Shown piece after piece: positions 1-64,000 of a DNA stretch of 64,000 bases. The position numbers were made by a program, and so were the translations under genes. Origin of the DNA: an uncultured delta proteobacterium (lineage in GTDB: Bacteria > Myxococcota_A > UBA9160 > SMWR01). The notes beneath the pieces were generated by a model that saw nothing but the letters and a program-made list of their open reading frames with translations, ran no database searches and was not told where the DNA came from. How positions within the stretch are numbered: the stretch's first letter is position 1; each line of letters opens with the position of its first letter. The stretch is from contig CAWHTE010000011.1 of assembly GCA_963832165.1 (NCBI GenBank), positions 608,001-672,000 on the forward strand, read 5' to 3'.

Positions 1-324
1 CTGGCGACGGGCGGTCCGCCGTCCCAGGGCAGCGGCGAGGCCGTTTCACCGGAGGTGCTCGCGTGGCACGCGCGCGTGCGGCAGAGGATGAAGGGGATCT
101 GGATCGTGCCGCCGGGCTTCCGCACGCAGTCGCTGCTCACGCGCGTGATCGTGACGCTCGACGCTACTGGCAACATCGTCGGGAACCCGAAGATCGTCCA
201 GAAATCCGGGAATCCCTGGTACGACGACAGCGTGGTGCGCGGACTGGCCAAGGCGAGCCCGCTGCCGCCGCCCCCCGAAGCCGGAGATTGGCCGATGAAC
301 TTCAAGCCGGAGGACAGCCTGTGA
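1..324 (+). CDS. tolA: TolA/TonB C-terminal domain protein (5' part outside window)
   Basis: Frame open from base 1; TonB_C-like KSGNPWYDDSVVRGLAKASPLPPPP; stop overlaps the tolB start (GTGA). Confidence 0.75.
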   Translation: MATGGPPSQGSGEAVSPEVLAWHARVRQRMKGIWIVPPGFRTQSLLTRVIVTLDATGNIVGNPKIVQKSGNPWYDDSVVRGLAKASPLPPPPEAGDWPMNFKPEDSL

Positions 325-1646
325 AGCGCGCGATCGCCGCCTGCGCCCTGCTCGGAATCGCGAGCGCGGCGGTATCGGCTGCGGCCGAGGACCGCGCGGC
401 CGTGGTGATCACGCCGGGCGGCCAGAAGACCTATCGAATCGCCGTGCAGCGGTTCGCCGACGATCCGGCCAAGCCCAACGCGAAGGTGGTCGACGACTTC
501 CGCGCCAAGGTGATGCGCGGGATCGAGTTCTCGAACGTGTTCACGAAGATCGAAGACAGCGCATTCCTGGGGCCCGTGACGACGCCTCCCGGGCGCGAGG
601 ACGCGCAGCTCGAATGCCCGAACTGGTCGCAGATCGGCGCCGACGCGCTGCTCGAAGGCGAGCTCGAGCGCACGGCGGAAGGCGTCGGGATTTCGTTCCG
701 TATCTGGGATCCGACGCAGTGCAAGCGCCTGATGCGGCGCCGCTATCAGCAGAGCGGAGCGAACCTCGACTCCACCGCGCGGCGGCTCGCCGACGACGTG
801 GTCGAGGCGTTCGTGGGCGTTCGCGGCGTGGCGAGCACCGAGATCGCGTTCGTGTCGGATCGCACTCGCGCCAAGGAGATCTACGTCATGAACGCGGACG
901 GCAGCGAAGCGCGCGCCGCCACCGCGAACCGCTCGATCAACGCCTTTCCGAACTGGTCGCCCGACGGAGACGCGATCCTCTACACCTCGTATCGCTACCT
1001 GCGACGCCCGTTCCTGTTCCTGTCGAGCCGCGGTGCGGGCAAGCCGGGCCGGCTGCTCGCGCGCCTGGGCGATGCGCGCGCGCAGTACCGCGGTGTGTTC
1101 GCGCCCGATCACGAGCGCATGGCGCTCGTGATGAGCGACGGAGAGGTGAGCCACATCTACACGGTCGCGCTCGACGGGCGCAACCTGCGCCGACTCACGA
1201 GCGGCCGCGCGATCGACGTCTCGCCGACGTTCTCGCCCGACGGCAAGCGCATTGCGTTCGTCTCGGATCGCACCGGCGCGCCGCAGATCTACATGATGGA
1301 CACGAGCGGCGGAAACGTGCGGCGCCTCACCTACGACGGCTCCTACAACACCAATCCGAGCTGGTCGCCCGACGGACTCTGGATCGCCTACGAGACGCGC
1401 GTGAACGGCCAGTTCGACATCTGGCTGATCGATCCCGAGGGCGTCACCAACGTTCCGCTCGAGACACATCCGCGCAGCGACGAGGGGCCGAGCTGGGCAC
1501 CCAACTCGCGCATGCTGGTGTTCAGCTCGACGCGGCGCGGTCTCGCGGATCTCTACGTGATCGACCGCGACGGATCGAACCTGCGGCGCATCACCGCCGC
1601 CGCGGGCAACAACACGAGCCCCGCGTGGGGCCCGTACACGCGCTGA
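321..1646 (+). CDS. tolB: Tol-Pal beta-propeller protein TolB
   Basis: Signal peptide from GTG 321; repeated PD40 motifs (PNWSPDG, PTFSPDGKRIAFVSDR, PSWSPDG). Confidence 0.92.
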   Translation: MKRAIAACALLGIASAAVSAAAEDRAAVVITPGGQKTYRIAVQRFADDPAKPNAKVVDDFRAKVMRGIEFSNVFTKIEDSAFLGPVTTPPGREDAQLECPNWSQIGADALLEGELERTAEGVGISFRIWDPTQCKRLMRRRYQQSGANLDSTARRLADDVVEAFVGVRGVASTEIAFVSDRTRAKEIYVMNADGSEARAATANRSINAFPNWSPDGDAILYTSYRYLRRPFLFLSSRGAGKPGRLLARLGDARAQYRGVFAPDHERMALVMSDGEVSHIYTVALDGRNLRRLTSGRAIDVSPTFSPDGKRIAFVSDRTGAPQIYMMDTSGGNVRRLTYDGSYNTNPSWSPDGLWIAYETRVNGQFDIWLIDPEGVTNVPLETHPRSDEGPSWAPNSRMLVFSSTRRGLADLYVIDRDGSNLRRITAAAGNNTSPAWGPYTR

Positions 1647-1656
1647 AGGGGGGAAT

Positions 1657-2379
1657 ATGCGCCGTGTGAAGTGGATCGGGTTGGCTGCGCTGGTCGCCGC
1701 GCTGGGCTGCGCGACGCCGGCCGACATGCGCAAGCTCCAGAGCCGCGTGTCCGCGCTCGAGCGCGGCGGCGGCAAGGGCGAGACCGGGCGCGGTCGGGTC
1801 GCCGAGCTCGGCACCGAAGTCGAAGAGCTCCGGCGCACCGTCGATGGGATGAACGGTCGCCTCGAGGAGATGGACCGCAAGGTCCAGCAGGCGCTCGAAG
1901 AAGCGAAAGCAGCGCGCAGCGAGGCCAACCAGGGAGCGAGCACTGCACCAGCACCCGGCGCGACCGCCGAGCCGGGCGCACCTTCGGGTGAGGTGGCGTC
2001 GCAGGAGGTGGAGGCGTACCGCGCCGCGCACGCCAAGTGGCGGTCGGGCGACGCGGCGGGTTGTGTTGACCTCTTTGGTAAGTTCTTGCAGACTTATCCG
2101 GCTTCGGAATACGCAGACGATGCGACCTATTGGCTCGCCGACTGTTACTTCAAACAGGGGAATTTCTCGGCCGCCGTTCTGCGGTTCGACGACGTTGCGC
2201 GGCAGTATCCGTCGAGCGACAAGGCCGCCGACGCGCTCTACCGACAGGGAGAAGCGTTGCTTCGCATGGGTCACGGCACGGCCGCGGGCAACGCATTCGA
2301 GAAGGTGCTGCGTGACTATCCCAACTCCGCGCGTGCACCCGAAGCGAAGCGCCAGCTCCAGCTGCTCGGGGCGGGCTGA
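1657..2379 (+). CDS. cpoB: Cell division coordinator CpoB/YbgF (coiled coil plus TPR), probable lipoprotein
   Basis: Lipobox-like ALGC, coiled coil, TPR motifs YPASEYADDATYWLA and YPSSDKAADALY; follows tolB. Confidence 0.88.
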   Translation: MRRVKWIGLAALVAALGCATPADMRKLQSRVSALERGGGKGETGRGRVAELGTEVEELRRTVDGMNGRLEEMDRKVQQALEEAKAARSEANQGASTAPAPGATAEPGAPSGEVASQEVEAYRAAHAKWRSGDAAGCVDLFGKFLQTYPASEYADDATYWLADCYFKQGNFSAAVLRFDDVARQYPSSDKAADALYRQGEALLRMGHGTAAGNAFEKVLRDYPNSARAPEAKRQLQLLGAG

Positions 2380-2448
2380 GCGCGTGCGAGTCGGGAGCTA
2401 TTCGGACACTGATTGGAGCGCCGGTATTCCGACGCGCGGAGGGCTGAG

Positions 2449-2811
2449 TTGAACAAGCGGGAACTGCAGCGGTTTCGCAAGTTGCTCATGGATCAACGCG
2501 AACTGATCCTCGGCAACGCCAAGCGCGCGTTGTCGGGCGACATCCACGTCGATCCGGACGACTTCCCCGACGAGATGGACATCGCGTCGTCGGAGGTGTC
2601 GCTGCAGTTCGCGGGGCGCCTGCGCGAGCGCGAGCAAGGGCTCCTGTCGAAGATCGACGCGGCGCTCGCGAAGATCGACCAGGGCGAATACGGCGACTGC
2701 GTGATGTGCGGCGAAGCGATCGGGCTCGCGCGTCTCAAGGCGCGCCCGGTGGCCGAGCTCTGCATCGAGTGCAAGTCGGAGCAGGAAAAGCTCGAGCGCC
2801 GTACCGGTTGA
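2449..2811 (+). CDS. dksA: DksA/TraR C4 zinc-finger protein
   Basis: DxxDxA (DEMDIA) and C4 finger CVMC...RLKARPVAELCIEC; TTG start after GGAGG. Confidence 0.88.
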   Translation: MNKRELQRFRKLLMDQRELILGNAKRALSGDIHVDPDDFPDEMDIASSEVSLQFAGRLREREQGLLSKIDAALAKIDQGEYGDCVMCGEAIGLARLKARPVAELCIECKSEQEKLERRTG

Positions 2812-2815
2812 GTTC

Positions 2816-3865
2816 GTGCCGCCCGCACCTCCGCATTGGGTGCTAGGCGTCGAGAGCTCGTGCGACGAGATGGCCGCGGCCGTCGTGCGCGACGGGCGCG
2901 AGATCGCGTCGAGCTGCGTGCGCGGGCAGGACGAGGTGCACCGCCCGTACGGCGGCGTCGTGCCCGAGCTCGCGTCGCGCGATCACGTGCGCGCGGTGCA
3001 CCAGGTGGTCGAGTCCGCGCTCGCCGAAGCGGGGATCCGCGCCGAGCAGCTCGGCGGCGTCGCCGTGACGGCGGGCCCCGGGCTCGTGGGCTCGCTGCTC
3101 GTGGGGCTCTCGTTCGGCAAGGCGCTCGCGTATCGGCTCGGCATTCCGCTCGTCGGCGTGCATCACCTCGCGGGGCACCTCGCGTCGGCCGAGCTCGCCG
3201 ATGCCGCGCTCGCGCCGCCCTATCTCGGCCTGGTCGTCTCGGGCGGCCACACCGCGCTCTACCGGATCGGCGCCGATGCGCCGCCGGCGCTGCTCGGCGA
3301 GACGCGCGACGACGCGGTCGGCGAGGCGTTCGACAAGGTCGCCGCACTGCTCGGTCTCGGCTTTCCGGGTGGGCCCGCCGTGGCGCGCGCGGCCGAAAGC
3401 GGAGACCCGCACGCGTTCGAGTTTCCGCGCCCGCTCGTCGATCGGCCCGGCTTCGATTTCTCCTACAGCGGCCTCAAGACCGCAGTGGCGACGCTGATCG
3501 AGCGCCGCGGAGCGCTCGGCGAACGCGAGCGCGCGGACGTCGCGGCCTCGTTCGAGCGCGCCGCGGTGGGGGTGCTCGTCGATCGCGCGTGCCAGGCCCT
3601 GCGCGCGACCGGGCTCGACCGGATCGCCGTGGTCGGTGGAGTCGCGGCGAACCGGCGCCTGCGCGAGGAGCTGCGCGCAGCGGGCGAGCGCGCGGGATTT
3701 TCTGCGGTGTTTCCGCCCGCGGCGCTGTGCACGGACAACGCGGCCATGATCGCCGCGGCAGGCGCTCGACTGCTCGCGCGCGGCGAGCACCACGGGACCG
3801 CGCTGAATGCCTACTCGCGCGCGCCGCTCGGCGATGCTCCCTGGAGCAAGGGCGAAGACCGATAA
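2816..3865 (+). CDS. tsaD: tRNA N6-adenosine threonylcarbamoyltransferase TsaD
   Basis: LGVESSCDE, YGGVVPELASRDH, HHLAGH, VSGGHT, DDAVGEAFDK, CTDNAAMIA. Confidence 0.96.
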   Translation: MPPAPPHWVLGVESSCDEMAAAVVRDGREIASSCVRGQDEVHRPYGGVVPELASRDHVRAVHQVVESALAEAGIRAEQLGGVAVTAGPGLVGSLLVGLSFGKALAYRLGIPLVGVHHLAGHLASAELADAALAPPYLGLVVSGGHTALYRIGADAPPALLGETRDDAVGEAFDKVAALLGLGFPGGPAVARAAESGDPHAFEFPRPLVDRPGFDFSYSGLKTAVATLIERRGALGERERADVAASFERAAVGVLVDRACQALRATGLDRIAVVGGVAANRRLREELRAAGERAGFSAVFPPAALCTDNAAMIAAAGARLLARGEHHGTALNAYSRAPLGDAPWSKGEDR

Positions 3866-3866
3866 G

Positions 3867-4712
3867 GTGGATACTCCCTCGATTCGCGAGATCCTCGCCC
3901 GCCACGGCCTCGCGCCGAGCCGCGAGCGCGGCCAGAACTTCCTCGTCGACGAGCGCGTCGCCGCCGAGCTCGTCGATCGCGCGGGGGTGGAGCCCGGCGA
4001 CTCGGTGATCGAGGTGGGCACCGGGCTCGGCATCCTGACGCGCGCGCTCGCGCAGCGCGCGGAACGCGTGCTCACGATCGAGGTCGACGCGGGCCTCGTG
4101 CGGGCGCTCGAGTCCGAGGCCCTCCTGCCCGCGAACGCGGAGCTGCGCCACGCCGATGCGCTCGCGCTCGACTGGCCCGGGCTCGTGCGCGAGCGCGCGG
4201 CCACGCGCGTGGTCGCGAACCTCCCGTACGCGATCTCGGCGCCGATCTTGCGCCTGCTGCTCGACCTGCGCGGCTCGCTGCGCGACTGGTCCGTGATGAT
4301 CCAGCGCGACGTGGCGGATCGGCTGCTCGCGGATCCGGGCAGCCGCAACTACTCGTCGCTCACCGTGCTCACGCGGTTGTGCGTCACGCTGCGCCGCGTG
4401 CGCGATCTGGCTCCGGGGCTGTTCTTCCCGGTTCCGAACGTGCGCTCGACCTTCGTGCGCGCGACGCCGCTCGCCGACGCCCCGATCGGCGCGGACGACC
4501 TCGCCTCGGTGGAGCGAGTGGTTCGGGGGGCATTCGGCCAGCGCCGCAAGACGCTCGCGAATGCGCTGCGCGGCGCGGGTTTCCGCGAGCCCGCTGCCGC
4601 TTGCGAGACGGTCGGGATCGACCCGCGCGCCCGCGCCGAGAGCCTGGAGCCCGAGGCGTTCCTGGCGCTCGCTCGCGCGCTGGCGCGCGTGCCAGTAGAC
4701 AACCGCCCTTGA
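3867..4712 (+). CDS. rsmA: 16S rRNA dimethyladenosine transferase RsmA/KsgA
   Basis: GQNFL, EVGTGLG, ANLPYAIS, AFGQRRKTLAN; GTG start at 3867 chosen. Confidence 0.95.
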   Translation: MDTPSIREILARHGLAPSRERGQNFLVDERVAAELVDRAGVEPGDSVIEVGTGLGILTRALAQRAERVLTIEVDAGLVRALESEALLPANAELRHADALALDWPGLVRERAATRVVANLPYAISAPILRLLLDLRGSLRDWSVMIQRDVADRLLADPGSRNYSSLTVLTRLCVTLRRVRDLAPGLFFPVPNVRSTFVRATPLADAPIGADDLASVERVVRGAFGQRRKTLANALRGAGFREPAAACETVGIDPRARAESLEPEAFLALARALARVPVDNRP

Positions 4713-4738
4713 CCGCCCGCGAAATCCGAGCCTAAACT
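4709..4738 (+). promoter_or_regulatory. Putative sigma70 promoter for the panBCD leader
   Basis: TTGACC (4709-4714), 18 bp spacer, TAAACT (4733-4738). Confidence 0.6.
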
Positions 4739-4794
4739 TCGGTCCAACTCGGAGGGGAATCGCAAGTCGCGATCCTCATCCTACGAGCCAAAAC

Positions 4795-5033
4795 CCCCCG
4801 TCCTGAGCGCAGAGCGCCAGGAAGACAGAAGACACGCCTAGCCCAGCCCAGTGCACGCTCGGATCCTCCTAGGACCGAGACGGGGGCAGTCAGCAGGCGA
4901 GCTCGCGCAAGCGGAGTCCCGGCGCACTTGAGCGGACTCTGCGAGTACGAGCACCGGCCGCGCCTCCGGAGTCACGTCCAACGGACGTGATCAGGAACTC
5001 CTTCCGGAAATCCCTCCGGATGGGACAGGCGCG
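4795..5033 (+). ncRNA. Structured cis-regulatory leader of panB; candidate pan RNA motif
   Basis: Several bulged hairpins, e.g. CTCGG-A-TCCT-cct-AGGA-CCGAG at 4858-4879, closed by CCCCCGT/ACGGGGG; the pan motif is known upstream of pantothenate genes in deltaproteobacteria; not checked with a covariance model. Confidence 0.5.
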
Positions 5034-5079
5034 TTGACCGTTTTCCGGTGCGAAGCGAAAGGCTGTTCGGAGGACCTCG

Positions 5080-5908
5080 ATGTCCACCGTCACCCTGAAA
5101 GCCGCACGCGAGCACCGCGTGACGGTCCCGTCCCTGCAAAAGCGCAAGGGCCGCGGCGAGCCGATCGCGATGCTCACCGCCTACGACTTCACGTTCGCGC
5201 GGATCTTCGACACGGCCGGAATCGACGTGCTGCTCGTGGGCGATTCGCTCGGCAACGTCGTGCAGGGCCACGACACCACGCTGCCCGTCACGCTCGAGGA
5301 GACCATCTACCACACGCGCCTGGTCTCGCGCGCGGCAGCGCGCGCGCTGGTCGTGGCGGACATGCCGTTCGGCAGCTTCCAGATCTCGCCCGAGGACGCG
5401 CTGCGCAACGCGGTGCGCTGCGTGAAGGAGGGCGGGGCGCACGCGGTCAAGCTCGAGGGCGGTGTGGTGATGGCCGCGACGATCGAGCGGATCGTCACCG
5501 CCGAGATCCCGGTGATGGGTCATGTCGGGCTCACGCCGCAGGCGGTGCACCGCATGGGCGGCCATCGCGTCCAGGGGCGCTCCGAGGACGGCGCGCAGCG
5601 CGTGCTCGAGGATGCGCGCGCAGTGGAGGCCGCCGGCGCGTTCGCGGTGGTGCTCGAAGGCCTGCCCGCCGACCTCGCGCGCGCGGTGACGCAGGAGCTC
5701 GTCGATTCCCACGATCGGGATCGGCGCGGGCGTCGACTGCGACGGTCAGGTGCTCGTGATGCACGACATGCTCGGGCTCTCCGACTGGACCCCGAGCTTC
5801 GCGAAGACCTATGCCGGACTGGGCGCACTGGTGGCCCAGGCCGCGCGCCACTTCGCGGACGAGGTGCGCGAGCGCAAGTTCCCCGATCCGGAGCACTCGT
5901 ACCGCTAG
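5080..5908 (+). pseudogene. panB: 3-methyl-2-oxobutanoate hydroxymethyltransferase PanB with one +1 frameshift near 5701 (possibly an assembly error)
   Basis: [28 protein letters not shown]; conserved C-terminus [22 protein letters not shown] continues in the shifted frame to TAG 5906-5908. Confidence 0.9.
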
Positions 5909-5912
5909 GTCG

Positions 5913-6017
5913 GCAAGTTTCGCGCAGCGAGCCGAAGGCGAGCGAAGACCATCAGCAAGTTTCGCGCAGCGAGCCGCAGGCGAGCGAAGACCATCAGGCA
6001 GGCGAGCGAATGACCAT
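5913..6017 (+). repeat. Tandem 42-bp REP-like repeat, 2 copies plus a partial third
   Basis: GCAAGTTTCGCGCAGCGAGCCG(A/C)AGGCGAGCGAAGACCATCA at 5913-5954 and 5955-5996; partial copy 5998-6017. Confidence 0.9.
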
Positions 6018-6912
6018 GGACCGCATCGACACCGTACGGGCTCTGCAAGCGCGCTCCGACGAGGAGCGTGCCGCGGGGCGCCGGATCGCGCTGGTGCCGA
6101 CGATGGGCGCGCTCCACGCCGGGCACGCGTCGCTGTTCAAGGTCGCGCGGCAGCGCGCCGACCGCGTCTGGGTCTCGATCTTCGTGAACCCGACCCAGTT
6201 CGATGATCCGCGCGACCTCGCCGCCTATCCGCGCACGCTCGCGGGCGATCTCGACCTGTGCCGCGACGCGGGCGTCGACGTCGTGTTCACGCCCGATGCG
6301 GCGCAGATGTATCCCGAGGGTGCGCAGACGATCGTCGAGGTGGGCGCACTCGCGGCGCCGCTGTGCGGCGCGGCGCGGCCGGGGCACTTCCGCGGCGTGG
6401 CCACGGTCGTGACCAAGCTGCTCGCGGCGGCCAAGCCACACGTCGCGGTGTTCGGCGAGAAGGACTTCCAGCAGCTCGCGGTGATCCGTCAGCTCGCGCG
6501 CGATCTCCTGCTCGACGTGGAGATCGTCGGCGCACCCACCCTGCGCGAGCCCGACGGGCTCGCGCTGTCGAGCCGCAACCGCCATCTCGACGTCGACGCT
6601 CGCCGTCAGGCGGTCGCGCTCGTGCGCGCGCTCGATGCCGCCGAGTCGGCGGTCGCCGCGGGTGAGCGCGACGCCGCGCTGATCCTCGCGCTCGTGCGCG
6701 CGGAGATCGCGGCCGCGCCGCGCGCGCGGATCGACTACGCCGAGCTGCGCGACCCGATCACGCTCGCGCCGGCTCCCGAGCAGCTCGCCGGTCCCGCGCT
6801 GCTCGCACTGGCTGTGTTCATGCGCCCGACGCGCGCCGACGGCAAGACGGTTCGATTGATCGACAACCGCGTACTGCAACCGCAGACGCGAGCTGGAGGA
6901 GCCTCCTCATGA
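6010..6912 (+). CDS. panC: Pantoate-beta-alanine ligase PanC
   Basis: [47 protein letters not shown]. Confidence 0.95.
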
Positions 6913-7292
6913 TGCGAACCATGCTCAAGTCCAAGATCCACCGCGCCACGGTCACCGAGGCGAACGTGGAGTACGAGGGCAGCATCACGATCGACGCCGA
7001 TCTGATCGAGGCAGCGGATCTCCTGCCCTACGAGCAGGTCGACGTGCTCGACATCACCAACGGCGCCCGGCTCTCGACCTACGTGATCGAAGGCGAGCGC
7101 GGATCGGGCGAGATCTGCATCAACGGCGCGGCCGCCCACCTGATCAAGCCGCACGACCTCGTGATCATCTGCAGCTACGTGCAGCTCGACGACGCGGAGT
7201 GTCGCGGCCACGAGGGCATTCGCGTGTTCGTCGACCGCGCCAACAGGGCGCGCGACATCGCCGGCCCATCGCCCGTGCTCGCGAACCACTGA
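6909..7292 (+). CDS. panD: Aspartate 1-decarboxylase PanD
   Basis: [18 protein letters not shown] autocleavage site, NGAAAH. Confidence 0.96.
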
Positions 7293-7327
7293 TCGGGAGA
7301 CGGCGCGGCCCGCTAAGCTGTCGCGCC

Positions 7328-7807
7328 GTGGCCCGCCCGAAGTCGCAACAATCCGACGTCATCGCCACCAATCGCAAGGCGCACTTCGAGTACGAGATCC
7401 TCGAGACGCTCGAGGCCGGCATGGCACTCCTGGGCCCCGAGGTGAAGTCGCTGCGCGAGGGAAAGGCCAATCTCGCCGACGCCTACGCGATCGTGCGTCG
7501 CGGCGAAGCGCTGCTCCTGCACCTGCACATCTCGCCCTACGAGCAGGCCGGCCGCAACAACCCCGATCCGCGCCGCGACCGGCGCCTGCTCCTGCACAAG
7601 AGCGAGATCCGACGTCTGTCGGGCAAGCTCGCGGAACGCGGTTTCACGCTCGTGCCGTTGCGCCTGTACTGGAAAAATGGGCGCGCCAAGGTGGAGCTCG
7701 GGCTCGCGCGCGGGAAGCGCCGCCACGACAAGCGCGAGACGATCCGGCGCCGCGAGAGCGACCGCGAGCTCGCCCGAGCGATGCGCGCGAAGTCGCGGTC
7801 CAACTAA
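7328..7807 (+). CDS. smpB: SsrA-binding protein SmpB
   Basis: NRKAHFEY, EAGMALLGPEVKSLR, ARGKRRHDKRE. Confidence 0.96.
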   Translation: MARPKSQQSDVIATNRKAHFEYEILETLEAGMALLGPEVKSLREGKANLADAYAIVRRGEALLLHLHISPYEQAGRNNPDPRRDRRLLLHKSEIRRLSGKLAERGFTLVPLRLYWKNGRAKVELGLARGKRRHDKRETIRRRESDRELARAMRAKSRSN

Positions 7808-7894
7808 CGGGTGTTTCCCGCTGACAACGGGTTTCGCTACTGACAGAGTCTCAAGTAGCGGTACTACCGGACCGATTCGTGAGCCGGAGGGCCA

Positions 7895-8926
7895 GTGGTG
7901 CCCGACGATCTCGGACAGCCGATCGGAGCCGAGCGGAGCCGTGCGTTCGCACGCCTGCGGATCTCGAGCCTCCCGACGCGGCTGGTCGCGGTGGTATTCG
8001 CCGCTGCGATCGCGAGCGTGCTCGCGGACGGCGCCATCGATGCCGTGTTCTCGCCTGAGCTCGAGACGACGAGAAGCGCGTTCGGGATCAACCTCGGCAT
8101 CGTGCTCGCGTGCGGGGCGTTGGCGCTCGCGGGCGCGATCGCGATCGTACAGCCCTTGCGTGCGCTGTCCGAGATGGCCGATCGCATCGCGCGCGGCGAG
8201 ACCGACCTCGAGGTCGCGGAATTGTCGAACCGGGACGAGGTCGGCGTGTGTGCGCGCGCGCTGCGCGAGCTGCTCGTGCGCGCGCGCCGCAACCAGCTGG
8301 AGCTCCAGCGCAAGCAGGAGCAGATCGAGCGTGTGAACGCGGAGCTCACGCGCACGCGCGACGATCTCGCCCGCACCCAGGAGCTGCTCGATCAGGTCGC
8401 GTCCAGCGATGGACTCACGCGCCTGCCCAATCACCGCTACTTCCAGGACCGCCTGCGCATCGAGGCCAAGCGCGCCGATCGCAGCCGCGAGGCGCTCGCG
8501 CTGCTGCTGATCGATCTCGACGACTTCAAGTCGCTGAATGATCGCTTCGGACACGCCGCGGGCGACGAAGTGTTGCGCCGCGTCGCGACGATCCTGGGTC
8601 ACGAGGCGCGCGAGACCGATCTGCTCGCGCGCTACGGCGGTGATCAGTTCGCGTTGCTCGCTCCTCGCACCGACGCGAAGACCGCGGCGGTGCTCGCGGA
8701 GCGCATGCGCCAGGCGATCGGCGAGACGCACTTCCACGGTCTCGCTCCCCAGGCGCAGGAGGCGCTCGCGATCACGGCTTCCGTGGGCATCGCGCTGTAC
8801 CGCAGCGACGTCGCGCGCTTCGGCAACGAGGCCCACCGCGCGCTCCAGCAGGCCAAGCGCGAGGGCAAGGACCACACCGTCCTGTTCCCGTTCCCCGGGC
8901 TCGTGGCCCATCGGGAAGCGCACTAG
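7895..8926 (+). CDS. Membrane HAMP-GGDEF domain protein (GGDQF variant)
   Basis: Two hydrophobic helices, HAMP, coiled coil, DGLTRLPN, DLDDFKSLND, RETDLLARYGGDQF. Confidence 0.88.
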   Translation: MVPDDLGQPIGAERSRAFARLRISSLPTRLVAVVFAAAIASVLADGAIDAVFSPELETTRSAFGINLGIVLACGALALAGAIAIVQPLRALSEMADRIARGETDLEVAELSNRDEVGVCARALRELLVRARRNQLELQRKQEQIERVNAELTRTRDDLARTQELLDQVASSDGLTRLPNHRYFQDRLRIEAKRADRSREALALLLIDLDDFKSLNDRFGHAAGDEVLRRVATILGHEARETDLLARYGGDQFALLAPRTDAKTAAVLAERMRQAIGETHFHGLAPQAQEALAITASVGIALYRSDVARFGNEAHRALQQAKREGKDHTVLFPFPGLVAHREAH

Positions 8927-8960
8927 GATCCGACCTCCCGTTGCAGAGGAGGGTCGGCGC

Positions 8961-10178
8961 ATGCACCGCGTGATGGACGGAGTCCGGGTTCTCGAGGTGG
9001 CCGAGTACACCTTCGTGCCCTCGGCGGGCGCCGTGCTGGCCGACTGGGGCGCCGACGTGATCAAGGTGGAGCACCCGACGCGCGGCGACGCGCAGCGCGG
9101 ACTGCTCACGGTGGGCGGCGCGAGCAACACCGGGCAGATCAACTTCCTCATGGAGCACGCCAACCGCGGCAAGCGCAGCATCGGGATCGACATCAAGTCG
9201 CCCGACGGGCGCGCGCTGCTCTACGAGCTCGTGAAGAGCTCCGACGTGTTCCTGACCAACTTCCTGCCCGCAGCGCGCCAGAAGCTCGAGATCGACGTGG
9301 AGCACGTGCGCGCGGTGAATCCGAGCATCATCTACGCGCGCGGAAGTGCCTACGGCGTGCGCGGCCCCGAAGCCGAGAAGGGCGGCTACGACTCGACCGG
9401 GTTCTGGGCGCGAGCCGGCAGCGCGATGGGCTGCAAGGCGCCCAGTCACAGCGAGCCGCCCGCGCCGCCCGGTCCCGCGTACGGCGATTCGATCGGCGGC
9501 ATGACGATCGCGGGCGGGATCGCCGCGGCGCTGTTCGCGCGCGAGCGCACGGGCGAGCCGTCAGTGGTCGACATCTCTCTCTTGTCTACCGGCGTGTGGG
9601 CGATGGGCTGCGGGCTCACGGGCGCGATGCTCGCGATGAGCGGGAAGTTCACGCCGCCGATGGGCGGCGCGCTGTTCATGAACCCGCTCGTCGGCACGTA
9701 TCCGGCGAAGGACGGCTTCATCATGCTCACGATGCTCCAGGGCCACGTGTACTGGGCGGATCTGTGTGCGCACATCGATCGCGCGGACCTCGTGACCGAT
9801 CCCCGCTTCGCGACGGCCGAAGCATTCAGCGCCCACGCGGAGGCGGTGAAGGAGGAGCTGCGCGCCGCGTTCGCGCAGAAGACGGTGGCCGAGTGGCGCA
9901 CGAGCCTGGCCACGCTCTCGGGGCAGTGGGCGCCGCACCAGAACCTTCTGATGCTCTCGTCCGATCCACAGGTGCTCGCGAACGGCCTCACCGTCGACGT
10001 CGATGCCGGCGACGGCAGCACGTTCAAGCTCGTCGCGAATCCGGTGCAGTTCGACGAGACGCCGCCGCAGCTCAGCAAGGGCCCCGAGGCCGGGCAGCAC
10101 ACCGAGGAGATCCTGCTCGAGCGCGGGATCGCGTGGGAGCGGATCGCCGAGCTCAAGAAGTCGGGCGCGATCAACTAG
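8961..10178 (+). CDS. CaiB/BaiF family (class III) CoA-transferase
   Basis: GAVLADWGADVIKVEHP, NRGKRS, PEAGQHTEEIL. Confidence 0.9.
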   Translation: MHRVMDGVRVLEVAEYTFVPSAGAVLADWGADVIKVEHPTRGDAQRGLLTVGGASNTGQINFLMEHANRGKRSIGIDIKSPDGRALLYELVKSSDVFLTNFLPAARQKLEIDVEHVRAVNPSIIYARGSAYGVRGPEAEKGGYDSTGFWARAGSAMGCKAPSHSEPPAPPGPAYGDSIGGMTIAGGIAAALFARERTGEPSVVDISLLSTGVWAMGCGLTGAMLAMSGKFTPPMGGALFMNPLVGTYPAKDGFIMLTMLQGHVYWADLCAHIDRADLVTDPRFATAEAFSAHAEAVKEELRAAFAQKTVAEWRTSLATLSGQWAPHQNLLMLSSDPQVLANGLTVDVDAGDGSTFKLVANPVQFDETPPQLSKGPEAGQHTEEILLERGIAWERIAELKKSGAIN

Positions 10179-10264
10179 TAGGGCGGGAGAGCGAAGCGAT
10201 CCCGCCATTGAAGCGTTCGCGAGCATGGTCCGGCGGGATCCGCCTTCGGCTTCTCCCGCCCTAC
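10178..10264. repeat. Inverted GTAG-type REP doublet (REPIN-like) between convergent genes
   Basis: GTAGGGCGGGAGAGCGAAGCGATCCCGCC at 10178-10206; inverted GTAGGGCGGGAGAAGCCGAAGGCGGATCCCGCC at 10264-10232. Confidence 0.8.
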
Positions 10265-11535
10265 GGAAACACGCCGCGGCGGCGCTTGGCTTCCTTCACG
10301 CGGTCGATCCCGCGGATCAGCGCCGCCGTGCGCAGATTGCTCTTCTGAGTCTCGGCGAGTGCGAGCACGTCGCGAAATGCGCGCTGCATCAGGTTGATCA
10401 GCCGCGAGTTGACCTCGTCCTCGGTCCAGAAGAACTGCTGGAGGCCCTGCACCCACTCGAAGTAGGACACCGTCACGCCGCCCGCGTTGGCGAGGATGTC
10501 GGGCACGACGAAGATGCCGCGCTCGTCGAGGATCGCGTCGGCCTCGAGCGAAGTCGGGCCGTTCGCGCCCTCCGCGAGCACGCGGCACGCGATGCGACCC
10601 GCGTTGCGCTCGGTGATCTGGTTCTGAATCGCCGCAGGGATCAGGACCTCGCACGGCAGCTCGAGCATCTCCGCATTGCTGACGGCGTCCGCGCCCGGGA
10701 AGTCCGTGAGGTAGCGGTGCTCGCGCACCCACGCGTCGACCTTGCCGAGGTCGAGCCCGTTCGTGTCGAGCACGCCGCCCTTCGCGTCGGACACCGCGAT
10801 CACGCGCGCGCCGAGGTCCTTCGCGATGCGCGCCGCCGCGGCGCCCACGTTGCCGTAGCCCTGCACGACCACGCGCGCGCCCTCGAGCGGCAGCGAGAGG
10901 TGCCGGCACGCCTCGACCACGCACGCGACCACACCGCGGCCGGTCGCCTCGAGCCGCCCGAGCGAGCCGCCGATCTCGATCGGCTTGCCCGTGACGACGC
11001 CCGGGACCGTGTGGCCGATCTGCTGGGAGTAGGTGTCCATGATCCACGACATCACCTGCTCGTCGGTGCCGAGGTCGGGTGCGGGGATGTCGCGGTCGGG
11101 ACCGATCACCTCGATGATCTCCGAGGTGTAGCGGCGCGTGATGCGCTGGAGCTCCGATTTCGAGAGCGTGCTCGGGTCGATGCACACACCGCCCTTCGCG
11201 CCGCCGAACGGCAGGTTCATGAGCGAGCACTTCCAGGTCATCCAGATCGCGAGCGCGGTGACCTCGCCCAGATTCACGTCGGGCGCATAGCGGATGCCGC
11301 CCTTGGTCGGCCCCATCGTGAGCAGGTGCTGCACGCGGTAGCCGATCAGCGTGTCGACGGTCTTGTAGTCGTCGCGCCGGAACGGGAACGACACGATCTG
11401 AGACCGCTGGGGATGACGCAGCCGCTCCCAGACGTTCTCGTCGAGTCCCATGCGCAGCGCCGCCGCGTCGAGCTGCGCGACGGCGAGGCGATACATCGCA
11501 GAATCCCACTCGTACGTGGGCGTGGCGCCGTCCAT
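10261..11535 (-). CDS. gdhA: Glu/Leu/Phe/Val dehydrogenase (glutamate dehydrogenase)
   Basis: GPTKGGIRY, PFGGAKGG, DIPAPD, EATGRG, QGYGNVG, NAGGVTVSYFEW. Confidence 0.9.
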   Translation of the reverse strand: MDGATPTYEWDSAMYRLAVAQLDAAALRMGLDENVWERLRHPQRSQIVSFPFRRDDYKTVDTLIGYRVQHLLTMGPTKGGIRYAPDVNLGEVTALAIWMTWKCSLMNLPFGGAKGGVCIDPSTLSKSELQRITRRYTSEIIEVIGPDRDIPAPDLGTDEQVMSWIMDTYSQQIGHTVPGVVTGKPIEIGGSLGRLEATGRGVVACVVEACRHLSLPLEGARVVVQGYGNVGAAAARIAKDLGARVIAVSDAKGGVLDTNGLDLGKVDAWVREHRYLTDFPGADAVSNAEMLELPCEVLIPAAIQNQITERNAGRIACRVLAEGANGPTSLEADAILDERGIFVVPDILANAGGVTVSYFEWVQGLQQFFWTEDEVNSRLINLMQRAFRDVLALAETQKSNLRTAALIRGIDRVKEAKRRRGVFP

Positions 11536-11559
11536 GTCCCTCTCTTCGGTGGATTCCCG

Positions 11560-12465
11560 CTAGCGCAGTAGCTCTGGCGCGAGCGCTTCCACGAGCTCGC
11601 GCAGGCCCTGCTTCCAGGGCACCTCGGCCGGGCCGACCAGCTCGCGCATGCGCGCGTCGTCCGTCATGACGCTCTGCAGCGTGCGCTCGGTGCGCTCGAA
11701 CTTCGGCTCGAGGCCCGTCAGCTCGCCCAGGTAGGTGCACCATTCCTCGATGCTCACGTGCTCGCGCCCACACCAGTTCACGATCAGCGCGGGCACGCGC
11801 GCCGCGGCGACGAGCCCCGGCAGCGTGCGCACGATGTCGCGCTCGTGGAACAACGTGTACTGGCTCGGACCATCGCTGTGCACGGGGATCGGCACGCCGT
11901 TCTTCATCATGAGCAGGTGGTAGTAGGGCCAGCCACCCGTCGAGCCGTAGGGCGTGTTCAGGCGCGCGATCACGGTCGGCACATCGAACTGGCGAGCCGC
12001 GGTTCGCACGACCGCCTCCGCGGCGATCTTCGCGATGCTGTACGTGGGCATCATCACGCGGTGGTTGTCGCCGAGCGGGCTGTCCTCGGTGAATACGTTG
12101 TGCCCGTCGGGCTGGTAGACCCCCGTCGTCGAGCAGTGGAAGAACGCCTTGCGCGGCCGTGTGTGGCCGAGCAGCAGCCCCGCCGCCTCGGCGTTCGCGC
12201 GCAGATCGCGGTCGAAGTCGGGCTTCGGCGCGCGGCTCACGGCGAAGTGGAGCACGACGTCGAAGTCGGTCGGCAGCGCGGAGAAATCGCCGGCCTCGAG
12301 GTCGATCGTCTCGCACCGCACGCCGCCGGCCTCGAGCTGCTCGCGCAGCGCGGGGTTCGTGAAGCGCGCGATTCCCCACACCTCGTTGCGCGGGGCGAGG
12401 TCGAGCGCGATCGGACGCGCGACCTGCCCGGTCAGTCCTGTGATCAGGATCTTGCAGTTCTGCAT
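11560..12465 (-). CDS. NAD-dependent epimerase/dehydratase family protein
   Basis: ILITGLTGQVA, STTGVY, YSIAK. Confidence 0.85.
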   Translation of the reverse strand: MQNCKILITGLTGQVARPIALDLAPRNEVWGIARFTNPALREQLEAGGVRCETIDLEAGDFSALPTDFDVVLHFAVSRAPKPDFDRDLRANAEAAGLLLGHTRPRKAFFHCSTTGVYQPDGHNVFTEDSPLGDNHRVMMPTYSIAKIAAEAVVRTAARQFDVPTVIARLNTPYGSTGGWPYYHLLMMKNGVPIPVHSDGPSQYTLFHERDIVRTLPGLVAAARVPALIVNWCGREHVSIEEWCTYLGELTGLEPKFERTERTLQSVMTDDARMRELVGPAEVPWKQGLRELVEALAPELLR

Positions 12466-12478
12466 CGGGGGAGTCTCC

Positions 12479-13718
12479 TCAGGCGGATGCCGCGATACTG
12501 GGGGGCGCAGCGGCGCGGCGATCGGCGCAGCGCACGGCGACGCCGCCGACCCGCGCAATGCGCAGGTCGCCGAGCGGCGTTCCGACGCCGCTGTTCACGG
12601 TCAGCGCCACGGAGAGCTGCCGCGCGGGGTCTGCGAACGCGCCCGAGCCGCCGAACCCGTAATGCCCGAAACCGCGGGGCGCGCGCGCGCCGAGCGCGAA
12701 CGAACGGTGGTAACCGAGCCGCCAGCGCATCGAGAGCGGAATCACGCGGCCGACGCCGTTGTTCTGCTGGGTGGTCGCAAGGCGCACCGTCTCTGCGGAG
12801 AGCAGACGCACGCCGTCGAGCTCGCCGCCCGCGGCCAGACACGCGTACAGGCGCGCGAGCGAGCGCGCGGTGAAGAACCCGTTCATCGCCGGGATCGACG
12901 CGGAGCGGAACACCTCGGTGTCGAAATCGACCTCTTCCATGCCGGGCGGTGCGAGCGCCGCGAGCGCTTCGGTGGGGTCGAAGCGGACGCCGACTGCGGA
13001 GAGCCGGCGCCGCCAGCGCTGCGCGCGCACGAACATGCGCTCGCGTGTTGGCGCGGCGCTGCTCGGCGGAGGTGCTGAAGGCGCCGCCGAACAGCTGCGC
13101 GCAGCGGTGCTGCTGGTCCGCGGGCACACCGCAGTACAGACCGTCGAGTCCGAGCGGCGTCGCGAGCTCGGTGGCGAACAGCTCGCTGCACGGCTTCTGC
13201 CCCGCAACGCGCCGGACGATCTCGCCCACGAGCCAGCCGTAGGTGATGGCGTGGTAGCCGTGCGCGGCACCGGGCTCATGGCGCGGCTTGGCCGCGGCGA
13301 GGCGGCGGACCATCTGCTCCCAGTCGACGATTTCGCTCGCATGCTCGACGACGTCCGCGATCGCGTACAGGCCGGCCTCGTGACACAACACGTGGCGCAC
13401 CTTGATCGCTTCCTTGCCGTTCTGCGCGAACTCGGGCCAGTAGTCGGCCACGCGCGCCTCGTAGTCGAGCAGGCCGCGATCGGCGTAGATGTGGAGCAGC
13501 GTCGACGCGACTCCCTTCGTGGTCGAGAACGAGATCGAGAGCGTGTCCTCTTCCCACGGGCTTCCCGCGGAGTCGCGCGTCCCGCCCCAGATGTCGACCA
13601 CCTTCTCGCCGCGGTGATACACGCACACCGCGCCGCCGCCGGGCCCGCGCCGCGGGATGATCCGCGCGAGTGAGACGCCGACGGCCGCGAAGTCCGGATG
13701 CAGGGAGCCGTGGAGCAT
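12479..13718 (-). pseudogene. Serine hydrolase (EstA/beta-lactamase family) with a +1 frameshift near 13043 (possibly an assembly error)
   Basis: SxxK (FSTTKG), HGYHAITYG; C-terminus (SIPAMNG, FGHYGFGGS) lies in another frame ending at 12479. Confidence 0.82.
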
Positions 13719-13722
13719 GCGA

Positions 13723-15213
13723 CTAGTCGTCCTTGCCCTTCGCGGGCAGCTGCTCCGCCGCCTTCACGAGCTCTTCGAGCGACTCCGCGAACAGATCCTT
13801 GAAGCACCAGACGTCCGGGACGAGCTCGCGGCACGCGATGATCCCGAAGTCGAGGTGGTCGCGGTAGCTCGTCACGGTGATGTTGAGCCCCTGACCGTCC
13901 GCGATCGCAGAGACCGGGTAGTAGGTCTGCATCAGTGCACCGCCGCAGTACAGCGGCTCGCGCGGACCGGGCACGTTCGAGATGATCACGTTGAACGGCG
14001 GGCTCAGCCGGTTCATCACCTTCGTGCGCGCCGCGATGCGCGCCGCCTGCGCGAGCAGCGCGGGTGTAGCTACTTCCGTCCAATCAGTCAGCAACGCCGC
14101 GGGCGTGGCCTGCTGCATGCGCTTGGCGGACTTCATCGCGTTGTGGATCCGGCGCAGCCGCGTCACCGGGTCGGCGATCTCGGTGGCGAGCTCCGAGATC
14201 ACCTGTGTCACGCGATTGGTGAACTCCTGCTTCTGGCTCTCGGAGCGAACCGACACGGGCACCATCGCCTTGAGCGGCTCGTTGGGCAGCGCGTTCTTGC
14301 TCTCGAGGTAGCGGCGCAGCGCGGAGCCGGACACCGCCATCACCACGTCGTTCAGCGTGGTGCCGAACGCATCCTTCACGTGCTTGAAGTCGGCCAGCGG
14401 CAGCGAGAAGAACGCGAAGCGCCGGTGCGGCGTGATCGCGCGGTTGAACGGCGTGCGCGGCGCGGGCGTCTGCGGAATCGGATCGGCGTCCACCTGCGGC
14501 GCCTGCCGCTCGAGCCAGCTTCCCACGACCGGGAGCTTGTCGAGCCCGAGCGTGTTGGCCACGGCGCCGAGCGCCTCGTTGCTCTGCCACAGGCTGCGGG
14601 CGGTGCGAAACACGGTACCCGCGATCTTCGCGGGCGAGAGCGCGAGCCCCGCCACGCCGCGCGCAAACATCTCCATCGAGCGCGGCACTGCCTCCGGTCG
14701 CCAGGTCTCGACCGCTCCCTGCGCGGGCTCGGCGTCGGGCGCCCGATCGAGCAGCACGCGCATCATCTCGGTGCCGGAGGCGCCGTCGATCGTGCAGTGG
14801 TGGATCTTCGTGTACAGCGCGACCCGCCCGTTCGCGAGGCCTTCGATCACGTACGTCTCCCAGAGCGGGCGCCCGCGATCGAGCGCGCGCGCGTGGATGC
14901 GCGCGATCAGCTCGGAGAGCTGTTGATCGTCGCCCGGAGGCGGCACTGCGATGTGTCGCAGATGGAAGTCGAGGTCGAAGTTCGGGTCTTCGATCCAGTA
15001 GGGCCGATCGAGATCGAACGGCACTTCGACGAGCCGGCGCCGATACGGGGGCAGGAGCGGCAGGCGTTTCTCGAGCGTCTCCTCGAGCGCGTCGCGAAAC
15101 GAGCGCTCGCCGAGTCCGGTGGCGTCGAACATGACCAGCGACGCGACGTGGCCGAGCTGGCCTCCGGCCTCCATGAGCAGGAACGCGTTGTCGAGACCGG
15201 AGAGCTGCTGCAT
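13723..15213 (-). CDS. Wax ester synthase/diacylglycerol acyltransferase (WS/DGAT)
   Basis: LSGLDNAFL, LDRGRPLWE, HHCTIDG catalytic motif, NVIISNVPGP. Confidence 0.93.
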   Translation of the reverse strand: MQQLSGLDNAFLLMEAGGQLGHVASLVMFDATGLGERSFRDALEETLEKRLPLLPPYRRRLVEVPFDLDRPYWIEDPNFDLDFHLRHIAVPPPGDDQQLSELIARIHARALDRGRPLWETYVIEGLANGRVALYTKIHHCTIDGASGTEMMRVLLDRAPDAEPAQGAVETWRPEAVPRSMEMFARGVAGLALSPAKIAGTVFRTARSLWQSNEALGAVANTLGLDKLPVVGSWLERQAPQVDADPIPQTPAPRTPFNRAITPHRRFAFFSLPLADFKHVKDAFGTTLNDVVMAVSGSALRRYLESKNALPNEPLKAMVPVSVRSESQKQEFTNRVTQVISELATEIADPVTRLRRIHNAMKSAKRMQQATPAALLTDWTEVATPALLAQAARIAARTKVMNRLSPPFNVIISNVPGPREPLYCGGALMQTYYPVSAIADGQGLNITVTSYRDHLDFGIIACRELVPDVWCFKDLFAESLEELVKAAEQLPAKGKDD

Positions 15214-15332
15214 CGGGGACTCCTCCTGGGGCGCCGCCCCCCCGCGCGCGCCCGAGAACGATAGCCTCCGCGCGACCCGCTGCCCGATCCGTGGTACCTC
15301 TCTCTTCCGACCGCACAGAAGGAGTCCAGCTC

Positions 15333-15665
15333 ATGGCGGCACGAAAGAAGATGAGCGCGTCGAAGAGGATCCGGAACGCGCAGAAGCGCGCGCGCGACGC
15401 AGTCGAGGTAGGGCTCGCCGATCTCGAACGCCGCCTCCCGCGCAACCTGCGCAGCGCGGTGCGCGAGATGCGAGCGAACCTGCGCGCGTTCCAGCAACAG
15501 CTCGAGCGCACGCGCAAGGATCGCGAGGATCGCTGGCGCCGGATGCAGACCCAGATGCGCCGCGACATGGTGCGCCTGCTGCAGCGGCTCGAGAAGGCGC
15601 TCGCACCCAACGCTCCGGCGTCGCGCGCGCGCGCGTCGTCATCGCCGCGGCGCAAGAAGCGCTAG
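15333..15665 (+). CDS. Small basic helical protein (possibly phasin-like/lipid-body associated)
   Basis: AAGGAG RBS, ATG 15333, helical Arg-rich sequence; divergent from WS/DGAT. Confidence 0.55.
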   Translation: MAARKKMSASKRIRNAQKRARDAVEVGLADLERRLPRNLRSAVREMRANLRAFQQQLERTRKDREDRWRRMQTQMRRDMVRLLQRLEKALAPNAPASRARASSSPRRKKR

Positions 15666-15723
15666 GAGCGCGGCCCAATATTCGACCATCGAGTCTTGGC
15701 GGAACGGGAGGCCACCTGTTCGA

Positions 15724-15770
15724 CTTCGCTCGCCTTCGGCTCGCTGCGCGCGCCGCTTCGCGGCGCTTGC
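15724..15770 (-). repeat. Dispersed inverted copy of the 5913 repeat
   Basis: 15724-15750 is the exact reverse complement of 5921-5947 (CGCGCAGCGAGCCGAAGGCGAGCGAAG), preceded by GCAAG plus a CGCCGC-GAA-GCGGCG hairpin. Confidence 0.85.
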
Positions 15771-15791
15771 GGGCTGAGCCCAGCTAGCGCA

Positions 15792-16415
15792 GTGCGCTCG
15801 GACGCGATCGATCAGTGGCTCTCGAGCTATCTCGAGATGCCCGTGAAGCTCTCGTTCGAGAGCAGCGTCGGCGATGCACTGCGCGGCAGCGTCGAGGGCG
15901 TCAGCCTGGAGGTCGCGGGCGTTGCGACCGCGTGGCTTCCGCTCGAGCGCATCGCGATGGGCGCCCAGCGCGCGACACTCACGCCGGGCCTGCCCGCCAC
16001 GCTCTCGGTCGAGAAGCCCGTCGTCTCGATCACGGTGGGGCAGCGCGATCTCGACCGCTGGCAGGGTGGGTCCCAGCTCCCGTTCCGGCTCCAGCTCGGC
16101 GAGAAGGGCCTCGTCGTGAACACGGGCGTCGCGGGTGTCGTGATCACGGAGTTCGAGGCGCAGCTCGAAGTCGTGAACGGCTGGTTCGTGCTGCGTCCGC
16201 GGCGCGCGGCGATCCTGGGCATTCCGAGTCAGCTCGCGACCTGGCTGCGCGCCTATCTCCCGCTGCCGCCGATCTCGCCCGGGGCGCGCCTTTCCGGCAT
16301 CGATCACGCCGCGGGCCGTCTCACGCTGCACTTCGCCGTCGCCGATTTCGAAGAGCGGGTCACGCCGGGCATGCTCCAGCGGCTGCGCAAGCGGCTGCTG
16401 CCGTGGGTCGACTAG
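15792..16415 (+). CDS. Hypothetical protein (beta-rich, possibly LmeA/DUF2993-like)
   Basis: Protein-like composition from GTG 15792; start uncertain. Confidence 0.55.
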   Translation: MRSDAIDQWLSSYLEMPVKLSFESSVGDALRGSVEGVSLEVAGVATAWLPLERIAMGAQRATLTPGLPATLSVEKPVVSITVGQRDLDRWQGGSQLPFRLQLGEKGLVVNTGVAGVVITEFEAQLEVVNGWFVLRPRRAAILGIPSQLATWLRAYLPLPPISPGARLSGIDHAAGRLTLHFAVADFEERVTPGMLQRLRKRLLPWVD

Positions 16416-17017
16416 CGGATCTCGCCCGATCGCCCGCGCGTGAGCAGCACGCGTACGTCCGCGGGTAGATCCACCGCCGACTCGTCGCGCAGCCGCCAGA
16501 GACGGTTGCGCCCCGTCTGGAGCAGCGCACCCGGGATCAGCACGACCACGAACGCGTTCCCGTCGATCTGGGCCACCCCGTGCGCGCGGCCTGTCGCGGT
16601 GTGATCGGCCCCCATCGCGCAGGCGGCCACCGGATCGGGCCCGCAGCGAACGGCGACGCCTGGAAGCCACGCGCGTCCGAACCCGGCGCTGAACGTCGCT
16701 CGACCCGGCATGCGGTCCGCATACGCGTGCAGTCCGATCTCGACGTCGAGACGCGCGGACGCCGGTGCGGACTTGACCCAGTAGAGCGATGTCGGCGTGT
16801 GCAGGAACGCGATGCCGGCCACGGGCTCCGTGCAGTCGGCGATCCCGCTCCAGCGCAGGTCCACGACCTCGACGAATGGACCCGTGCCGGTGCCCGCCTG
16901 CGCAGCGTCCTGGTAGGTGCGGCGCGTCGACCTCGACCAGCTCCCGCGGATCTCGATCGGCTCCGCGGGAACGACCGCGCCGAGGGACTCCGCGACGCTC
17001 TCGATCAGCGGGTGCAT
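16412..17017 (-). CDS. Hypothetical protein
   Basis: 201-aa ORF with ATG start, packed behind the upstream ORF. Confidence 0.5.
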   Translation of the reverse strand: MHPLIESVAESLGAVVPAEPIEIRGSWSRSTRRTYQDAAQAGTGTGPFVEVVDLRWSGIADCTEPVAGIAFLHTPTSLYWVKSAPASARLDVEIGLHAYADRMPGRATFSAGFGRAWLPGVAVRCGPDPVAACAMGADHTATGRAHGVAQIDGNAFVVVLIPGALLQTGRNRLWRLRDESAVDLPADVRVLLTRGRSGEIR

Positions 17018-17030
17018 GACGCGGGCCGAG

Positions 17031-17462
17031 CTAGTGACACCGCACGACGCGATGGCCGCACGTGCGACCGGGCTTGTCGGTGCGGTGCCAGCAGTAGGCG
17101 GTGTCGGAGAGCAGGTGGAGCTCCCAGACCACGGTTCTGCCGTCGCGCTGGCGGCGCGTCTCGCCCTCGAGCTCGAGCGTGACCGAATCGGCGGTCGACT
17201 TCAGCACGCGATAGCGCCCCTCGCGCCGCTTGGTGCCGTCGAATGCGGCGACCGGCGCCTCGTGCCGCAGCGTCATGAACTGCCGATCCGCGGAGAACAC
17301 GAGGGTGTGCGGATTCACCGCGCAGCTGCGCGAGTGGTCCCCGGTCCAGCCCCATCTTCCCGCGATCGCGGCGAACACGTCTCGCCGGGGCGGTCCCGCA
17401 CATGCGGCGATCGAGAAGAGCAGGGCGAATCGCAGGGCGCTCGAAGCGTCGAGACGTCGCAC
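17031..17462 (-). CDS. Hypothetical exported/lipoprotein
   Basis: Signal-like N-terminus with IAAC lipobox candidate; Cys/Trp-containing beta domain. Confidence 0.55.
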   Translation of the reverse strand: MRRLDASSALRFALLFSIAACAGPPRRDVFAAIAGRWGWTGDHSRSCAVNPHTLVFSADRQFMTLRHEAPVAAFDGTKRREGRYRVLKSTADSVTLELEGETRRQRDGRTVVWELHLLSDTAYCWHRTDKPGRTCGHRVVRCH

Positions 17463-17559
17463 GACCTGGATTCAAGTCCATTCTGTTAGTTCGTCAAGTC
17501 GCGGGGCCGGGAGAAATATTCCACGACCGCCGCGGGGCGATTTCGAGTAGAGTGCTCGA

Positions 17560-19968
17560 GTGCTGAGCCCGTACCGCGTGATCGATCTCGCGTGCGATCG
17601 CGGGATCCTGTGCGGCCAGATCCTCGCCGACCTCGGCGCGGACGTGATCCAGGTCGAGCCGCGCGCGGGCAGCGCGGTGCGGCGCGAGGGGCCGTTCCTC
17701 CGCGACGAGCCGGGCCTCGAGCGCTCGCTCGTGTTCTGGGCGTACGCGCGCGGAAAGCGCAGCGTTGCGCTCGACCTCGAGGACGAGAGCGACCGCGCGG
17801 TGCTGCGGCGCCTGATCGCAGGCGCGGACTTCCTGATCGAATCCGAGCCGCCCGGCCGGCTCGAGGCGCTCGGGCTCGGCGACGCCGCGCTCGAGGCGAT
17901 CCAGCCCGGGCTCGTACACGTCTCGATCACGCCGTTCGGGCGCGAGGGGCCGAAGTCGGGGTGGGCCGCGACCGACCTCACGCTGATCGCGGCGGCGGGG
18001 CTCGCGCATTTGAACGGCGAGGCCGGTCACCCGCCCGTGCGCTGCTGCGTGCCGCAGGCCTGGGCGCACGCGGCCGCCGATGCCGCAGTCGGCGCGTTGA
18101 TTGCGCACTTCGAGCGCGAGCGCAGCGGGCGCGGGCAGCATGTCGACATCGCAGCGCAGCACTCGCTCACGATCGGCACTCAGTTCCGCGTGCTCGACGC
18201 GCCGCTCGGCGAGGCACCTGCGCGCCGGCTCCCGGGCGGCGTGTTCGTCGCGGGCCGGCTCATCCCGCTGCGCTACCGGCTGCGCGACGGCTGGGTCGCG
18301 CTCGGACCCGCCATCCTGCCCTCGACGGGTCACTTCATGAAGCGGCTGCTCGCGTGGGCGCTCGAGGAGGGATTCGGCGATCCGGCCGCACTCGACGAAG
18401 AGTGGGGTCAGTTCGCGCTGCGCGTCGTGCGCCGCGAGCTTTCGCCCGACGCCTACGCGCCCGTCCACGCGGCGCTCGAGGCATTCTTCGCCACGCGCAC
18501 GAAGGCCGAGGTCGTGGAGGCCGCTTGCAAGCGCAAGCTGCTGCTCGCGCCGCTGTTCGATCTCGGCGAGTTCGCGGACAGCCCGCAGCTCGTCGCGCGC
18601 GGCTTCGCGACCGAGCTCACGCCGCCGGAGGCCGTGGCGCCGCTGCGCTTCCCGGGACCGTTCGCGCGTTTCGAGCGCACGCCGATCCGCTACGAGCGCC
18701 CGCCGCCGCGGCTCGACGAGCACGGCGCCGCGCTGCGCGCAGAGGCACCGCGCGCGCCAGCGTCGACCGGATCCGGCGGCGCGCCGGGCGCGCCGCTCGC
18801 GGGTGTGAAGATCCTCGATCTGTTCTGGATCCTCGCGGGCCCCGGCGCGACGCGCATGCTGGCCGACTACGGCGCCGAGGTGATCCACGTCGAGTCGACT
18901 TCGCACCTCGACACGCTGCGCGTGATCCCGCCCTATCAATACGCGAATCCGCATCCCGAAGGCGCAGGCGCCTTCCAGTGCGCGAACGCGAACAAGCTCG
19001 GCGTCACGCTGAATCTCGCGAGCGCGGAGGGGCGCGAGATCGCGCTCGAGCTCGTGCGCCGCAGCGACGTCGTGACCGAATCGTTCGCACCGGGCGTGAT
19101 CGACCGCTACGGACTCGGCTGGGAGACGCTGCGCGAGATCAAGCCGGATCTCGTGATGATCTCGAGCTGTCTGCTCGGTCAGACCGGACCGTGGCGCGAC
19201 CTCACCGGCTTCGGAAATCTCGCGGCCGCGATCACGGGCTTCCAGCAGCTCGCGCGCTGGCCCGATGCGCCGCCCGCGGGTCCCTACGCCGCCTACACCG
19301 ACTTCATCGGCGTGCGCTACAACGCGCTCGCGATCCTCGCCGCGCTCGAGTACCGCAATCGCACCGGGCAGGGCCAGTACATCGACATGGCGCAGGGCGA
19401 GGCCGCGCTGCACTTCCTCGCGCCCGCGCTGCTCGACTACGCCGCGCACGGCCGCGTACCCGGGCCGCTCGGCAACACCGACCGCGAGCTGCACCCGCAC
19501 GGCATCTTCCCGTGCGCGGGCGAGGACGCATGGGTGGCGATCGCGGCGCGCGACGAGCGCGACTGGCGCGCGCTGTGCAGTGCGATCGGGCGTCCTGACC
19601 TGCTCGCGCGCCGCGGCGAACGCGAGCTCGTCGACGCCGCGCTCGCGGAATGGACGCGCGCGCTCGCTCCTGCCGAGGTCGAGTCCGCGCTGCAGGCGCG
19701 CGGCGTGCCCGCGCACGCGGTGCTCGACATGCCGGGCGTATTCGCGTGTCCGCAGCTCCAGCACCGCGGCCACTGGATCGAGATCGCACACGACATCTTC
19801 GGCACCACCACGATCGAGAGCACGCGCATGCGCTTCTCGCGCTCCCGTGCACTCGTTCCCGAGCGCGCGATCGCGTTCGGACGCGACAACCGCGTCGTGC
19901 TCGAGTCCATCCTCGGCTATTCGCCCGAGCGGATTGCGGAGCTCGAAGCGAAGGGCGTGCTCAGATAG
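17560..19968 (+). CDS. Double-domain CaiB/BaiF CoA-transferase
   Basis: Two class III modules (LADLGADVIQVEP...GKRS; LADYGAEVIHVES...NANK). Confidence 0.9.
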   Translation: MLSPYRVIDLACDRGILCGQILADLGADVIQVEPRAGSAVRREGPFLRDEPGLERSLVFWAYARGKRSVALDLEDESDRAVLRRLIAGADFLIESEPPGRLEALGLGDAALEAIQPGLVHVSITPFGREGPKSGWAATDLTLIAAAGLAHLNGEAGHPPVRCCVPQAWAHAAADAAVGALIAHFERERSGRGQHVDIAAQHSLTIGTQFRVLDAPLGEAPARRLPGGVFVAGRLIPLRYRLRDGWVALGPAILPSTGHFMKRLLAWALEEGFGDPAALDEEWGQFALRVVRRELSPDAYAPVHAALEAFFATRTKAEVVEAACKRKLLLAPLFDLGEFADSPQLVARGFATELTPPEAVAPLRFPGPFARFERTPIRYERPPPRLDEHGAALRAEAPRAPASTGSGGAPGAPLAGVKILDLFWILAGPGATRMLADYGAEVIHVESTSHLDTLRVIPPYQYANPHPEGAGAFQCANANKLGVTLNLASAEGREIALELVRRSDVVTESFAPGVIDRYGLGWETLREIKPDLVMISSCLLGQTGPWRDLTGFGNLAAAITGFQQLARWPDAPPAGPYAAYTDFIGVRYNALAILAALEYRNRTGQGQYIDMAQGEAALHFLAPALLDYAAHGRVPGPLGNTDRELHPHGIFPCAGEDAWVAIAARDERDWRALCSAIGRPDLLARRGERELVDAALAEWTRALAPAEVESALQARGVPAHAVLDMPGVFACPQLQHRGHWIEIAHDIFGTTTIESTRMRFSRSRALVPERAIAFGRDNRVVLESILGYSPERIAELEAKGVLR

Positions 19969-19984
19969 GGTGGGCAATCCCGCG

Positions 19985-21634
19985 CTAGGTCCACTCGATC
20001 AGCAGCGTCGCCTGCTCGGCGCTCGCGCGGGCGAGCGGCTCGGCACGCTCGCCGAAGCGGGCCTCGACGCGCTCGCGCCGGATCTTCAGCGTCGGGGTCA
20101 AGACCTCGTTCTCGATCGTCCAGGCCTCGCGGCACACGATCAGCGCGCCCACGCGCGCGTGTTTCTCGACCTGGGTGTTGATCGTCTCTGCCTTCGCGCG
20201 CAGCGTCCGTTCCACTTCCGCGCGGTCGCAGCGCTGCGCGAACTCGTTCAGCACGCACACCATCACGGTCTTCGAGTAGCCGCGCCCGAGCAGGCACACC
20301 TGCGCCGTGTGGGGATTGTCCGCGAAGTCGCTCTCGATCGGCACCGGCGCAACGAACTTGCCCTGGATCGTCTTGAAGTAGTCCTTCACACGGCCCGTCA
20401 GGTAGAGGAAGCCGTCTTCGTCGACGCGCGCCTTGTCGCCGGTGTGCAGCCAGCCGTCGCGGTAGAGCTCGGCGGTCTTGTCCGGCATCTCGTAGTAGCC
20501 GGGCGAGAGGCCGTCGGCGCGGATCAGCAGCTCGTCCTCGTCGCTGAGCTTGTAATCCACGCCGGCCAGTGGCTTCCCGATCGAGCCCACGCGGAACTCG
20601 GTCCGAGTGCTCGCCACCAGACCCATCGCCTCGGTCTGCCCGTAGCCCTCGAGCAGTTGCACGCCGACGCGCCCGAACCACTCGATCAGCGCCGGCGGCG
20701 TTGGCGCCGCGGCGGTCAGACAGTAGTCGGAGTCACCGAGGCCGAGGATCGCGTCGACCCGCGCCCGAACGGCGTCGCCATCTCCGGCGAGCGCGCGATC
20801 GAGCGCATGCTGCGATTCGAACTCCGCGAGCACGGTCTGCTGGAGCTGCTCCCAGATCCGCGGCGGGCCGAACACGAAGTTCGGACGCACGTCGCGCAGG
20901 TCGCGCAGCAGCGTCGCGAGCGACTCATTGAACGTCACCGTGCCGCGATAGAGGAGCGAGTACGCCTCGACGAGCTGCCGCTCGCCGATGTGGGAGAGGG
21001 GGAGATAGGAGAGGAAGCGCGGGTGCTCGCGCACCGCGAACGCGGCGGCGAAGCGGTGGATCGGGAGGATCATCGACGCGTGCGTCTGCATCACGCCCTT
21101 TGGCACGCCGGTCGTGCCCGAGGTGAAGACGAGCGAGAGGACGTCGTCCGCGTCGCAGCGGTGCCGCGGGCGCGAGCCCGCGGCCTCGGCGAGCAGATCG
21201 TCCCAGCGCAGGTGGGGCCTGTCGATCTCGACACCGGGCAGGCAGACGATCTCGGTGCCCTCGGGCAGCGCGCCGCTGACCGCGTCCCAGTTCTGTGCCT
21301 CGCCGAGGAAGAGCAGCTTCGTTTCGGAGAACTCGAGCACGTAGCGCGCCGACGGTGCGGGGATCGTCGTGAAGATCGGGACCGCGACGTTTCCGGACGC
21401 GGTGATCGCGAAGTCGGCGAGGAACCAGTGCGCGCGGTTGCGCGACAGGATTGCCATCTTCACGCCGGTGCCGAAGCGCGCTTCGAGCCACGCGGCGACG
21501 GCGTCGATCTCGGACTTGGCGGTCTGCCAGCTCCACGCGGTGAAGGCGTCGCCCTGGCGGTCGCGCAGCCAGATCGCGTCCGAGGCCTCGCTGGCCCACT
21601 GCTCGAGGTAGTCGGAATAGACCCGGTGCATCAC
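19985..21634 (-). CDS. Long-chain acyl-CoA synthetase (AMP-binding)
   Basis: FTSGTTGVPKG, YLPLSHIGER, GYGQTE, GWLHTGD, LTPTLKIRR. Confidence 0.92.
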   Translation of the reverse strand: MMHRVYSDYLEQWASEASDAIWLRDRQGDAFTAWSWQTAKSEIDAVAAWLEARFGTGVKMAILSRNRAHWFLADFAITASGNVAVPIFTTIPAPSARYVLEFSETKLLFLGEAQNWDAVSGALPEGTEIVCLPGVEIDRPHLRWDDLLAEAAGSRPRHRCDADDVLSLVFTSGTTGVPKGVMQTHASMILPIHRFAAAFAVREHPRFLSYLPLSHIGERQLVEAYSLLYRGTVTFNESLATLLRDLRDVRPNFVFGPPRIWEQLQQTVLAEFESQHALDRALAGDGDAVRARVDAILGLGDSDYCLTAAAPTPPALIEWFGRVGVQLLEGYGQTEAMGLVASTRTEFRVGSIGKPLAGVDYKLSDEDELLIRADGLSPGYYEMPDKTAELYRDGWLHTGDKARVDEDGFLYLTGRVKDYFKTIQGKFVAPVPIESDFADNPHTAQVCLLGRGYSKTVMVCVLNEFAQRCDRAEVERTLRAKAETINTQVEKHARVGALIVCREAWTIENEVLTPTLKIRRERVEARFGERAEPLARASAEQATLLIEWT

Positions 21635-21705
21635 CGCGCGGCAGTATACGCCCGCTGCTGTGCGCCTTTGCGTAGCCGTGAATCGGCCCTAGTCTTGACC
21701 CCACA

Positions 21706-22072
21706 GGGGGCGATCGGTTTCGACGGGTGGTCGAAAGCGGGCGCTGCGTGCCGAGGACGTCATCTCCCTCGTTAATCCGGTGGCAAGTTGGTAGCTATAA
21801 CTGCCGACGCAAACTACGCACTCGCTGCCTAGCTAATCCCTAGCGACAGCGACGCCCGTCCGCGACGCCTTCTAGCGGGTTGCGGGCGTCATTAGAGGGC
21901 TGGCCCCCGGCCGCTGACAGACCGCATCCGGGGGCGAGAAACAAGTCTGTCTAGGTGGGAGCTTCTCCAGGTTTCCGCGACTGGCCCCACCGAAAATGAG
22001 CGGAAGCTACGCACGTAGACGCGCTGGCCGGACATCATGCGGACGCGGGTTCGATTCCCGCCGCCTCCACCA
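21706..22072 (+). ncRNA. ssrA: tmRNA; tag peptide (A)ADANYALAA at 21803-21832
   Basis: 5' GGGGGCGATCGGTTTCGACGGG; 3' T-arm GCGGGTTCGATTCCCGC and CGCCTCCACCA with G3.U70; ATAACT resume context then GCC GAC GCA AAC TAC GCA CTC GCT GCC TAG. Confidence 0.97.
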
Positions 22073-22211
22073 AAATCCACAGTAGTTTCAGTGATTTGCA
22101 GACGCGAAATAGCGCCTGCACACCGCGCGCACACCGGGCCCTCGTCGGGCTCCTCTCCTGCACCCAGCGCGAGATCGTTGTTTCTGGGCGACTCTGAGCG
22201 CCGGTGAATTC

Positions 22212-22490
22212 ATGCGCGCGCTGACCGAGGACACCCGAGCGCTGATCGAGCAGTTGCGGTCGCTGCCCAAAACGCAGGTTCGGAAGTCGTCCGCGCGCGC
22301 ACCGCCGCCGGGGTGGAGCTGCTCGGAAAGATCGCCGACGCCGCCGAGCTGGCAGCGCTTCCCGAGATCTTGTCGTTCGTACTGGAGAAGGACGCGCTGT
22401 TCGCACAGGCAGCTTCGCACAGGCAGCTTCGCACAGGCAGCGGCGCTGCTCGCGCTCTCGGTGCGCGGCGAAGCGGAGGCCTCTGACTAA
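22212..22490 (+). pseudogene. Degraded helical-protein remnant containing a 14-bp triplication
   Basis: Protein-like text switches frame (MRALTEDTRALIEQL... then VELLGKIADAAELAALPEILSFVLEKDALFAQAA). Confidence 0.4.
22400..22441 (+). repeat. Perfect tandem repeat, 3 x 14 bp
   Basis: TTCGCACAGGCAGC at 22400, 22414 and 22428. Confidence 0.92.
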
Positions 22491-23440
22491 CCTCGTGCCG
22501 TGTAGCACGGCACGAATAGCTCAGCGCGTGCCCCGAGAAACGCCTCGATGATCTCCTTGCTGCGGTGCCGCGCCTCGAACTTCCCCAGCCCGATGAGCGA
22601 GTCGATGCCGCGCACATCGTCGAGCTTGTACTGTCCGCGCGTCACGGTGGGATCGACGCGACACACGTTCTCCGAGCCGAGCAGGTTCTGCGCTAGTCCG
22701 AGCGCACACCTGGACTGGCCGACGAACATCATCTCCATGAGCGGCGTCCCCCATCCGAGCGCACCCGTGAGTCCACGCGCTCGGAAGAAGCTTCGCCGCA
22801 TTGGACTCGACGTGCAGCTGATGCTCAGAACCTTGATCGCGTCGAGCGGCCATCGCAATCGGTGGCCGACGGCCTCGACACAGCCTAGCGCAACGGGGTT
22901 GTTGGCCCAGAGGCCACCGTCGAGAAGCTCGGGCCCGCGCTCTGCGCGGGCCGCGGGGAAGAACGTCGGCGCGGCGCTGGTCGCAAGCGCGACCTCGACG
23001 GCACACTCCCGCCAATCCGTGTGGAAGTCGGTGTGATGCGGCGTCTTGTAGATGTAGACCTCTCCCGACTCCAGAACCTGTGATGGGATCAGGAGGCGCG
23101 TGCTCGCCTCGCAGAGCTTGCGGTCGCCTAGCTTCTCCTCCAGCACGCTGCGGAGACCAGCGCTGTCGTACTTCGTCCGGAGAGCCCGTCGCGCACTTCG
23201 GAGCCACTGATTGCCGTGGAAGATCCGCGCACCCTCGCGCTCGTAGAGCGTGGTCAGCTCGCGTGCGGACATGCCCATCGCGAGGCCGATCGCAATGATG
23301 CCGCCCGTCGAGGTGCCCGTGATCAGGTCGAAGTACTCGCCGATCTTGCCCTCGACGTGATCCTCAAGCTCCGCGAGGAACGCCGCGGCGAACACGCCCT
23401 TGATCCCGCCGCCGTCGATCGCAAGGATCTTCCTCACCAC
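22487..23440 (-). CDS. CBASS patatin-like phospholipase effector (CapV/CapE-like)
   Basis: DGGGIKG, GTSTG nucleophile, SAAPTFF, DGGLWANNP; start overlaps the E2 stop; same operon as the CD-NTase. Confidence 0.88.
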   Translation of the reverse strand: MVRKILAIDGGGIKGVFAAAFLAELEDHVEGKIGEYFDLITGTSTGGIIAIGLAMGMSARELTTLYEREGARIFHGNQWLRSARRALRTKYDSAGLRSVLEEKLGDRKLCEASTRLLIPSQVLESGEVYIYKTPHHTDFHTDWRECAVEVALATSAAPTFFPAARAERGPELLDGGLWANNPVALGCVEAVGHRLRWPLDAIKVLSISCTSSPMRRSFFRARGLTGALGWGTPLMEMMFVGQSRCALGLAQNLLGSENVCRVDPTVTRGQYKLDDVRGIDSLIGLGKFEARHRSKEIIEAFLGARAELFVPCYTARG

Positions 23441-23865
23441 AGCCTCCGGCGCCGGCGCGATCTGATGCGCGGATGACTACCGCCCCCGGCCCACGTTCCG
23501 GTGGCGTGCCACACCTCGTAGAAGTACAGCCATTCCATCGCCCACGGCACGATGGTGACGGACAGCCGTAGATGCGGGCCCCACTCTCCCCTCCGTGGCT
23601 GATACAGGCACAATCGGAGCCTAGGGTAGACGTGCGGCACGGGCGTTCCGTCGTCGAGCGGGCGCAGCTCGGGATCTTCGACCGTCACCTCAGGCGCTGT
23701 TCCCAGTCGATAGCGGAGCCGCAACAGGTAGCGGTCCGTGATCTCCGTCGGCTGAACGATGGCCTGCGCGTCGAGTTCCTCGCGGCGAAGACCTCCGTGG
23801 AATCCAATCTGCCGGAGATACTGGAGCTGGATCGCGGCGGTGAGCCTTAGTGGTCCCCTACTCAT
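23434..23865 (-). CDS. Stand-alone prokaryotic E2-fold protein (CBASS type II-short Cap2/E2)
   Basis: PHVY...LCLY...EW...TIVPWAMEWLYFYEVW..TG.W.GGG.H pattern with His/Cys; start overlaps the CD-NTase stop. Confidence 0.82.
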   Translation of the reverse strand: MSRGPLRLTAAIQLQYLRQIGFHGGLRREELDAQAIVQPTEITDRYLLRLRYRLGTAPEVTVEDPELRPLDDGTPVPHVYPRLRLCLYQPRRGEWGPHLRLSVTIVPWAMEWLYFYEVWHATGTWAGGGSHPRIRSRRRRRLW

Positions 23866-24994
23866 CGTCGCCGCCGTGGAACGTGTGGGGCGGGACGATC
23901 GTGCCGCCGATGGTGGCGGAGGTCGTCAGGCTCCGACCGGTGGTGCGAACCTGGCCTGCGCGACGCTGCTGATCGAAGCGCTGGGCGACCGACAGCCGTG
24001 CCTCGTGCACGACACGCTCACCGAAGAGCGCTTCCAACGCACGGTCGAGACTGGGGCCCGTGAGCGTCGCTAGCGCGCGGAGACGGTCGCGGAACTCGAT
24101 CATCCAGCCTACTGCGATCGCGTAGTCGGCGGGCTTCTCGCGCCACTTCTCGCTGAACTCCTCCAGCTGGTTCGTCGGGTTGCGCACGACGAGCTGCTCC
24201 CCGCGAGCCTCGGCGCTCTCGATCTCGTAGACGATCTGCTCCATTACCGTCAGGAGCCCCTCGTACAGCGTCGCCGCACCGAGGTAGTTCCGCGCGGCGA
24301 GCGTCGTGATCACGACCGAACGAGGCGCAGCCTCGTGCCCGTCGAAGTGCACGTCGCGCGCGCGCTTGATCAGCTGGACGATGCGCTTCAGCAAAGCCTT
24401 CAGGTGCGCGGGATCGTTGCTCGGAAGCGGAGCCTGCTTGAGAGCCACGTACCGCTTGCGCACCAGAGTGTCGATGGCGCACTGGCCATCGAACCAGACC
24501 GCGTACCCCTCCGGATCGCTGTTCGTGTAGCCGCGCAACTTGCGGTCCGGCACGAGGATGCTCGTGGCGCTCGTCTGCGGGTTCGGGTCCAGGATCGCGA
24601 AGAGGAGATCGAGGTGGAAGTCGGCGTAGTTCAGCCGCACGCATCGGTTCATCTTCTCGATGATCGGGCCGAAGAACGCGTCCCGCGCGAGCGTGTTCAG
24701 GCCCCAGTTGTACAGCTGCTGCGCGGTGATGTGCAGCACGACGCCGCGCAGCACGATCACGATGTCGAGATCGAACTCACCGCCACCGCGAGGCCGGACC
24801 GTGGTATGAATCCGCATCGAGCCCTGCGGACCGATCGCGAGCCATACACCGGCTGGTGTGTTCGACTCCAGGTATCTGCCGACGTGTTTGTAGGCGCTGA
24901 CGGCCTTCTCGTACCGGGTTGCGTCGAGCTGCAGCTTGACCGTGATCTCGGAAAGAAGGTCGCTCAGCGCGCTCGCGCTGTTGTACTCGATCAC
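23858..24994 (-). CDS. CBASS cyclic-oligonucleotide synthase (CD-NTase/SMODS, clade G-like); ORF extends to 25126, GTG 24994 preferred
   Basis: PQGSMRIHTTVRP..GEFDLD (GS, DxD), FHLD third Asp, SDPEGYAVWF, LKRIVQLIKRARD, RSVVITTLAA, NPTN..EEFSEKW, C-terminal PHTFHG-GDDE. Confidence 0.92.
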   Translation of the reverse strand: MIEYNSASALSDLLSEITVKLQLDATRYEKAVSAYKHVGRYLESNTPAGVWLAIGPQGSMRIHTTVRPRGGGEFDLDIVIVLRGVVLHITAQQLYNWGLNTLARDAFFGPIIEKMNRCVRLNYADFHLDLLFAILDPNPQTSATSILVPDRKLRGYTNSDPEGYAVWFDGQCAIDTLVRKRYVALKQAPLPSNDPAHLKALLKRIVQLIKRARDVHFDGHEAAPRSVVITTLAARNYLGAATLYEGLLTVMEQIVYEIESAEARGEQLVVRNPTNQLEEFSEKWREKPADYAIAVGWMIEFRDRLRALATLTGPSLDRALEALFGERVVHEARLSVAQRFDQQRRAGQVRTTGRSLTTSATIGGTIVPPHTFHGGDDE

Positions 24995-25184
24995 TGGGGG
25001 GTTCTCCGAAGTCGCGATGGCGAGGCGGAGAGCCTGCGCATCGCCGGTGCGCTGTCGTCTCAGGGCGCCCGGGGACGCGCCCCCATCAAGACCTTGAGTA
25101 GCAAATTGTTCAATCCGCCGATCCACTACAGGATCTGGTAGAACTGGGTCTAGATGGCCCCAACCGGTAGATCCCGCGGGGATC

Positions 25185-25506
25185 GAATGGCGTCGGCTCG
25201 CAGCGCACCGCTCTGGAGAGCGGCGGCGTGCGAAGGCTCGCCCATCCGAGCACAGGCATGAGGACTAGCGAGACCGCGGTGAGCGCGATCCCAACCACGC
25301 TTTCGTGGGCTTCTCCCCCGTAGCCCACGAGTCGGCGACCGGCGTCGAGCACGATGTAAACCGCGAGGGGGAGGAGAAGACCCCCGCGATGCGTGCCGCC
25401 CGATGCTCCAGCAGCTCGGCGCGGTCTTCGTCGGCGTTGCCTTTACCTCAGCGCGAAGCCGCCATCCCACCACGGCGGCGCTGGTCGTCTCGACGAACGA
25501 GTCGAT
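25185..25506 (-). pseudogene. Internal fragment of a cation-efflux (CDF-like) membrane protein with several frameshifts
   Basis: IDSFVETTSAAVVGWRL / [12 protein letters not shown] / [22 protein letters not shown] / [11 protein letters not shown], split across frames. Confidence 0.7.
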
Positions 25507-25754
25507 CCTCGGATAGCTGTGACCGCCGACTGGTGTTCTCGGGGAGCAGGGAGCTGCGTCGAGAGGCACAACGCGCGGGGCTCGCCAGGGTGGGACTGCG
25601 GCCAGAATTCCACGATCTCGCCATCGAGCTGTTGCGGGAAAACGGCGCGTTGCTCGACCACGCTCGCCGGCGCGTGCTAGGCGCGCTGCATTCAGTGAGA
25701 AGCCCGCGCGAGGTCGTCACCCCGGCCGTCCGTGCCCTCCTTGGCGCACCCTGA

Positions 25755-25915
25755 CACCCAAGCTCGGCGAGCCGGACGGTCCAGTCGTCGGTCAGGCAGC
25801 CCTCGAGCAATGTGCGGTCGATGCGATCCAACCCGAGCGCATAGCGATACAGCGTGTTGCGAATCTGCTCGCGGTCGTTGAGCTCGCGGAGGAGCGATTC
25901 GGCGCTCTCCGGCAT
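25755..25915 (-). pseudogene. Truncated SnoaL/NTF2-like gene (N-terminus only)
   Basis: LRELNDREQIRNTLYRYALGLDRID...CLTDD, then similarity is lost. Confidence 0.6.
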
Positions 25916-26014
25916 GATTGCTCCAAGGGTGGGTGGCGCGCGGTTTCAGTTGACGCGATCGCCGCGGCCATGCATATATGTACAGAATTATTTCAAAAAA
26001 GGAGGTAGGTGCGC

Positions 26015-27106
26015 ATGGCGATCTCGGCGACCCGAACCGTGGGTATCCTCGCCATCCCGAGTGTGAAGGCGCGTTGGGGCGCTGCGCATTACTTGGCGTG
26101 CTTCGGCGGTCTGATGTTGCTCGCCCAGACGTGGACCTACGGGGGCTGGCTGGCCGCGGGTCCCTACTCGGTGAACCAGTTCAAGACACCGGGATCGGTG
26201 ACGTGGTGGGCAGCGCGCAGCTACGAGGTGGTGTTCGGGATCTTCTTCTTTTGTCTGGCGACCTGGGTCGTGCGCGGCTGCCTGCGAGAGCGGCGCTTCA
26301 CCTTCGACGCCAAGCTGATGCTGGCGGGCTGGTCGATCATCTGGCTCGACGCGTGGACCAACATCCTGGCGCCGATCTGGATGTACAGCTCGAACTGGAT
26401 CAACCTGAACAATCCGCTCTCGGGCTTCCCGCTACCCGTGAACCCCGACATCGGAAGGCTGCCGTTCCCGCTCCTCTTCCACATGTTCTGCTACCCGCTG
26501 ACGAACCTCGGTGCCGGCCTGCTCGTCTGTTCGATCATGGGCATGCTGCGCTCGCGCTGGCCTTCGATCAGCGTCGCGCGCATGCTGCTCGTTGCCGTGC
26601 TGGTGGGGATTGCGTTCGACCTCGCGTTCGAGATCCCGATGTTCAAGCTCCGCCTGTGGGCGTTCCCCGGGACGCCCGATCAGCTCGCGCTGTTCGCCGA
26701 CAACAGCACGAAATTTCCGATCTGGGAGATGATCCCGGCCGGGATCGGCTTTGCCTCGTTCGGTGCGCTGCGATTCTTCAAGGACGACAAGGGTCGCGAG
26801 ATCACCGAGCGCGGTCTCGAGGCGCACGCTTCGTGGAAGCGCACGGTGATCTCGACGGTGGCCGTGATGGGCGTCGTGAACATCGTCTGGCTCGTGTGCA
26901 CGACGGGGCAGGCCCTCGTTGGCTTCTACGCGGCGCCCTACAAGCCGCTTCCCGCGCATCTGGTCAACGGGATGTGCGACGCCCCGCTGCTCGAGGGCGG
27001 GCGGGTCACCGGCACGCGCTACGGGCCGTGCCCGGAGAAGGGAGTGCCGATTCCGGTCCGCGATCTCCCGGGGCGAGCGCCGGGCTCGCCCTACGAGTCG
27101 TACTGA
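26015..27106 (+). CDS. Spirocyclase AveC-family integral membrane protein
   Basis: GGAGG RBS; multi-TM; FTFDAKL, WLDAWTN..APIWMYSSNWINL, FDLAFEIP...LWAFPG...KFPIWE, NGMCD. Confidence 0.75.
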   Translation: MAISATRTVGILAIPSVKARWGAAHYLACFGGLMLLAQTWTYGGWLAAGPYSVNQFKTPGSVTWWAARSYEVVFGIFFFCLATWVVRGCLRERRFTFDAKLMLAGWSIIWLDAWTNILAPIWMYSSNWINLNNPLSGFPLPVNPDIGRLPFPLLFHMFCYPLTNLGAGLLVCSIMGMLRSRWPSISVARMLLVAVLVGIAFDLAFEIPMFKLRLWAFPGTPDQLALFADNSTKFPIWEMIPAGIGFASFGALRFFKDDKGREITERGLEAHASWKRTVISTVAVMGVVNIVWLVCTTGQALVGFYAAPYKPLPAHLVNGMCDAPLLEGGRVTGTRYGPCPEKGVPIPVRDLPGRAPGSPYESY

Positions 27107-27125
27107 CCACGCGAAGAGCGCACCG

Positions 27126-27935
27126 GTGGACTACGAGCGCATCCGCTACGAGGAAGCTCCCTGCTCGGTCTGGATCACGCTCGATCGGCCCGAGCGGCTT
27201 AACCGCATCGACGATCGTACCTGGGCGGAGTTGCTCGGCGCGTTCGCGCGCGCGAACCGCGACGATGCGCGCAGCGTGGTCGTGCTGCGGGGGTCGGGGC
27301 GCGTGTTCAGCGCGGGAGGCGATCTCGGCTCGGACATCGCCGACGCCTCGCAAAGGGGGGACGAAGCATTCCGACTCCGCATGGTGCGCCACATCGAGGA
27401 GCAGTACCCGGCCTTCCGGGCGATCGAACGCTCTCCGAAAACTACAATCGCCGCACTGAACGGCAGCGCCTATGGCGGCGGTGTGGTGCTCGCGGGACTC
27501 TGTGATCTGATCGTCGCGGTGCGAGGAGCGACGCTCTCGTTCGCGGACGCGAAGTGGGGCATCGCCGACACGCCCGGTGCCGCGCGCCTGCCGCGCAAGA
27601 TCGGCAGCGCGCGCGCGCTCGAGGTGCTCGCGAGTGCGCGGGAGCTCACCGCCGAGGAGGCGGCGGGGATCGGCATCGTGCATCGCGTATGCGAACGCGC
27701 CGACTTCGACGCGGCAGTGGTCGCACTCGTCGCAGAAGTGTTGCGCGTGTCACCGCTGGCTCGCCGTCTGACCAAGCGCGCTCTGCAGCGTGCCTTGCCT
27801 GCGCTCACGCCGCGCGAGCAGAGCGAGAGCGCGATCGGACCCGAGGTGCGCGAGGGGATCGCGGCATTTCGCGCGCGCCGCCCTCCCTCGTGGCGACCCG
27901 AGGCGGTCCGGCCTCCGCCGCTCGAGCGCGGCTGA
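27126..27935 (+). CDS. Enoyl-CoA hydratase/isomerase (crotonase) family protein
   Basis: ITLDRPERLN, FSAGGDL, NGSAYGGG...CDL, EGIAAF. Confidence 0.88.
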   Translation: MDYERIRYEEAPCSVWITLDRPERLNRIDDRTWAELLGAFARANRDDARSVVVLRGSGRVFSAGGDLGSDIADASQRGDEAFRLRMVRHIEEQYPAFRAIERSPKTTIAALNGSAYGGGVVLAGLCDLIVAVRGATLSFADAKWGIADTPGAARLPRKIGSARALEVLASARELTAEEAAGIGIVHRVCERADFDAAVVALVAEVLRVSPLARRLTKRALQRALPALTPREQSESAIGPEVREGIAAFRARRPPSWRPEAVRPPPLERG

Positions 27936-27950
27936 CTCCGCCGGCTCGCG

Positions 27951-28985
27951 TCATTCCCGGAAGTGGGGCATCACCTCGCGCGCGAACAGCTCGAGGTGCT
28001 CGTCCATGCGCCGCGTGGGAAACCCGGGCGGAACGGTCCACGAGAAATAACGCTCGACCGGATTCTGCTCCAGGTAGCGGCGCAGTGCCGCGGTCGTCTC
28101 CTCGGGCGTCGCGACCTTGAGCAGACCCGATCGCGCGAGGCTCGCCTCGTCGAACACCTCGGGCAGCAGAGGTTGGCCCGCTTCCGCGAGCCATTGGTTG
28201 TAGGACCGCAGTTGGTAGATCGCATGCGGGGCGAGCGCTCGCCAGGTGCGCGCGGGATCTCTCGACGCGAAGAGCCACATGTGGCCGCCTGCGAGTCGGC
28301 CCGAACCCGGCGCGCGGCCCGCGGCAGCGAGCTCCTCGCGATAGATTCGGATCTGCTCGCGCATCGGGCCGGTTCCAACGTAACCGTCTGCGAGTCGCGC
28401 GGCGCGCCGCGGCCCTGCCGCCGCGAATCCTCCCACCCAGATTGGCGGCCGCGGGTGCTGCACCGGCCGCGGCGTGAGTCTCACGCCGTCGAGGCGATGA
28501 TGCCGGCCGCGGAATCCGAGCGTCTCTCCCTCCCACAGCCGGCGGATGATCTCGAGCGCTTCGTCGGTGCGCGAGCCGCGCTCGCTGCGCGCGACGCCGA
28601 GGCCGTCGAACTCGGCGGGTCGATATCCCACGCCCACGCCGAGCTCGAAGCGGCCGTTCGAGATGATGTCGATCGTGGCGCCGTCCTCGGCGACACGGAT
28701 CGGATGGTGGAGCGGCAGCAGCAGCACGGCCGTTCCGATCCGGATCCGCTCGGTGCGTGCGGCGACCGCGGCTGCGAGCGGCAGGATCGACGGTGCGTGG
28801 CCGTCGTCGCAGAAGTGGTGCTCGGTGAGCCACACGTCGTCGTAGCCGATCTGCTCCGCCCAGCGAATCTGCTCCAGCACGTCGGTGTAGAGCTGCGAAA
28901 ACGGCTGCGCCCATTCGGGCGGGTTGCGCAGCGAGTACCAGAGTCCGAAGCGCAGCCGCGGTCGCGTACCCCTGTCGATGGCCAC
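27951..28985 (-). CDS. LLM-class flavin-dependent oxidoreductase
   Basis: WLTEHHF, RIGTAVLLLPLHHPIRVAEDGA, GRFELGVGVGYR. Confidence 0.9.
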   Translation of the reverse strand: MAIDRGTRPRLRFGLWYSLRNPPEWAQPFSQLYTDVLEQIRWAEQIGYDDVWLTEHHFCDDGHAPSILPLAAAVAARTERIRIGTAVLLLPLHHPIRVAEDGATIDIISNGRFELGVGVGYRPAEFDGLGVARSERGSRTDEALEIIRRLWEGETLGFRGRHHRLDGVRLTPRPVQHPRPPIWVGGFAAAGPRRAARLADGYVGTGPMREQIRIYREELAAAGRAPGSGRLAGGHMWLFASRDPARTWRALAPHAIYQLRSYNQWLAEAGQPLLPEVFDEASLARSGLLKVATPEETTAALRRYLEQNPVERYFSWTVPPGFPTRRMDEHLELFAREVMPHFRE

Positions 28986-28993
28986 TTCTCCGG

Positions 28994-29806
28994 TCAGGCC
29001 AGCGTCGTCGGCGAAGGAATCAGCTCTGAAGGGCTTCCGAGATGTCTCCAACGGGCCCGTCGCTGCTCTAGATGGGCTCGGAGCGCCTCTTCGAAGTCTG
29101 CGCCCACAACGCTCGCCGCATGATCCTCCGACTCGAACGGCGGCAGATCCCGATGGGAGATCTGCTTCATCGCGCGTCGCGCGGCCGGGGAGGTGATCAG
29201 CACATCGGTCACGAAGCCGGCCGTGGCGATGTCGAACTGCTCGCGCGTGCACAGCCGATTCACGAGACCGATGCGCTGCGCTTCCTCCGCGTCGATCGCG
29301 CGCGCGGTGGTGAGGAGATCGGTCGCTCGTGCGAGTCCGACGCGCTGTGGCAGGCGAGCCGCAGACAGCGCGTCGCACAGGCCCCACGTGCCCGCGTCGA
29401 ACGAGAACCGGGCGTCGTGGACCGCAAGCGCGAGGTCGCAGAGCAGGGCGATCGCAAGTGCCTCTCCACAGGCCGGACCGTTGAATGCTGCGATGGTGGT
29501 CTGCGGGCACGTCTCGATCGCTTCGACGACGGCGATCCTCCACGCGCACTGCCGATGCGAGGCGGCCGGCTCGCCGGCGCCGGCCAGCCGGGCGTCGAGC
29601 GCGGGGAATCCGTCGGGACCAAAGTGCGCGCCCGATCCGCGCAGCACGACGACGCTGCGATCCGCGTCCAGACGCGCGCGCACGAACGCTTCGTAGAGTG
29701 CGTCGTAGAGCGCTTCGTCCCAGTAGGCGACGTCCTGGCCGGCGAGCGTGATCCAGATCGCGTGGTCCGTCGTCTGGTAGTGGACCGCGGCTTCGCGCGC
29801 TGCCAT
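28994..29806 (-). CDS. Divergent crotonase-family protein
   Basis: IAAFNGPACGEALAIALLCDL, IDAEEAQRIGLVNR; oxyanion motifs degenerate. Confidence 0.8.
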   Translation of the reverse strand: MAAREAAVHYQTTDHAIWITLAGQDVAYWDEALYDALYEAFVRARLDADRSVVVLRGSGAHFGPDGFPALDARLAGAGEPAASHRQCAWRIAVVEAIETCPQTTIAAFNGPACGEALAIALLCDLALAVHDARFSFDAGTWGLCDALSAARLPQRVGLARATDLLTTARAIDAEEAQRIGLVNRLCTREQFDIATAGFVTDVLITSPAARRAMKQISHRDLPPFESEDHAASVVGADFEEALRAHLEQRRARWRHLGSPSELIPSPTTLA

Positions 29807-29826
29807 GGATGCCGACGTCCTCGCGC

Positions 29827-30636
29827 TCAGACGTGGCGCGCGAACCAGTTGCGCAAGATGGCGATGTACCGCTCGGGATGATCGATCGTGACCGAGTGGC
29901 TCACGCCCTCGATCTCGCCGTACTCCGCGCCCGGCACCGCGGCAGCCAACTGCAGCGCGTGCTTGCGCGGGACGAGCAGGTCGGCGGTTCCCCAGAGCGC
30001 GAGCAGCGGGGCGCGGATCCGGCCCAGCTCCTCGTCGGAGAGCGAGTGGCCGAGATCGACGTCGACCTGGCGCAGGAAGGCCGCCTTGTCGAATCCCGCG
30101 GCCATCGCCTTGCCGATCAGGTCGATCTGCCCGCCGAGCTGCTCGAGCGTCTCGTTGGAGAAGCTCATGAACGCCATCATTTTGAACTGGATCTCCCAGC
30201 CACATGTCTCGACAAGCTCCTTCCAGAACGAGAACTGGCGGCGCAGGTGCTCGTCGACGCGTGCCCAGCACGACGCCGTGCTCAGGGAGATCACGCGGTC
30301 GGGGTGGTTCAGCGCGATCTGGAGGGCGACGCAGCCGCCCAGCGAGAATCCCGCCGTCTGCGCGCGGTCGATGCCGAAGGCGTCGAGCACCGCGATCGCA
30401 TCGTCCGCGATGCGCGCGCTGTCGTAGGGTTCTCTCGCGCGATCCGCCTCGCCGACGTCGCGCGCGTCGAACGTCACGATCCGGTAGCGATCCGAGAGTC
30501 CGGCGACGGTCGGAGCCCACATCGCGCGCGGCATCGTGGTTCCCGCGATCAGCAGCACCGGCGGCCCATCCGGGCGGCCGGCGTCCTCACCGACGATGCG
30601 CAGGCCGTCCGCGGTGGTGATGTCGATGGTGCTCAT
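29827..30636 (-). CDS. Alpha/beta hydrolase
   Basis: GFSLGG nucleophile elbow, GTADLLVP, C-terminal His. Confidence 0.88.
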   Translation of the reverse strand: MSTIDITTADGLRIVGEDAGRPDGPPVLLIAGTTMPRAMWAPTVAGLSDRYRIVTFDARDVGEADRAREPYDSARIADDAIAVLDAFGIDRAQTAGFSLGGCVALQIALNHPDRVISLSTASCWARVDEHLRRQFSFWKELVETCGWEIQFKMMAFMSFSNETLEQLGGQIDLIGKAMAAGFDKAAFLRQVDVDLGHSLSDEELGRIRAPLLALWGTADLLVPRKHALQLAAAVPGAEYGEIEGVSHSVTIDHPERYIAILRNWFARHV

Positions 30637-30666
30637 AAGCTGCTCCTCTCTGCGATCCTCGCGAAA

Positions 30667-31443
30667 TCACAAGATGTCGAGCATGCGGCCGGCGCTCATG
30701 CCGCCGTCGACGACGTGGATCTCGCCGGTGACGAAGCCCGCGTCGTCCGAGGCGAGATAGGCGATCGACCCTGCGATCTCCTCGGGCTTTCCGTTGCGCC
30801 CGAGCGGGTGGACCGTCTTGCCGGTGTCCATCACCTTTGCGCTCATCTCGGGCCCGACCATCGCCTCCACGAAGCGCGTCGCGACGCCGCCCGGGCAGAC
30901 CGCGTTGATGCGCACCTTCGGGGCGAACTCCATCGCCGCCGAGCGCGTCATGGAGACGACGGCGCCCTTGGTCGCCGAATAGATCACGTCCATGGGCGTC
31001 CCGAGCAGCGCTGCCACGGAAGACACGTTCACGATCGCGCCGCCTCCTGCTGCGGCCATCCGCGGCGCTGCGGCTCTCATGCCGTAGAGCACGCCCTTGA
31101 AGTTGATCCCGATCAGACGGTCGATCTCGCTGTCGTCGAGCGCGGCTAGCGGTGCGAAGAAGCCGACGCCGGCATTGTTGACGAGCACGTCGAACCCCGC
31201 GAGCTCGGCGCTTGCGCGTTCGATGAGCGCCTCCACCTCGCTGCGCACCGCGACGTTCGTCGCCACCGCGATCGCGCGTCCTCCGCGCACCTCGATCCCG
31301 GCCGCGACCTCCTTGGCGCGCGACTCGTCGAGATCCGATACCGCGACACGCGCGCCTTCTTCTGCCAGGCGGCGCGCCACGGCGGCGCCGATGCCCGATC
31401 CAGCTCCCGTGACCACAGCCACGCGTCCCGCGAAGCGCTCCAT
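30667..31443 (-). CDS. Short-chain dehydrogenase/reductase
   Basis: TGAGSGIG, NNAG, YSATK, VDGG. Confidence 0.92.
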   Translation of the reverse strand: MERFAGRVAVVTGAGSGIGAAVARRLAEEGARVAVSDLDESRAKEVAAGIEVRGGRAIAVATNVAVRSEVEALIERASAELAGFDVLVNNAGVGFFAPLAALDDSEIDRLIGINFKGVLYGMRAAAPRMAAAGGGAIVNVSSVAALLGTPMDVIYSATKGAVVSMTRSAAMEFAPKVRINAVCPGGVATRFVEAMVGPEMSAKVMDTGKTVHPLGRNGKPEEIAGSIAYLASDDAGFVTGEIHVVDGGMSAGRMLDIL

Positions 31444-31545
31444 CGGAACCTCTGTGCAGCCAGAGCAGCCACCTGCCTGGCTCGACGAATTATGAGACCC
31501 AGCGCACGAAATTACCAGCAACCCGGCGTGCAACGAGGCACCGCG

Positions 31546-32355
31546 TCATCGCAGCGCCTCGGGAAGGACACTGGCGTCCATCTCCCCGAACAGACCCTCG
31601 TCGCGCGCCTCCTTCTCGATCAGGCGGGCGGTCAGCGACTGGATCTGCAGCATGGTACGGGCGTGGTTTCGCAGCTCACGCCGCTCGGACGCCGGCGTGT
31701 TCTCGATCGCGGCGACCAGCCACTCGTGCGACTGCTCGGCCGCTCGCTGCGCGATCGCGCTCACGCGCAGCAGGATGTCCTGGACAGCGGAATGATCGGT
31801 CGCGAAGTCGTGGACTCCCATTCGCGAGCCGTGATTGAAGACCAGACGATCGATCAGGAACTCGGTCCAGGTGCTGTCGGCTGCCAGCGCGCCGAGCAGC
31901 GCCGTGAGCGCGCCGTGGCTCGACGGGCGGTCGTGTACGATGGCGTCGAGCTGCCGGGAGAGCGACGTGACGAGCGCATGGCGGTCGGTGGCGTCCTGGA
32001 TCAGGCTGCCCTTGATCTCGGGATCCGACACTTCGGCCGCCATACGTAGAACTGTGTCACGCGCCGCCCCCTGCAGCTCCTCGATCAGCGAGAGCATGAA
32101 CAGTTCTTCGTCGTTCGCACCGGACAGGTCGCGCGACGGCTCCTGCAGCACGAGCGCTCGGCTGAGGCCCGGTTTGCGACGCAGATAGCCCTTGCGTTCG
32201 AGCGTCTTCAGCATGCGATGCGCGCCGGACGGAGAGCCGAGCTGGCAGTCGTTTGCGAGCTCCTCGGTCGTCGGAGCGAAGCCGTGGTCGCGGATGTGAC
32301 GCCGCAGTTGCGTGAGCACCTCGGCCTGCCGTGGCGTCAACGATCGGGCATTCAC
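31546..32355 (-). CDS. LexA-type winged-helix DNA-binding domain fused to a helical ferritin/PaaC-like domain (alternative start 32391)
   Basis: LTPRQAEVL..IRDHGFAPTTEELA..LGSPSGAHRMLKTLERKGYLRRKPGLSRAL; no Ala-Gly cleavage site or S24 peptidase. Confidence 0.75.
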   Translation of the reverse strand: MNARSLTPRQAEVLTQLRRHIRDHGFAPTTEELANDCQLGSPSGAHRMLKTLERKGYLRRKPGLSRALVLQEPSRDLSGANDEELFMLSLIEELQGAARDTVLRMAAEVSDPEIKGSLIQDATDRHALVTSLSRQLDAIVHDRPSSHGALTALLGALAADSTWTEFLIDRLVFNHGSRMGVHDFATDHSAVQDILLRVSAIAQRAAEQSHEWLVAAIENTPASERRELRNHARTMLQIQSLTARLIEKEARDEGLFGEMDASVLPEALR

Positions 32356-32372
32356 GTCAGCGCGGTTTTGAG

Positions 32373-32402
32373 TTGCAATGCGGGATATCATTTCACTATA
32401 AT
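32373..32402 (+). promoter_or_regulatory. Putative sigma70 promoter for the LLM pair
   Basis: TTGCAA (32373-32378), 18 bp spacer, TATAAT (32397-32402). Confidence 0.65.
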
Positions 32403-32481
32403 ACACCAAAATCGGCCTAGATGTGAAGATTCTTTGCCTTAGGAGCACCGGCGCCGGTCCGGGCAGGGAGGGGCGGGCGCG

Positions 32482-33684
32482 ATGAAGGTGGGACTCTTCT
32501 ACTTCCCTGCGATCGGGAGCGGCGACCCGACCGCGTACGAGCGCCGCAACATCGGGAACGACCCGGATCAGTACGCCTACCTGCTCGAGGATCTCAAGCT
32601 CCAGGCACAGCTCGCAGAGGAGCACGGATTCCACGGCATCTACTTCGCCGAGCACCACTTCGACACGGAGGGCTTCGAGGTCTGCCACAACCCGCTGTTG
32701 TTCGACGCCTGGGTGGCGAGCCACACGAAGCGGATCAAAGTGGGCCAGCTTGGTCTCGTGCTCCCGGCCTGGAATCCGCTTCGACTCGCCGAGGACATTG
32801 CCACGCTCTCCTACGTCTTCCCCGGGCGATTCGAGCTCGGGTTCGCGCGCGGCTTCCAGACGCGCGAGGTCGCGCCGCTCGCAGCGGCGCACCAGGTGGA
32901 GGGTGCGCTCTCCGACCTGGGCGCCGCCGACCAGCGCAACCGCAGGCTGTTCCTCGAACACTACGAGATCCTGATGAAGGCGCTACGCGAGAAGCTCTTC
33001 TGCCATCACGGTGAGTTCAACACGATCCCGCCGAAGGGCCTGTCGTGGACGAACCCGGCCACGCGCAACTTTGGCGGGGGAGTGGATGGGAACGGAATCC
33101 TCACCGAGATCGGAACCGTGCCGCCGCTCGAGGGTGCGATGCCGCAGCGCTGGCAGGCGTTCTCGTTCTCACCCGAGACGATGGAATGGGCTGCCCGCGA
33201 AGGGATGAACCTCGCGATGTTCGAGGTGAAGCCCGAGTTCCAGCGCAAGTACCAGGACGTGTTCATGACCGAGGCCAATAAACACGGCCGCGATCTGCGC
33301 TTCGGTCAGGGAGTCAGCTATACGCGCGGGATGCTGTGCCTCGAGGACGGCGATCGAGCCCGATCGATCGACAAGGCGGCCTGCGACAAGGTGTGGGGCG
33401 AGTGGTTCTCGGGGACTGGCTTCACGAACGCGTTCGCGCGTCCGGGAGATGCGATGCCGCTCCCGTACACCTACGAGATGCTCGCCGAGCGCGGCTTTAA
33501 CTTCGTGGGCAACCCCGACGAGGTCACGCGGCATCTCGAGCAGCTCGTGAAGAACACGAACCTCGAGTACCTGAACCTGCACGTCCAGACGGGCGCGGTG
33601 CCCCGGGAGATCCTGCTCGAATCGATCGACTTGTTCGCCCGCAAGGTGCTGCCCCGCTTCGATTTCGAGCCGCTCGCGGCCTAG
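32482..33684 (+). CDS. LLM-class flavin-dependent oxidoreductase (paralog A)
   Basis: FAEHHFDTEGFE, GQLGLVLPAWNPLRLAEDIA, GFARGFQ. Confidence 0.9.
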   Translation: MKVGLFYFPAIGSGDPTAYERRNIGNDPDQYAYLLEDLKLQAQLAEEHGFHGIYFAEHHFDTEGFEVCHNPLLFDAWVASHTKRIKVGQLGLVLPAWNPLRLAEDIATLSYVFPGRFELGFARGFQTREVAPLAAAHQVEGALSDLGAADQRNRRLFLEHYEILMKALREKLFCHHGEFNTIPPKGLSWTNPATRNFGGGVDGNGILTEIGTVPPLEGAMPQRWQAFSFSPETMEWAAREGMNLAMFEVKPEFQRKYQDVFMTEANKHGRDLRFGQGVSYTRGMLCLEDGDRARSIDKAACDKVWGEWFSGTGFTNAFARPGDAMPLPYTYEMLAERGFNFVGNPDEVTRHLEQLVKNTNLEYLNLHVQTGAVPREILLESIDLFARKVLPRFDFEPLAA

Positions 33685-33712
33685 CAGGTTCGCAGATCCG
33701 GAGGACGATGCC

Positions 33713-34924
33713 TTGAAGTTCAATCTGTTCTACTTCCCGCAGCTTGGGGGCGGGGATCCAACCAGCTATGACCGCAAGATGATCGGGAAGGATCCCGCGC
33801 AGTTCCGCCACCTGTTCGACGACATCAAGTGGCAGGCGCAGATTGCGGACGAGGCCGGCTTCCACGGCTGTTACTTCGCCGAACATCACTTCGACGTGGA
33901 GGGATTCGAGGCGTCTCCGAACCCGCTGTTGTTCGATCTGTTCGTCGGAATCCATACGAAGCGGTTGCGTGTCGGTCAGCTGGGATTCCAGCTCCCGGCC
34001 TGGAATCCGATCCGGCTCGCCGAGGACATCGCGACGATGACCTACTTCCTCGGCGACCGGCTCGAGCTCGGCTTCGTGCGCGGGTTCCAGAGCCGCGAGA
34101 TCGCACCGCTCGCCGCCGCGCACCAGGTCGAAGGCGCCATGTCCGACCGGAGCGTGGCTGACCAGCGCAATCGCCGGCTCTTCCAGGAAAACTACGAGAT
34201 CGTGATGAAGGCCCTGACCGAGGACTTCATCGCCTACGACGGCGAGTTCCACCAGATTCCGCCGCGCGATCTTAGGTGGCTCAATCCGGCCACGCAGAAA
34301 TATGGAGGTGGAGTGGCGGCGGACGGTTCCGTGACACACATCGGTGTGGTTCCGAAGCCCAAGGGTCGAAGGCTCCCGCAGCGCTGGCAGGCGTTCTCGT
34401 TCTCCGAGGAGACGTTGCGCTGGGCCGGCCGCCAGGGCATGAACCTGGCGCTCGGCGAGATCAAACCGCCTCGCATGAAGGAGATCCAGGACCTGTTCCA
34501 GGAGGAATCCGAGAAGGGCGGCCGCAAGCTCGCCTGGGGACAGGGCGTCGGATATCTGCGGCACATGCTGTGCCTGCCCGACGGAGCCGAGGCCCGGCGC
34601 CTCGATGCAGCCGGCTCGGAATACCTCTGGGGTCAGTGGTTCGCGGGCACCGGCTTCACCGAGTTGTTTCGGCTTCCCGAGGACGATCCGAACAAAATGC
34701 TCCCATACTCCTATGATCTCCTGCTCGATCGCGGTTGGTCGTTCGCCGGCGATCCGGACTACGTCACGCGTTGCATCGAGAAGCTGCTCAAGGACAGTCA
34801 CTGCGAGCACATCTTCCTTCAGTCGATGACCGGCGTGATCCCGAGCGATGCGCTGAAGCGATCGACAGAACTGTTCGTCGAGAAAGTCTTGCCGCGCTTC
34901 GACGTGGAGGCTCCCGGAGATTAG
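33713..34924 (+). CDS. LLM-class flavin-dependent oxidoreductase (paralog B)
   Basis: FAEHHFDVEGFE, PAWNPIRLAEDIA; closely similar to paralog A. Confidence 0.9.
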   Translation: MKFNLFYFPQLGGGDPTSYDRKMIGKDPAQFRHLFDDIKWQAQIADEAGFHGCYFAEHHFDVEGFEASPNPLLFDLFVGIHTKRLRVGQLGFQLPAWNPIRLAEDIATMTYFLGDRLELGFVRGFQSREIAPLAAAHQVEGAMSDRSVADQRNRRLFQENYEIVMKALTEDFIAYDGEFHQIPPRDLRWLNPATQKYGGGVAADGSVTHIGVVPKPKGRRLPQRWQAFSFSEETLRWAGRQGMNLALGEIKPPRMKEIQDLFQEESEKGGRKLAWGQGVGYLRHMLCLPDGAEARRLDAAGSEYLWGQWFAGTGFTELFRLPEDDPNKMLPYSYDLLLDRGWSFAGDPDYVTRCIEKLLKDSHCEHIFLQSMTGVIPSDALKRSTELFVEKVLPRFDVEAPGD

Positions 34925-35020
34925 GCGATGGTGCTCGACCGCTTCCTTCGGTTTCGCCGTTATCCTCCCGCTAGAGAGAGGGCGACCCAGGTTCCGCGGG
35001 TCGGCGACCGAGGAGATTGA

Positions 35021-35692
35021 ATGGCCGGTTTCACAGCCCAGTTCCCCCGCGAACCACGCGGCGCGAGGTCTTCCCGGAAGCGCGAGAAGCTCCAGGAGCG
35101 CGGCGGGCGCGGCACCCCCGTATGGGCCGATCTACCGCGGGACGAGGCGATCCTGCGCGCCGCAGCGGAAACCTTCTATCGCTGCGGCTTCGACGGCACG
35201 ACGCTCGACGACATCGCGCGCGACGCGGGAATCGGGAGGACGAGTCTGTACCACTATTTCGATTCGAAGGAGGAGATTTACGAGCGGCTAGTCAACAACG
35301 TGATCGGCTCGTTCGACGTGCAGGAGGAGTTGTCGCGCGACATCCCCGCGGAGGAACGACTGGAGCGCTTGGTCCGAGCCCGCCTCGAACAGACCACCAC
35401 CCACCCGATCGAGGTGGGACTGATCAGCCGTCGGCTGGTGCGGATGGAGGGTTCGGTGGGTGAGTGGGCTCGCCGATTCCGTCGCCGCGAGTTCGATTCC
35501 CTACGCGAGTTGATCATGCAGGGGCAGCGAGATCGCCGGTTCAGGGACGGGGATCCCGACATCATGGCGGCAACGGTCATGGGGCTGATGGTGCAGGTCT
35601 GCGAGTGGTACCGGCCGTCGGGGAGGGTGGACCGCCAAGCGGTGATCGACGAGATGGCTCGGTTCATCGTGCTGGCCGTGCGGGAGCGCTGA
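35021..35692 (+). CDS. TetR/AcrR family regulator (KstR2-like C-terminus)
   Basis: GFDGTTLDDIARDAGIGRTSLYHYFDSKE; WYRPSG. Confidence 0.9.
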   Translation: MAGFTAQFPREPRGARSSRKREKLQERGGRGTPVWADLPRDEAILRAAAETFYRCGFDGTTLDDIARDAGIGRTSLYHYFDSKEEIYERLVNNVIGSFDVQEELSRDIPAEERLERLVRARLEQTTTHPIEVGLISRRLVRMEGSVGEWARRFRRREFDSLRELIMQGQRDRRFRDGDPDIMAATVMGLMVQVCEWYRPSGRVDRQAVIDEMARFIVLAVRER

Positions 35693-35713
35693 CGGCCAGC
35701 CCCCGCTCGTACC

Positions 35714-36748
35714 TCAGGTCCTGCCAGCTCGGATCGGGTGTCCAGCCAGTTTCGGCGCCACCTCGTTCGCGAAGAGCTCGAGGCTCCGCCAACCGAGCTC
35801 GGGGTCGAGCCCCGCCATCAGCGGGCTCAACACGATCGTTCCGTCCGGATCGAGCGACGCGACCAGATCGATGCACGCCTGTGGCGTCAGCACCCTGTAC
35901 ATACCCGAGCTGCGCAACGCATGAGCGTCGCTGATCGGAGCATAGGGGCCGCGCACGCCGGCCTCGTGCATCCAGCGGCCATAGCTGTTCGCCTCGTGGA
36001 GGGCGTGCGGGGCGATGTGCTTCCAGTCGTCTTCGGGATCGAGCGCCACGTGCAGGAAGATCGGCCCCGAGATGAACTCGATGCGCGGCGTGCGGCCCAG
36101 ATTCGCGCACTCCTCGCGGTAGGCGCGCTGCAACTCGGGATCGCGGCCGCCCGGGAAGAAGCCGTCGCCGATCTGCGCCGCGCGGCGCGCGGCGGCCTCG
36201 CTGTTCCCGCCCAGAAACAGCGGCGGACCGGGTCTTTGCAGCGGGCGCGGAGTCACGCGAACCGTTGCGCCGGCGAACTCGAACGGATCGCCGGTCCAGG
36301 CGCTCCGCAGCGCTTCGACGCCTTTGCGCATGAGGCCGGGGCGCTGGCGAGTCTGGCGGCCGAACATCGCGAATTCGGCCTCCCGGTAACCAGCTGCCAA
36401 GACGAGATCGACGCGGCCGCCACTCACGAGATCGAGCACCGCGATGTCCTCGGCGAGGCGCAACGGATGATGAAGGGGAAGAATCAGCGCCGAGAACAAG
36501 AGCCGCATGCGCGACGTGCGGCTCGCGATCCCCGACGCGAGCACGAGCGGCGAAGGGCAGTAGCCGTCCTCCGAACCGTGGTGCTCGTTGAACAAGAACC
36601 AGTCGAAACAACCGCGCTCGTCGGCCCAACTCGCCTGTTCGAGCGCGGCCGCGTAGAGGGTCGCGTCGCCCGCGCCGAATTCGGGTGAGCGCAGGTCGTA
36701 GCGCACCGCGATTTTCGGACCCGCGCCGGCATTGGCGCTTCCAGTCAT
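35714..36748 (-). CDS. LLM-class flavin-dependent oxidoreductase
   Basis: NEHHGSEDGYCPSP, HHPLRLAEDIAVLD. Confidence 0.9.
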   Translation of the reverse strand: MTGSANAGAGPKIAVRYDLRSPEFGAGDATLYAAALEQASWADERGCFDWFLFNEHHGSEDGYCPSPLVLASGIASRTSRMRLLFSALILPLHHPLRLAEDIAVLDLVSGGRVDLVLAAGYREAEFAMFGRQTRQRPGLMRKGVEALRSAWTGDPFEFAGATVRVTPRPLQRPGPPLFLGGNSEAAARRAAQIGDGFFPGGRDPELQRAYREECANLGRTPRIEFISGPIFLHVALDPEDDWKHIAPHALHEANSYGRWMHEAGVRGPYAPISDAHALRSSGMYRVLTPQACIDLVASLDPDGTIVLSPLMAGLDPELGWRSLELFANEVAPKLAGHPIRAGRT

Positions 36749-36757
36749 CGCCGAATT

Positions 36758-37504
36758 ATGCAACATTTTGTCTCGAAACTCTCAGGGGCCCTAGGAGCCG
36801 GAGTCTTGAACACCTCCTCCGGCCGACCGCGCGGTGGTCGGCAGCGCAATGCGAAGATCGAGCCGGTTGCCGACGAGCGCCGGGGTCGCCCCCGCCAGGG
36901 CAGAGCCGTGGCGCGCAACCTTCCTCGCGACGAGGAGATAATCAAGATCGCGGCCGAGATCTTCTATCGACAGGGGTTCGAGGGCACGAAGCTCGACGAC
37001 ATCGCGCGCGATGCGGGAATCGTCAAGGGAAGTCTCTACCACTACTTCGATTCGAAGGAGCAGATCTACGAGCGCCTCGTGAACAACGTCGTGGGCACAC
37101 TGAACGTGCAGGAGGAGATCGCCCGCGACATACCTGCCGATGAGCGCATGCTTCACATCTTGCGGGCGCGCCTCGCACAGACGACCTCCCATCCGACGGA
37201 AGTAGGGCTGATCTCGCGACAGCTCGTCCGCATGGAAGGGCCGGTCGGAGAGTGGGCTCGCAAGGTGCGACGCGAGAACTTCTCCGCGCTGCGCGAGTTG
37301 ATCGTGCAGGGGCAACGCGACGGTTGTTTTCGCGCAGGTGATCCGGACATCCTCGCGGCGACGATCATGGGGCTGCTCACGCAGGTCTGCGACTGGTACC
37401 GGCCCGGAGGGCGAGTGAACCGGGAGTCGCTGATCGAAGAGATGGCCGAGTTCGTGGTCGGCGCCTTGCGCGTAGCGCCGGCGAAACGCAGGGGAGGTCG
37501 CTGA
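36758..37504 (+). CDS. TetR/AcrR family regulator, paralog of 35021 (true start probably downstream)
   Basis: GFEGTKLDDIARDAGIVKGSLYHYFDSKE; WYRPGG. Confidence 0.88.
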   Translation: MQHFVSKLSGALGAGVLNTSSGRPRGGRQRNAKIEPVADERRGRPRQGRAVARNLPRDEEIIKIAAEIFYRQGFEGTKLDDIARDAGIVKGSLYHYFDSKEQIYERLVNNVVGTLNVQEEIARDIPADERMLHILRARLAQTTSHPTEVGLISRQLVRMEGPVGEWARKVRRENFSALRELIVQGQRDGCFRAGDPDILAATIMGLLTQVCDWYRPGGRVNRESLIEEMAEFVVGALRVAPAKRRGGR

Positions 37505-37506
37505 CG

Positions 37507-38097
37507 ATGGATGCGCTCAGCGCGATAGAGACCTGTCGCGCGATCCGGCACCTGAAGCCCGACCCGATACCCGACGAGCTCCTACGCCAGCTCGTCTATT
37601 ACGCGACGCGCGCGTCGAGTCCCGGAAACAGCCAGGGCTGGGAGTTCGTCATCGTGCGCGACCGCCTAAAAAAGGAGCGCATCGCGGCTGCGATCCGGGC
37701 GGGTAGCCCGGGTGCGCCCGATACGAGCCGCGCCGACGCGGTCACGCGGCGGATGATCCGGGGCGCCATGCATCTGATCGATCGCTTCGCGGAGATGCCG
37801 GCGATCGTGTTCGTGTGCGGGCGCAACGCGTATCCACCCGACGCGCCGCTCAAGCGCTTTGTGTGGTCGACGGTGTATCCCGCCGCGCAGAACCTGATCG
37901 TCGCCGCACGCGCGCTGGGCCTTGGCAGCGCGTTCACGACACTGCACGAGTTCGCGGAACCCACGATCCGCGCGACACTGTCGATTCCCGAAAACGTGTT
38001 CCTCGGCGTCACGATTCCCGTCGGTTTCCCCGACCGCCCGTTCGGGCCGGTATCGCGGAGGCCGATCGACGACGTCCTTCACTGGGACCAGTGGTAG
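37507..38097 (+). CDS. Nitroreductase family protein
   Basis: RAIRHLKPDPIP, ASSPGNSQGWEF, AAQNLIVAARALGLG. Confidence 0.9.
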   Translation: MDALSAIETCRAIRHLKPDPIPDELLRQLVYYATRASSPGNSQGWEFVIVRDRLKKERIAAAIRAGSPGAPDTSRADAVTRRMIRGAMHLIDRFAEMPAIVFVCGRNAYPPDAPLKRFVWSTVYPAAQNLIVAARALGLGSAFTTLHEFAEPTIRATLSIPENVFLGVTIPVGFPDRPFGPVSRRPIDDVLHWDQW

Positions 38098-38130
38098 TTC
38101 CGCATGTCCCCCCGAGTTGGAGAGCCAGTC

Positions 38131-39075
38131 ATGCGAGCCGCCTATTGCGACAAGATGGGACTTCCCGATCCCCTCGACGGACTCGTGATCGGCGAACGCC
38201 CCGAGCCCGTCTCGCGTCCGGGTTGGGAGATCGTCGACCTTCGCAGCGCTTCGCTGAACCGCCATGACCTCTGGCTATTGAAGGGCGTGTCCGTGGTGCC
38301 CGTCACGCCGCCCGTGATCCTGGGCTGCGACGGCGCTGGGCGATCGCGAGCCGGCGAGGACGTCGTGATCTATCCGGTTCTCGCACACGGCGCCGACTTC
38401 TACATGCTCACCGATGGCGTGGACGGGATGTTCGCTCCGCGCGCCGCGGTGCCCTCGGAGAGCCTGGTCCGCAAGCCTGGGAATCTGACCTTCGACGAGG
38501 CCTCGTGTCTGCCCACCGCCTATCTCACTGCCTGGAGCTCGCTCGTCGGGAAGGCGCGCCTGCGCGCCGGCGAGCGGCTTCTGGTGCAAGGCGTGAGTGG
38601 TGGCCTCTCCAACGCGTGCATCGCGCTTGGCAAGGCGCTGGGCGCGCGTGTCACGGCGACTTCCTCGCGCATTGAAGGCCTCGATTTCGCGCGCTCGCTC
38701 GGTGCGGACGAGGCGATCTTGTCCGGGGAGACGCTCGAGAAGAAGGTCGACGTGGTGATCGACTCGGTCGGTGCCAAGACCTGGTCGCACTCGATCGGGT
38801 CGCTCGGGTACGGTGGCCGGATGGTCGTGCTCGGTGCCACCACGGGCATCGATGCCCCCGCCGAGATCCGCTTCATCTTCCGCAAGGATCTCACAGTGAT
38901 GGGTCACAAGATGGGTACGCTCGAAGAGTTCCGGACGCTCTGCACTTTCGTGGAGGAGCGCGATATCCATCCCGTGATCGCGCGCGTTTATGACAATCTC
39001 GACGGCGTGCGAGGTGCCCTGAAGACCATGGCGGAGGGAGGTTCGCTCGGGAAGCTCGTGGTTCGCTGCCGCTAG
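38131..39075 (+). CDS. Medium-chain (quinone oxidoreductase-like) dehydrogenase
   Basis: SLNRHDLW, ILGCDGAG, PTAYLTAW, QGVSGG, GKLVV. Confidence 0.88.
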   Translation: MRAAYCDKMGLPDPLDGLVIGERPEPVSRPGWEIVDLRSASLNRHDLWLLKGVSVVPVTPPVILGCDGAGRSRAGEDVVIYPVLAHGADFYMLTDGVDGMFAPRAAVPSESLVRKPGNLTFDEASCLPTAYLTAWSSLVGKARLRAGERLLVQGVSGGLSNACIALGKALGARVTATSSRIEGLDFARSLGADEAILSGETLEKKVDVVIDSVGAKTWSHSIGSLGYGGRMVVLGATTGIDAPAEIRFIFRKDLTVMGHKMGTLEEFRTLCTFVEERDIHPVIARVYDNLDGVRGALKTMAEGGSLGKLVVRCR

Positions 39076-41219
39076 TCCGGGCGCAGCGGCGGAGGGCGCA
39101 CACTCGCGCGCAGTCGCGCCGCCTCGTCGCTCTCGAACAACGGCAACAGCGGCGGTACGCGCTCGCCGCGCTCGGCCCGCCGGGCGATTAGCGCATAGCC
39201 GTCCACGACGGGGTCGCGGATGCCGAGCCGTGCGAGCGCCTCGGCATGTCGGAGCGCCTCGCGTGTCCGCTCGAGGTGGAGGAGATCGAAGATTCGCCGC
39301 CTGTGTGCGCTGACGGCGCGCGGCCACTGACCGGTGATCCGCTCCTCCGTGGTGATGCCGTCGGCGTAGAGTCCGAGCGCCGCCTGCAGCGACCCGAGCT
39401 GTTCGAGCGCGGCAAACCGAGTCGCGGGATCGGCGTCTCCGATCCGAGTGACGAGCGCCGGGTAGTCCTCGGGCGCGATTCCGTGCGCGAGCGCCCACTC
39501 GGGTCGCTCGCGGAGCACGAGCGCCGGGTCGAAGCCGCGTCGGCGATCGAATGCGATGCCCCGGCTCGCATAGTAGGCGGCTACGCGGTCGAGGTTCTCG
39601 CCGCCTGCGTCCTCGCGACGCACGTATACGGCACTGTCGACGCTGCGGAACGCAAGGACCCAATCCTCTGTGTCGTCGAGCAGCGCCGTCGTGTAGCGCG
39701 CGGGTAGACGCGGGTCGCGCCGCTCGGGGAGTCCTGTTCCGAGGAACAGGTCCACTTCCGCGCCGCGCAGAACGTCGAGAAAGCTGCGGCCGGATCCCGT
39801 GGAGCGTCCGCGCGCCACGGACTCGTACTCCTCGAGCAGGCGCACCGGAGGGAAGTTGAGCGTACCGTTCACGAAGGTCTGGATCCGCGGGGCCAGCCAG
39901 AAGCCCAGGAAGCCACCCATGTAGTAGTTGGCGAAGAGATGCCCGGATAGATCGGCATCCGAGAGGAACCAGACCGCGTGCGCGTGATACTTCCGCGCTG
40001 CATACGGCATGGTGAGGTAGCTCTCCATGTCGTCGGGTACACCGAGCGCGCTGGGACGGAGCCGTCCCGCACTCGGCGCAGCGCAGAGCAGCAGCAGAGT
40101 CGCGACAGCGGACCCCCAGCGCAGTGCGAGATGTCGCGGCGTGCGAGCCGCGCCGCCTTGCGACGCGAGGCACAGCCAGAGGAGCGCGGGAAACACGCCC
40201 AACCAGTGGAGCCGGATCGCGAGCAGCATCGCGGCGATCGCCGCCACGGCGAGGGCGAGACGAACCGGGACGTCGTGCGTCGCCCATCGCAGCATGCGGT
40301 CGCGTGCCGATGGGCGCGCCCACGCCGTCGCGGCTGCGAGCGCCGCGACGGCGACGCTGACGGCCAGCAGGTTCGCGATTCCCCACGCGAGCGGACCCAT
40401 CCGCATAGCGGGGGACGGGAGCGAGAACGGATCGAACGCCGACCATTCATCGAGCACGAGCGGAAGGCGCGGCTCGAAGAACGCCGTGAACGGCGCCAGG
40501 TGCTGGCGGATACCGACTGGGTTCAGGAGTGCAACCGCCAGCCCGGCCGCGAGGACCGCGGCGATTCGCGTCGCGCGCGCGCGGCTGGCCTCGCACGCGG
40601 CGTTCGCGCCGGCGCGATCCTCGATCCGCGCGCGCACGACGATGCCGAGCGTTCCCGCCGCGACGAGGATCGGCCCGAGCAGGAATCCCGCGTGGGCGTT
40701 TGCATTGAGCGCGATCAGCGCGATCGCTGTGCCGACGCGCGCGCGCGTCGGCGCGACGGGCGGCGCGAACAGCAGCGCAAACAGCGCTAGTGCCACGAAT
40801 ATCGTAATCAGCTCGGGGCGCAGCTGGATCAGGCGGTACCACGACAACGCCAGGAAGCACGCCGTGGCGAGCGCGGTGAGAGGCAGATCGGACCGGCTTT
40901 CACGCCAGGCCAGCCAGGCGACCAGCACGGTGATGCCGAGCACGAGTCCCACGTGAAGCGCTCGCAGGCCCTGGAACCCCGCCGCGGTCCACACGCCATG
41001 GAGAGCGACGTCGAACAGCCACGAGGCGGGAGCGGGTGGGCTCAGCGTCGTGTGCAGCAGCGGATCGGATCCGAGCCATGGCCCGAGCTGCGCGTAGTTC
41101 CTGCCGAGCGCGAGGTGCCACCAGAAGTCGTCCGTCTCGAGTGGGCGCCCCGCGACGACCAGGACGAGCAGCGTCCAGGCGAACAGCGCGACGGCCACGA
41201 TCACCGCCGACGCGCGCAT
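39072..41219 (-). CDS. Polytopic membrane protein (GT-C-like) with C-terminal TPR-like region
   Basis: TDDFWWHLALG, RPEL, NAHAGF, EW loop motifs; many TM segments. Confidence 0.7.
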   Translation of the reverse strand: MRASAVIVAVALFAWTLLVLVVAGRPLETDDFWWHLALGRNYAQLGPWLGSDPLLHTTLSPPAPASWLFDVALHGVWTAAGFQGLRALHVGLVLGITVLVAWLAWRESRSDLPLTALATACFLALSWYRLIQLRPELITIFVALALFALLFAPPVAPTRARVGTAIALIALNANAHAGFLLGPILVAAGTLGIVVRARIEDRAGANAACEASRARATRIAAVLAAGLAVALLNPVGIRQHLAPFTAFFEPRLPLVLDEWSAFDPFSLPSPAMRMGPLAWGIANLLAVSVAVAALAAATAWARPSARDRMLRWATHDVPVRLALAVAAIAAMLLAIRLHWLGVFPALLWLCLASQGGAARTPRHLALRWGSAVATLLLLCAAPSAGRLRPSALGVPDDMESYLTMPYAARKYHAHAVWFLSDADLSGHLFANYYMGGFLGFWLAPRIQTFVNGTLNFPPVRLLEEYESVARGRSTGSGRSFLDVLRGAEVDLFLGTGLPERRDPRLPARYTTALLDDTEDWVLAFRSVDSAVYVRREDAGGENLDRVAAYYASRGIAFDRRRGFDPALVLRERPEWALAHGIAPEDYPALVTRIGDADPATRFAALEQLGSLQAALGLYADGITTEERITGQWPRAVSAHRRRIFDLLHLERTREALRHAEALARLGIRDPVVDGYALIARRAERGERVPPLLPLFESDEAARLRASVRPPPLRPD

Positions 41220-41235
41220 GCGATCCTAATGCTCG

Positions 41236-42039
41236 TCAGGACGGACTCGGTTCGTCCGCCGGAATACACGCTTGCAGGATCTCGCGCAGGCCCTGCTCGA
41301 CGGCGGGGTCGTCGCTCAGCGCATCGACTATCGCGGCCTGCGCTGCCTCGCGCACCCAGAGCCCCGCCGCCACGAGCTTGCCCGCGGCCACGAGCAGCCG
41401 CGTGGATGCGACCTCGCGCAGCAGACTCGCGTCGAGCCTGCGAATGGCTCGGGCGAGAGCGACGAGCTGGGTGCTCCTGGTGCGATCGATCCCGGTCTCG
41501 CTCCGGACGATCTCGATTTCGATCTCTTCGGGCGGAAAGTCGAACTCGATCGCGACGAGGCGCTGGCGCGTCGAATCCTTGAGCTCCTTGAGCACGCTCT
41601 GGTAGCCCGGGTTGTACGAGAGCACCAGGCCGAATCCCGGTGCCGCATCGAGCGTGACTCCGAGCCGTTCGATCGGGAGCTGTCGGCGGTGATCGGAGAG
41701 AGGGTGCAGCACGACGACGGTGTCCTGACGCGCCTCAACCACCTCGTCGAGGTAGCAGAGGGCCCCCTCTCTCACCGCCCGCGTGAGCGGCCCGTCTTCC
41801 CATACCGTCTCTCCGCCTTTCAACAGGAAGCGGCCGACGAGATCGGCTGCGGAGAGATCCTCGTGACACGCTACCGTGATCAAAGGCCGGCCGAGGTCGT
41901 GTGCCATCGCCTCGAGGAAACGCGTCTTGCCGCAACCAGTGGGCCCCTTGAGCACCACGGCGAGACGCGAGAGCATCGCCGCTTTGAACACCCGGTCCTC
42001 GTTGCGCACCGTCACGTAGTACGGCCGCGATCTCGCCAT
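41236..42039 (-). CDS. CbbQ/NirQ/NorQ family MoxR AAA+ ATPase
   Basis: LKGPTGCGKTRF, CHEDLSAADLVGRFL, YLDEVVEARQD, SYNPGYQ, STRLL. Confidence 0.93.
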   Translation of the reverse strand: MARSRPYYVTVRNEDRVFKAAMLSRLAVVLKGPTGCGKTRFLEAMAHDLGRPLITVACHEDLSAADLVGRFLLKGGETVWEDGPLTRAVREGALCYLDEVVEARQDTVVVLHPLSDHRRQLPIERLGVTLDAAPGFGLVLSYNPGYQSVLKELKDSTRQRLVAIEFDFPPEEIEIEIVRSETGIDRTRSTQLVALARAIRRLDASLLREVASTRLLVAAGKLVAAGLWVREAAQAAIVDALSDDPAVEQGLREILQACIPADEPSPS

Positions 42040-42049
42040 CGATCTCTCC

Positions 42050-43726
42050 TTACGCCGCGGCCCGCCCCCCGCGCACCTCGGCGAGCGCGTGGCGCAGCAG
42101 GACGGGCAGGCGATCCACCAGCTCGGAGAAGGAGACCGCGCTGGCATGAGCTGCGGTGCCGAACACACGCCGCAGCGCGGCGTCGCTCTCCGACGAGCCC
42201 AGGCTCAGACACAGACACGCCACGCCACGCGCACGCGCTTCCTCGAGCGCGCGGCGCGCGTCCGCCTCGGCGTACACACCCTCGTAGTCGATGTCGAACG
42301 CGAAGCCGTCGGACAGCACGAGGAGCAGGCGCTCCCGGGTCCCGGCCTCGTCGAACAGCACCGAGGAGGCATGCCTCACGGCAGCACCGAGCCGCGTGAA
42401 TCCCTCACTGCGCACCTTCAGCAGCCGCTCGATTCCCGCGGCCGGCGAATGCTCCAGGAACGAGAGCAGCCGCTCGAGGCACACCCAGCTGCGGCCATGG
42501 GATCGGAACGCATACGCTGCGACGGCTACTCCGAGCGACGAGAAGGCCCGGATCAGCCGCGCAGCGGCGTCGATCTGGAGTGCGAGGACCGGCACTCCGG
42601 AAGACGAAGGATCCGACGTGGAACCCGATACGTCGAGCAGCAGCAGCACACCAAAGTTGCGGGCGCGACGCCGTAGGCCAACATAGACGTGCTCCTCGGC
42701 CGTTGCGGCTGCGCGCGCCCTCACGTCCACGATCCGCGAGACGACGGCGTCGAGATCGAGGTCGTCGCCGTCGCGCTGTCGCCGTTCGCGCCGCAGCGAC
42801 AGGCCGACGCGTACTAGTCGGCGCTGCAGGCCCGCATCGGCCACGTTCAGCTCGCCGATTCCCGCGCGGTCGCTCGGGGCGATCTCGTAGACCGTGCACC
42901 AGTCGGGACGGTAGGTCGCGCGGCGCACGTCGTACTCGGGATGGCGAGCGGCTCGCGTCGGCACGGGTGCGTCGGGCGGCGCACGATGGCTCGCGAACGA
43001 TAGGAACGCGGCCGGGCGCCGGCCGGGCCCCGGCGCGCCTGCGCGCGCGTCTCCGGGCAGGAACGGATGGCCCCCCGTCTCGGCACCCGGGCTCGTCGAG
43101 CCGGCACCGCGCTCGAGGCCGAGCAGTCTTCGCGTCCACTCGGCGAGCGCGCCGTCGACGAGTCCGGATCGGCGGCCCTTGCGCTCCGCCGCGTCGCCGT
43201 CGGTGCGGAACTCGAGCGCCGGCGGAGGCGTCTCCGGCGCGAACCGTTTCAACGCGCCGAGGTCGAGCGATCCGAACAGCGCGTCGTCGCTGGGTACCGG
43301 ATGTCGGCTGCGCGTCCAGTCCAGCGATGCCGCGGCCGAATCGGTCACGGGCCGCACTGCGACGCGCGAGTCGATCTGTGCACGAAGCCCGGGGAAGCGC
43401 CGCTGCAGCTCGCGGCACACGCGATGGCCTTCGAGCGCGAGATAGCGCGGGGCGTCGCGGCGCCGGAGCTGTCGCAAGATCTCCGGAGCGAGGGATCCCG
43501 AGCCGATCAACGCGGCCTGGACGGCCACGACCGCGCGAAGTGCGTCGGGCGCGAGCGAGTCCGGAGCGAATACCACCGCCCCATCGGTGAATGCGCGGGG
43601 CAAGCGCTCGACGAACTCGACGGTCATGCGGCGACCGGCGATCGCAGTCGCCAGGGGACCGAAGCTGCGGCCGGTGTCCACCTCCACGTCGGAGACGCTA
43701 CCAAAGCTCGCCTCGAGGCGGGTCAA
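42050..43726 (-). CDS. NorD/CbbO-like VWA-domain protein
   Basis: PEYD...YRPDWCTVYE, DGDDLDLDA, MIDAS DVSGS, TRLGAAVRHA, LLVLSDG; TTG start overlaps upstream stop. Confidence 0.88.
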   Translation of the reverse strand: MTRLEASFGSVSDVEVDTGRSFGPLATAIAGRRMTVEFVERLPRAFTDGAVVFAPDSLAPDALRAVVAVQAALIGSGSLAPEILRQLRRRDAPRYLALEGHRVCRELQRRFPGLRAQIDSRVAVRPVTDSAAASLDWTRSRHPVPSDDALFGSLDLGALKRFAPETPPPALEFRTDGDAAERKGRRSGLVDGALAEWTRRLLGLERGAGSTSPGAETGGHPFLPGDARAGAPGPGRRPAAFLSFASHRAPPDAPVPTRAARHPEYDVRRATYRPDWCTVYEIAPSDRAGIGELNVADAGLQRRLVRVGLSLRRERRQRDGDDLDLDAVVSRIVDVRARAAATAEEHVYVGLRRRARNFGVLLLLDVSGSTSDPSSSGVPVLALQIDAAARLIRAFSSLGVAVAAYAFRSHGRSWVCLERLLSFLEHSPAAGIERLLKVRSEGFTRLGAAVRHASSVLFDEAGTRERLLLVLSDGFAFDIDYEGVYAEADARRALEEARARGVACLCLSLGSSESDAALRRVFGTAAHASAVSFSELVDRLPVLLRHALAEVRGGRAAA

Positions 43727-44607
43727 GGCAGCGCTGCGAGGTGCCGCGATACGTCTCCGATCAGGTCCATCGCGATCTCGCGCTCCTCGAACTGCCACCC
43801 GTGCGCGCCGAGCTCGAAGCGGTCCAGGTAACGGCCCACTACGATCGCCTGCAGCGGGAAGTCTGGCAGGCACTGGAACACCGTGAAAGTGGTTCGGGTC
43901 TCGGCGCGCTCGCCGTCGGACGCCAGCGTCACAATCGTGTTCGTGTTCACGTGGCGCGTGCCTGGAGTGCCGTCGTAGAAGCGCATCGACTTCGAAACGA
44001 GCTCGCGTACCGCGGCCGACCCGTTCGCCGCCGTGTCGGTGCCCGCGACACGCAACGCGCCGCTCGCGAAGAGCTGCGCGAAGCCATCGACGTCACCCGA
44101 ATCCAGTAGCTCCGCGTAGCGGTAGATCAGGGTGCGGATCGATTCGACGTCGCGCGATCGGTCCCCAGCGTCGATGCGCCGCAGGCGGAACACTGGAATC
44201 GCCGGGCGGCTCGTGCGCTGCTCGTACGTCGAGAACCGCTCGACTCGGCGCTTTCCTTGTTCCCAGAGGCTGCCGCGTTCGGGTTCCGGCACGAGCGTGG
44301 CGCGCACGCGAAAGCGCTCGGCGCCGATCTGTACTTCGGCCTCGCGATGCGCCCGCAGGTTGTGATACCACGCGGGATTGCGGTCCGACGCGTTGTCGGT
44401 CGCGAAGATCACCCAATCCTCGCCATGACGCAGGTAGATCAGCGGGGTCGTGCGCGGCTCGCTCGACCGGGCCCCGCGCGTGGTGAGCAGCATCGTGTCG
44501 GCGCCGAGCGTGCGGCCTCCGATTCGTCCGCGCGTCAACTGATAAGCGGTTCGCTGAGCGACGATGAAGCTCCGCAACAGCGGGTTGGCGTACGAACCGG
44601 AGCTCAC
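43723..44607 (-). CDS. Ddn/FDOR-A (deazaflavin-dependent) domain fused to a SnoaL/NTF2-like domain
   Basis: LLTTRGARS..PRTTPL, PAWYHNLRA, YEQRT.R.IPVFRL; then LIYRYAELLDSGD...TRHVNTN...GRYLDRF. Confidence 0.85.
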   Translation of the reverse strand: MSSGSYANPLLRSFIVAQRTAYQLTRGRIGGRTLGADTMLLTTRGARSSEPRTTPLIYLRHGEDWVIFATDNASDRNPAWYHNLRAHREAEVQIGAERFRVRATLVPEPERGSLWEQGKRRVERFSTYEQRTSRPAIPVFRLRRIDAGDRSRDVESIRTLIYRYAELLDSGDVDGFAQLFASGALRVAGTDTAANGSAAVRELVSKSMRFYDGTPGTRHVNTNTIVTLASDGERAETRTTFTVFQCLPDFPLQAIVVGRYLDRFELGAHGWQFEEREIAMDLIGDVSRHLAALP

Positions 44608-44614
44608 GTCGGCC

Positions 44615-45751
44615 TCATCGGCTGCCGGCGCCCGTAGAATCGCAGGAGAGCTGCTGGACCGCGGCGTCTAGCAGGGCCCCGCTATCCGCCGCGCGTGCGG
44701 GGTCCGCCATCGCCGTGACGTCCATGAGCGTCACGTGATCGAGTCCTGCCGCGCGATACTGCTCGATGATCGCGACGAGATCGTCCGGCGTGCCATGGAA
44801 GAGTACCTGTTGCACGAGCTCGTCAGGGACGCGATCGATGAGCGTCAGCAGCTCCTCCGTGGTGTGATCGCTCGCGAGAAGCTCTCGGATGCCGGTCCAA
44901 TGGGTCCCTTTCGGGTGCTCGTATCCAGCTCGCTCGAACGTTCCGGCGGGTTGCAGGAAGACCAGGTATTTCAGGATCGGATTGCGCAGCAGCTCGATGC
45001 ACGCGTCGGCGCGATCGGCCAGCACGCAGTAATGCACGAGGGAGTAGGTCAACGACGCCGGGTCGCGCCCCGCTTCGACGGCCGCCTTGTGGATGATTGC
45101 GACGGATCGTGCGTACTCGGCAGGGGTCAGGTACCAGGGGGACCAGCCGTCGCCGAAGCGACCCGTGAGCTGCAGCGTACGAGGTCCGTTCGCCGCGATC
45201 CAAATCGGCGGGTAACGACCCGGCGTGAACGGGCCGAGGCCGCACGCAGCGTCGCGCAGCTGGAAGAATTCGCCCTCGTAGTCGACGCAGCCGTCGGACT
45301 CCCAGAGCAGGCGAATCACCTCGAGCGCCTCCTCGAGCCGCGACACGGGCTTCGCGTAGGGAAGTCCGTACGGAGTCAGGTTCTCCGGCTCACCCGAACC
45401 AATGCCAAGGATGGCGCGCCCGCGTGTCAGGTGATCGAGCGTGAGCCATTCCTGAGCGAGCATCGCGGGGTGACGCCGGATCGACTCCGTGACGCCGGTA
45501 CCCAGGCGGATGCGATCGGTGTGCACGCCCGCCGCGGCTATACACGCTACGGTGTCGAAGAACATGTGGGGACTGTTCGCGAGCGCGGCCGCGGGCGTGA
45601 CTTCCGGGGTCCAGAGGGCGTCGGGGAGTCCCATCAGGTGATCGGCCCAGAGCAGGGCGTCGTACCCGCGGCGTTCGTAGGAGCGGCAAGTCTCGAGAAA
45701 GCTCTCGGCCGGCAGGAATGCAGGCCCGATCGCTGCGACCGGTATCGACAT
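44615..45751 (-). CDS. LLM-class oxidoreductase, probably F420-dependent
   Basis: WADHL, GTGVTESIRRHPAMLAQ, GIGSGEPENLTPYG, GRFGDGW. Confidence 0.85.
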   Translation of the reverse strand: MSIPVAAIGPAFLPAESFLETCRSYERRGYDALLWADHLMGLPDALWTPEVTPAAALANSPHMFFDTVACIAAAGVHTDRIRLGTGVTESIRRHPAMLAQEWLTLDHLTRGRAILGIGSGEPENLTPYGLPYAKPVSRLEEALEVIRLLWESDGCVDYEGEFFQLRDAACGLGPFTPGRYPPIWIAANGPRTLQLTGRFGDGWSPWYLTPAEYARSVAIIHKAAVEAGRDPASLTYSLVHYCVLADRADACIELLRNPILKYLVFLQPAGTFERAGYEHPKGTHWTGIRELLASDHTTEELLTLIDRVPDELVQQVLFHGTPDDLVAIIEQYRAAGLDHVTLMDVTAMADPARAADSGALLDAAVQQLSCDSTGAGSR

Positions 45752-45895
45752 CGGCACCTCCGGCCATGGCGACGCCACCGTGACCGTGTCATTATGTACT
45801 CATCTGTACAATAAAGGCAATCGCTTTCACCGGCTTTCGTGCCGGGTGATCGCGTGGCCACTGATCCCGACCCGGGCCACCGAGGAGCCGAGACC

Positions 45896-46888
45896 GTGTC
45901 CAGACGACGTTCCTCGCAGAGCGAAATCGCCGAGACGATCGACCGATTGGCGATCCTCGATCTGTGTGCGCGCTACACCCATTCGGGCAACGCGCGCGAC
46001 GCCGGTGGTCATTCCGGCACGTTCACGAGCGACGGCGTGCTCGAGACGATCGACGAGAACGGTAAGCCGATCGAAGGATGGGTGATGCGCGGCCCCGCGG
46101 CGGTGGCGGATCTGGTGCGCCGTTCACCGCCCGGGTCGGTCGAGATCACCGGTGATCCGATCATCGAGATCGATGGCGACAGCGCCTCCGGCAGGTCGTC
46201 GTTCCTGTTCGGGATGCGCTCGCCGGATCGCAATCAATTCCGTTTCGTCACTACGGGTCGCTACCGCGACCAGTTCCGTCGCACCGAGGCCGGCTGGCGA
46301 ATCGCCCGCCGCACGGTGGAGCTCGACATCGGGATCGACCGCTTCATCGAGGCGATCTCGTCCACCGTGGATCCGGCGGCATCGGCGGTCATGCGCGATC
46401 CCGACGTTCAGAGACTTCTCGACATCGAGGACATCAAGCAGCTCAAGGCTCGCTACTTCCGCTGCATCGATCGCAAGCTCTGGTCGGAGTGGCACACGAT
46501 CTTCGCGCCCGACGCGGTCACGCGCGGACAGGGCTTCGAGATCCGCGGGCTCGAGACCCTGGTCGCGTTCACGAAGGATCGGGTCGACGACGCCGTCACT
46601 GTACACCACGGCCATCAGGTCGAGATCTGGTTCGACGATGATCGCCACGCGCGCGCGATCTGGGCGATGCAGGACATCGTGCAGTTCGACACCGGCGCGG
46701 AGCCCCAGGGTTTTCGCGGTTATGGGCACTACGAGGACTCTTACGTGAAGCTCGACGTGGGCTGGCGGATTACGTCGTGCGAGCTCGTGAGACACCTCAC
46801 CCACAAGCTTCCGGGCGGATATCCCGCTCACTGGCTCGAGAAGAAGCCGGGAGCGTACAGCGAACCGACCCAGTCCGTTACGCGTTAG
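45896..46888 (+). CDS. Tandem SnoaL/NTF2-like domain protein
   Basis: Two NTF2 modules (DRLAILDLCARY...GRYRD; DIEDIKQLKARYFRCID...HHGH...GYGHYED). Confidence 0.85.
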   Translation: MSRRRSSQSEIAETIDRLAILDLCARYTHSGNARDAGGHSGTFTSDGVLETIDENGKPIEGWVMRGPAAVADLVRRSPPGSVEITGDPIIEIDGDSASGRSSFLFGMRSPDRNQFRFVTTGRYRDQFRRTEAGWRIARRTVELDIGIDRFIEAISSTVDPAASAVMRDPDVQRLLDIEDIKQLKARYFRCIDRKLWSEWHTIFAPDAVTRGQGFEIRGLETLVAFTKDRVDDAVTVHHGHQVEIWFDDDRHARAIWAMQDIVQFDTGAEPQGFRGYGHYEDSYVKLDVGWRITSCELVRHLTHKLPGGYPAHWLEKKPGAYSEPTQSVTR

Positions 46889-47870
46889 GTGGGTTCCGTG
46901 CGCGTGGGCCTGCAGATCGACATGCGTAATCCGGTCGAGCGGCGGCGGCCCTCGACCGAGCACTTCGCTAGCCGGCTCGATCGCCTCACAGAGGACGATC
47001 GTCTCGGCTGCGACGCGGTCTGGTTACCCGAGCACCACCTGTTCGACGATGGATACCTCGCGCAGCCGCTCGCGTTCGCGGCGGCGATCGCGGTTCGCAC
47101 CAAGCGCATGCGCATCGGCACGGCGGTTCTGCTGGCGCCGCTGCGGCCGCCGATCCTGATCGCGGAGGAGGCGGCCCTCGTCGACATCCTGAGCGGCGGC
47201 CGTGTCGAGCTCGGGATCGGCGCGGGCTACCGCAACACCGAGTACCACGCGTTCGGCGCCGACCACGCGGGACGCTTCGACGCGCTTCGAGCCTGTCTTC
47301 GCGAGTTTCCTCGGCTCTTCGCGCAGGTGACGCCGCCGCCCGTGCAGCGTCCGGTCCCGTTCTGGCTCGGAACGAACACCGCGCGTGGCGCGCGCGAGGC
47401 GGGCCGCAACGGAGCGGGTCTGCTCAACTGCGAGCCCGCAGATCCTGGGCCGTACTACAAGGGTCTCGCGGAGGCGGGCCGCGAGCCGCGCGACGCACGC
47501 ATGGCGGCCTGGACGTTTGCGATCCTGGCCGACGACCGGAAGCCGCCTACGACCGGATCGCGCCGCACTACATGTACGTCGTCAATTCCTATCGGCGTTA
47601 CATGGTCGAGGGCACCGGCAAGCCCGAGCCGCCGCTGCTGCCCGCGTCGGAGGCGCGCAGATTTCGCAGCAGTATGCTGCCGCGCTCGAAGTGCTTACGC
47701 CCGATCAGGCGGTCGCACGGATCCGTCGGATCACCGGCGGATTGCCAGTCACGGACGTCTGGTTCTACGCCGACTTCGGCGCGATGCCGTCGGACATCGT
47801 CGATCGGCACCTGGAGCTATTGTTCGGCGTGCTGCGGCCCCCGCTGCAGCAGACTGCCCGCTCGACCTAG
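46889..47870 (+). pseudogene. LLM-class oxidoreductase with two single-base deletions (~47536, ~47683)
   Basis: WLPEHHLFDDGYL...; continues as D(P)EAAYDRIAPHY, then LEVLTPDQAV...DRHLEL in successive frames. Confidence 0.8.
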
Positions 47871-48202
47871 CGCGCAGGGCCGCCGGAGGCGAAGAAGATC
47901 AGCAGCTCCATGTCCTCGTCGATTTCCACGAAGGAGTGCTCCGAGGTCGCTGCGACGTAGAGCACCGCTCCCGGCCCGACCGGGCGATCCACGCCGTCGA
48001 TGCGGACCCGCGCGCGACCGGCGAGCACGTAGTACACCTCGTCCTCGTCGTGCGGCGCCTGCAGATCGTTCGCACCGGCGCGCAACCGATAGATCCCGCA
48101 CGAGAGCGTAGGCACGCGCAGGAACTCCAGGTAGGGCACCGTAGACCGGTGCATGCGGTTGCGGACTTCGTCCAGCTGGAAGATCTGCCACGAGCTGCTC
48201 AC
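47867..48202 (-). CDS. Cupin domain protein
   Basis: YLEFLRVP..S.G.Y, QAPHDEDEVYYV, EHSF. Confidence 0.85.
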   Translation of the reverse strand: MSSSWQIFQLDEVRNRMHRSTVPYLEFLRVPTLSCGIYRLRAGANDLQAPHDEDEVYYVLAGRARVRIDGVDRPVGPGAVLYVAATSEHSFVEIDEDMELLIFFASGGPAR

Positions 48203-49410
48203 GATGGATCCGGTGCGCGCTCCACATCGAATCGAGGCATGACCTTCTCGGCGAACGTTTCGAGCGATCGCATCTGCACGTCGCGGGGAACGCGGCCGGT
48301 CCACGTTAGAAGGAGCAGGTGATCGGCGCTGGTGCCCTGGAGATGGTCCTCGATCTTGCGCGTGATCTCGTCCGGACTTCCGGCCAGCGTGAAGTTCGAG
48401 TCGACCAGATCCTGGTAGCGATACTCCCGCGGGCCCGGCGGATCGTCGGGCCGACGGAACAGCTCGCGGAACATCCACGGGTAGTAGCGGCCGTAGAGTC
48501 CCTCGCACGCCGCCGCATCGTAGCGGCGCGCCTCGTCGCCATCGGGAAGGCAGATGAACGGTCGCTGATAGGCGACGCCCTCGCCGAACGCACGCGAATG
48601 GCCGGCCGCGGCCGATTCCTCCTGGAAGATGGTCTGGAAGTAGCGCTGCTGCTCGGGATCGACGAGTCCGAGCGCCAGGTTCATGCCCTCTCGGCCCGCC
48701 CAACGCACGGTCGACTCCGAGAACGAGAAGGCCTGCCAGCGCACCGGCATCTTCCGCTTCGGAAGCTTCGGGACGACGCCGAGCTCCGTGACGATCCCCT
48801 GCGGCGTCACACCGCGTCCGTGCACGAAGGTGAGCTCGTTCTCCCAGACCAGGTTCTTGGGCGGGATCTGGTAGAACTCGCCGTCGAAGCTGACGAAGTC
48901 GTTGCGCAGAGCCGCCATCAGGATCTGATAGCTCTCCATGAACGCCCGGCGGTTCGCCTCGTCGCCTTCCGAGCGATCCGAGCTCGCACCCGCCACGTTC
49001 TTGGGTGCGATCGGCGTCACTTCGCGGCTCTGGAACCCCCGCACGAAGCCGAGCTCGAGACGGTCACCGAACATGTGGGCGGTCGTCGCGATGTCTTCTG
49101 CGAGCCGGAGCGGATTCCAGCACGCGAGCGAGAGTCCGAGCTGGCCGAGCTTGATGCGCTTCGTGTTCATCCCGATCCAGATGTCGAGCAACAACGGGTT
49201 GTGGGAGACCTCGAATCCTTCGACGCTGAAGTGGTGCTCGGCGAAGTAGAAGCCCCAGAATCCGGCATCTTCGACGAACTTCGCCTGGAGCTTCAGGTCC
49301 TCCATCATGTACGCGTACTGATCGGGGTCGTTTCCGAGCAGTGGGTTGCGGCGATATGCGTCCGGGTCACCGGAGCCGAGCTGAGGGAATCCGAACAGGC
49401 TGAACTTCAT
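48199..49410 (-). CDS. LLM-class flavin-dependent oxidoreductase (paralog C of the 32482/33713 pair)
   Basis: FPQLGSGDP..LGNDPDQY, FAEHHFSVEGFE, WQAFSFSE. Confidence 0.9.
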   Translation of the reverse strand: MKFSLFGFPQLGSGDPDAYRRNPLLGNDPDQYAYMMEDLKLQAKFVEDAGFWGFYFAEHHFSVEGFEVSHNPLLLDIWIGMNTKRIKLGQLGLSLACWNPLRLAEDIATTAHMFGDRLELGFVRGFQSREVTPIAPKNVAGASSDRSEGDEANRRAFMESYQILMAALRNDFVSFDGEFYQIPPKNLVWENELTFVHGRGVTPQGIVTELGVVPKLPKRKMPVRWQAFSFSESTVRWAGREGMNLALGLVDPEQQRYFQTIFQEESAAAGHSRAFGEGVAYQRPFICLPDGDEARRYDAAACEGLYGRYYPWMFRELFRRPDDPPGPREYRYQDLVDSNFTLAGSPDEITRKIEDHLQGTSADHLLLLTWTGRVPRDVQMRSLETFAEKVMPRFDVERAPDPS

Positions 49411-49447
49411 GAGGGATGCTCCTGTTTGCTCGACGGTTTGGCGAATG

Positions 49448-49870
49448 TCAGGGATGCCGCGGCATGCGTGGCGGGAGCGCGAGGTCCTCGTCGCGCCGCC
49501 GTGTCGCAACGCGGTGTCGGATTCGCCAACCGTCGGCGGTCTCGACCACGACATCCTCGTAGAGACCCGTGCTGACGTGCCCTGCGGCGAGCACGCCGAT
49601 GATCTTGCTCGTGACGCGAACCGTGCCGTCAGGCGATCGCTGTACCACGATGTTCGTGATGTGGTGGGCGAGCGGATGCTGCGCGGTGGCGAAGAAGCCG
49701 CGCATCGCGGGGAGCCCCTCCAGCGCGGGCAGTCCGACGGAGGAGACGTCGTAGACCGCGTCCTCTGTGAATACCTCGGACAGGCCGTCCCAATCGGCGC
49801 CATCCATCAAATGCCCGAACTGACCCAGCAGCTGGTGGATGGCGAGGATGTCGTCGGGGGCGAGCCGCAC
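49448..49870 (-). CDS. SnoaL/NTF2-like protein
   Basis: DILAIHQLLGQFGHLMD, AHHITN, YEDVVV...GWRI. Confidence 0.85.
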   Translation of the reverse strand: MRLAPDDILAIHQLLGQFGHLMDGADWDGLSEVFTEDAVYDVSSVGLPALEGLPAMRGFFATAQHPLAHHITNIVVQRSPDGTVRVTSKIIGVLAAGHVSTGLYEDVVVETADGWRIRHRVATRRRDEDLALPPRMPRHP

Positions 49871-49941
49871 GGCTGGATTATCTCACACAAAAGCACGAAA
49901 ATGGTTTCACATGGTCATCCGGCCGATCGCAGGGTAGGTCG

Positions 49942-50361
49942 ATGCACGTACCGTTCGGTGGCGGATGCTGCTGTCGCGCGATCCGCTACTTGTGTCGCGC
50001 AGCCCCCGAAACCGCGCTCCATTGCTACTGCCGGCATTGTCAGCGCGCGACGGGCGGTGCGTGCGCCACGGTGATCGTGGTGCCGGCGGCAGCGCTGGCG
50101 ATCGTGTGCGGTGAACCGGCCGCGTACGATGTGCGAGCGGATAGCGGTCACACCGCGCGGCGTCAGTTCTGCCGGACCTGTGGTTCGCCTCTGTTCGCGG
50201 GCTCGCTCGCCCATCCGGAATCCATCGGCGTCTACGCCGCCACGCTCGACGATGGGAGCGGTGTCGAACCCGCGCTCAACATCTGGACGAGCAGCCGGCC
50301 GGCCTGGGCGAGGCCCTACGTCGGACTGCCTAACCTCGAGCGCGGCAGGCCACGGCGCTGA
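49942..50361 (+). CDS. GFA (CENP-V) family zinc protein
   Basis: GGCCC.AIRY, CYCRHCQRATG, FCRTCGSPL. Confidence 0.88.
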   Translation: MHVPFGGGCCCRAIRYLCRAAPETALHCYCRHCQRATGGACATVIVVPAAALAIVCGEPAAYDVRADSGHTARRQFCRTCGSPLFAGSLAHPESIGVYAATLDDGSGVEPALNIWTSSRPAWARPYVGLPNLERGRPRR

Positions 50362-50369
50362 CGGGGCGC

Positions 50370-51173
50370 CTACTCGGGAGAGAAGCTTGCCGCGACGCGG
50401 GCTGCGAGGCGGTAGGGGCCCCGTTGCATGAATGCGGTCAGCACGCGCGAGAAGCGACCATGGGAGACCAATCGCTTGCCGGCCATGCACGCATCATAGG
50501 CTTCCGTCGCCACCTGCTCTGGGGTGAGCCTCATGTATCGCATGGCTCCGCTGTTCAGGTGCGCGCTCCAGGGCGTGTCATCGAAGATCTCGGTATCGGT
50601 GTAGCCGGGAAGGCTGGCTGTCGCATGGACGCCCTCTGCGGCGTACTCCGCGGCAATCGACTCCGAGAGCCGGATCACGAGCGCTTTCACGCCTGCGTAG
50701 AGCGTCGCGCGCGGCGAGCCGGGAAAGTAGCCGGACGGCGATGCCACCTGAACGATGCGGCCGAAGCGGCGTTCGACCATTCCGCGCAACAAACGATAGG
50801 TGAGCTCACATGGCGCGACGGCCATCACCTGGAGCATCTGCTGCTGCTCGGACCATGGATGGTCCAAGTAGCGCCCGTAGAGGCTGAAGCCGGCGTTGTT
50901 GACCAGGAAGTCGACGTGTAGGCCGCGCCGTCCGAGATCGCTCTCGATGGCCGCCGGCGCCGCGGGGTCGGAGAGGTCTGCGATGAGCGGGACGGCGTCG
51001 ACACCGCAGCGAGACGAGAGCGTCTTGGTCAGTGTCTCGAGTCGATCGGCGCGGCGCGCGACGGCCACAACCGCCCAGCCACGTTCCGCGAGGTGCTCGG
51101 CGAAGGCGCGCCCAATCCCCGACGATGCACCGGTGACGAGCGCCGTACGCCCGGCTCCCTCGCGTACGTTCAC
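50370..51173 (-). CDS. Short-chain dehydrogenase/reductase
   Basis: TGASSGIG, NNAG, YAGVK, PGYTDTE. Confidence 0.9.
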   Translation of the reverse strand: MNVREGAGRTALVTGASSGIGRAFAEHLAERGWAVVAVARRADRLETLTKTLSSRCGVDAVPLIADLSDPAAPAAIESDLGRRGLHVDFLVNNAGFSLYGRYLDHPWSEQQQMLQVMAVAPCELTYRLLRGMVERRFGRIVQVASPSGYFPGSPRATLYAGVKALVIRLSESIAAEYAAEGVHATASLPGYTDTEIFDDTPWSAHLNSGAMRYMRLTPEQVATEAYDACMAGKRLVSHGRFSRVLTAFMQRGPYRLAARVAASFSPE

Positions 51174-51215
51174 GGCTCAGCGCTCTCGTTTCGCGCGCAT
51201 CGCGGCAGCCCTTGC

Positions 51216-52412
51216 TCAATCCTTCATGCGGATCGATCCGCCGTCCCCCTGGCTGTATCGCTTCTGGTAGTCCGACCCCGGGCCGTACTTCTTGACGATG
51301 TGGTCAAGATCGAAGCCGAAGAAGCGGGCGGCGTTCTCGGCGCAGAGCTTGCGCTGCGTCTCGACGGGCAGACTCCCCATGTGCTTCTGGATCGAGTCGC
51401 GGCTGTGCGGGAACGTGCCTTCCATGTGGGGATAGTCGGAGCCCCAGGCAATGCAGTCCTCGAGCACGTCGAGATTGCGGATTCCGGGAGCGTCTTCCTG
51501 GAACGTGATCAGGATGTTCTCGCGGAAGTACTCGCTCGGCCGCTTCTTGAGCCGTGGTCGCAGGAACGCACCGTTGTCGTGCCACATGCGATCCATCACG
51601 AGCATGTACCACGGGGCCCAGCCGACGCCTCCTTCAACGAGCGCCACCTTCAGCGTCGGGAAGCGATCGAACACCCCTGCCGAGACGAAGTCCATCGTGA
51701 TCTCCGCCGCGTCGGACTGGCACATCACGAACTCTCTCATGATGAATCCCGGCTGCTGTGGCACGCGCCCGTACGCTCCCCCCGTACCGATGTGGTTCGC
51801 CAGCGGAACGCCGAGCTCGGCGACCACCGCCCATAGCCGGTCGTAGGCGGGGTTGCAGTAGCCGCCCGCTTGTTCGCCTACACAAGGCACGGCCACGGAG
51901 ACGGCTCGCGCGCCGAGCGTTCCGACGGCGCGCTTCGCCTCCGCGATCGAGAGGTCGATGTCCCAGGACGGCAGCATTGCGGGTGCGATGCTCCGGTCCA
52001 CAGTGTCCTTGAAGAAGTCGATCACCCAGTCGTTGTAGACGCGGCACATATCCGCGAGCACCTCGCGGTCGGGCTGATCCATCCAGTAGTGGAAGCCGTA
52101 ACAGACCTCTCCCTGGACATCATCGAAAACCATGTCGTGCTTGCGCGGCTCCCCCTCGAACTTGCCGCGCCGCCCATCCTCGTAGCGCGCACCTTTGTAC
52201 GAGCGCTCGCTCTCTTCGTACTCCTCCATGGCTTCCAGACCGACCCAGCGCACCAGCCGGTCTCCCATCAGGATCTGATCACCCTTCGGCGTGGAGACCA
52301 CCCGCGGCGCGCGCTCCTTGAGCTTCGCCAGGCAATTTTTCTGATAGAGGTCGCGCGGTTCGTGGATGTGATTGTCCGCGCTGATGATCGGATACCAATC
52401 GCTACCAGCCAT
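51216..52412 (-). CDS. Amidohydrolase family (Amidohydro_2) protein
   Basis: ISADNHIHEP, YNDW, EGGVGW, WGSDYPHMEGTFP. Confidence 0.9.
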   Translation of the reverse strand: MAGSDWYPIISADNHIHEPRDLYQKNCLAKLKERAPRVVSTPKGDQILMGDRLVRWVGLEAMEEYEESERSYKGARYEDGRRGKFEGEPRKHDMVFDDVQGEVCYGFHYWMDQPDREVLADMCRVYNDWVIDFFKDTVDRSIAPAMLPSWDIDLSIAEAKRAVGTLGARAVSVAVPCVGEQAGGYCNPAYDRLWAVVAELGVPLANHIGTGGAYGRVPQQPGFIMREFVMCQSDAAEITMDFVSAGVFDRFPTLKVALVEGGVGWAPWYMLVMDRMWHDNGAFLRPRLKKRPSEYFRENILITFQEDAPGIRNLDVLEDCIAWGSDYPHMEGTFPHSRDSIQKHMGSLPVETQRKLCAENAARFFGFDLDHIVKKYGPGSDYQKRYSQGDGGSIRMKD

Positions 52413-52685
52413 GAGGGGTTCTCCTGTACGCTGCCACAATTACGGTATGGACACTCACGAAAAGCGTCAATCGCAAACTTCGCGCCGCCGCCACCGCGCG
52501 AGCTCGGGCTCCCAAGTTGGCGATTTTTTTGGTTTTCTGACGCCGTTCGAACCGCGGCGTCCGCGCTCCCCGTTTTGTGCTTGTTTTTTGTACTCTAATT
52601 TAACAAAAATAGCAATGCCGAAGTGATGCGCCTGGCCAGGATGCCGAGCGGGCGCTTCCTCGTTCCAAGGCAGGAGGTGTCGCTC

Positions 52686-53648
52686 GTGACGGATTCGATG
52701 GTTTCCCGCTTCGGCCCCGACTCCACCGCGATGGAGGTGGTTGCGGGCATCGACCTGCGCGGCCGGACGGCGGTGGTGACCGGTGGCTCGACGGGGATCG
52801 GCGCCGAGACGGCGCGCGCGCTCGCCGCGGTCGGCGCGCGCATCGTGCTGACCGGGCGCGACGTGCCCAAGACGCGTCGGACCGCTGCCGAGATCGCGGC
52901 CGAAACCGGCAACCCCGAAGTCGCCGCGCAGGAGCTCGATCTCGCTAGCGAGAAGAGCATCCGGGAATGCGCGGAGCACCTGCTCGCGAACTGCAGCGCG
53001 ATCCAGATCCTCGTGGCGAACGCGGGCACGTACAACCCGCCTCAGCGTTACGACGAGCACGGGCGCGAGATGCACCTGGCCGCGAACCACCTCGGGCACT
53101 TCCTGCTCACCAAGCTGCTCCTCCCCGCGCTGATCGCGGGCGCGCCCGCGCGCGTCGTGGTCGTGAGCTCGGCCGGACACCATTTCCTGCCGGTTCAATT
53201 CGATGACCTCGCGCTGCGCAAGCGCGATTACGAGGTCAGTGAGGCCTACGGCCAGTCGAAGACCGCGAATGCGCTGTTCGCGCTCGAGCTCGACCGGCGG
53301 CTGCACGCGAAGGGCGTACGCGCGTTCGCGGTGCACCCGGGCGAGATCATGACCGACCTCGCCCGCCACGTGACGATGGACGATGTGAGGGCGCTGCTCC
53401 GTCGCAGTCCGACGCGCGTGCGGCAACGCAATGCCGCGGAGGGTGCGGCCACCTCGGTCTGGGCCGCGACGACTCCAGATCTCGGCGACAGAGGCGGGCT
53501 CTATCTGGAGGACTGCGGCGAAGCGGCAGTCGTCGATGAGTTCCATGGCTTCCGCGGTGTGCGTCCGTACGCGCGGGATCCCGAGCTCGCCGCGCGGCTG
53601 TGGTCGGTGTCCGAGGATCTCGTCGGCGAGCGCTTCGAGACGCCCTGA
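52686..53648 (+). CDS. SDR (retinol dehydrogenase/WWOX-like)
   Basis: AGGAGG RBS; TGGSTGIG, NHLGHF, YGQSK, HPG. Confidence 0.9.
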   Translation: MTDSMVSRFGPDSTAMEVVAGIDLRGRTAVVTGGSTGIGAETARALAAVGARIVLTGRDVPKTRRTAAEIAAETGNPEVAAQELDLASEKSIRECAEHLLANCSAIQILVANAGTYNPPQRYDEHGREMHLAANHLGHFLLTKLLLPALIAGAPARVVVVSSAGHHFLPVQFDDLALRKRDYEVSEAYGQSKTANALFALELDRRLHAKGVRAFAVHPGEIMTDLARHVTMDDVRALLRRSPTRVRQRNAAEGAATSVWAATTPDLGDRGGLYLEDCGEAAVVDEFHGFRGVRPYARDPELAARLWSVSEDLVGERFETP

Positions 53649-53649
53649 G

Positions 53650-55002
53650 ATGGACGGCCGTGCGCTGCGAGCATGGGTGGTCGAGCAAGTGGGGGGCGAG
53701 GTAGTCCGCTTCGAGCGACTCGGAGGCGGCAACTCGCGCGAGGCGTGGCTCACCGACGTCGCGCTCGGTGCCGACAACCTCGAACTCCTGCTTCGCCGCG
53801 ACGCGGGCGGCGGACCGATGTCGGGAACCGAGCTCTCGATCGAGCGCGAGTCGCGCGTGTATCGCGCGCTCGCAGACAGCGGGCTCCCGGTGCCCCGCGT
53901 CCACGGCGTCGCGCGCGATGCGGTTCTGCTCGATCGCATGCCAGGATGCGCGCAGTGGGCGACGCTGACCGACCCCGCGGAACGCGACTCGGTCTCGCGG
54001 CATTTCGTGGCGCTGCTCGCGCACCTGCATCGGCTCGACCCCCGCCGACTCGACCTCGCCGGCTTCCCGGTGCCATCAGTTCCGCAGGACCATGCACGCA
54101 TCGACCTCGCGCTCTGGGAACGCCTGTACGACAAGCACGTCGGCGCACCGAACCCGTTCGTTCGCTTCGGGATCGCCTGGCTGCGGCGCAACGCGCCCGT
54201 CTCGGTGCAACGCACGTCACTCGTGCACGGGGACTGCGGGACGGGGAACTTCCTGTTTCACGAAGGCCGCGTGACCGCGTTGCTCGACTGGGAGTTCAGC
54301 CATTTCGGCGACCCCGTCGACGATCTCGGCTGCCTCGTGCTTCACGACTTCGTGCAGGGCAGCGACTTGAGCCCGTACCTGGCGCTCTATCGCGAGCAGT
54401 CCGGCATCGAGGTGGAGCGTTCGAAGCTCCTCTACTACTTCGCGTTCATGAACCTGCGCTGCCTGATCGCGTGTTCGATCGCGCTCCAGGCGACGAATCG
54501 CTCGATGGAGCGCGGACTGTACCTGTCCGTGATCCACCGCTTCGAGCGCTACCTCGTGCACGCGATCGCCCAATCTGCGGCGGATCAGCCGCTCGTGCCT
54601 GCGGAGCTGCCCGATCCCGGCCCGCCTACTCCCCGGACAGCCCTCTACGACGTGATGCTCGCCGACCTGCGCGAGTTCGTCCTGCCCAGACTGGCGAGCG
54701 ATGAAGTGGGCGCTCGGCGCGCAGCGGCGATCGGGAACATTCTCGTCTATCTATCGGGCTTCGAGCGCCGTGGTGACGCGCTCGCTCGGCACGAGCGCGA
54801 CGACGCAGCCCGGTTGCTCGGCAGAGCTGTTGCCGATCCGCGCGCAGATGGGGATCTGCTCGACGATGTGTGTCGGGACACCGCGCGCGAGAGCGAAGTG
54901 CTCGCCTATCTCTCGAGGCGCAGCGACCGCGAGCTAGCGCTGTGGGGACCTGCGCTCGGCGAGCGCGCGACCCAGCCCGTGCGCGTGGAGGCGTACCTGT
55001 GA
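53650..55002 (+). CDS. APH/ACAD10-like phosphotransferase with helical C-terminal extension
   Basis: GGGNSRE, VHGDCGTGN, LLDWE..HFGDP. Confidence 0.85.
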   Translation: MDGRALRAWVVEQVGGEVVRFERLGGGNSREAWLTDVALGADNLELLLRRDAGGGPMSGTELSIERESRVYRALADSGLPVPRVHGVARDAVLLDRMPGCAQWATLTDPAERDSVSRHFVALLAHLHRLDPRRLDLAGFPVPSVPQDHARIDLALWERLYDKHVGAPNPFVRFGIAWLRRNAPVSVQRTSLVHGDCGTGNFLFHEGRVTALLDWEFSHFGDPVDDLGCLVLHDFVQGSDLSPYLALYREQSGIEVERSKLLYYFAFMNLRCLIACSIALQATNRSMERGLYLSVIHRFERYLVHAIAQSAADQPLVPAELPDPGPPTPRTALYDVMLADLREFVLPRLASDEVGARRAAAIGNILVYLSGFERRGDALARHERDDAARLLGRAVADPRADGDLLDDVCRDTARESEVLAYLSRRSDRELALWGPALGERATQPVRVEAYL

Positions 55003-55943
55003 TCGAGCCGCGAGACGACTCCTTCCACGCGCCGACGAGCGGCGATCCGGACTGGAACGAGACCTGCTGGTTCTCGTTCGCGGTTCCCGAGCGCAGGATC
55101 TCCGGAACGCTCTATCCCGTCTTTCGGCGCAACCTCGGAACGGTCGGCTGCTGCATCGCGCTCTGGGACGACACCGCGGTGCTCCCCTGGGAAGCGCTGT
55201 ACTACGACTACCGTTTCTGGATGCCGTGGCCCGAGGGCGATCTCACGCGCTTCGAGCTGAGCAACGGGTATGCCGCGGAGTGCACCGCACCGCTCTCGAA
55301 GTACCGACTGCGCTACTCGCATCCCGGCGTGCTCGAGTTCGAGCTCGCGTTTTCCGCGCTGATTCCGCCCCACGAGACGGAGATGCGGAATCTGGGCTTC
55401 GCGGGCGCCGCGCACTGGGACCAGCACGGCCGGCTCACGGGCCGGCTGTCCCTGCGCGGTGAGGAGATCCCCGTCGACAGCATCTACATGCGCGACCGTT
55501 CGTGGGGGCCGCGCCCAGCAGCGCGCGGCCCGCGCCGCATCGGTTACACCACGGGGTTTCACGCGTCGGTCGGCTTCCACGCGATCAGCGCAGCCGACGA
55601 CATGCTCGCCGAGCTGCCGAAGGAGACGGTGTTCCAGGGCTATCTGTGGCGCGACGGCGTCGTCGCCGACGCCGTCGCCGGAGAGCGCCGCGTCGTCGAT
55701 CGCGACCGGAACTCGGGCTGGCCGTTGCGCGTCGAGATCGAGATCCGCGACGCGCTCGGGCGCACGCTCGAGACGGAGGGCCGCTGCGAGAATCGCTTCG
55801 CGTTCCCCGCGCTGCCCGGGAACTTCAACTGGATGAGCCTCACGCGCTGGTCGCTCGACGGCGCGGAGGCCTGGGGAGAGGATCAGGACGTCTGGACTGT
55901 CGAGTCGTGGCGCGCATTCGCGCACGCGCGCAGGCGGCGCTAA
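54999..55943 (+). CDS. Hypothetical protein, AttH/tocopherol-cyclase-like beta fold
   Basis: WNETCWFSF, HWDQHG, RDRSWGPR; overlaps upstream stop. Confidence 0.65.
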   Translation: MIEPRDDSFHAPTSGDPDWNETCWFSFAVPERRISGTLYPVFRRNLGTVGCCIALWDDTAVLPWEALYYDYRFWMPWPEGDLTRFELSNGYAAECTAPLSKYRLRYSHPGVLEFELAFSALIPPHETEMRNLGFAGAAHWDQHGRLTGRLSLRGEEIPVDSIYMRDRSWGPRPAARGPRRIGYTTGFHASVGFHAISAADDMLAELPKETVFQGYLWRDGVVADAVAGERRVVDRDRNSGWPLRVEIEIRDALGRTLETEGRCENRFAFPALPGNFNWMSLTRWSLDGAEAWGEDQDVWTVESWRAFAHARRRR

Positions 55944-56002
55944 CTAGATATTATGTTTATGTGACTGATTATGGCAAAAAGGCATACGAGCCAGGTGATT
56001 CG

Positions 56003-57553
56003 ATGAACCGAGCCAGCGATCTCGACCGGGCGGCGCGCCAATGGCCGGACAAGGCCGCGCTCTACTTCGAGGGTCCCGAGAACCAGTGGACCTTCCTGAC
56101 CCTCGATCTGCGCGCCTCCCGGATCGCGACCGGACTCGAGGGCATGGGCGTTCGCCCCGGAGACCGCGTCGCCATCATCATGTCCAATCTCCCGGAGCAC
56201 GTCGCGGCCTGGTATGGCATCGCCAAGGCCGGCGCGATTCCGGTCGACGTGAACTACATCCTCGCGGACGAGGAATGGACGTTCATCCTGAACGACTGCG
56301 AGCCCGCCGCGATCCTGACCGACATGCGATTCGGCGAGCGCGTCGTCGCGCTGGCGAAATCGGTGTCTTCGCGACCTGCGGTGTTCGTCGCGCGGCGCGA
56401 GCGCAACCTCGGCACCGCCGCGTTAGACGACCTCGGGAGCGACACCGGCGCGCGTCCCGCCGTCGATCGCAGCCCCGACGACGTCGCGGTGATCGCGTAC
56501 ACGAGCGGAACTACCGGGTATCCCAAGGGCGTGATGCACAGCCAGAGCATCCTGGAGTTTCAGATGGGAACGCTGCAGGAGACCAATGGCATCCATCACG
56601 GCGACGTGATCGCGTGCGCGACGCCGATCTTTCCGATGCACGGCTACCTGACGCAGCCGGGCATCGCGGTGCACGTCGGGGCGACGCTGCTCTTGATGGA
56701 CCGCTTCGACCCGCAAGTATTCTCGGCGAAGTCGCGCCAGTATCCGATCACGTGCGCGACGTTCGCCCCGGCGATGATCGTCGCACTGCTCCAGCTTCCG
56801 GACGGCGAAGGGCCCGTTCTCGACCATGCGCGGCTCTTTTTCTGCGGCGGTGCTGCGCTGCACCCCGAGGTACGCGAGCGCTTCGAGAAAACCTACGACG
56901 CGCCGCTGGTACAGGGCTTCGGCTCGACGGAGGTGATGGGCGCCATCGCGATGGAGCGCGCCGGGCGCCGCGCTCCGCCGGGCAGCTGCGGAGAGCTGTG
57001 GTCGGGTGCGAAGTCTCTCGTACGCGTCGTGGACGACGCCGGCAACGACGTTCCTCATGGTCAGGTCGGCGAGTTCCTCGTGCACAAGAGCCGCGCGACG
57101 ATGGGCTACTGGCGCCGGCCCGACCTCACCGAGGAGGCGTTCTACGACGGCACCTGGTTCAAGATGGGAGACGTGGGGCGGATCGACGAGAACGACTTCG
57201 TGTTCCTGCTCGATCGCAAGAAGGACATGATCATTCGCGGCGGCTTCAACATCTACTCGGCGGAGATCGAGCGCGTGCTGAACCAGCACGACGCGGTCGC
57301 TGAAGCGATAGTGATCGGGCTGCCCCACGAGCGGCTCGGCGAGGTTCCCAAGGCATTCGTCGTGCTGCGGTCCCAGAGCGGGAGCGAGGCGCTGGCTTCC
57401 GAGCTGCGCGACTACTGCATCCAGCGCATCGGCAAGCTCAAGGCGCCCGAGGAGATCGAGTTCGTGGCCTTCGATGCGCTGCCGCGGAACGCTATGACGA
57501 AAGTGTTGAAGCGAGAGCTGCGCGACCGCGTGCTCGCGCGCGCGCGCAACTAG
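56003..57553 (+). CDS. Acyl-CoA synthetase (class I adenylate-forming)
   Basis: YTSGTTGYPKG, GFGSTE, DRKKDMIIRGGFNIY, LPRNAMTKV. Confidence 0.92.
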   Translation: MNRASDLDRAARQWPDKAALYFEGPENQWTFLTLDLRASRIATGLEGMGVRPGDRVAIIMSNLPEHVAAWYGIAKAGAIPVDVNYILADEEWTFILNDCEPAAILTDMRFGERVVALAKSVSSRPAVFVARRERNLGTAALDDLGSDTGARPAVDRSPDDVAVIAYTSGTTGYPKGVMHSQSILEFQMGTLQETNGIHHGDVIACATPIFPMHGYLTQPGIAVHVGATLLLMDRFDPQVFSAKSRQYPITCATFAPAMIVALLQLPDGEGPVLDHARLFFCGGAALHPEVRERFEKTYDAPLVQGFGSTEVMGAIAMERAGRRAPPGSCGELWSGAKSLVRVVDDAGNDVPHGQVGEFLVHKSRATMGYWRRPDLTEEAFYDGTWFKMGDVGRIDENDFVFLLDRKKDMIIRGGFNIYSAEIERVLNQHDAVAEAIVIGLPHERLGEVPKAFVVLRSQSGSEALASELRDYCIQRIGKLKAPEEIEFVAFDALPRNAMTKVLKRELRDRVLARARN

Positions 57554-57568
57554 CGGGAGTGCACGTCC

Positions 57569-58942
57569 TTGGACGCGCTCGGGTCACCGGAGCTCCGCGA
57601 GTGGGTCGAGAAGGTCGCCGGCGGCCGGATCGTGGCAGAGCGTGCCCACAACCAGGGATTCGGCCGTCTGATCACGATGCTCGACGTCGAGACGAGCGGC
57701 GGAGAGCGCCGCGAGCTCGTCCTGCGTCGCGAAGCCGGCACGGCGTTCGCGGGTACGGAGATTTCGCTGGCGCGCGAGGCGGTCGCCTATCGGGCGCTGC
57801 ACGGCAGGGGGATCCCGATCGCCCGGCTATACGGCGTGACCGATGCGGGCGATGCGCTCTTGATGGAGCGCGTCGCGGGTAGCGCCGACACGGCCCAGCT
57901 TTCCGCCGCGCAGCTCGATCGCCTCGCCGTCGACTTCGCCGAGGTGCTCGCGGCGCTTCACGCGATCGATCCCGAGGATCTCGATCTGCCGGGCTTCAGG
58001 CGGCCCAGGACGCCCGAGGACCATGCGCGCCAGGATCTCGATCTGTGGAACGAGATGTACGAGCAGTTCGCGCGCGAGCCGGACCCGCTCGTTCGGTTCT
58101 CCTATCAATGGCTCGCCCGAAATGCGCCCAGCTCCGTCCAGCGCACGGTCCTGCTGCAAGGCGATACGGGGCCGGGAAACCTCCTGCACGAGGATGGACG
58201 CGTGCGCGCGCTGATCGATTGGGAGTTCTGCCACGTCGGCGACCCGCTCGAGGACCTGGCGTGGGTGGCGTTTCGATCGGGATTGCAGCCGTTCGCAGAC
58301 CTCGCGAGCTTCTTTCGCCGCTACTGCTCGCTCTCTGGTGTGCGGTTCGAGCGCGAGCGCGTTCTCTACTACCGAGTGCTCATTCTGTTCCGGTGCGTCA
58401 TCGGCACGATCGTCGGCGTCGCGCGCGCGCTCGAGCAGGGCACCGTCCACCAGGGGCTCGGCATCAACTGTTTCGGTCTCGAGCTGATGCGGCGCCATCT
58501 CTGCGAGCTGTTGGCGCAGCAGAACGGCTGGCCGCTCGACCTGCCAGAGCCGCCCGAGGGCGAGGCGGGCGAGGGCGAAGCGCTGCTGAACTCGTTGATC
58601 TGCGATCTGAACGATTTCATCGTTCCGGCGGTCTCCGAGCCCGTGGCACTCGCGCGCGCGCACGGCCTTGCCGCGTCGCTGCTGCACTTGCGCGCCGCCG
58701 CCCGCCACGGGCGCGGCCTGGAGTCGCAGGAGCTCGAGGAGATGGGGGCATTGCTCGGATCCCGGCCGGCGAGCCTGGCCGAGGGTGCTCGCGGCGTCGA
58801 CGAGCTGATCCGGCGCGCCGGGGCGGAGCGCGACGCCGAGATCTTCCGCTACCTGGCGCGCCGGGCGGCGCGCTCGGCGGCGCTGTGGCCGTCGCGTGCC
58901 GGTCCCGCGCCTGCGACGCTGCCGCCGGTACCCGAGCTGTAA
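57569..58942 (+). CDS. APH/ACAD10-like phosphotransferase, paralog of 53650
   Basis: QGDTGPGN, LIDWEFCHVGDPLEDL. Confidence 0.85.
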   Translation: MDALGSPELREWVEKVAGGRIVAERAHNQGFGRLITMLDVETSGGERRELVLRREAGTAFAGTEISLAREAVAYRALHGRGIPIARLYGVTDAGDALLMERVAGSADTAQLSAAQLDRLAVDFAEVLAALHAIDPEDLDLPGFRRPRTPEDHARQDLDLWNEMYEQFAREPDPLVRFSYQWLARNAPSSVQRTVLLQGDTGPGNLLHEDGRVRALIDWEFCHVGDPLEDLAWVAFRSGLQPFADLASFFRRYCSLSGVRFERERVLYYRVLILFRCVIGTIVGVARALEQGTVHQGLGINCFGLELMRRHLCELLAQQNGWPLDLPEPPEGEAGEGEALLNSLICDLNDFIVPAVSEPVALARAHGLAASLLHLRAAARHGRGLESQELEEMGALLGSRPASLAEGARGVDELIRRAGAERDAEIFRYLARRAARSAALWPSRAGPAPATLPPVPEL

Positions 58943-58956
58943 CCGGCCCGCCGGCT

Positions 58957-60432
58957 CTACGCCCGGGCGACCGCGCGATCGGAAACGAGGAAATCGTCCA
59001 CTGCGTGCTCGACCGCCGTGCCCTTGAAGAAGGCCGGGTTCGACGTCGCGAACAGCCGCGCCGCATTGCCGAAGACGAAGTCGCGGAAGCTCTCCTCGTC
59101 GAGCCGTCCGTGCTCCACGTGTTCGTGCGCTTCCACGAGCACCTGCGACATGTCGGGCACGTCCCAGTGACTGATATCGGAGCTGAACAGAGCGCGCAGA
59201 CGCGCACCGAACCGGTTGATCGGCTGGAATGCGATCGCCGTCGTCGGGGTGTCTGCTTCGCAGCCGAAGAAGAAGGGCTCCGCGAAGAGCTCGCGGATCT
59301 CCTCGGCGCGCTCGATGCGACACGGCGCGAACTCGTCGAGTCGCGCCGGGTCTTCGGCTGGAGTAGAGACCAGCGCGAGGAATCGATCGACGCCATCGTC
59401 GACCCGTCCGGCGAGAAACCGATCGCCGTAGCGGCGCACGTAGTCGAGAAGCGCCTGCCGGTCGAGATTGGCCGGATCGTAGTTCGCGAGGCTCGCCAGG
59501 TTGCGCTTCTCCCAGTGGTCGATGAGATCCGAGTACAACGCTGCGGCCCAGCCGACGCCGCCCTCGAGGAACGCGAAGCGAAGCTCGGGAAAACGCCGCG
59601 TCACACCACCCAGGAACAGGGCCTTGCACAGCGGCTCGTGCGCGCCCGCGAAGGCTCCCAGGTGGTTGTACACGTAGCTCGAGGGAGAAGACCGCCCCAT
59701 CCATCCCATCGCATGGGCGTGGAAAGTCGGAGCGACGCCGAGATCGCGACAGCGCGCCCAGACCGGATCGTAGTCGTGCTCGCTGTCCATGCCGTACACG
59801 TCGATCCACGGCGCGATCGCCGCGGCCTGGCGGTCGATGCGCGCGAGGGCCGGAATCGGCCGCTCGACGAAGCCCGCCAGCAGTACGACCTTGAAGCCCA
59901 GGACGTCGACGGCGTAGTCGAGCTCCTCGAGCGCCTCCTCGGGAGTGTGCATCGGAATCACCGCGACGGGCGCGAGGCGATTGGAGAACTCGCGGAAGAC
60001 CTCGGCGTGCATGCGGTTGAAGGCACGGCACGATGCGCGTCGCACTTCCTCGTCATCCACGTGCGGAGCCACCATTCCGATGCTCGGATAGACGACGGAG
60101 AAATCGAGCCCGAACTCGTCGAGCCGCGCGTAGAGGAGCTTCGGCAGCATCGCCGTGGCGCGGTCGCGCGTGTTGCGGGTCGGTGTCCCCCACCAGGGCG
60201 GACGCGGCGCTCTGCGTGCGAGCCGCTCGGTCGGAGCGAGATCGTACCAGCCGAACGCGGCGAGCCGGGTGCCGCGGACGTAGCGGTAGAAGCCCTCGGC
60301 GATCGTCGGGCCACCGACTTCGGCCATCGCGTCGACCACGGCCGGCATGAACTCCATCCAATGACCGTCCGCATCGATGACGGGATGGGAAAGCCGGGCC
60401 CGGATGCCTGCGCTGCTCGCTGTTTCGCCCAT
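58957..60432 (-). CDS. Amidohydrolase family protein
   Basis: PVIDADGH, FLEGGVGW, FSSDISHWDVPD. Confidence 0.88.
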   Translation of the reverse strand: MGETASSAGIRARLSHPVIDADGHWMEFMPAVVDAMAEVGGPTIAEGFYRYVRGTRLAAFGWYDLAPTERLARRAPRPPWWGTPTRNTRDRATAMLPKLLYARLDEFGLDFSVVYPSIGMVAPHVDDEEVRRASCRAFNRMHAEVFREFSNRLAPVAVIPMHTPEEALEELDYAVDVLGFKVVLLAGFVERPIPALARIDRQAAAIAPWIDVYGMDSEHDYDPVWARCRDLGVAPTFHAHAMGWMGRSSPSSYVYNHLGAFAGAHEPLCKALFLGGVTRRFPELRFAFLEGGVGWAAALYSDLIDHWEKRNLASLANYDPANLDRQALLDYVRRYGDRFLAGRVDDGVDRFLALVSTPAEDPARLDEFAPCRIERAEEIRELFAEPFFFGCEADTPTTAIAFQPINRFGARLRALFSSDISHWDVPDMSQVLVEAHEHVEHGRLDEESFRDFVFGNAARLFATSNPAFFKGTAVEHAVDDFLVSDRAVARA

Positions 60433-60530
60433 CTAAGTCGCTCCTGTCGGGCGCGCAGAAAAGCCGCGCGCCGGTGTTCGAATATTGTACACTCATCTAT
60501 CAATACGGTACAGCGGAGCCCGAGGCGTTC

Positions 60531-61673
60531 ATGACGACGCGCAACCGGATCCTGACGACGCATGTGGGCAGCCTGCCGCGACCCGCCGACCTGCTCGCGG
60601 TGCTGCACGCCAAATACGCCGGCCAGCCTTACGACACCGATGAGCTCGCGCGCCTGGTGGAGCGCGCGGTCGCGGACGTCGTGCGCCGTCAGGTCGAGAC
60701 TGGAATCGACATCGTGAACGACGGAGAGATGGGCAAGCCCACGTATGCGACATACGTGTCGGAGCGCCTGTCGGGATTCGGCGCGACACCGCGGCGCGGC
60801 AAGGCGCTGCGCGACCTCGTCGACTTTCCCGACTACACGCGACGCATCGTCAAGATCGGCGCCGTGGCGCCGACGGTAACCGGCGCCGACTGCGTCGGTC
60901 CCGTCGTCGTGGCGGATACGCGTCCGCTCCAGGGGGACCTCGCGAACATGGCGGCGGCGATCAAGCAATGCTCGCCCGTCGGCATGTTCATGACGTCCGC
61001 GTCGCCCGGCGTGATCACCTCGTTCCAGGACAACAAGTACTACCCGACGCACGACGCTTACCTCGAAGCGCTAGCCGATGCGATGCAGCAGGAATACGAA
61101 TCGATCGTCGAGGCGGGCTTCGTGCTGCAGCTCGATAGCCCGGACCTCGCGATGAACGCGCACCTCGTCCATCCAGACGATCCCGACGCGTTCTTTCGCG
61201 ACTGCGCCATGCACATCGAGGCGCTCAATCATGCGACCCGCAACATCCCGCCCGAGCGCATGCGGATGCATCTGTGCTGGGGCAACTATCCCGGGCCGCA
61301 TCACCTCGACGTGCCGCTAGAGAAGCTGCTTCCGACGGTGCTGCGGGCGCGTCCGCACGCGATCCTGCTCGAAGGCGCCAATCCGCGGCACGAGCACGAG
61401 TGGGAGGTGTTTCGCACGATCGCTCTGCCGGACGACAAGGTGCTCGTTCCGGGCGTGCTCGACACCACCTCGAACTATATCGAGCATCCCAAGCTGATCG
61501 CGCAGCGGTTGTGCCGATACGCCGACATCGTGGGACGCGAACGCGTGATGGCCGGCACTGATTGCGGTTTCGCGACCTTCGCGGAGTACCCGCTGATCGA
61601 TCCCGAGATCGCGTGGGCGAAGCTGCGCGCGATGGTCGAAGGTGCGGCGCTCGCGACCGAGCAGCTGTGGTGA
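60531..61673 (+). CDS. Cobalamin-independent methionine synthase II family (single-domain MetE-like) protein
   Basis: TTHVGSLPRP, NDGE, HLCWGNY, LEGANPRH, GTDCGF. Confidence 0.88.
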   Translation: MTTRNRILTTHVGSLPRPADLLAVLHAKYAGQPYDTDELARLVERAVADVVRRQVETGIDIVNDGEMGKPTYATYVSERLSGFGATPRRGKALRDLVDFPDYTRRIVKIGAVAPTVTGADCVGPVVVADTRPLQGDLANMAAAIKQCSPVGMFMTSASPGVITSFQDNKYYPTHDAYLEALADAMQQEYESIVEAGFVLQLDSPDLAMNAHLVHPDDPDAFFRDCAMHIEALNHATRNIPPERMRMHLCWGNYPGPHHLDVPLEKLLPTVLRARPHAILLEGANPRHEHEWEVFRTIALPDDKVLVPGVLDTTSNYIEHPKLIAQRLCRYADIVGRERVMAGTDCGFATFAEYPLIDPEIAWAKLRAMVEGAALATEQLW

Positions 61674-63160
61674 TGCGCCTGGATCACGAAGTCATCGTGG
61701 TGGGTGCCGGCTTCGGCGGCATTGGGGTCGGTATCGAGCTGAAACGGATCGGGATCGAGAATTTCGTGCTGCTCGAGGAGGCCGGCGATCTCGGCGGCAC
61801 CTGGCGCGACAACACCTATCCCGGCCTCGAAGTCGACATCCCGTCGTTCAGCTTCTCCTACTCCTTCGAGCCGTATCGTGAGTGGAGCCGGATCTACGCA
61901 CCCGGGCGCGAGGTGAAGGAGTATGCGGACTACTGCGCCGACAAGTACCGGATCCGGCCGCACATCCGGTACCAGGCCTGCGTCGAGGAGGCCGTCTGGG
62001 AAGACGCGGACCGCTGCTGGCGGGTGAGGATCGCGGACGGGCGGGAGCTTCGGGCGCGTTTTCTCGTCAGCGCCTGCGGCTTCCTGGTGAGACCGCGGAT
62101 GCCGGAGATCGCGGGCATCGACGAATTCCGCGGCAAGCTCATCCACACCTCGCGCTGGGATCACGACTACGACTTGACCGGGAAGCGGGTTGCGATGATC
62201 GGCACCGGAGCGACCGCGATCCAGGTGGGACCGGCGATCGTCGACCACGTCGCACGGCTCGACGTGTACCAACGCACGCCGATCTGGCTGCTGCCGAAGT
62301 ACAACCCGATCCTCTCGGAGCGTGCGCGCCGGGTATTCCGGCGCGCCCCGGGGCTGCAGAAGCTGCTCCGGACGGTGAACTGGGGCTTCATGGAGCTCTT
62401 CTTCTCCACGAGCTGGCTCAACCACCACCGCTTCGCATGGCTCCACACGAAGATCGAGAACGCGTTGGTCGCGCGGATGCGGCGGCAGGTGCGCGACACG
62501 AAGCTCCAGGAGAAGCTGATCCCGCCGTACAGCTTCTTTTGCAAGCGACCGAGCTTCTCGAACACCTTCTATCCGATGTTGAGCCGCGACGACGTCGAGC
62601 TCGTCACCGAGCCGATCGGACGCTTCACCGAAACCGGCATCGAGACGGAGGAAGGGGCGCACCGCGAAGTCGACGCCGTGATCTGCGCCACGGGCTTCAA
62701 GTACTTCCAACGCTCCTCGACGCCGACGTTCGAGGTCTGGGGCCGCGCTCGCAAGAATCTCGGCGACTGGTGGCAGAAGGAGCGCTATCAGGCCTTCCAC
62801 GGCACCACGATGCCGGACTTCCCGAACTTGTTCATGCTCGTGGGTCCCTATGCCGCCTCGGGCGTCTCGTACTTCGACACGCTCGGAAACCAAGTTGCGC
62901 AGATCTCGCGGTGCCTGCGCGCGGCGCGTCGGCGCAGCGCAACGCGCGTCGAGGTGCGACGCGAAGCGCAAGAGCGCGACCTCGCTTTCGTGCTGCGCAG
63001 GAGGGGCAACACTGTCATGTTTCACGGCGACTGCTCGGCCTCCAACAGCTACTACTTCGATTCGAAGGGTGACTCGCCGGCGATCCGGCCCTGTTCGCCG
63101 AGCGAGGAGTGGCTCAAGTCCCGCCTCCTCAGCGTCCGCCGCAACTACCACATCGATTGA
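61673..63160 (+). CDS. Baeyer-Villiger type flavin monooxygenase
   Basis: GAGFGG, GGTWRDNTYPG, fingerprint FRGKLIHTSRWD, GTGATA, ATGF. Confidence 0.92.
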   Translation: MRLDHEVIVVGAGFGGIGVGIELKRIGIENFVLLEEAGDLGGTWRDNTYPGLEVDIPSFSFSYSFEPYREWSRIYAPGREVKEYADYCADKYRIRPHIRYQACVEEAVWEDADRCWRVRIADGRELRARFLVSACGFLVRPRMPEIAGIDEFRGKLIHTSRWDHDYDLTGKRVAMIGTGATAIQVGPAIVDHVARLDVYQRTPIWLLPKYNPILSERARRVFRRAPGLQKLLRTVNWGFMELFFSTSWLNHHRFAWLHTKIENALVARMRRQVRDTKLQEKLIPPYSFFCKRPSFSNTFYPMLSRDDVELVTEPIGRFTETGIETEEGAHREVDAVICATGFKYFQRSSTPTFEVWGRARKNLGDWWQKERYQAFHGTTMPDFPNLFMLVGPYAASGVSYFDTLGNQVAQISRCLRAARRRSATRVEVRREAQERDLAFVLRRRGNTVMFHGDCSASNSYYFDSKGDSPAIRPCSPSEEWLKSRLLSVRRNYHID

Positions 63161-63184
63161 GCGGGTCTGGTGCGGGCCGGCTGG

Positions 63185-64000
63185 CTAGGGACGTGTCCCC
63201 GCGACCGTGAACAGCGTGCAGCCGCCGGCGTAGTGACCGCGCCGGCCGAGCTCCTCCACGGACTCGAGCCAGGTCCTCGCCTCTCGCTCGTCGATCACGC
63301 CGGCGTCGCGCGCGCCGCCGACCGAACGGTCGAGATTGAACAGGCTCTTGCCGATGGCGGGATCCGTGACGAACTGCACTTCCGGCGACACCTTCAGATC
63401 GACTAGACCCGCCTCGCGGAAGAACCCGGACAGCTGCCGGCCGATCCACGGGCTCGGAAAGCAGTCGCAGAGGTAGTTGAAGATGCGGCGCGTGAGCGCG
63501 CGGTCGGGCGCGTTGACGATGTAGGTGGCCATGTCGGGCTCGGTGACGACCACACGCCCGCCCGGCCGCACGACGCGCATCATCTCGGCGACCACTGCGG
63601 CCGGATCCGGCGAGTGCACGAGCACGCGCTCGGCGTGCGCGGCGTCCACGCTGGCATCGGGGAGCTCGATGCGCTCTCCGGATCCAGTTCGGAACTCCAT
63701 GCGCGCGGGAGTGTCCGCATTTCGCTCGCGCGCCTCCGCCACCATCGCCTCGCTCTTGTCGATGCCGATCACGCGGCCTTCGCGGCCGACGAGCGCGGCG
63801 AGCGCGCGCGCGTCCTCGCCGGTCCCACAGCCCACATCGAGTACGGCGCTGCCGTTGTCCAGCAGCATCAGCGCGAATGCGCGCTGCTTCCAGGCGATCG
63901 TGGCCTCGAGGCCGTGCTGCACGTCCAAGCAGCGCACGAAGGCGTCGGCGGAATTCGTCGCGTCGATCCGCTGGAAGTCGCGCCCGAGGACGGTCCTCCC
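63185..64000 (-). CDS. Class I SAM-dependent methyltransferase (UbiE-like); start outside window
   Basis: VLDVGCGTG, LPDASVD, RVVRPGG; frame open to the window edge. Confidence 0.88.
   Translation of the reverse strand, partial: GRTVLGRDFQRIDATNSADAFVRCLDVQHGLEATIAWKQRAFALMLLDNGSAVLDVGCGTGEDARALAALVGREGRVIGIDKSEAMVAEARERNADTPARMEFRTGSGERIELPDASVDAAHAERVLVHSPDPAAVVAEMMRVVRPGGRVVVTEPDMATYIVNAPDRALTRRIFNYLCDCFPSPWIGRQLSGFFREAGLVDLKVSPEVQFVTDPAIGKSLFNLDRSVGGARDAGVIDEREARTWLESVEELGRRGHYAGGCTLFTVAGTRP

Follow-up and report, generated by a model that had tools for sequence, protein, structure and literature searches.

Background

The closest described relatives of the operon reported here are CBASS systems built around clade G CD-NTases (CdnG) and CBASS phospholipases of the CapV type. 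In the E2-CBASS of Serratia marcescens (PDB 8HSB, 8YJY and 9KKB; 10.1101/2022.05.25.493364; PMC12948482), the cyclase SmCdnG works with a lone E2, SmE2, and a 2TM-SAVED effector. G406 is the SmCdnG residue that becomes linked to E2, SmE2 needs H87, C101 and H152 for immunity, and an SmE2 K159A mutant kept immunity and showed increased cyclase chains (10.1101/2022.05.25.493364). In the CdnG-Cap5 systems (AsCdnG, PMC8568899; VcCdnG, identified as PDB 9WOO, PMC12804361), the effector is an HNH nuclease; AsCap5 prefers 3'2'-cGAMP about 10,000-fold, some Cap5 proteins respond to 3'3'-cGAMP (PMC8568899), and VcCdnG makes 3'2'-cGAMP (PMC12804361). BdCdnG (PDB 7LJN, clade G10), from an E2-CBASS, makes 3'3'-cUG (PMC10442399). 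The first-pass annotation of this DNA had presented CdnG enzymes as makers of 3'2'-cGAMP for Cap5, which is incomplete, since SmCdnG works with 2TM-SAVED and BdCdnG makes another dinucleotide. Among the phospholipases, AbCapV of a type II-A CBASS (PDB 8ZR9; PMC12480259) is no longer activated by 3'3'-cGAMP once any one of F147, K149, D159, E207 and R279 is mutated. The ligands of CBASS phospholipases that we found in print are 3'3'-cGAMP and cUA, those of CapV proteins being all 3'3'.

The operon in the window (the whole stretch of 64,000 nucleotides that was analysed) shares features with each of these systems. In common with Serratia, it has a clade G cyclase with a C-terminal Gly, an E2-binding region and an S/Y active-site lid, and a lone E2 with a Cys and two His, with no E1 or JAB. 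However, its effector is a patatin and not a 2TM-SAVED protein, it carries no exonuclease gene, its E2 lacks equivalents of SmE2 K151 and K159, and its cyclase is about 26% identical to SmCdnG in a fold alignment. The patatin resembles AbCapV in fold (TM 0.89), Ser-Asp dyad and K/D/E contacts, whereas it is partnered by a clade G cyclase and a lone E2 and differs at the F147 and R279 positions. With the CdnG-Cap5 systems the operon shares the cyclase clade and most active-site residues, and an AsCap5-like effector occurs in related operons; its own effector is a putative membrane-acting lipase rather than an HNH nuclease, and an Asp (D160) stands in place of the lid Asn. Like BdCdnG, the cyclase is of clade G and E2-associated, but it lies on a distant sub-branch with different lid residues, and the likeness in layout runs through a BdCdnG relative with the cyclase-E2-patatin order (locus L165), not through BdCdnG's own operon.

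The operon and its surroundings

The operon consists of three genes, preceded by a putative ribosome-binding motif recognised from its sequence:

23858..24994, minus strand: clade G CD-NTase (cyclic dinucleotide synthase), 378 aa from GTG; PADLOC Cyclase, E 3e-79
23434..23865, minus strand: stand-alone E2 of the E2-CBASS type, 143 aa; PADLOC E2, E 1e-39
22487..23440, minus strand: CapV-like patatin phospholipase effector, 317 aa; PADLOC phospholipase, E 4e-99
25004..25007, minus strand: GGAG, resembling a ribosome-binding site and lying 9 nt upstream of the cyclase start codon (GTG)

Successive genes overlap, by 8 nt between cyclase stop and E2 start and by 7 nt (patatin GTG at 23440) or 4 nt (patatin GTG at 23437) between E2 end and patatin start, so that the coupled minus-strand arrangement described in the first-pass annotation is borne out, as are the motifs that it listed: QGS (57-59), D75/D77 and D129 in the nucleotidyltransferase, which ends in PHTFHGGDDE, PHVY and LCLY in the 143-aa protein, and GTSTG and DGG in the patatin, which also has GGGxK and an S44/D174 dyad. 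We prefer the cyclase start at 24994 over that at 25126 because of the GGAG upstream, the lengths of homologues and an ATG at the same position in a near-identical contig (run X1; one contig, depth 4). Two further sequencing runs yielded contigs that span the junction between the E2 tail and the patatin without a gap, each with a single difference, and the E2 tail is thus unlikely to be an assembly error.

All three PADLOC scores are far above chance, and every part of the operon falls within the scope of existing PADLOC models. Together with the match of the lone E2 to SmE2, they agree with the earlier assignment to type II-short (E2-only) CBASS. No E1 or JAB gene belongs to the operon: matches to JAB (PF14464) and ThiF (PF00899) lie on contigs C8, C1 and C3, none on C11, the contig of the window, which rules out a hidden E1 or JAB partner within this assembly (89% complete). 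The same assembly holds no second copy of the cyclase, E2 or patatin gene. The operon has a G+C content of 0.655, below the 0.696 of the genome, and its upstream neighbours include gene debris.

Beyond the patatin lies a tmRNA gene, with the following features of a genomic island:

21706..22072, plus strand: tmRNA gene, island integration site (ARAGORN)
22045..22079, plus strand: left attachment core (blastn), with a 33/35-nt copy at C11:741124-741158
22117..22135, plus strand: 19-nt repeat, possible arm site, with a copy at C11:741053-741071 beside the integrase
C11:740432-740968: tyrosine integrase gene (PF00589)

The patatin stop lies 414 nt beyond the 3' end of the tmRNA gene. A copy of the attachment core recurs 111 kb away, adjoining the tyrosine integrase gene, whose two halves are in different frames. 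The copy of the tmRNA end beside an integrase places the operon at the left (tmRNA) edge of an island of about 111 kb. In 8 of the related loci that were checked no tmRNA was found; a tRNA-Met adjoins one related locus (L081).

The cyclase and the E2

The best PDB sequence matches of the cyclase are VcCdnG (9WOO), SmCdnG (8HSB) and BdCdnG (7LJN); in a profile search the top three PDB entries are CdnG (E 1e-73 to 8e-51) and the next is a CdnB (2e-19). The model (pLDDT 88) has SmCdnG as its best fold match (TM 0.77), and the top six fold matches are all CdnG. These nearest sequences and folds support the earlier clade G call, which rests on them and not on placement in a published reference tree. 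Residues G58, S59, D75, D77 and D129 are invariant in 32 aligned rows. The enzyme is nevertheless divergent, the nearest of the best-match loci described below being 44% identical.

Of the 17 active-site residues named for VcCdnG (PMC12804361), 14 are kept; K118, K119 and lid N194 correspond to M115, N116 and D160 in a sequence-alignment mapping. Rows with an Asp at the lid-N194 position number 8 among the 55 with a patatin partner and 2 among the 36 with a SAVED partner. With D160 the lid reads SDP, as it also does in DwCdnB. SmCdnG S167 and Y172 (PMC12948482) are matched by S159 and Y164, and E278xxxE282 fits the (D/E)xxx(D/E) motif with which clade G10 binds guanine (PMC10442399). The kept VcCdnG-type residues select bases, not linkage.

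At the C-terminus, G374, four residues before the end, aligns to SmCdnG G406, and a Gly stands there in 157 of 158 rows. The E2-binding region is modelled as a helix (326-345) and two strands (350-352 and 355-357), with a pLDDT of only 65-67 over 351-370. Residues 187-194 fall below 50, and the corresponding CdnG region is where a 2026 preprint (PMC12991175) places a protease-sensing loop. LPE of EcCdnG is LPS in the window cyclase, whose loop has no Glu; speculatively, it might sense another protease than EcCdnG does.

The sole PDB sequence match of the E2 is SmE2 (8HSB_B, E 1e-21), and none of 49 aligned E2 rows matches a Pfam E2 family. H78, C86 and H131 align to SmE2 H87, C101 and H152, with H78 and C86 invariant in the 49 rows. 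The protein contains no lysine at all. It therefore lacks the tail lysine that serves SmE2 as isopeptide acceptor, a feature of SmE2 rather than an established mark of the E2-CBASS family, and cannot carry an E2-linked isopeptide storage form of the SmCdnG G406-K159 type. All 133 full-length relatives contain lysine, but lysine-free tails are found in 47 of 131, and 268 of 2873 windows of the same length from the genome's long ORFs (9.3%) are lysine-free, which rules out a strong anomaly. We regard the absence of lysine from this E2 as minor natural variation.

Integrity of the operon and proposed mechanism

A clade G cyclase, an E2 with its catalytic Cys and both His, and a CapV-like lipase that is catalytically intact by sequence and model, all coupled in one operon, make it very probable that this is an intact E2-CBASS abortive-infection system, a judgement on the system as a whole and not on the isomer of its signal. 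Were the operon instead a silent remnant decaying at the margin of an old island, the debris upstream and the integrase in two frames would be accounted for; no sigma-70 promoter consensus was found for the operon, no regulator gene adjoins it, and the loss of lysine from the E2 could be read in the same way. Against such decay stand three full-length frames with their catalytic residues and near-identical, gap-free pieces in other sequencing runs, and the lysine-free tails of related E2 proteins and the immunity kept by Serratia K159A weaken the last of these points. We consider decay improbable.

For the intact system, we propose a mechanism modelled on SmCdnG-SmE2. The E2 would act as a cysteine protease that cleaves the cyclase tail behind Gly374 (or Gly375) and would keep the trimmed cyclase on its C86 as a thioester, with no need of an E1 or a JAB. 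For want of a lysine in the window E2, the cyclase would rest as this thioester or as free enzyme, not as an E2-Lys isopeptide. Upon infection, the E2 would link cyclases to each other and cyclase activity would rise; the trigger may be a phage protease that cuts the disordered cyclase loop near residues 181-200, by inference from PMC12991175. The cyclase would join GTP and ATP into a cGAMP, which would bind between patatin subunits and lead to filament formation, and the filaments would hydrolyse inner-membrane phospholipids, so that the infected cell is killed or arrested.

Distribution of related loci

To place the operon among its relatives, we used 160 loci, some of them duplicates: two alignment searches gave 211 matches in genomes and 529 in metagenomes, and the best 80 of each were taken. 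An E2 is present in 143 of these best-match loci, and 16 of the 17 without one have short flanks; a patatin is present in 62, every one of them with an E2. Among the 105 best-match loci with full flanks (at least 1.2 kb upstream and at least 1.8 kb downstream), 44 have the patatin after the E2 and 3 have it ahead of the cyclase; two of the 44 also carry a SAVED gene, and in one (L089) the patatin follows a second cyclase. The other full-flank loci have SAVED alone (43), 2TM-NUDIX (14) or none of these effectors (one, L049). The named patatin loci of the best-match set span ten phyla. Within the same order the cyclase family is present in 2 of 151 genomes searched, the window genome included, and the second genome carries the same three genes (L181).

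The first-pass annotation had suggested, from the pairing of a clade G cyclase with a patatin and from the gene order, that this may be an uncharacterised combination of signal and effector. Pairing and order, however, are common. At the genome level the clade appears already to pair with patatins, judging by gene neighbourhoods, and the layout recurs with a close BdCdnG relative (L165, whose cyclase matches BdCdnG at E 3e-122 and is followed by an E2 and a patatin) and on plasmid records of cultured strains, where relatives are annotated by RefSeq as 'CBASS cGAMP-activated phospholipase'. Those plasmids show the cyclase-E2-patatin order and also the reverse; as both orders occur, gene order carries no novelty and we set it aside. 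A plasmid operon of Sutcliffiella horikoshii (L162) is a cultured homologue. Among E2-CBASS loci that of the window is unexceptional, its layout being both catalogued and frequent. The suggestion of the first-pass annotation stands to the extent that we found no paper that measures the signal of a clade G, E2 and patatin operon. We likewise found no study of the combination of clade G, lone E2 and patatin, an absence that is weakly established, as the literature was covered in part and published effector-by-type tables may list it.

The patatin and its signal

The patatin scores 260.6 bits against the NCBIfam CBASS_lipase model (cut-off 200), its model has a pLDDT of 93, and its nearest PDB patatins by sequence are 9KH6, 9KH7, 9WN0 and 9WN1. 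Of the five AbCapV contacts, it keeps three (K132, D142 and E189 for K149, D159 and E207) and has I130 and Q251 at F147 and R279. The same division extends to the 55 patatin rows, i.e. the window and 54 full-length patatins of the 62 patatin loci: the K149, D159 and E207 positions hold K, D and E/D in all 55, whereas the F147 position is I, V or L in 54 and the R279 position, mapped by sequence alignment only, is R in 4.

To relate effectors to cyclases, we built a quick cyclase tree from 105 dereplicated rows of 158, after removal of 31 near-copies and of 22 rows that did not carry one effector label only. On this tree the partner switches between patatin and SAVED 9-10 times, starred branches forcing at least 6 of these switches, and the grouping of SAVED partners as one clade is rejected (p-AU 4e-6). 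Pairs of cyclases with different effectors are 70-73% identical to each other, and the effector on the SAVED side of one such pair (L003) matches AsCap5 (7RWK) at E 2e-97. The counted lid and motif columns are alike in patatin- and SAVED-partnered cyclases, and a column scan between the two groups, uncorrected for kinship, has no active-site column in its top 12. Pairwise identities of patatins and cyclases correlate over 59 loci (Spearman 0.70), but kin among them are not independent, and the correlation carries no weight here.

With patatin and SAVED partners intermingled and an AsCap5-like effector among them, the most parsimonious view is that a single signal serves effectors that can replace each other, and hence that the lipase is activated by 3'2'-cGAMP. 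This argument reaches the window cyclase only indirectly, given a nearest locus that is 44% identical and a nearest starred clade that holds patatin partners only. For the window itself, we put 3'2'-cGAMP as the product and as the activator of the lipase at slightly better than an even chance, a 3'3' signal well below that and any other signal a little lower again.

The same system could instead use 3'3'-cGAMP with a standard CapV patatin, which would bring nothing new in signalling. The K, D and E/D contacts kept throughout the patatin rows as in AbCapV, the score above the CBASS_lipase cut-off, the response of some Cap5 proteins to 3'3'-cGAMP and the SDP lid shared with DwCdnB are all consistent with it. 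However, the clade G enzymes described as cGAMP makers in the available sources (As, Sm, Vc and Ec) all four make the 3'2' isomer, and AbCapV needs for its activation by 3'3'-cGAMP both F147 and R279, which are replaced in most of these patatins. We hold this alternative to be rather unlikely.

Somewhat less likely still is a different dinucleotide, for example cUG as made by BdCdnG, or a patatin that accepts several. It draws on the 3'3'-cUG of BdCdnG, whose close relative L165 has an E2 and a patatin downstream, and on three positions of the acceptor side or the lid at which the window cyclase departs from VcCdnG. Yet the window cyclase keeps Ser159 like the cGAMP makers, where L165 has Met, and the patatins of L163 and L165 are only 38% identical to that of the window and sit on a long branch.

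Returning to 3'2'-cGAMP, we tentatively suggest, at somewhat less than an even chance, that the patatins of clade G E2-CBASS form a widespread and so far unreported class of 3'2'-cGAMP-activated phospholipases. They would share one cyclase family with Cap5 nucleases, for which they could be swapped, and would have a remodelled CapV pocket; the window copy, which has a lysine-free E2 as its partner, would be controlled without an E2-linked storage form. The sources that we consulted, including the available parts of PMC11153139, PMC12359967, PMC13434031, 10.1101/2023.11.15.567273 and PMC10419184, contain no 3'2'-cGAMP-activated phospholipase, an absence that is weakly established.

Implications

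The lysine-free E2 is a naturally occurring case in which to ask how general isopeptide storage is. Beyond this, the locus serves as a pointer to a family in which a patatin is at least as common an effector as SAVED (47 against 45 of the 105 full-flank best-match loci, 2 being common to both), and the part that is worth an experiment is the signal of the common sub-type of clade G cyclase, E2 and patatin. If 3'2'-cGAMP is what these lipases respond to, CBASS phospholipases would have a wider known range of ligands, the pocket changes that discriminate between linkage isomers could be put to the test, and different predictions would follow as to the phage sponges or nucleases able to block these systems.

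Genomic surroundings of the operon

Upstream of the cyclase, the minus strand of the window carries two remnant-like features:
25150-25570, minus strand, frameshifted debris
25448-25915, minus strand, open reading frame with a partial SnoaL_4 domain, in which only the N-terminal 52 domain positions are present

The debris, which a Pfam search left without a match, presumably resembles a cation-efflux transporter gene, and the open reading frame is probably a truncated gene. The 3' end of the tmRNA is the integration site of an island of about 111 kb, which spans window position 22045 to position 741158 of the same contig (C11). The tyrosine integrase of this island is split over two frames (C11, 739681-741049), reflecting either a broken gene or an assembly error; a ThiF gene on another contig of this genome (C3) likewise yields two adjacent matches.

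Arrangement of related loci

In the E2-CBASS loci L021, L027, L034, L035, L044, L064, L126, L134, L138 and L158, the gene for the SAVED effector is encoded on the other strand and converges with the cyclase and E2 genes; three further loci have an opposite-strand SAVED effector in an upstream position. A second nucleotidyltransferase-like gene accompanies the system downstream of E2 in L031, L070, L095 and L143, and another adjoins it in L013 (6633-7592). L089 (4980-9679) holds two CBASS in tandem: cyclase-E2-patatin comes first, followed by a further cyclase gene with an HNH-SAVED effector gene.

An E. coli plasmid (L164, 2755-9429) encodes a 538-aa patatin-containing protein within a TIR-domain gene cluster that has no cyclase among its annotated genes, and a Bacillus mycoides plasmid (L169, 2997-5397) encodes a DncV-like nucleotidyltransferase and a patatin, with the gene for a 133-aa protein between them.

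Several patatin-type loci (L030, L037, L047 and L067; two of the cluster scanned) are directly preceded, upstream of the cyclase, by a ribonucleotide reductase gene, which may mark an insertion hotspot.
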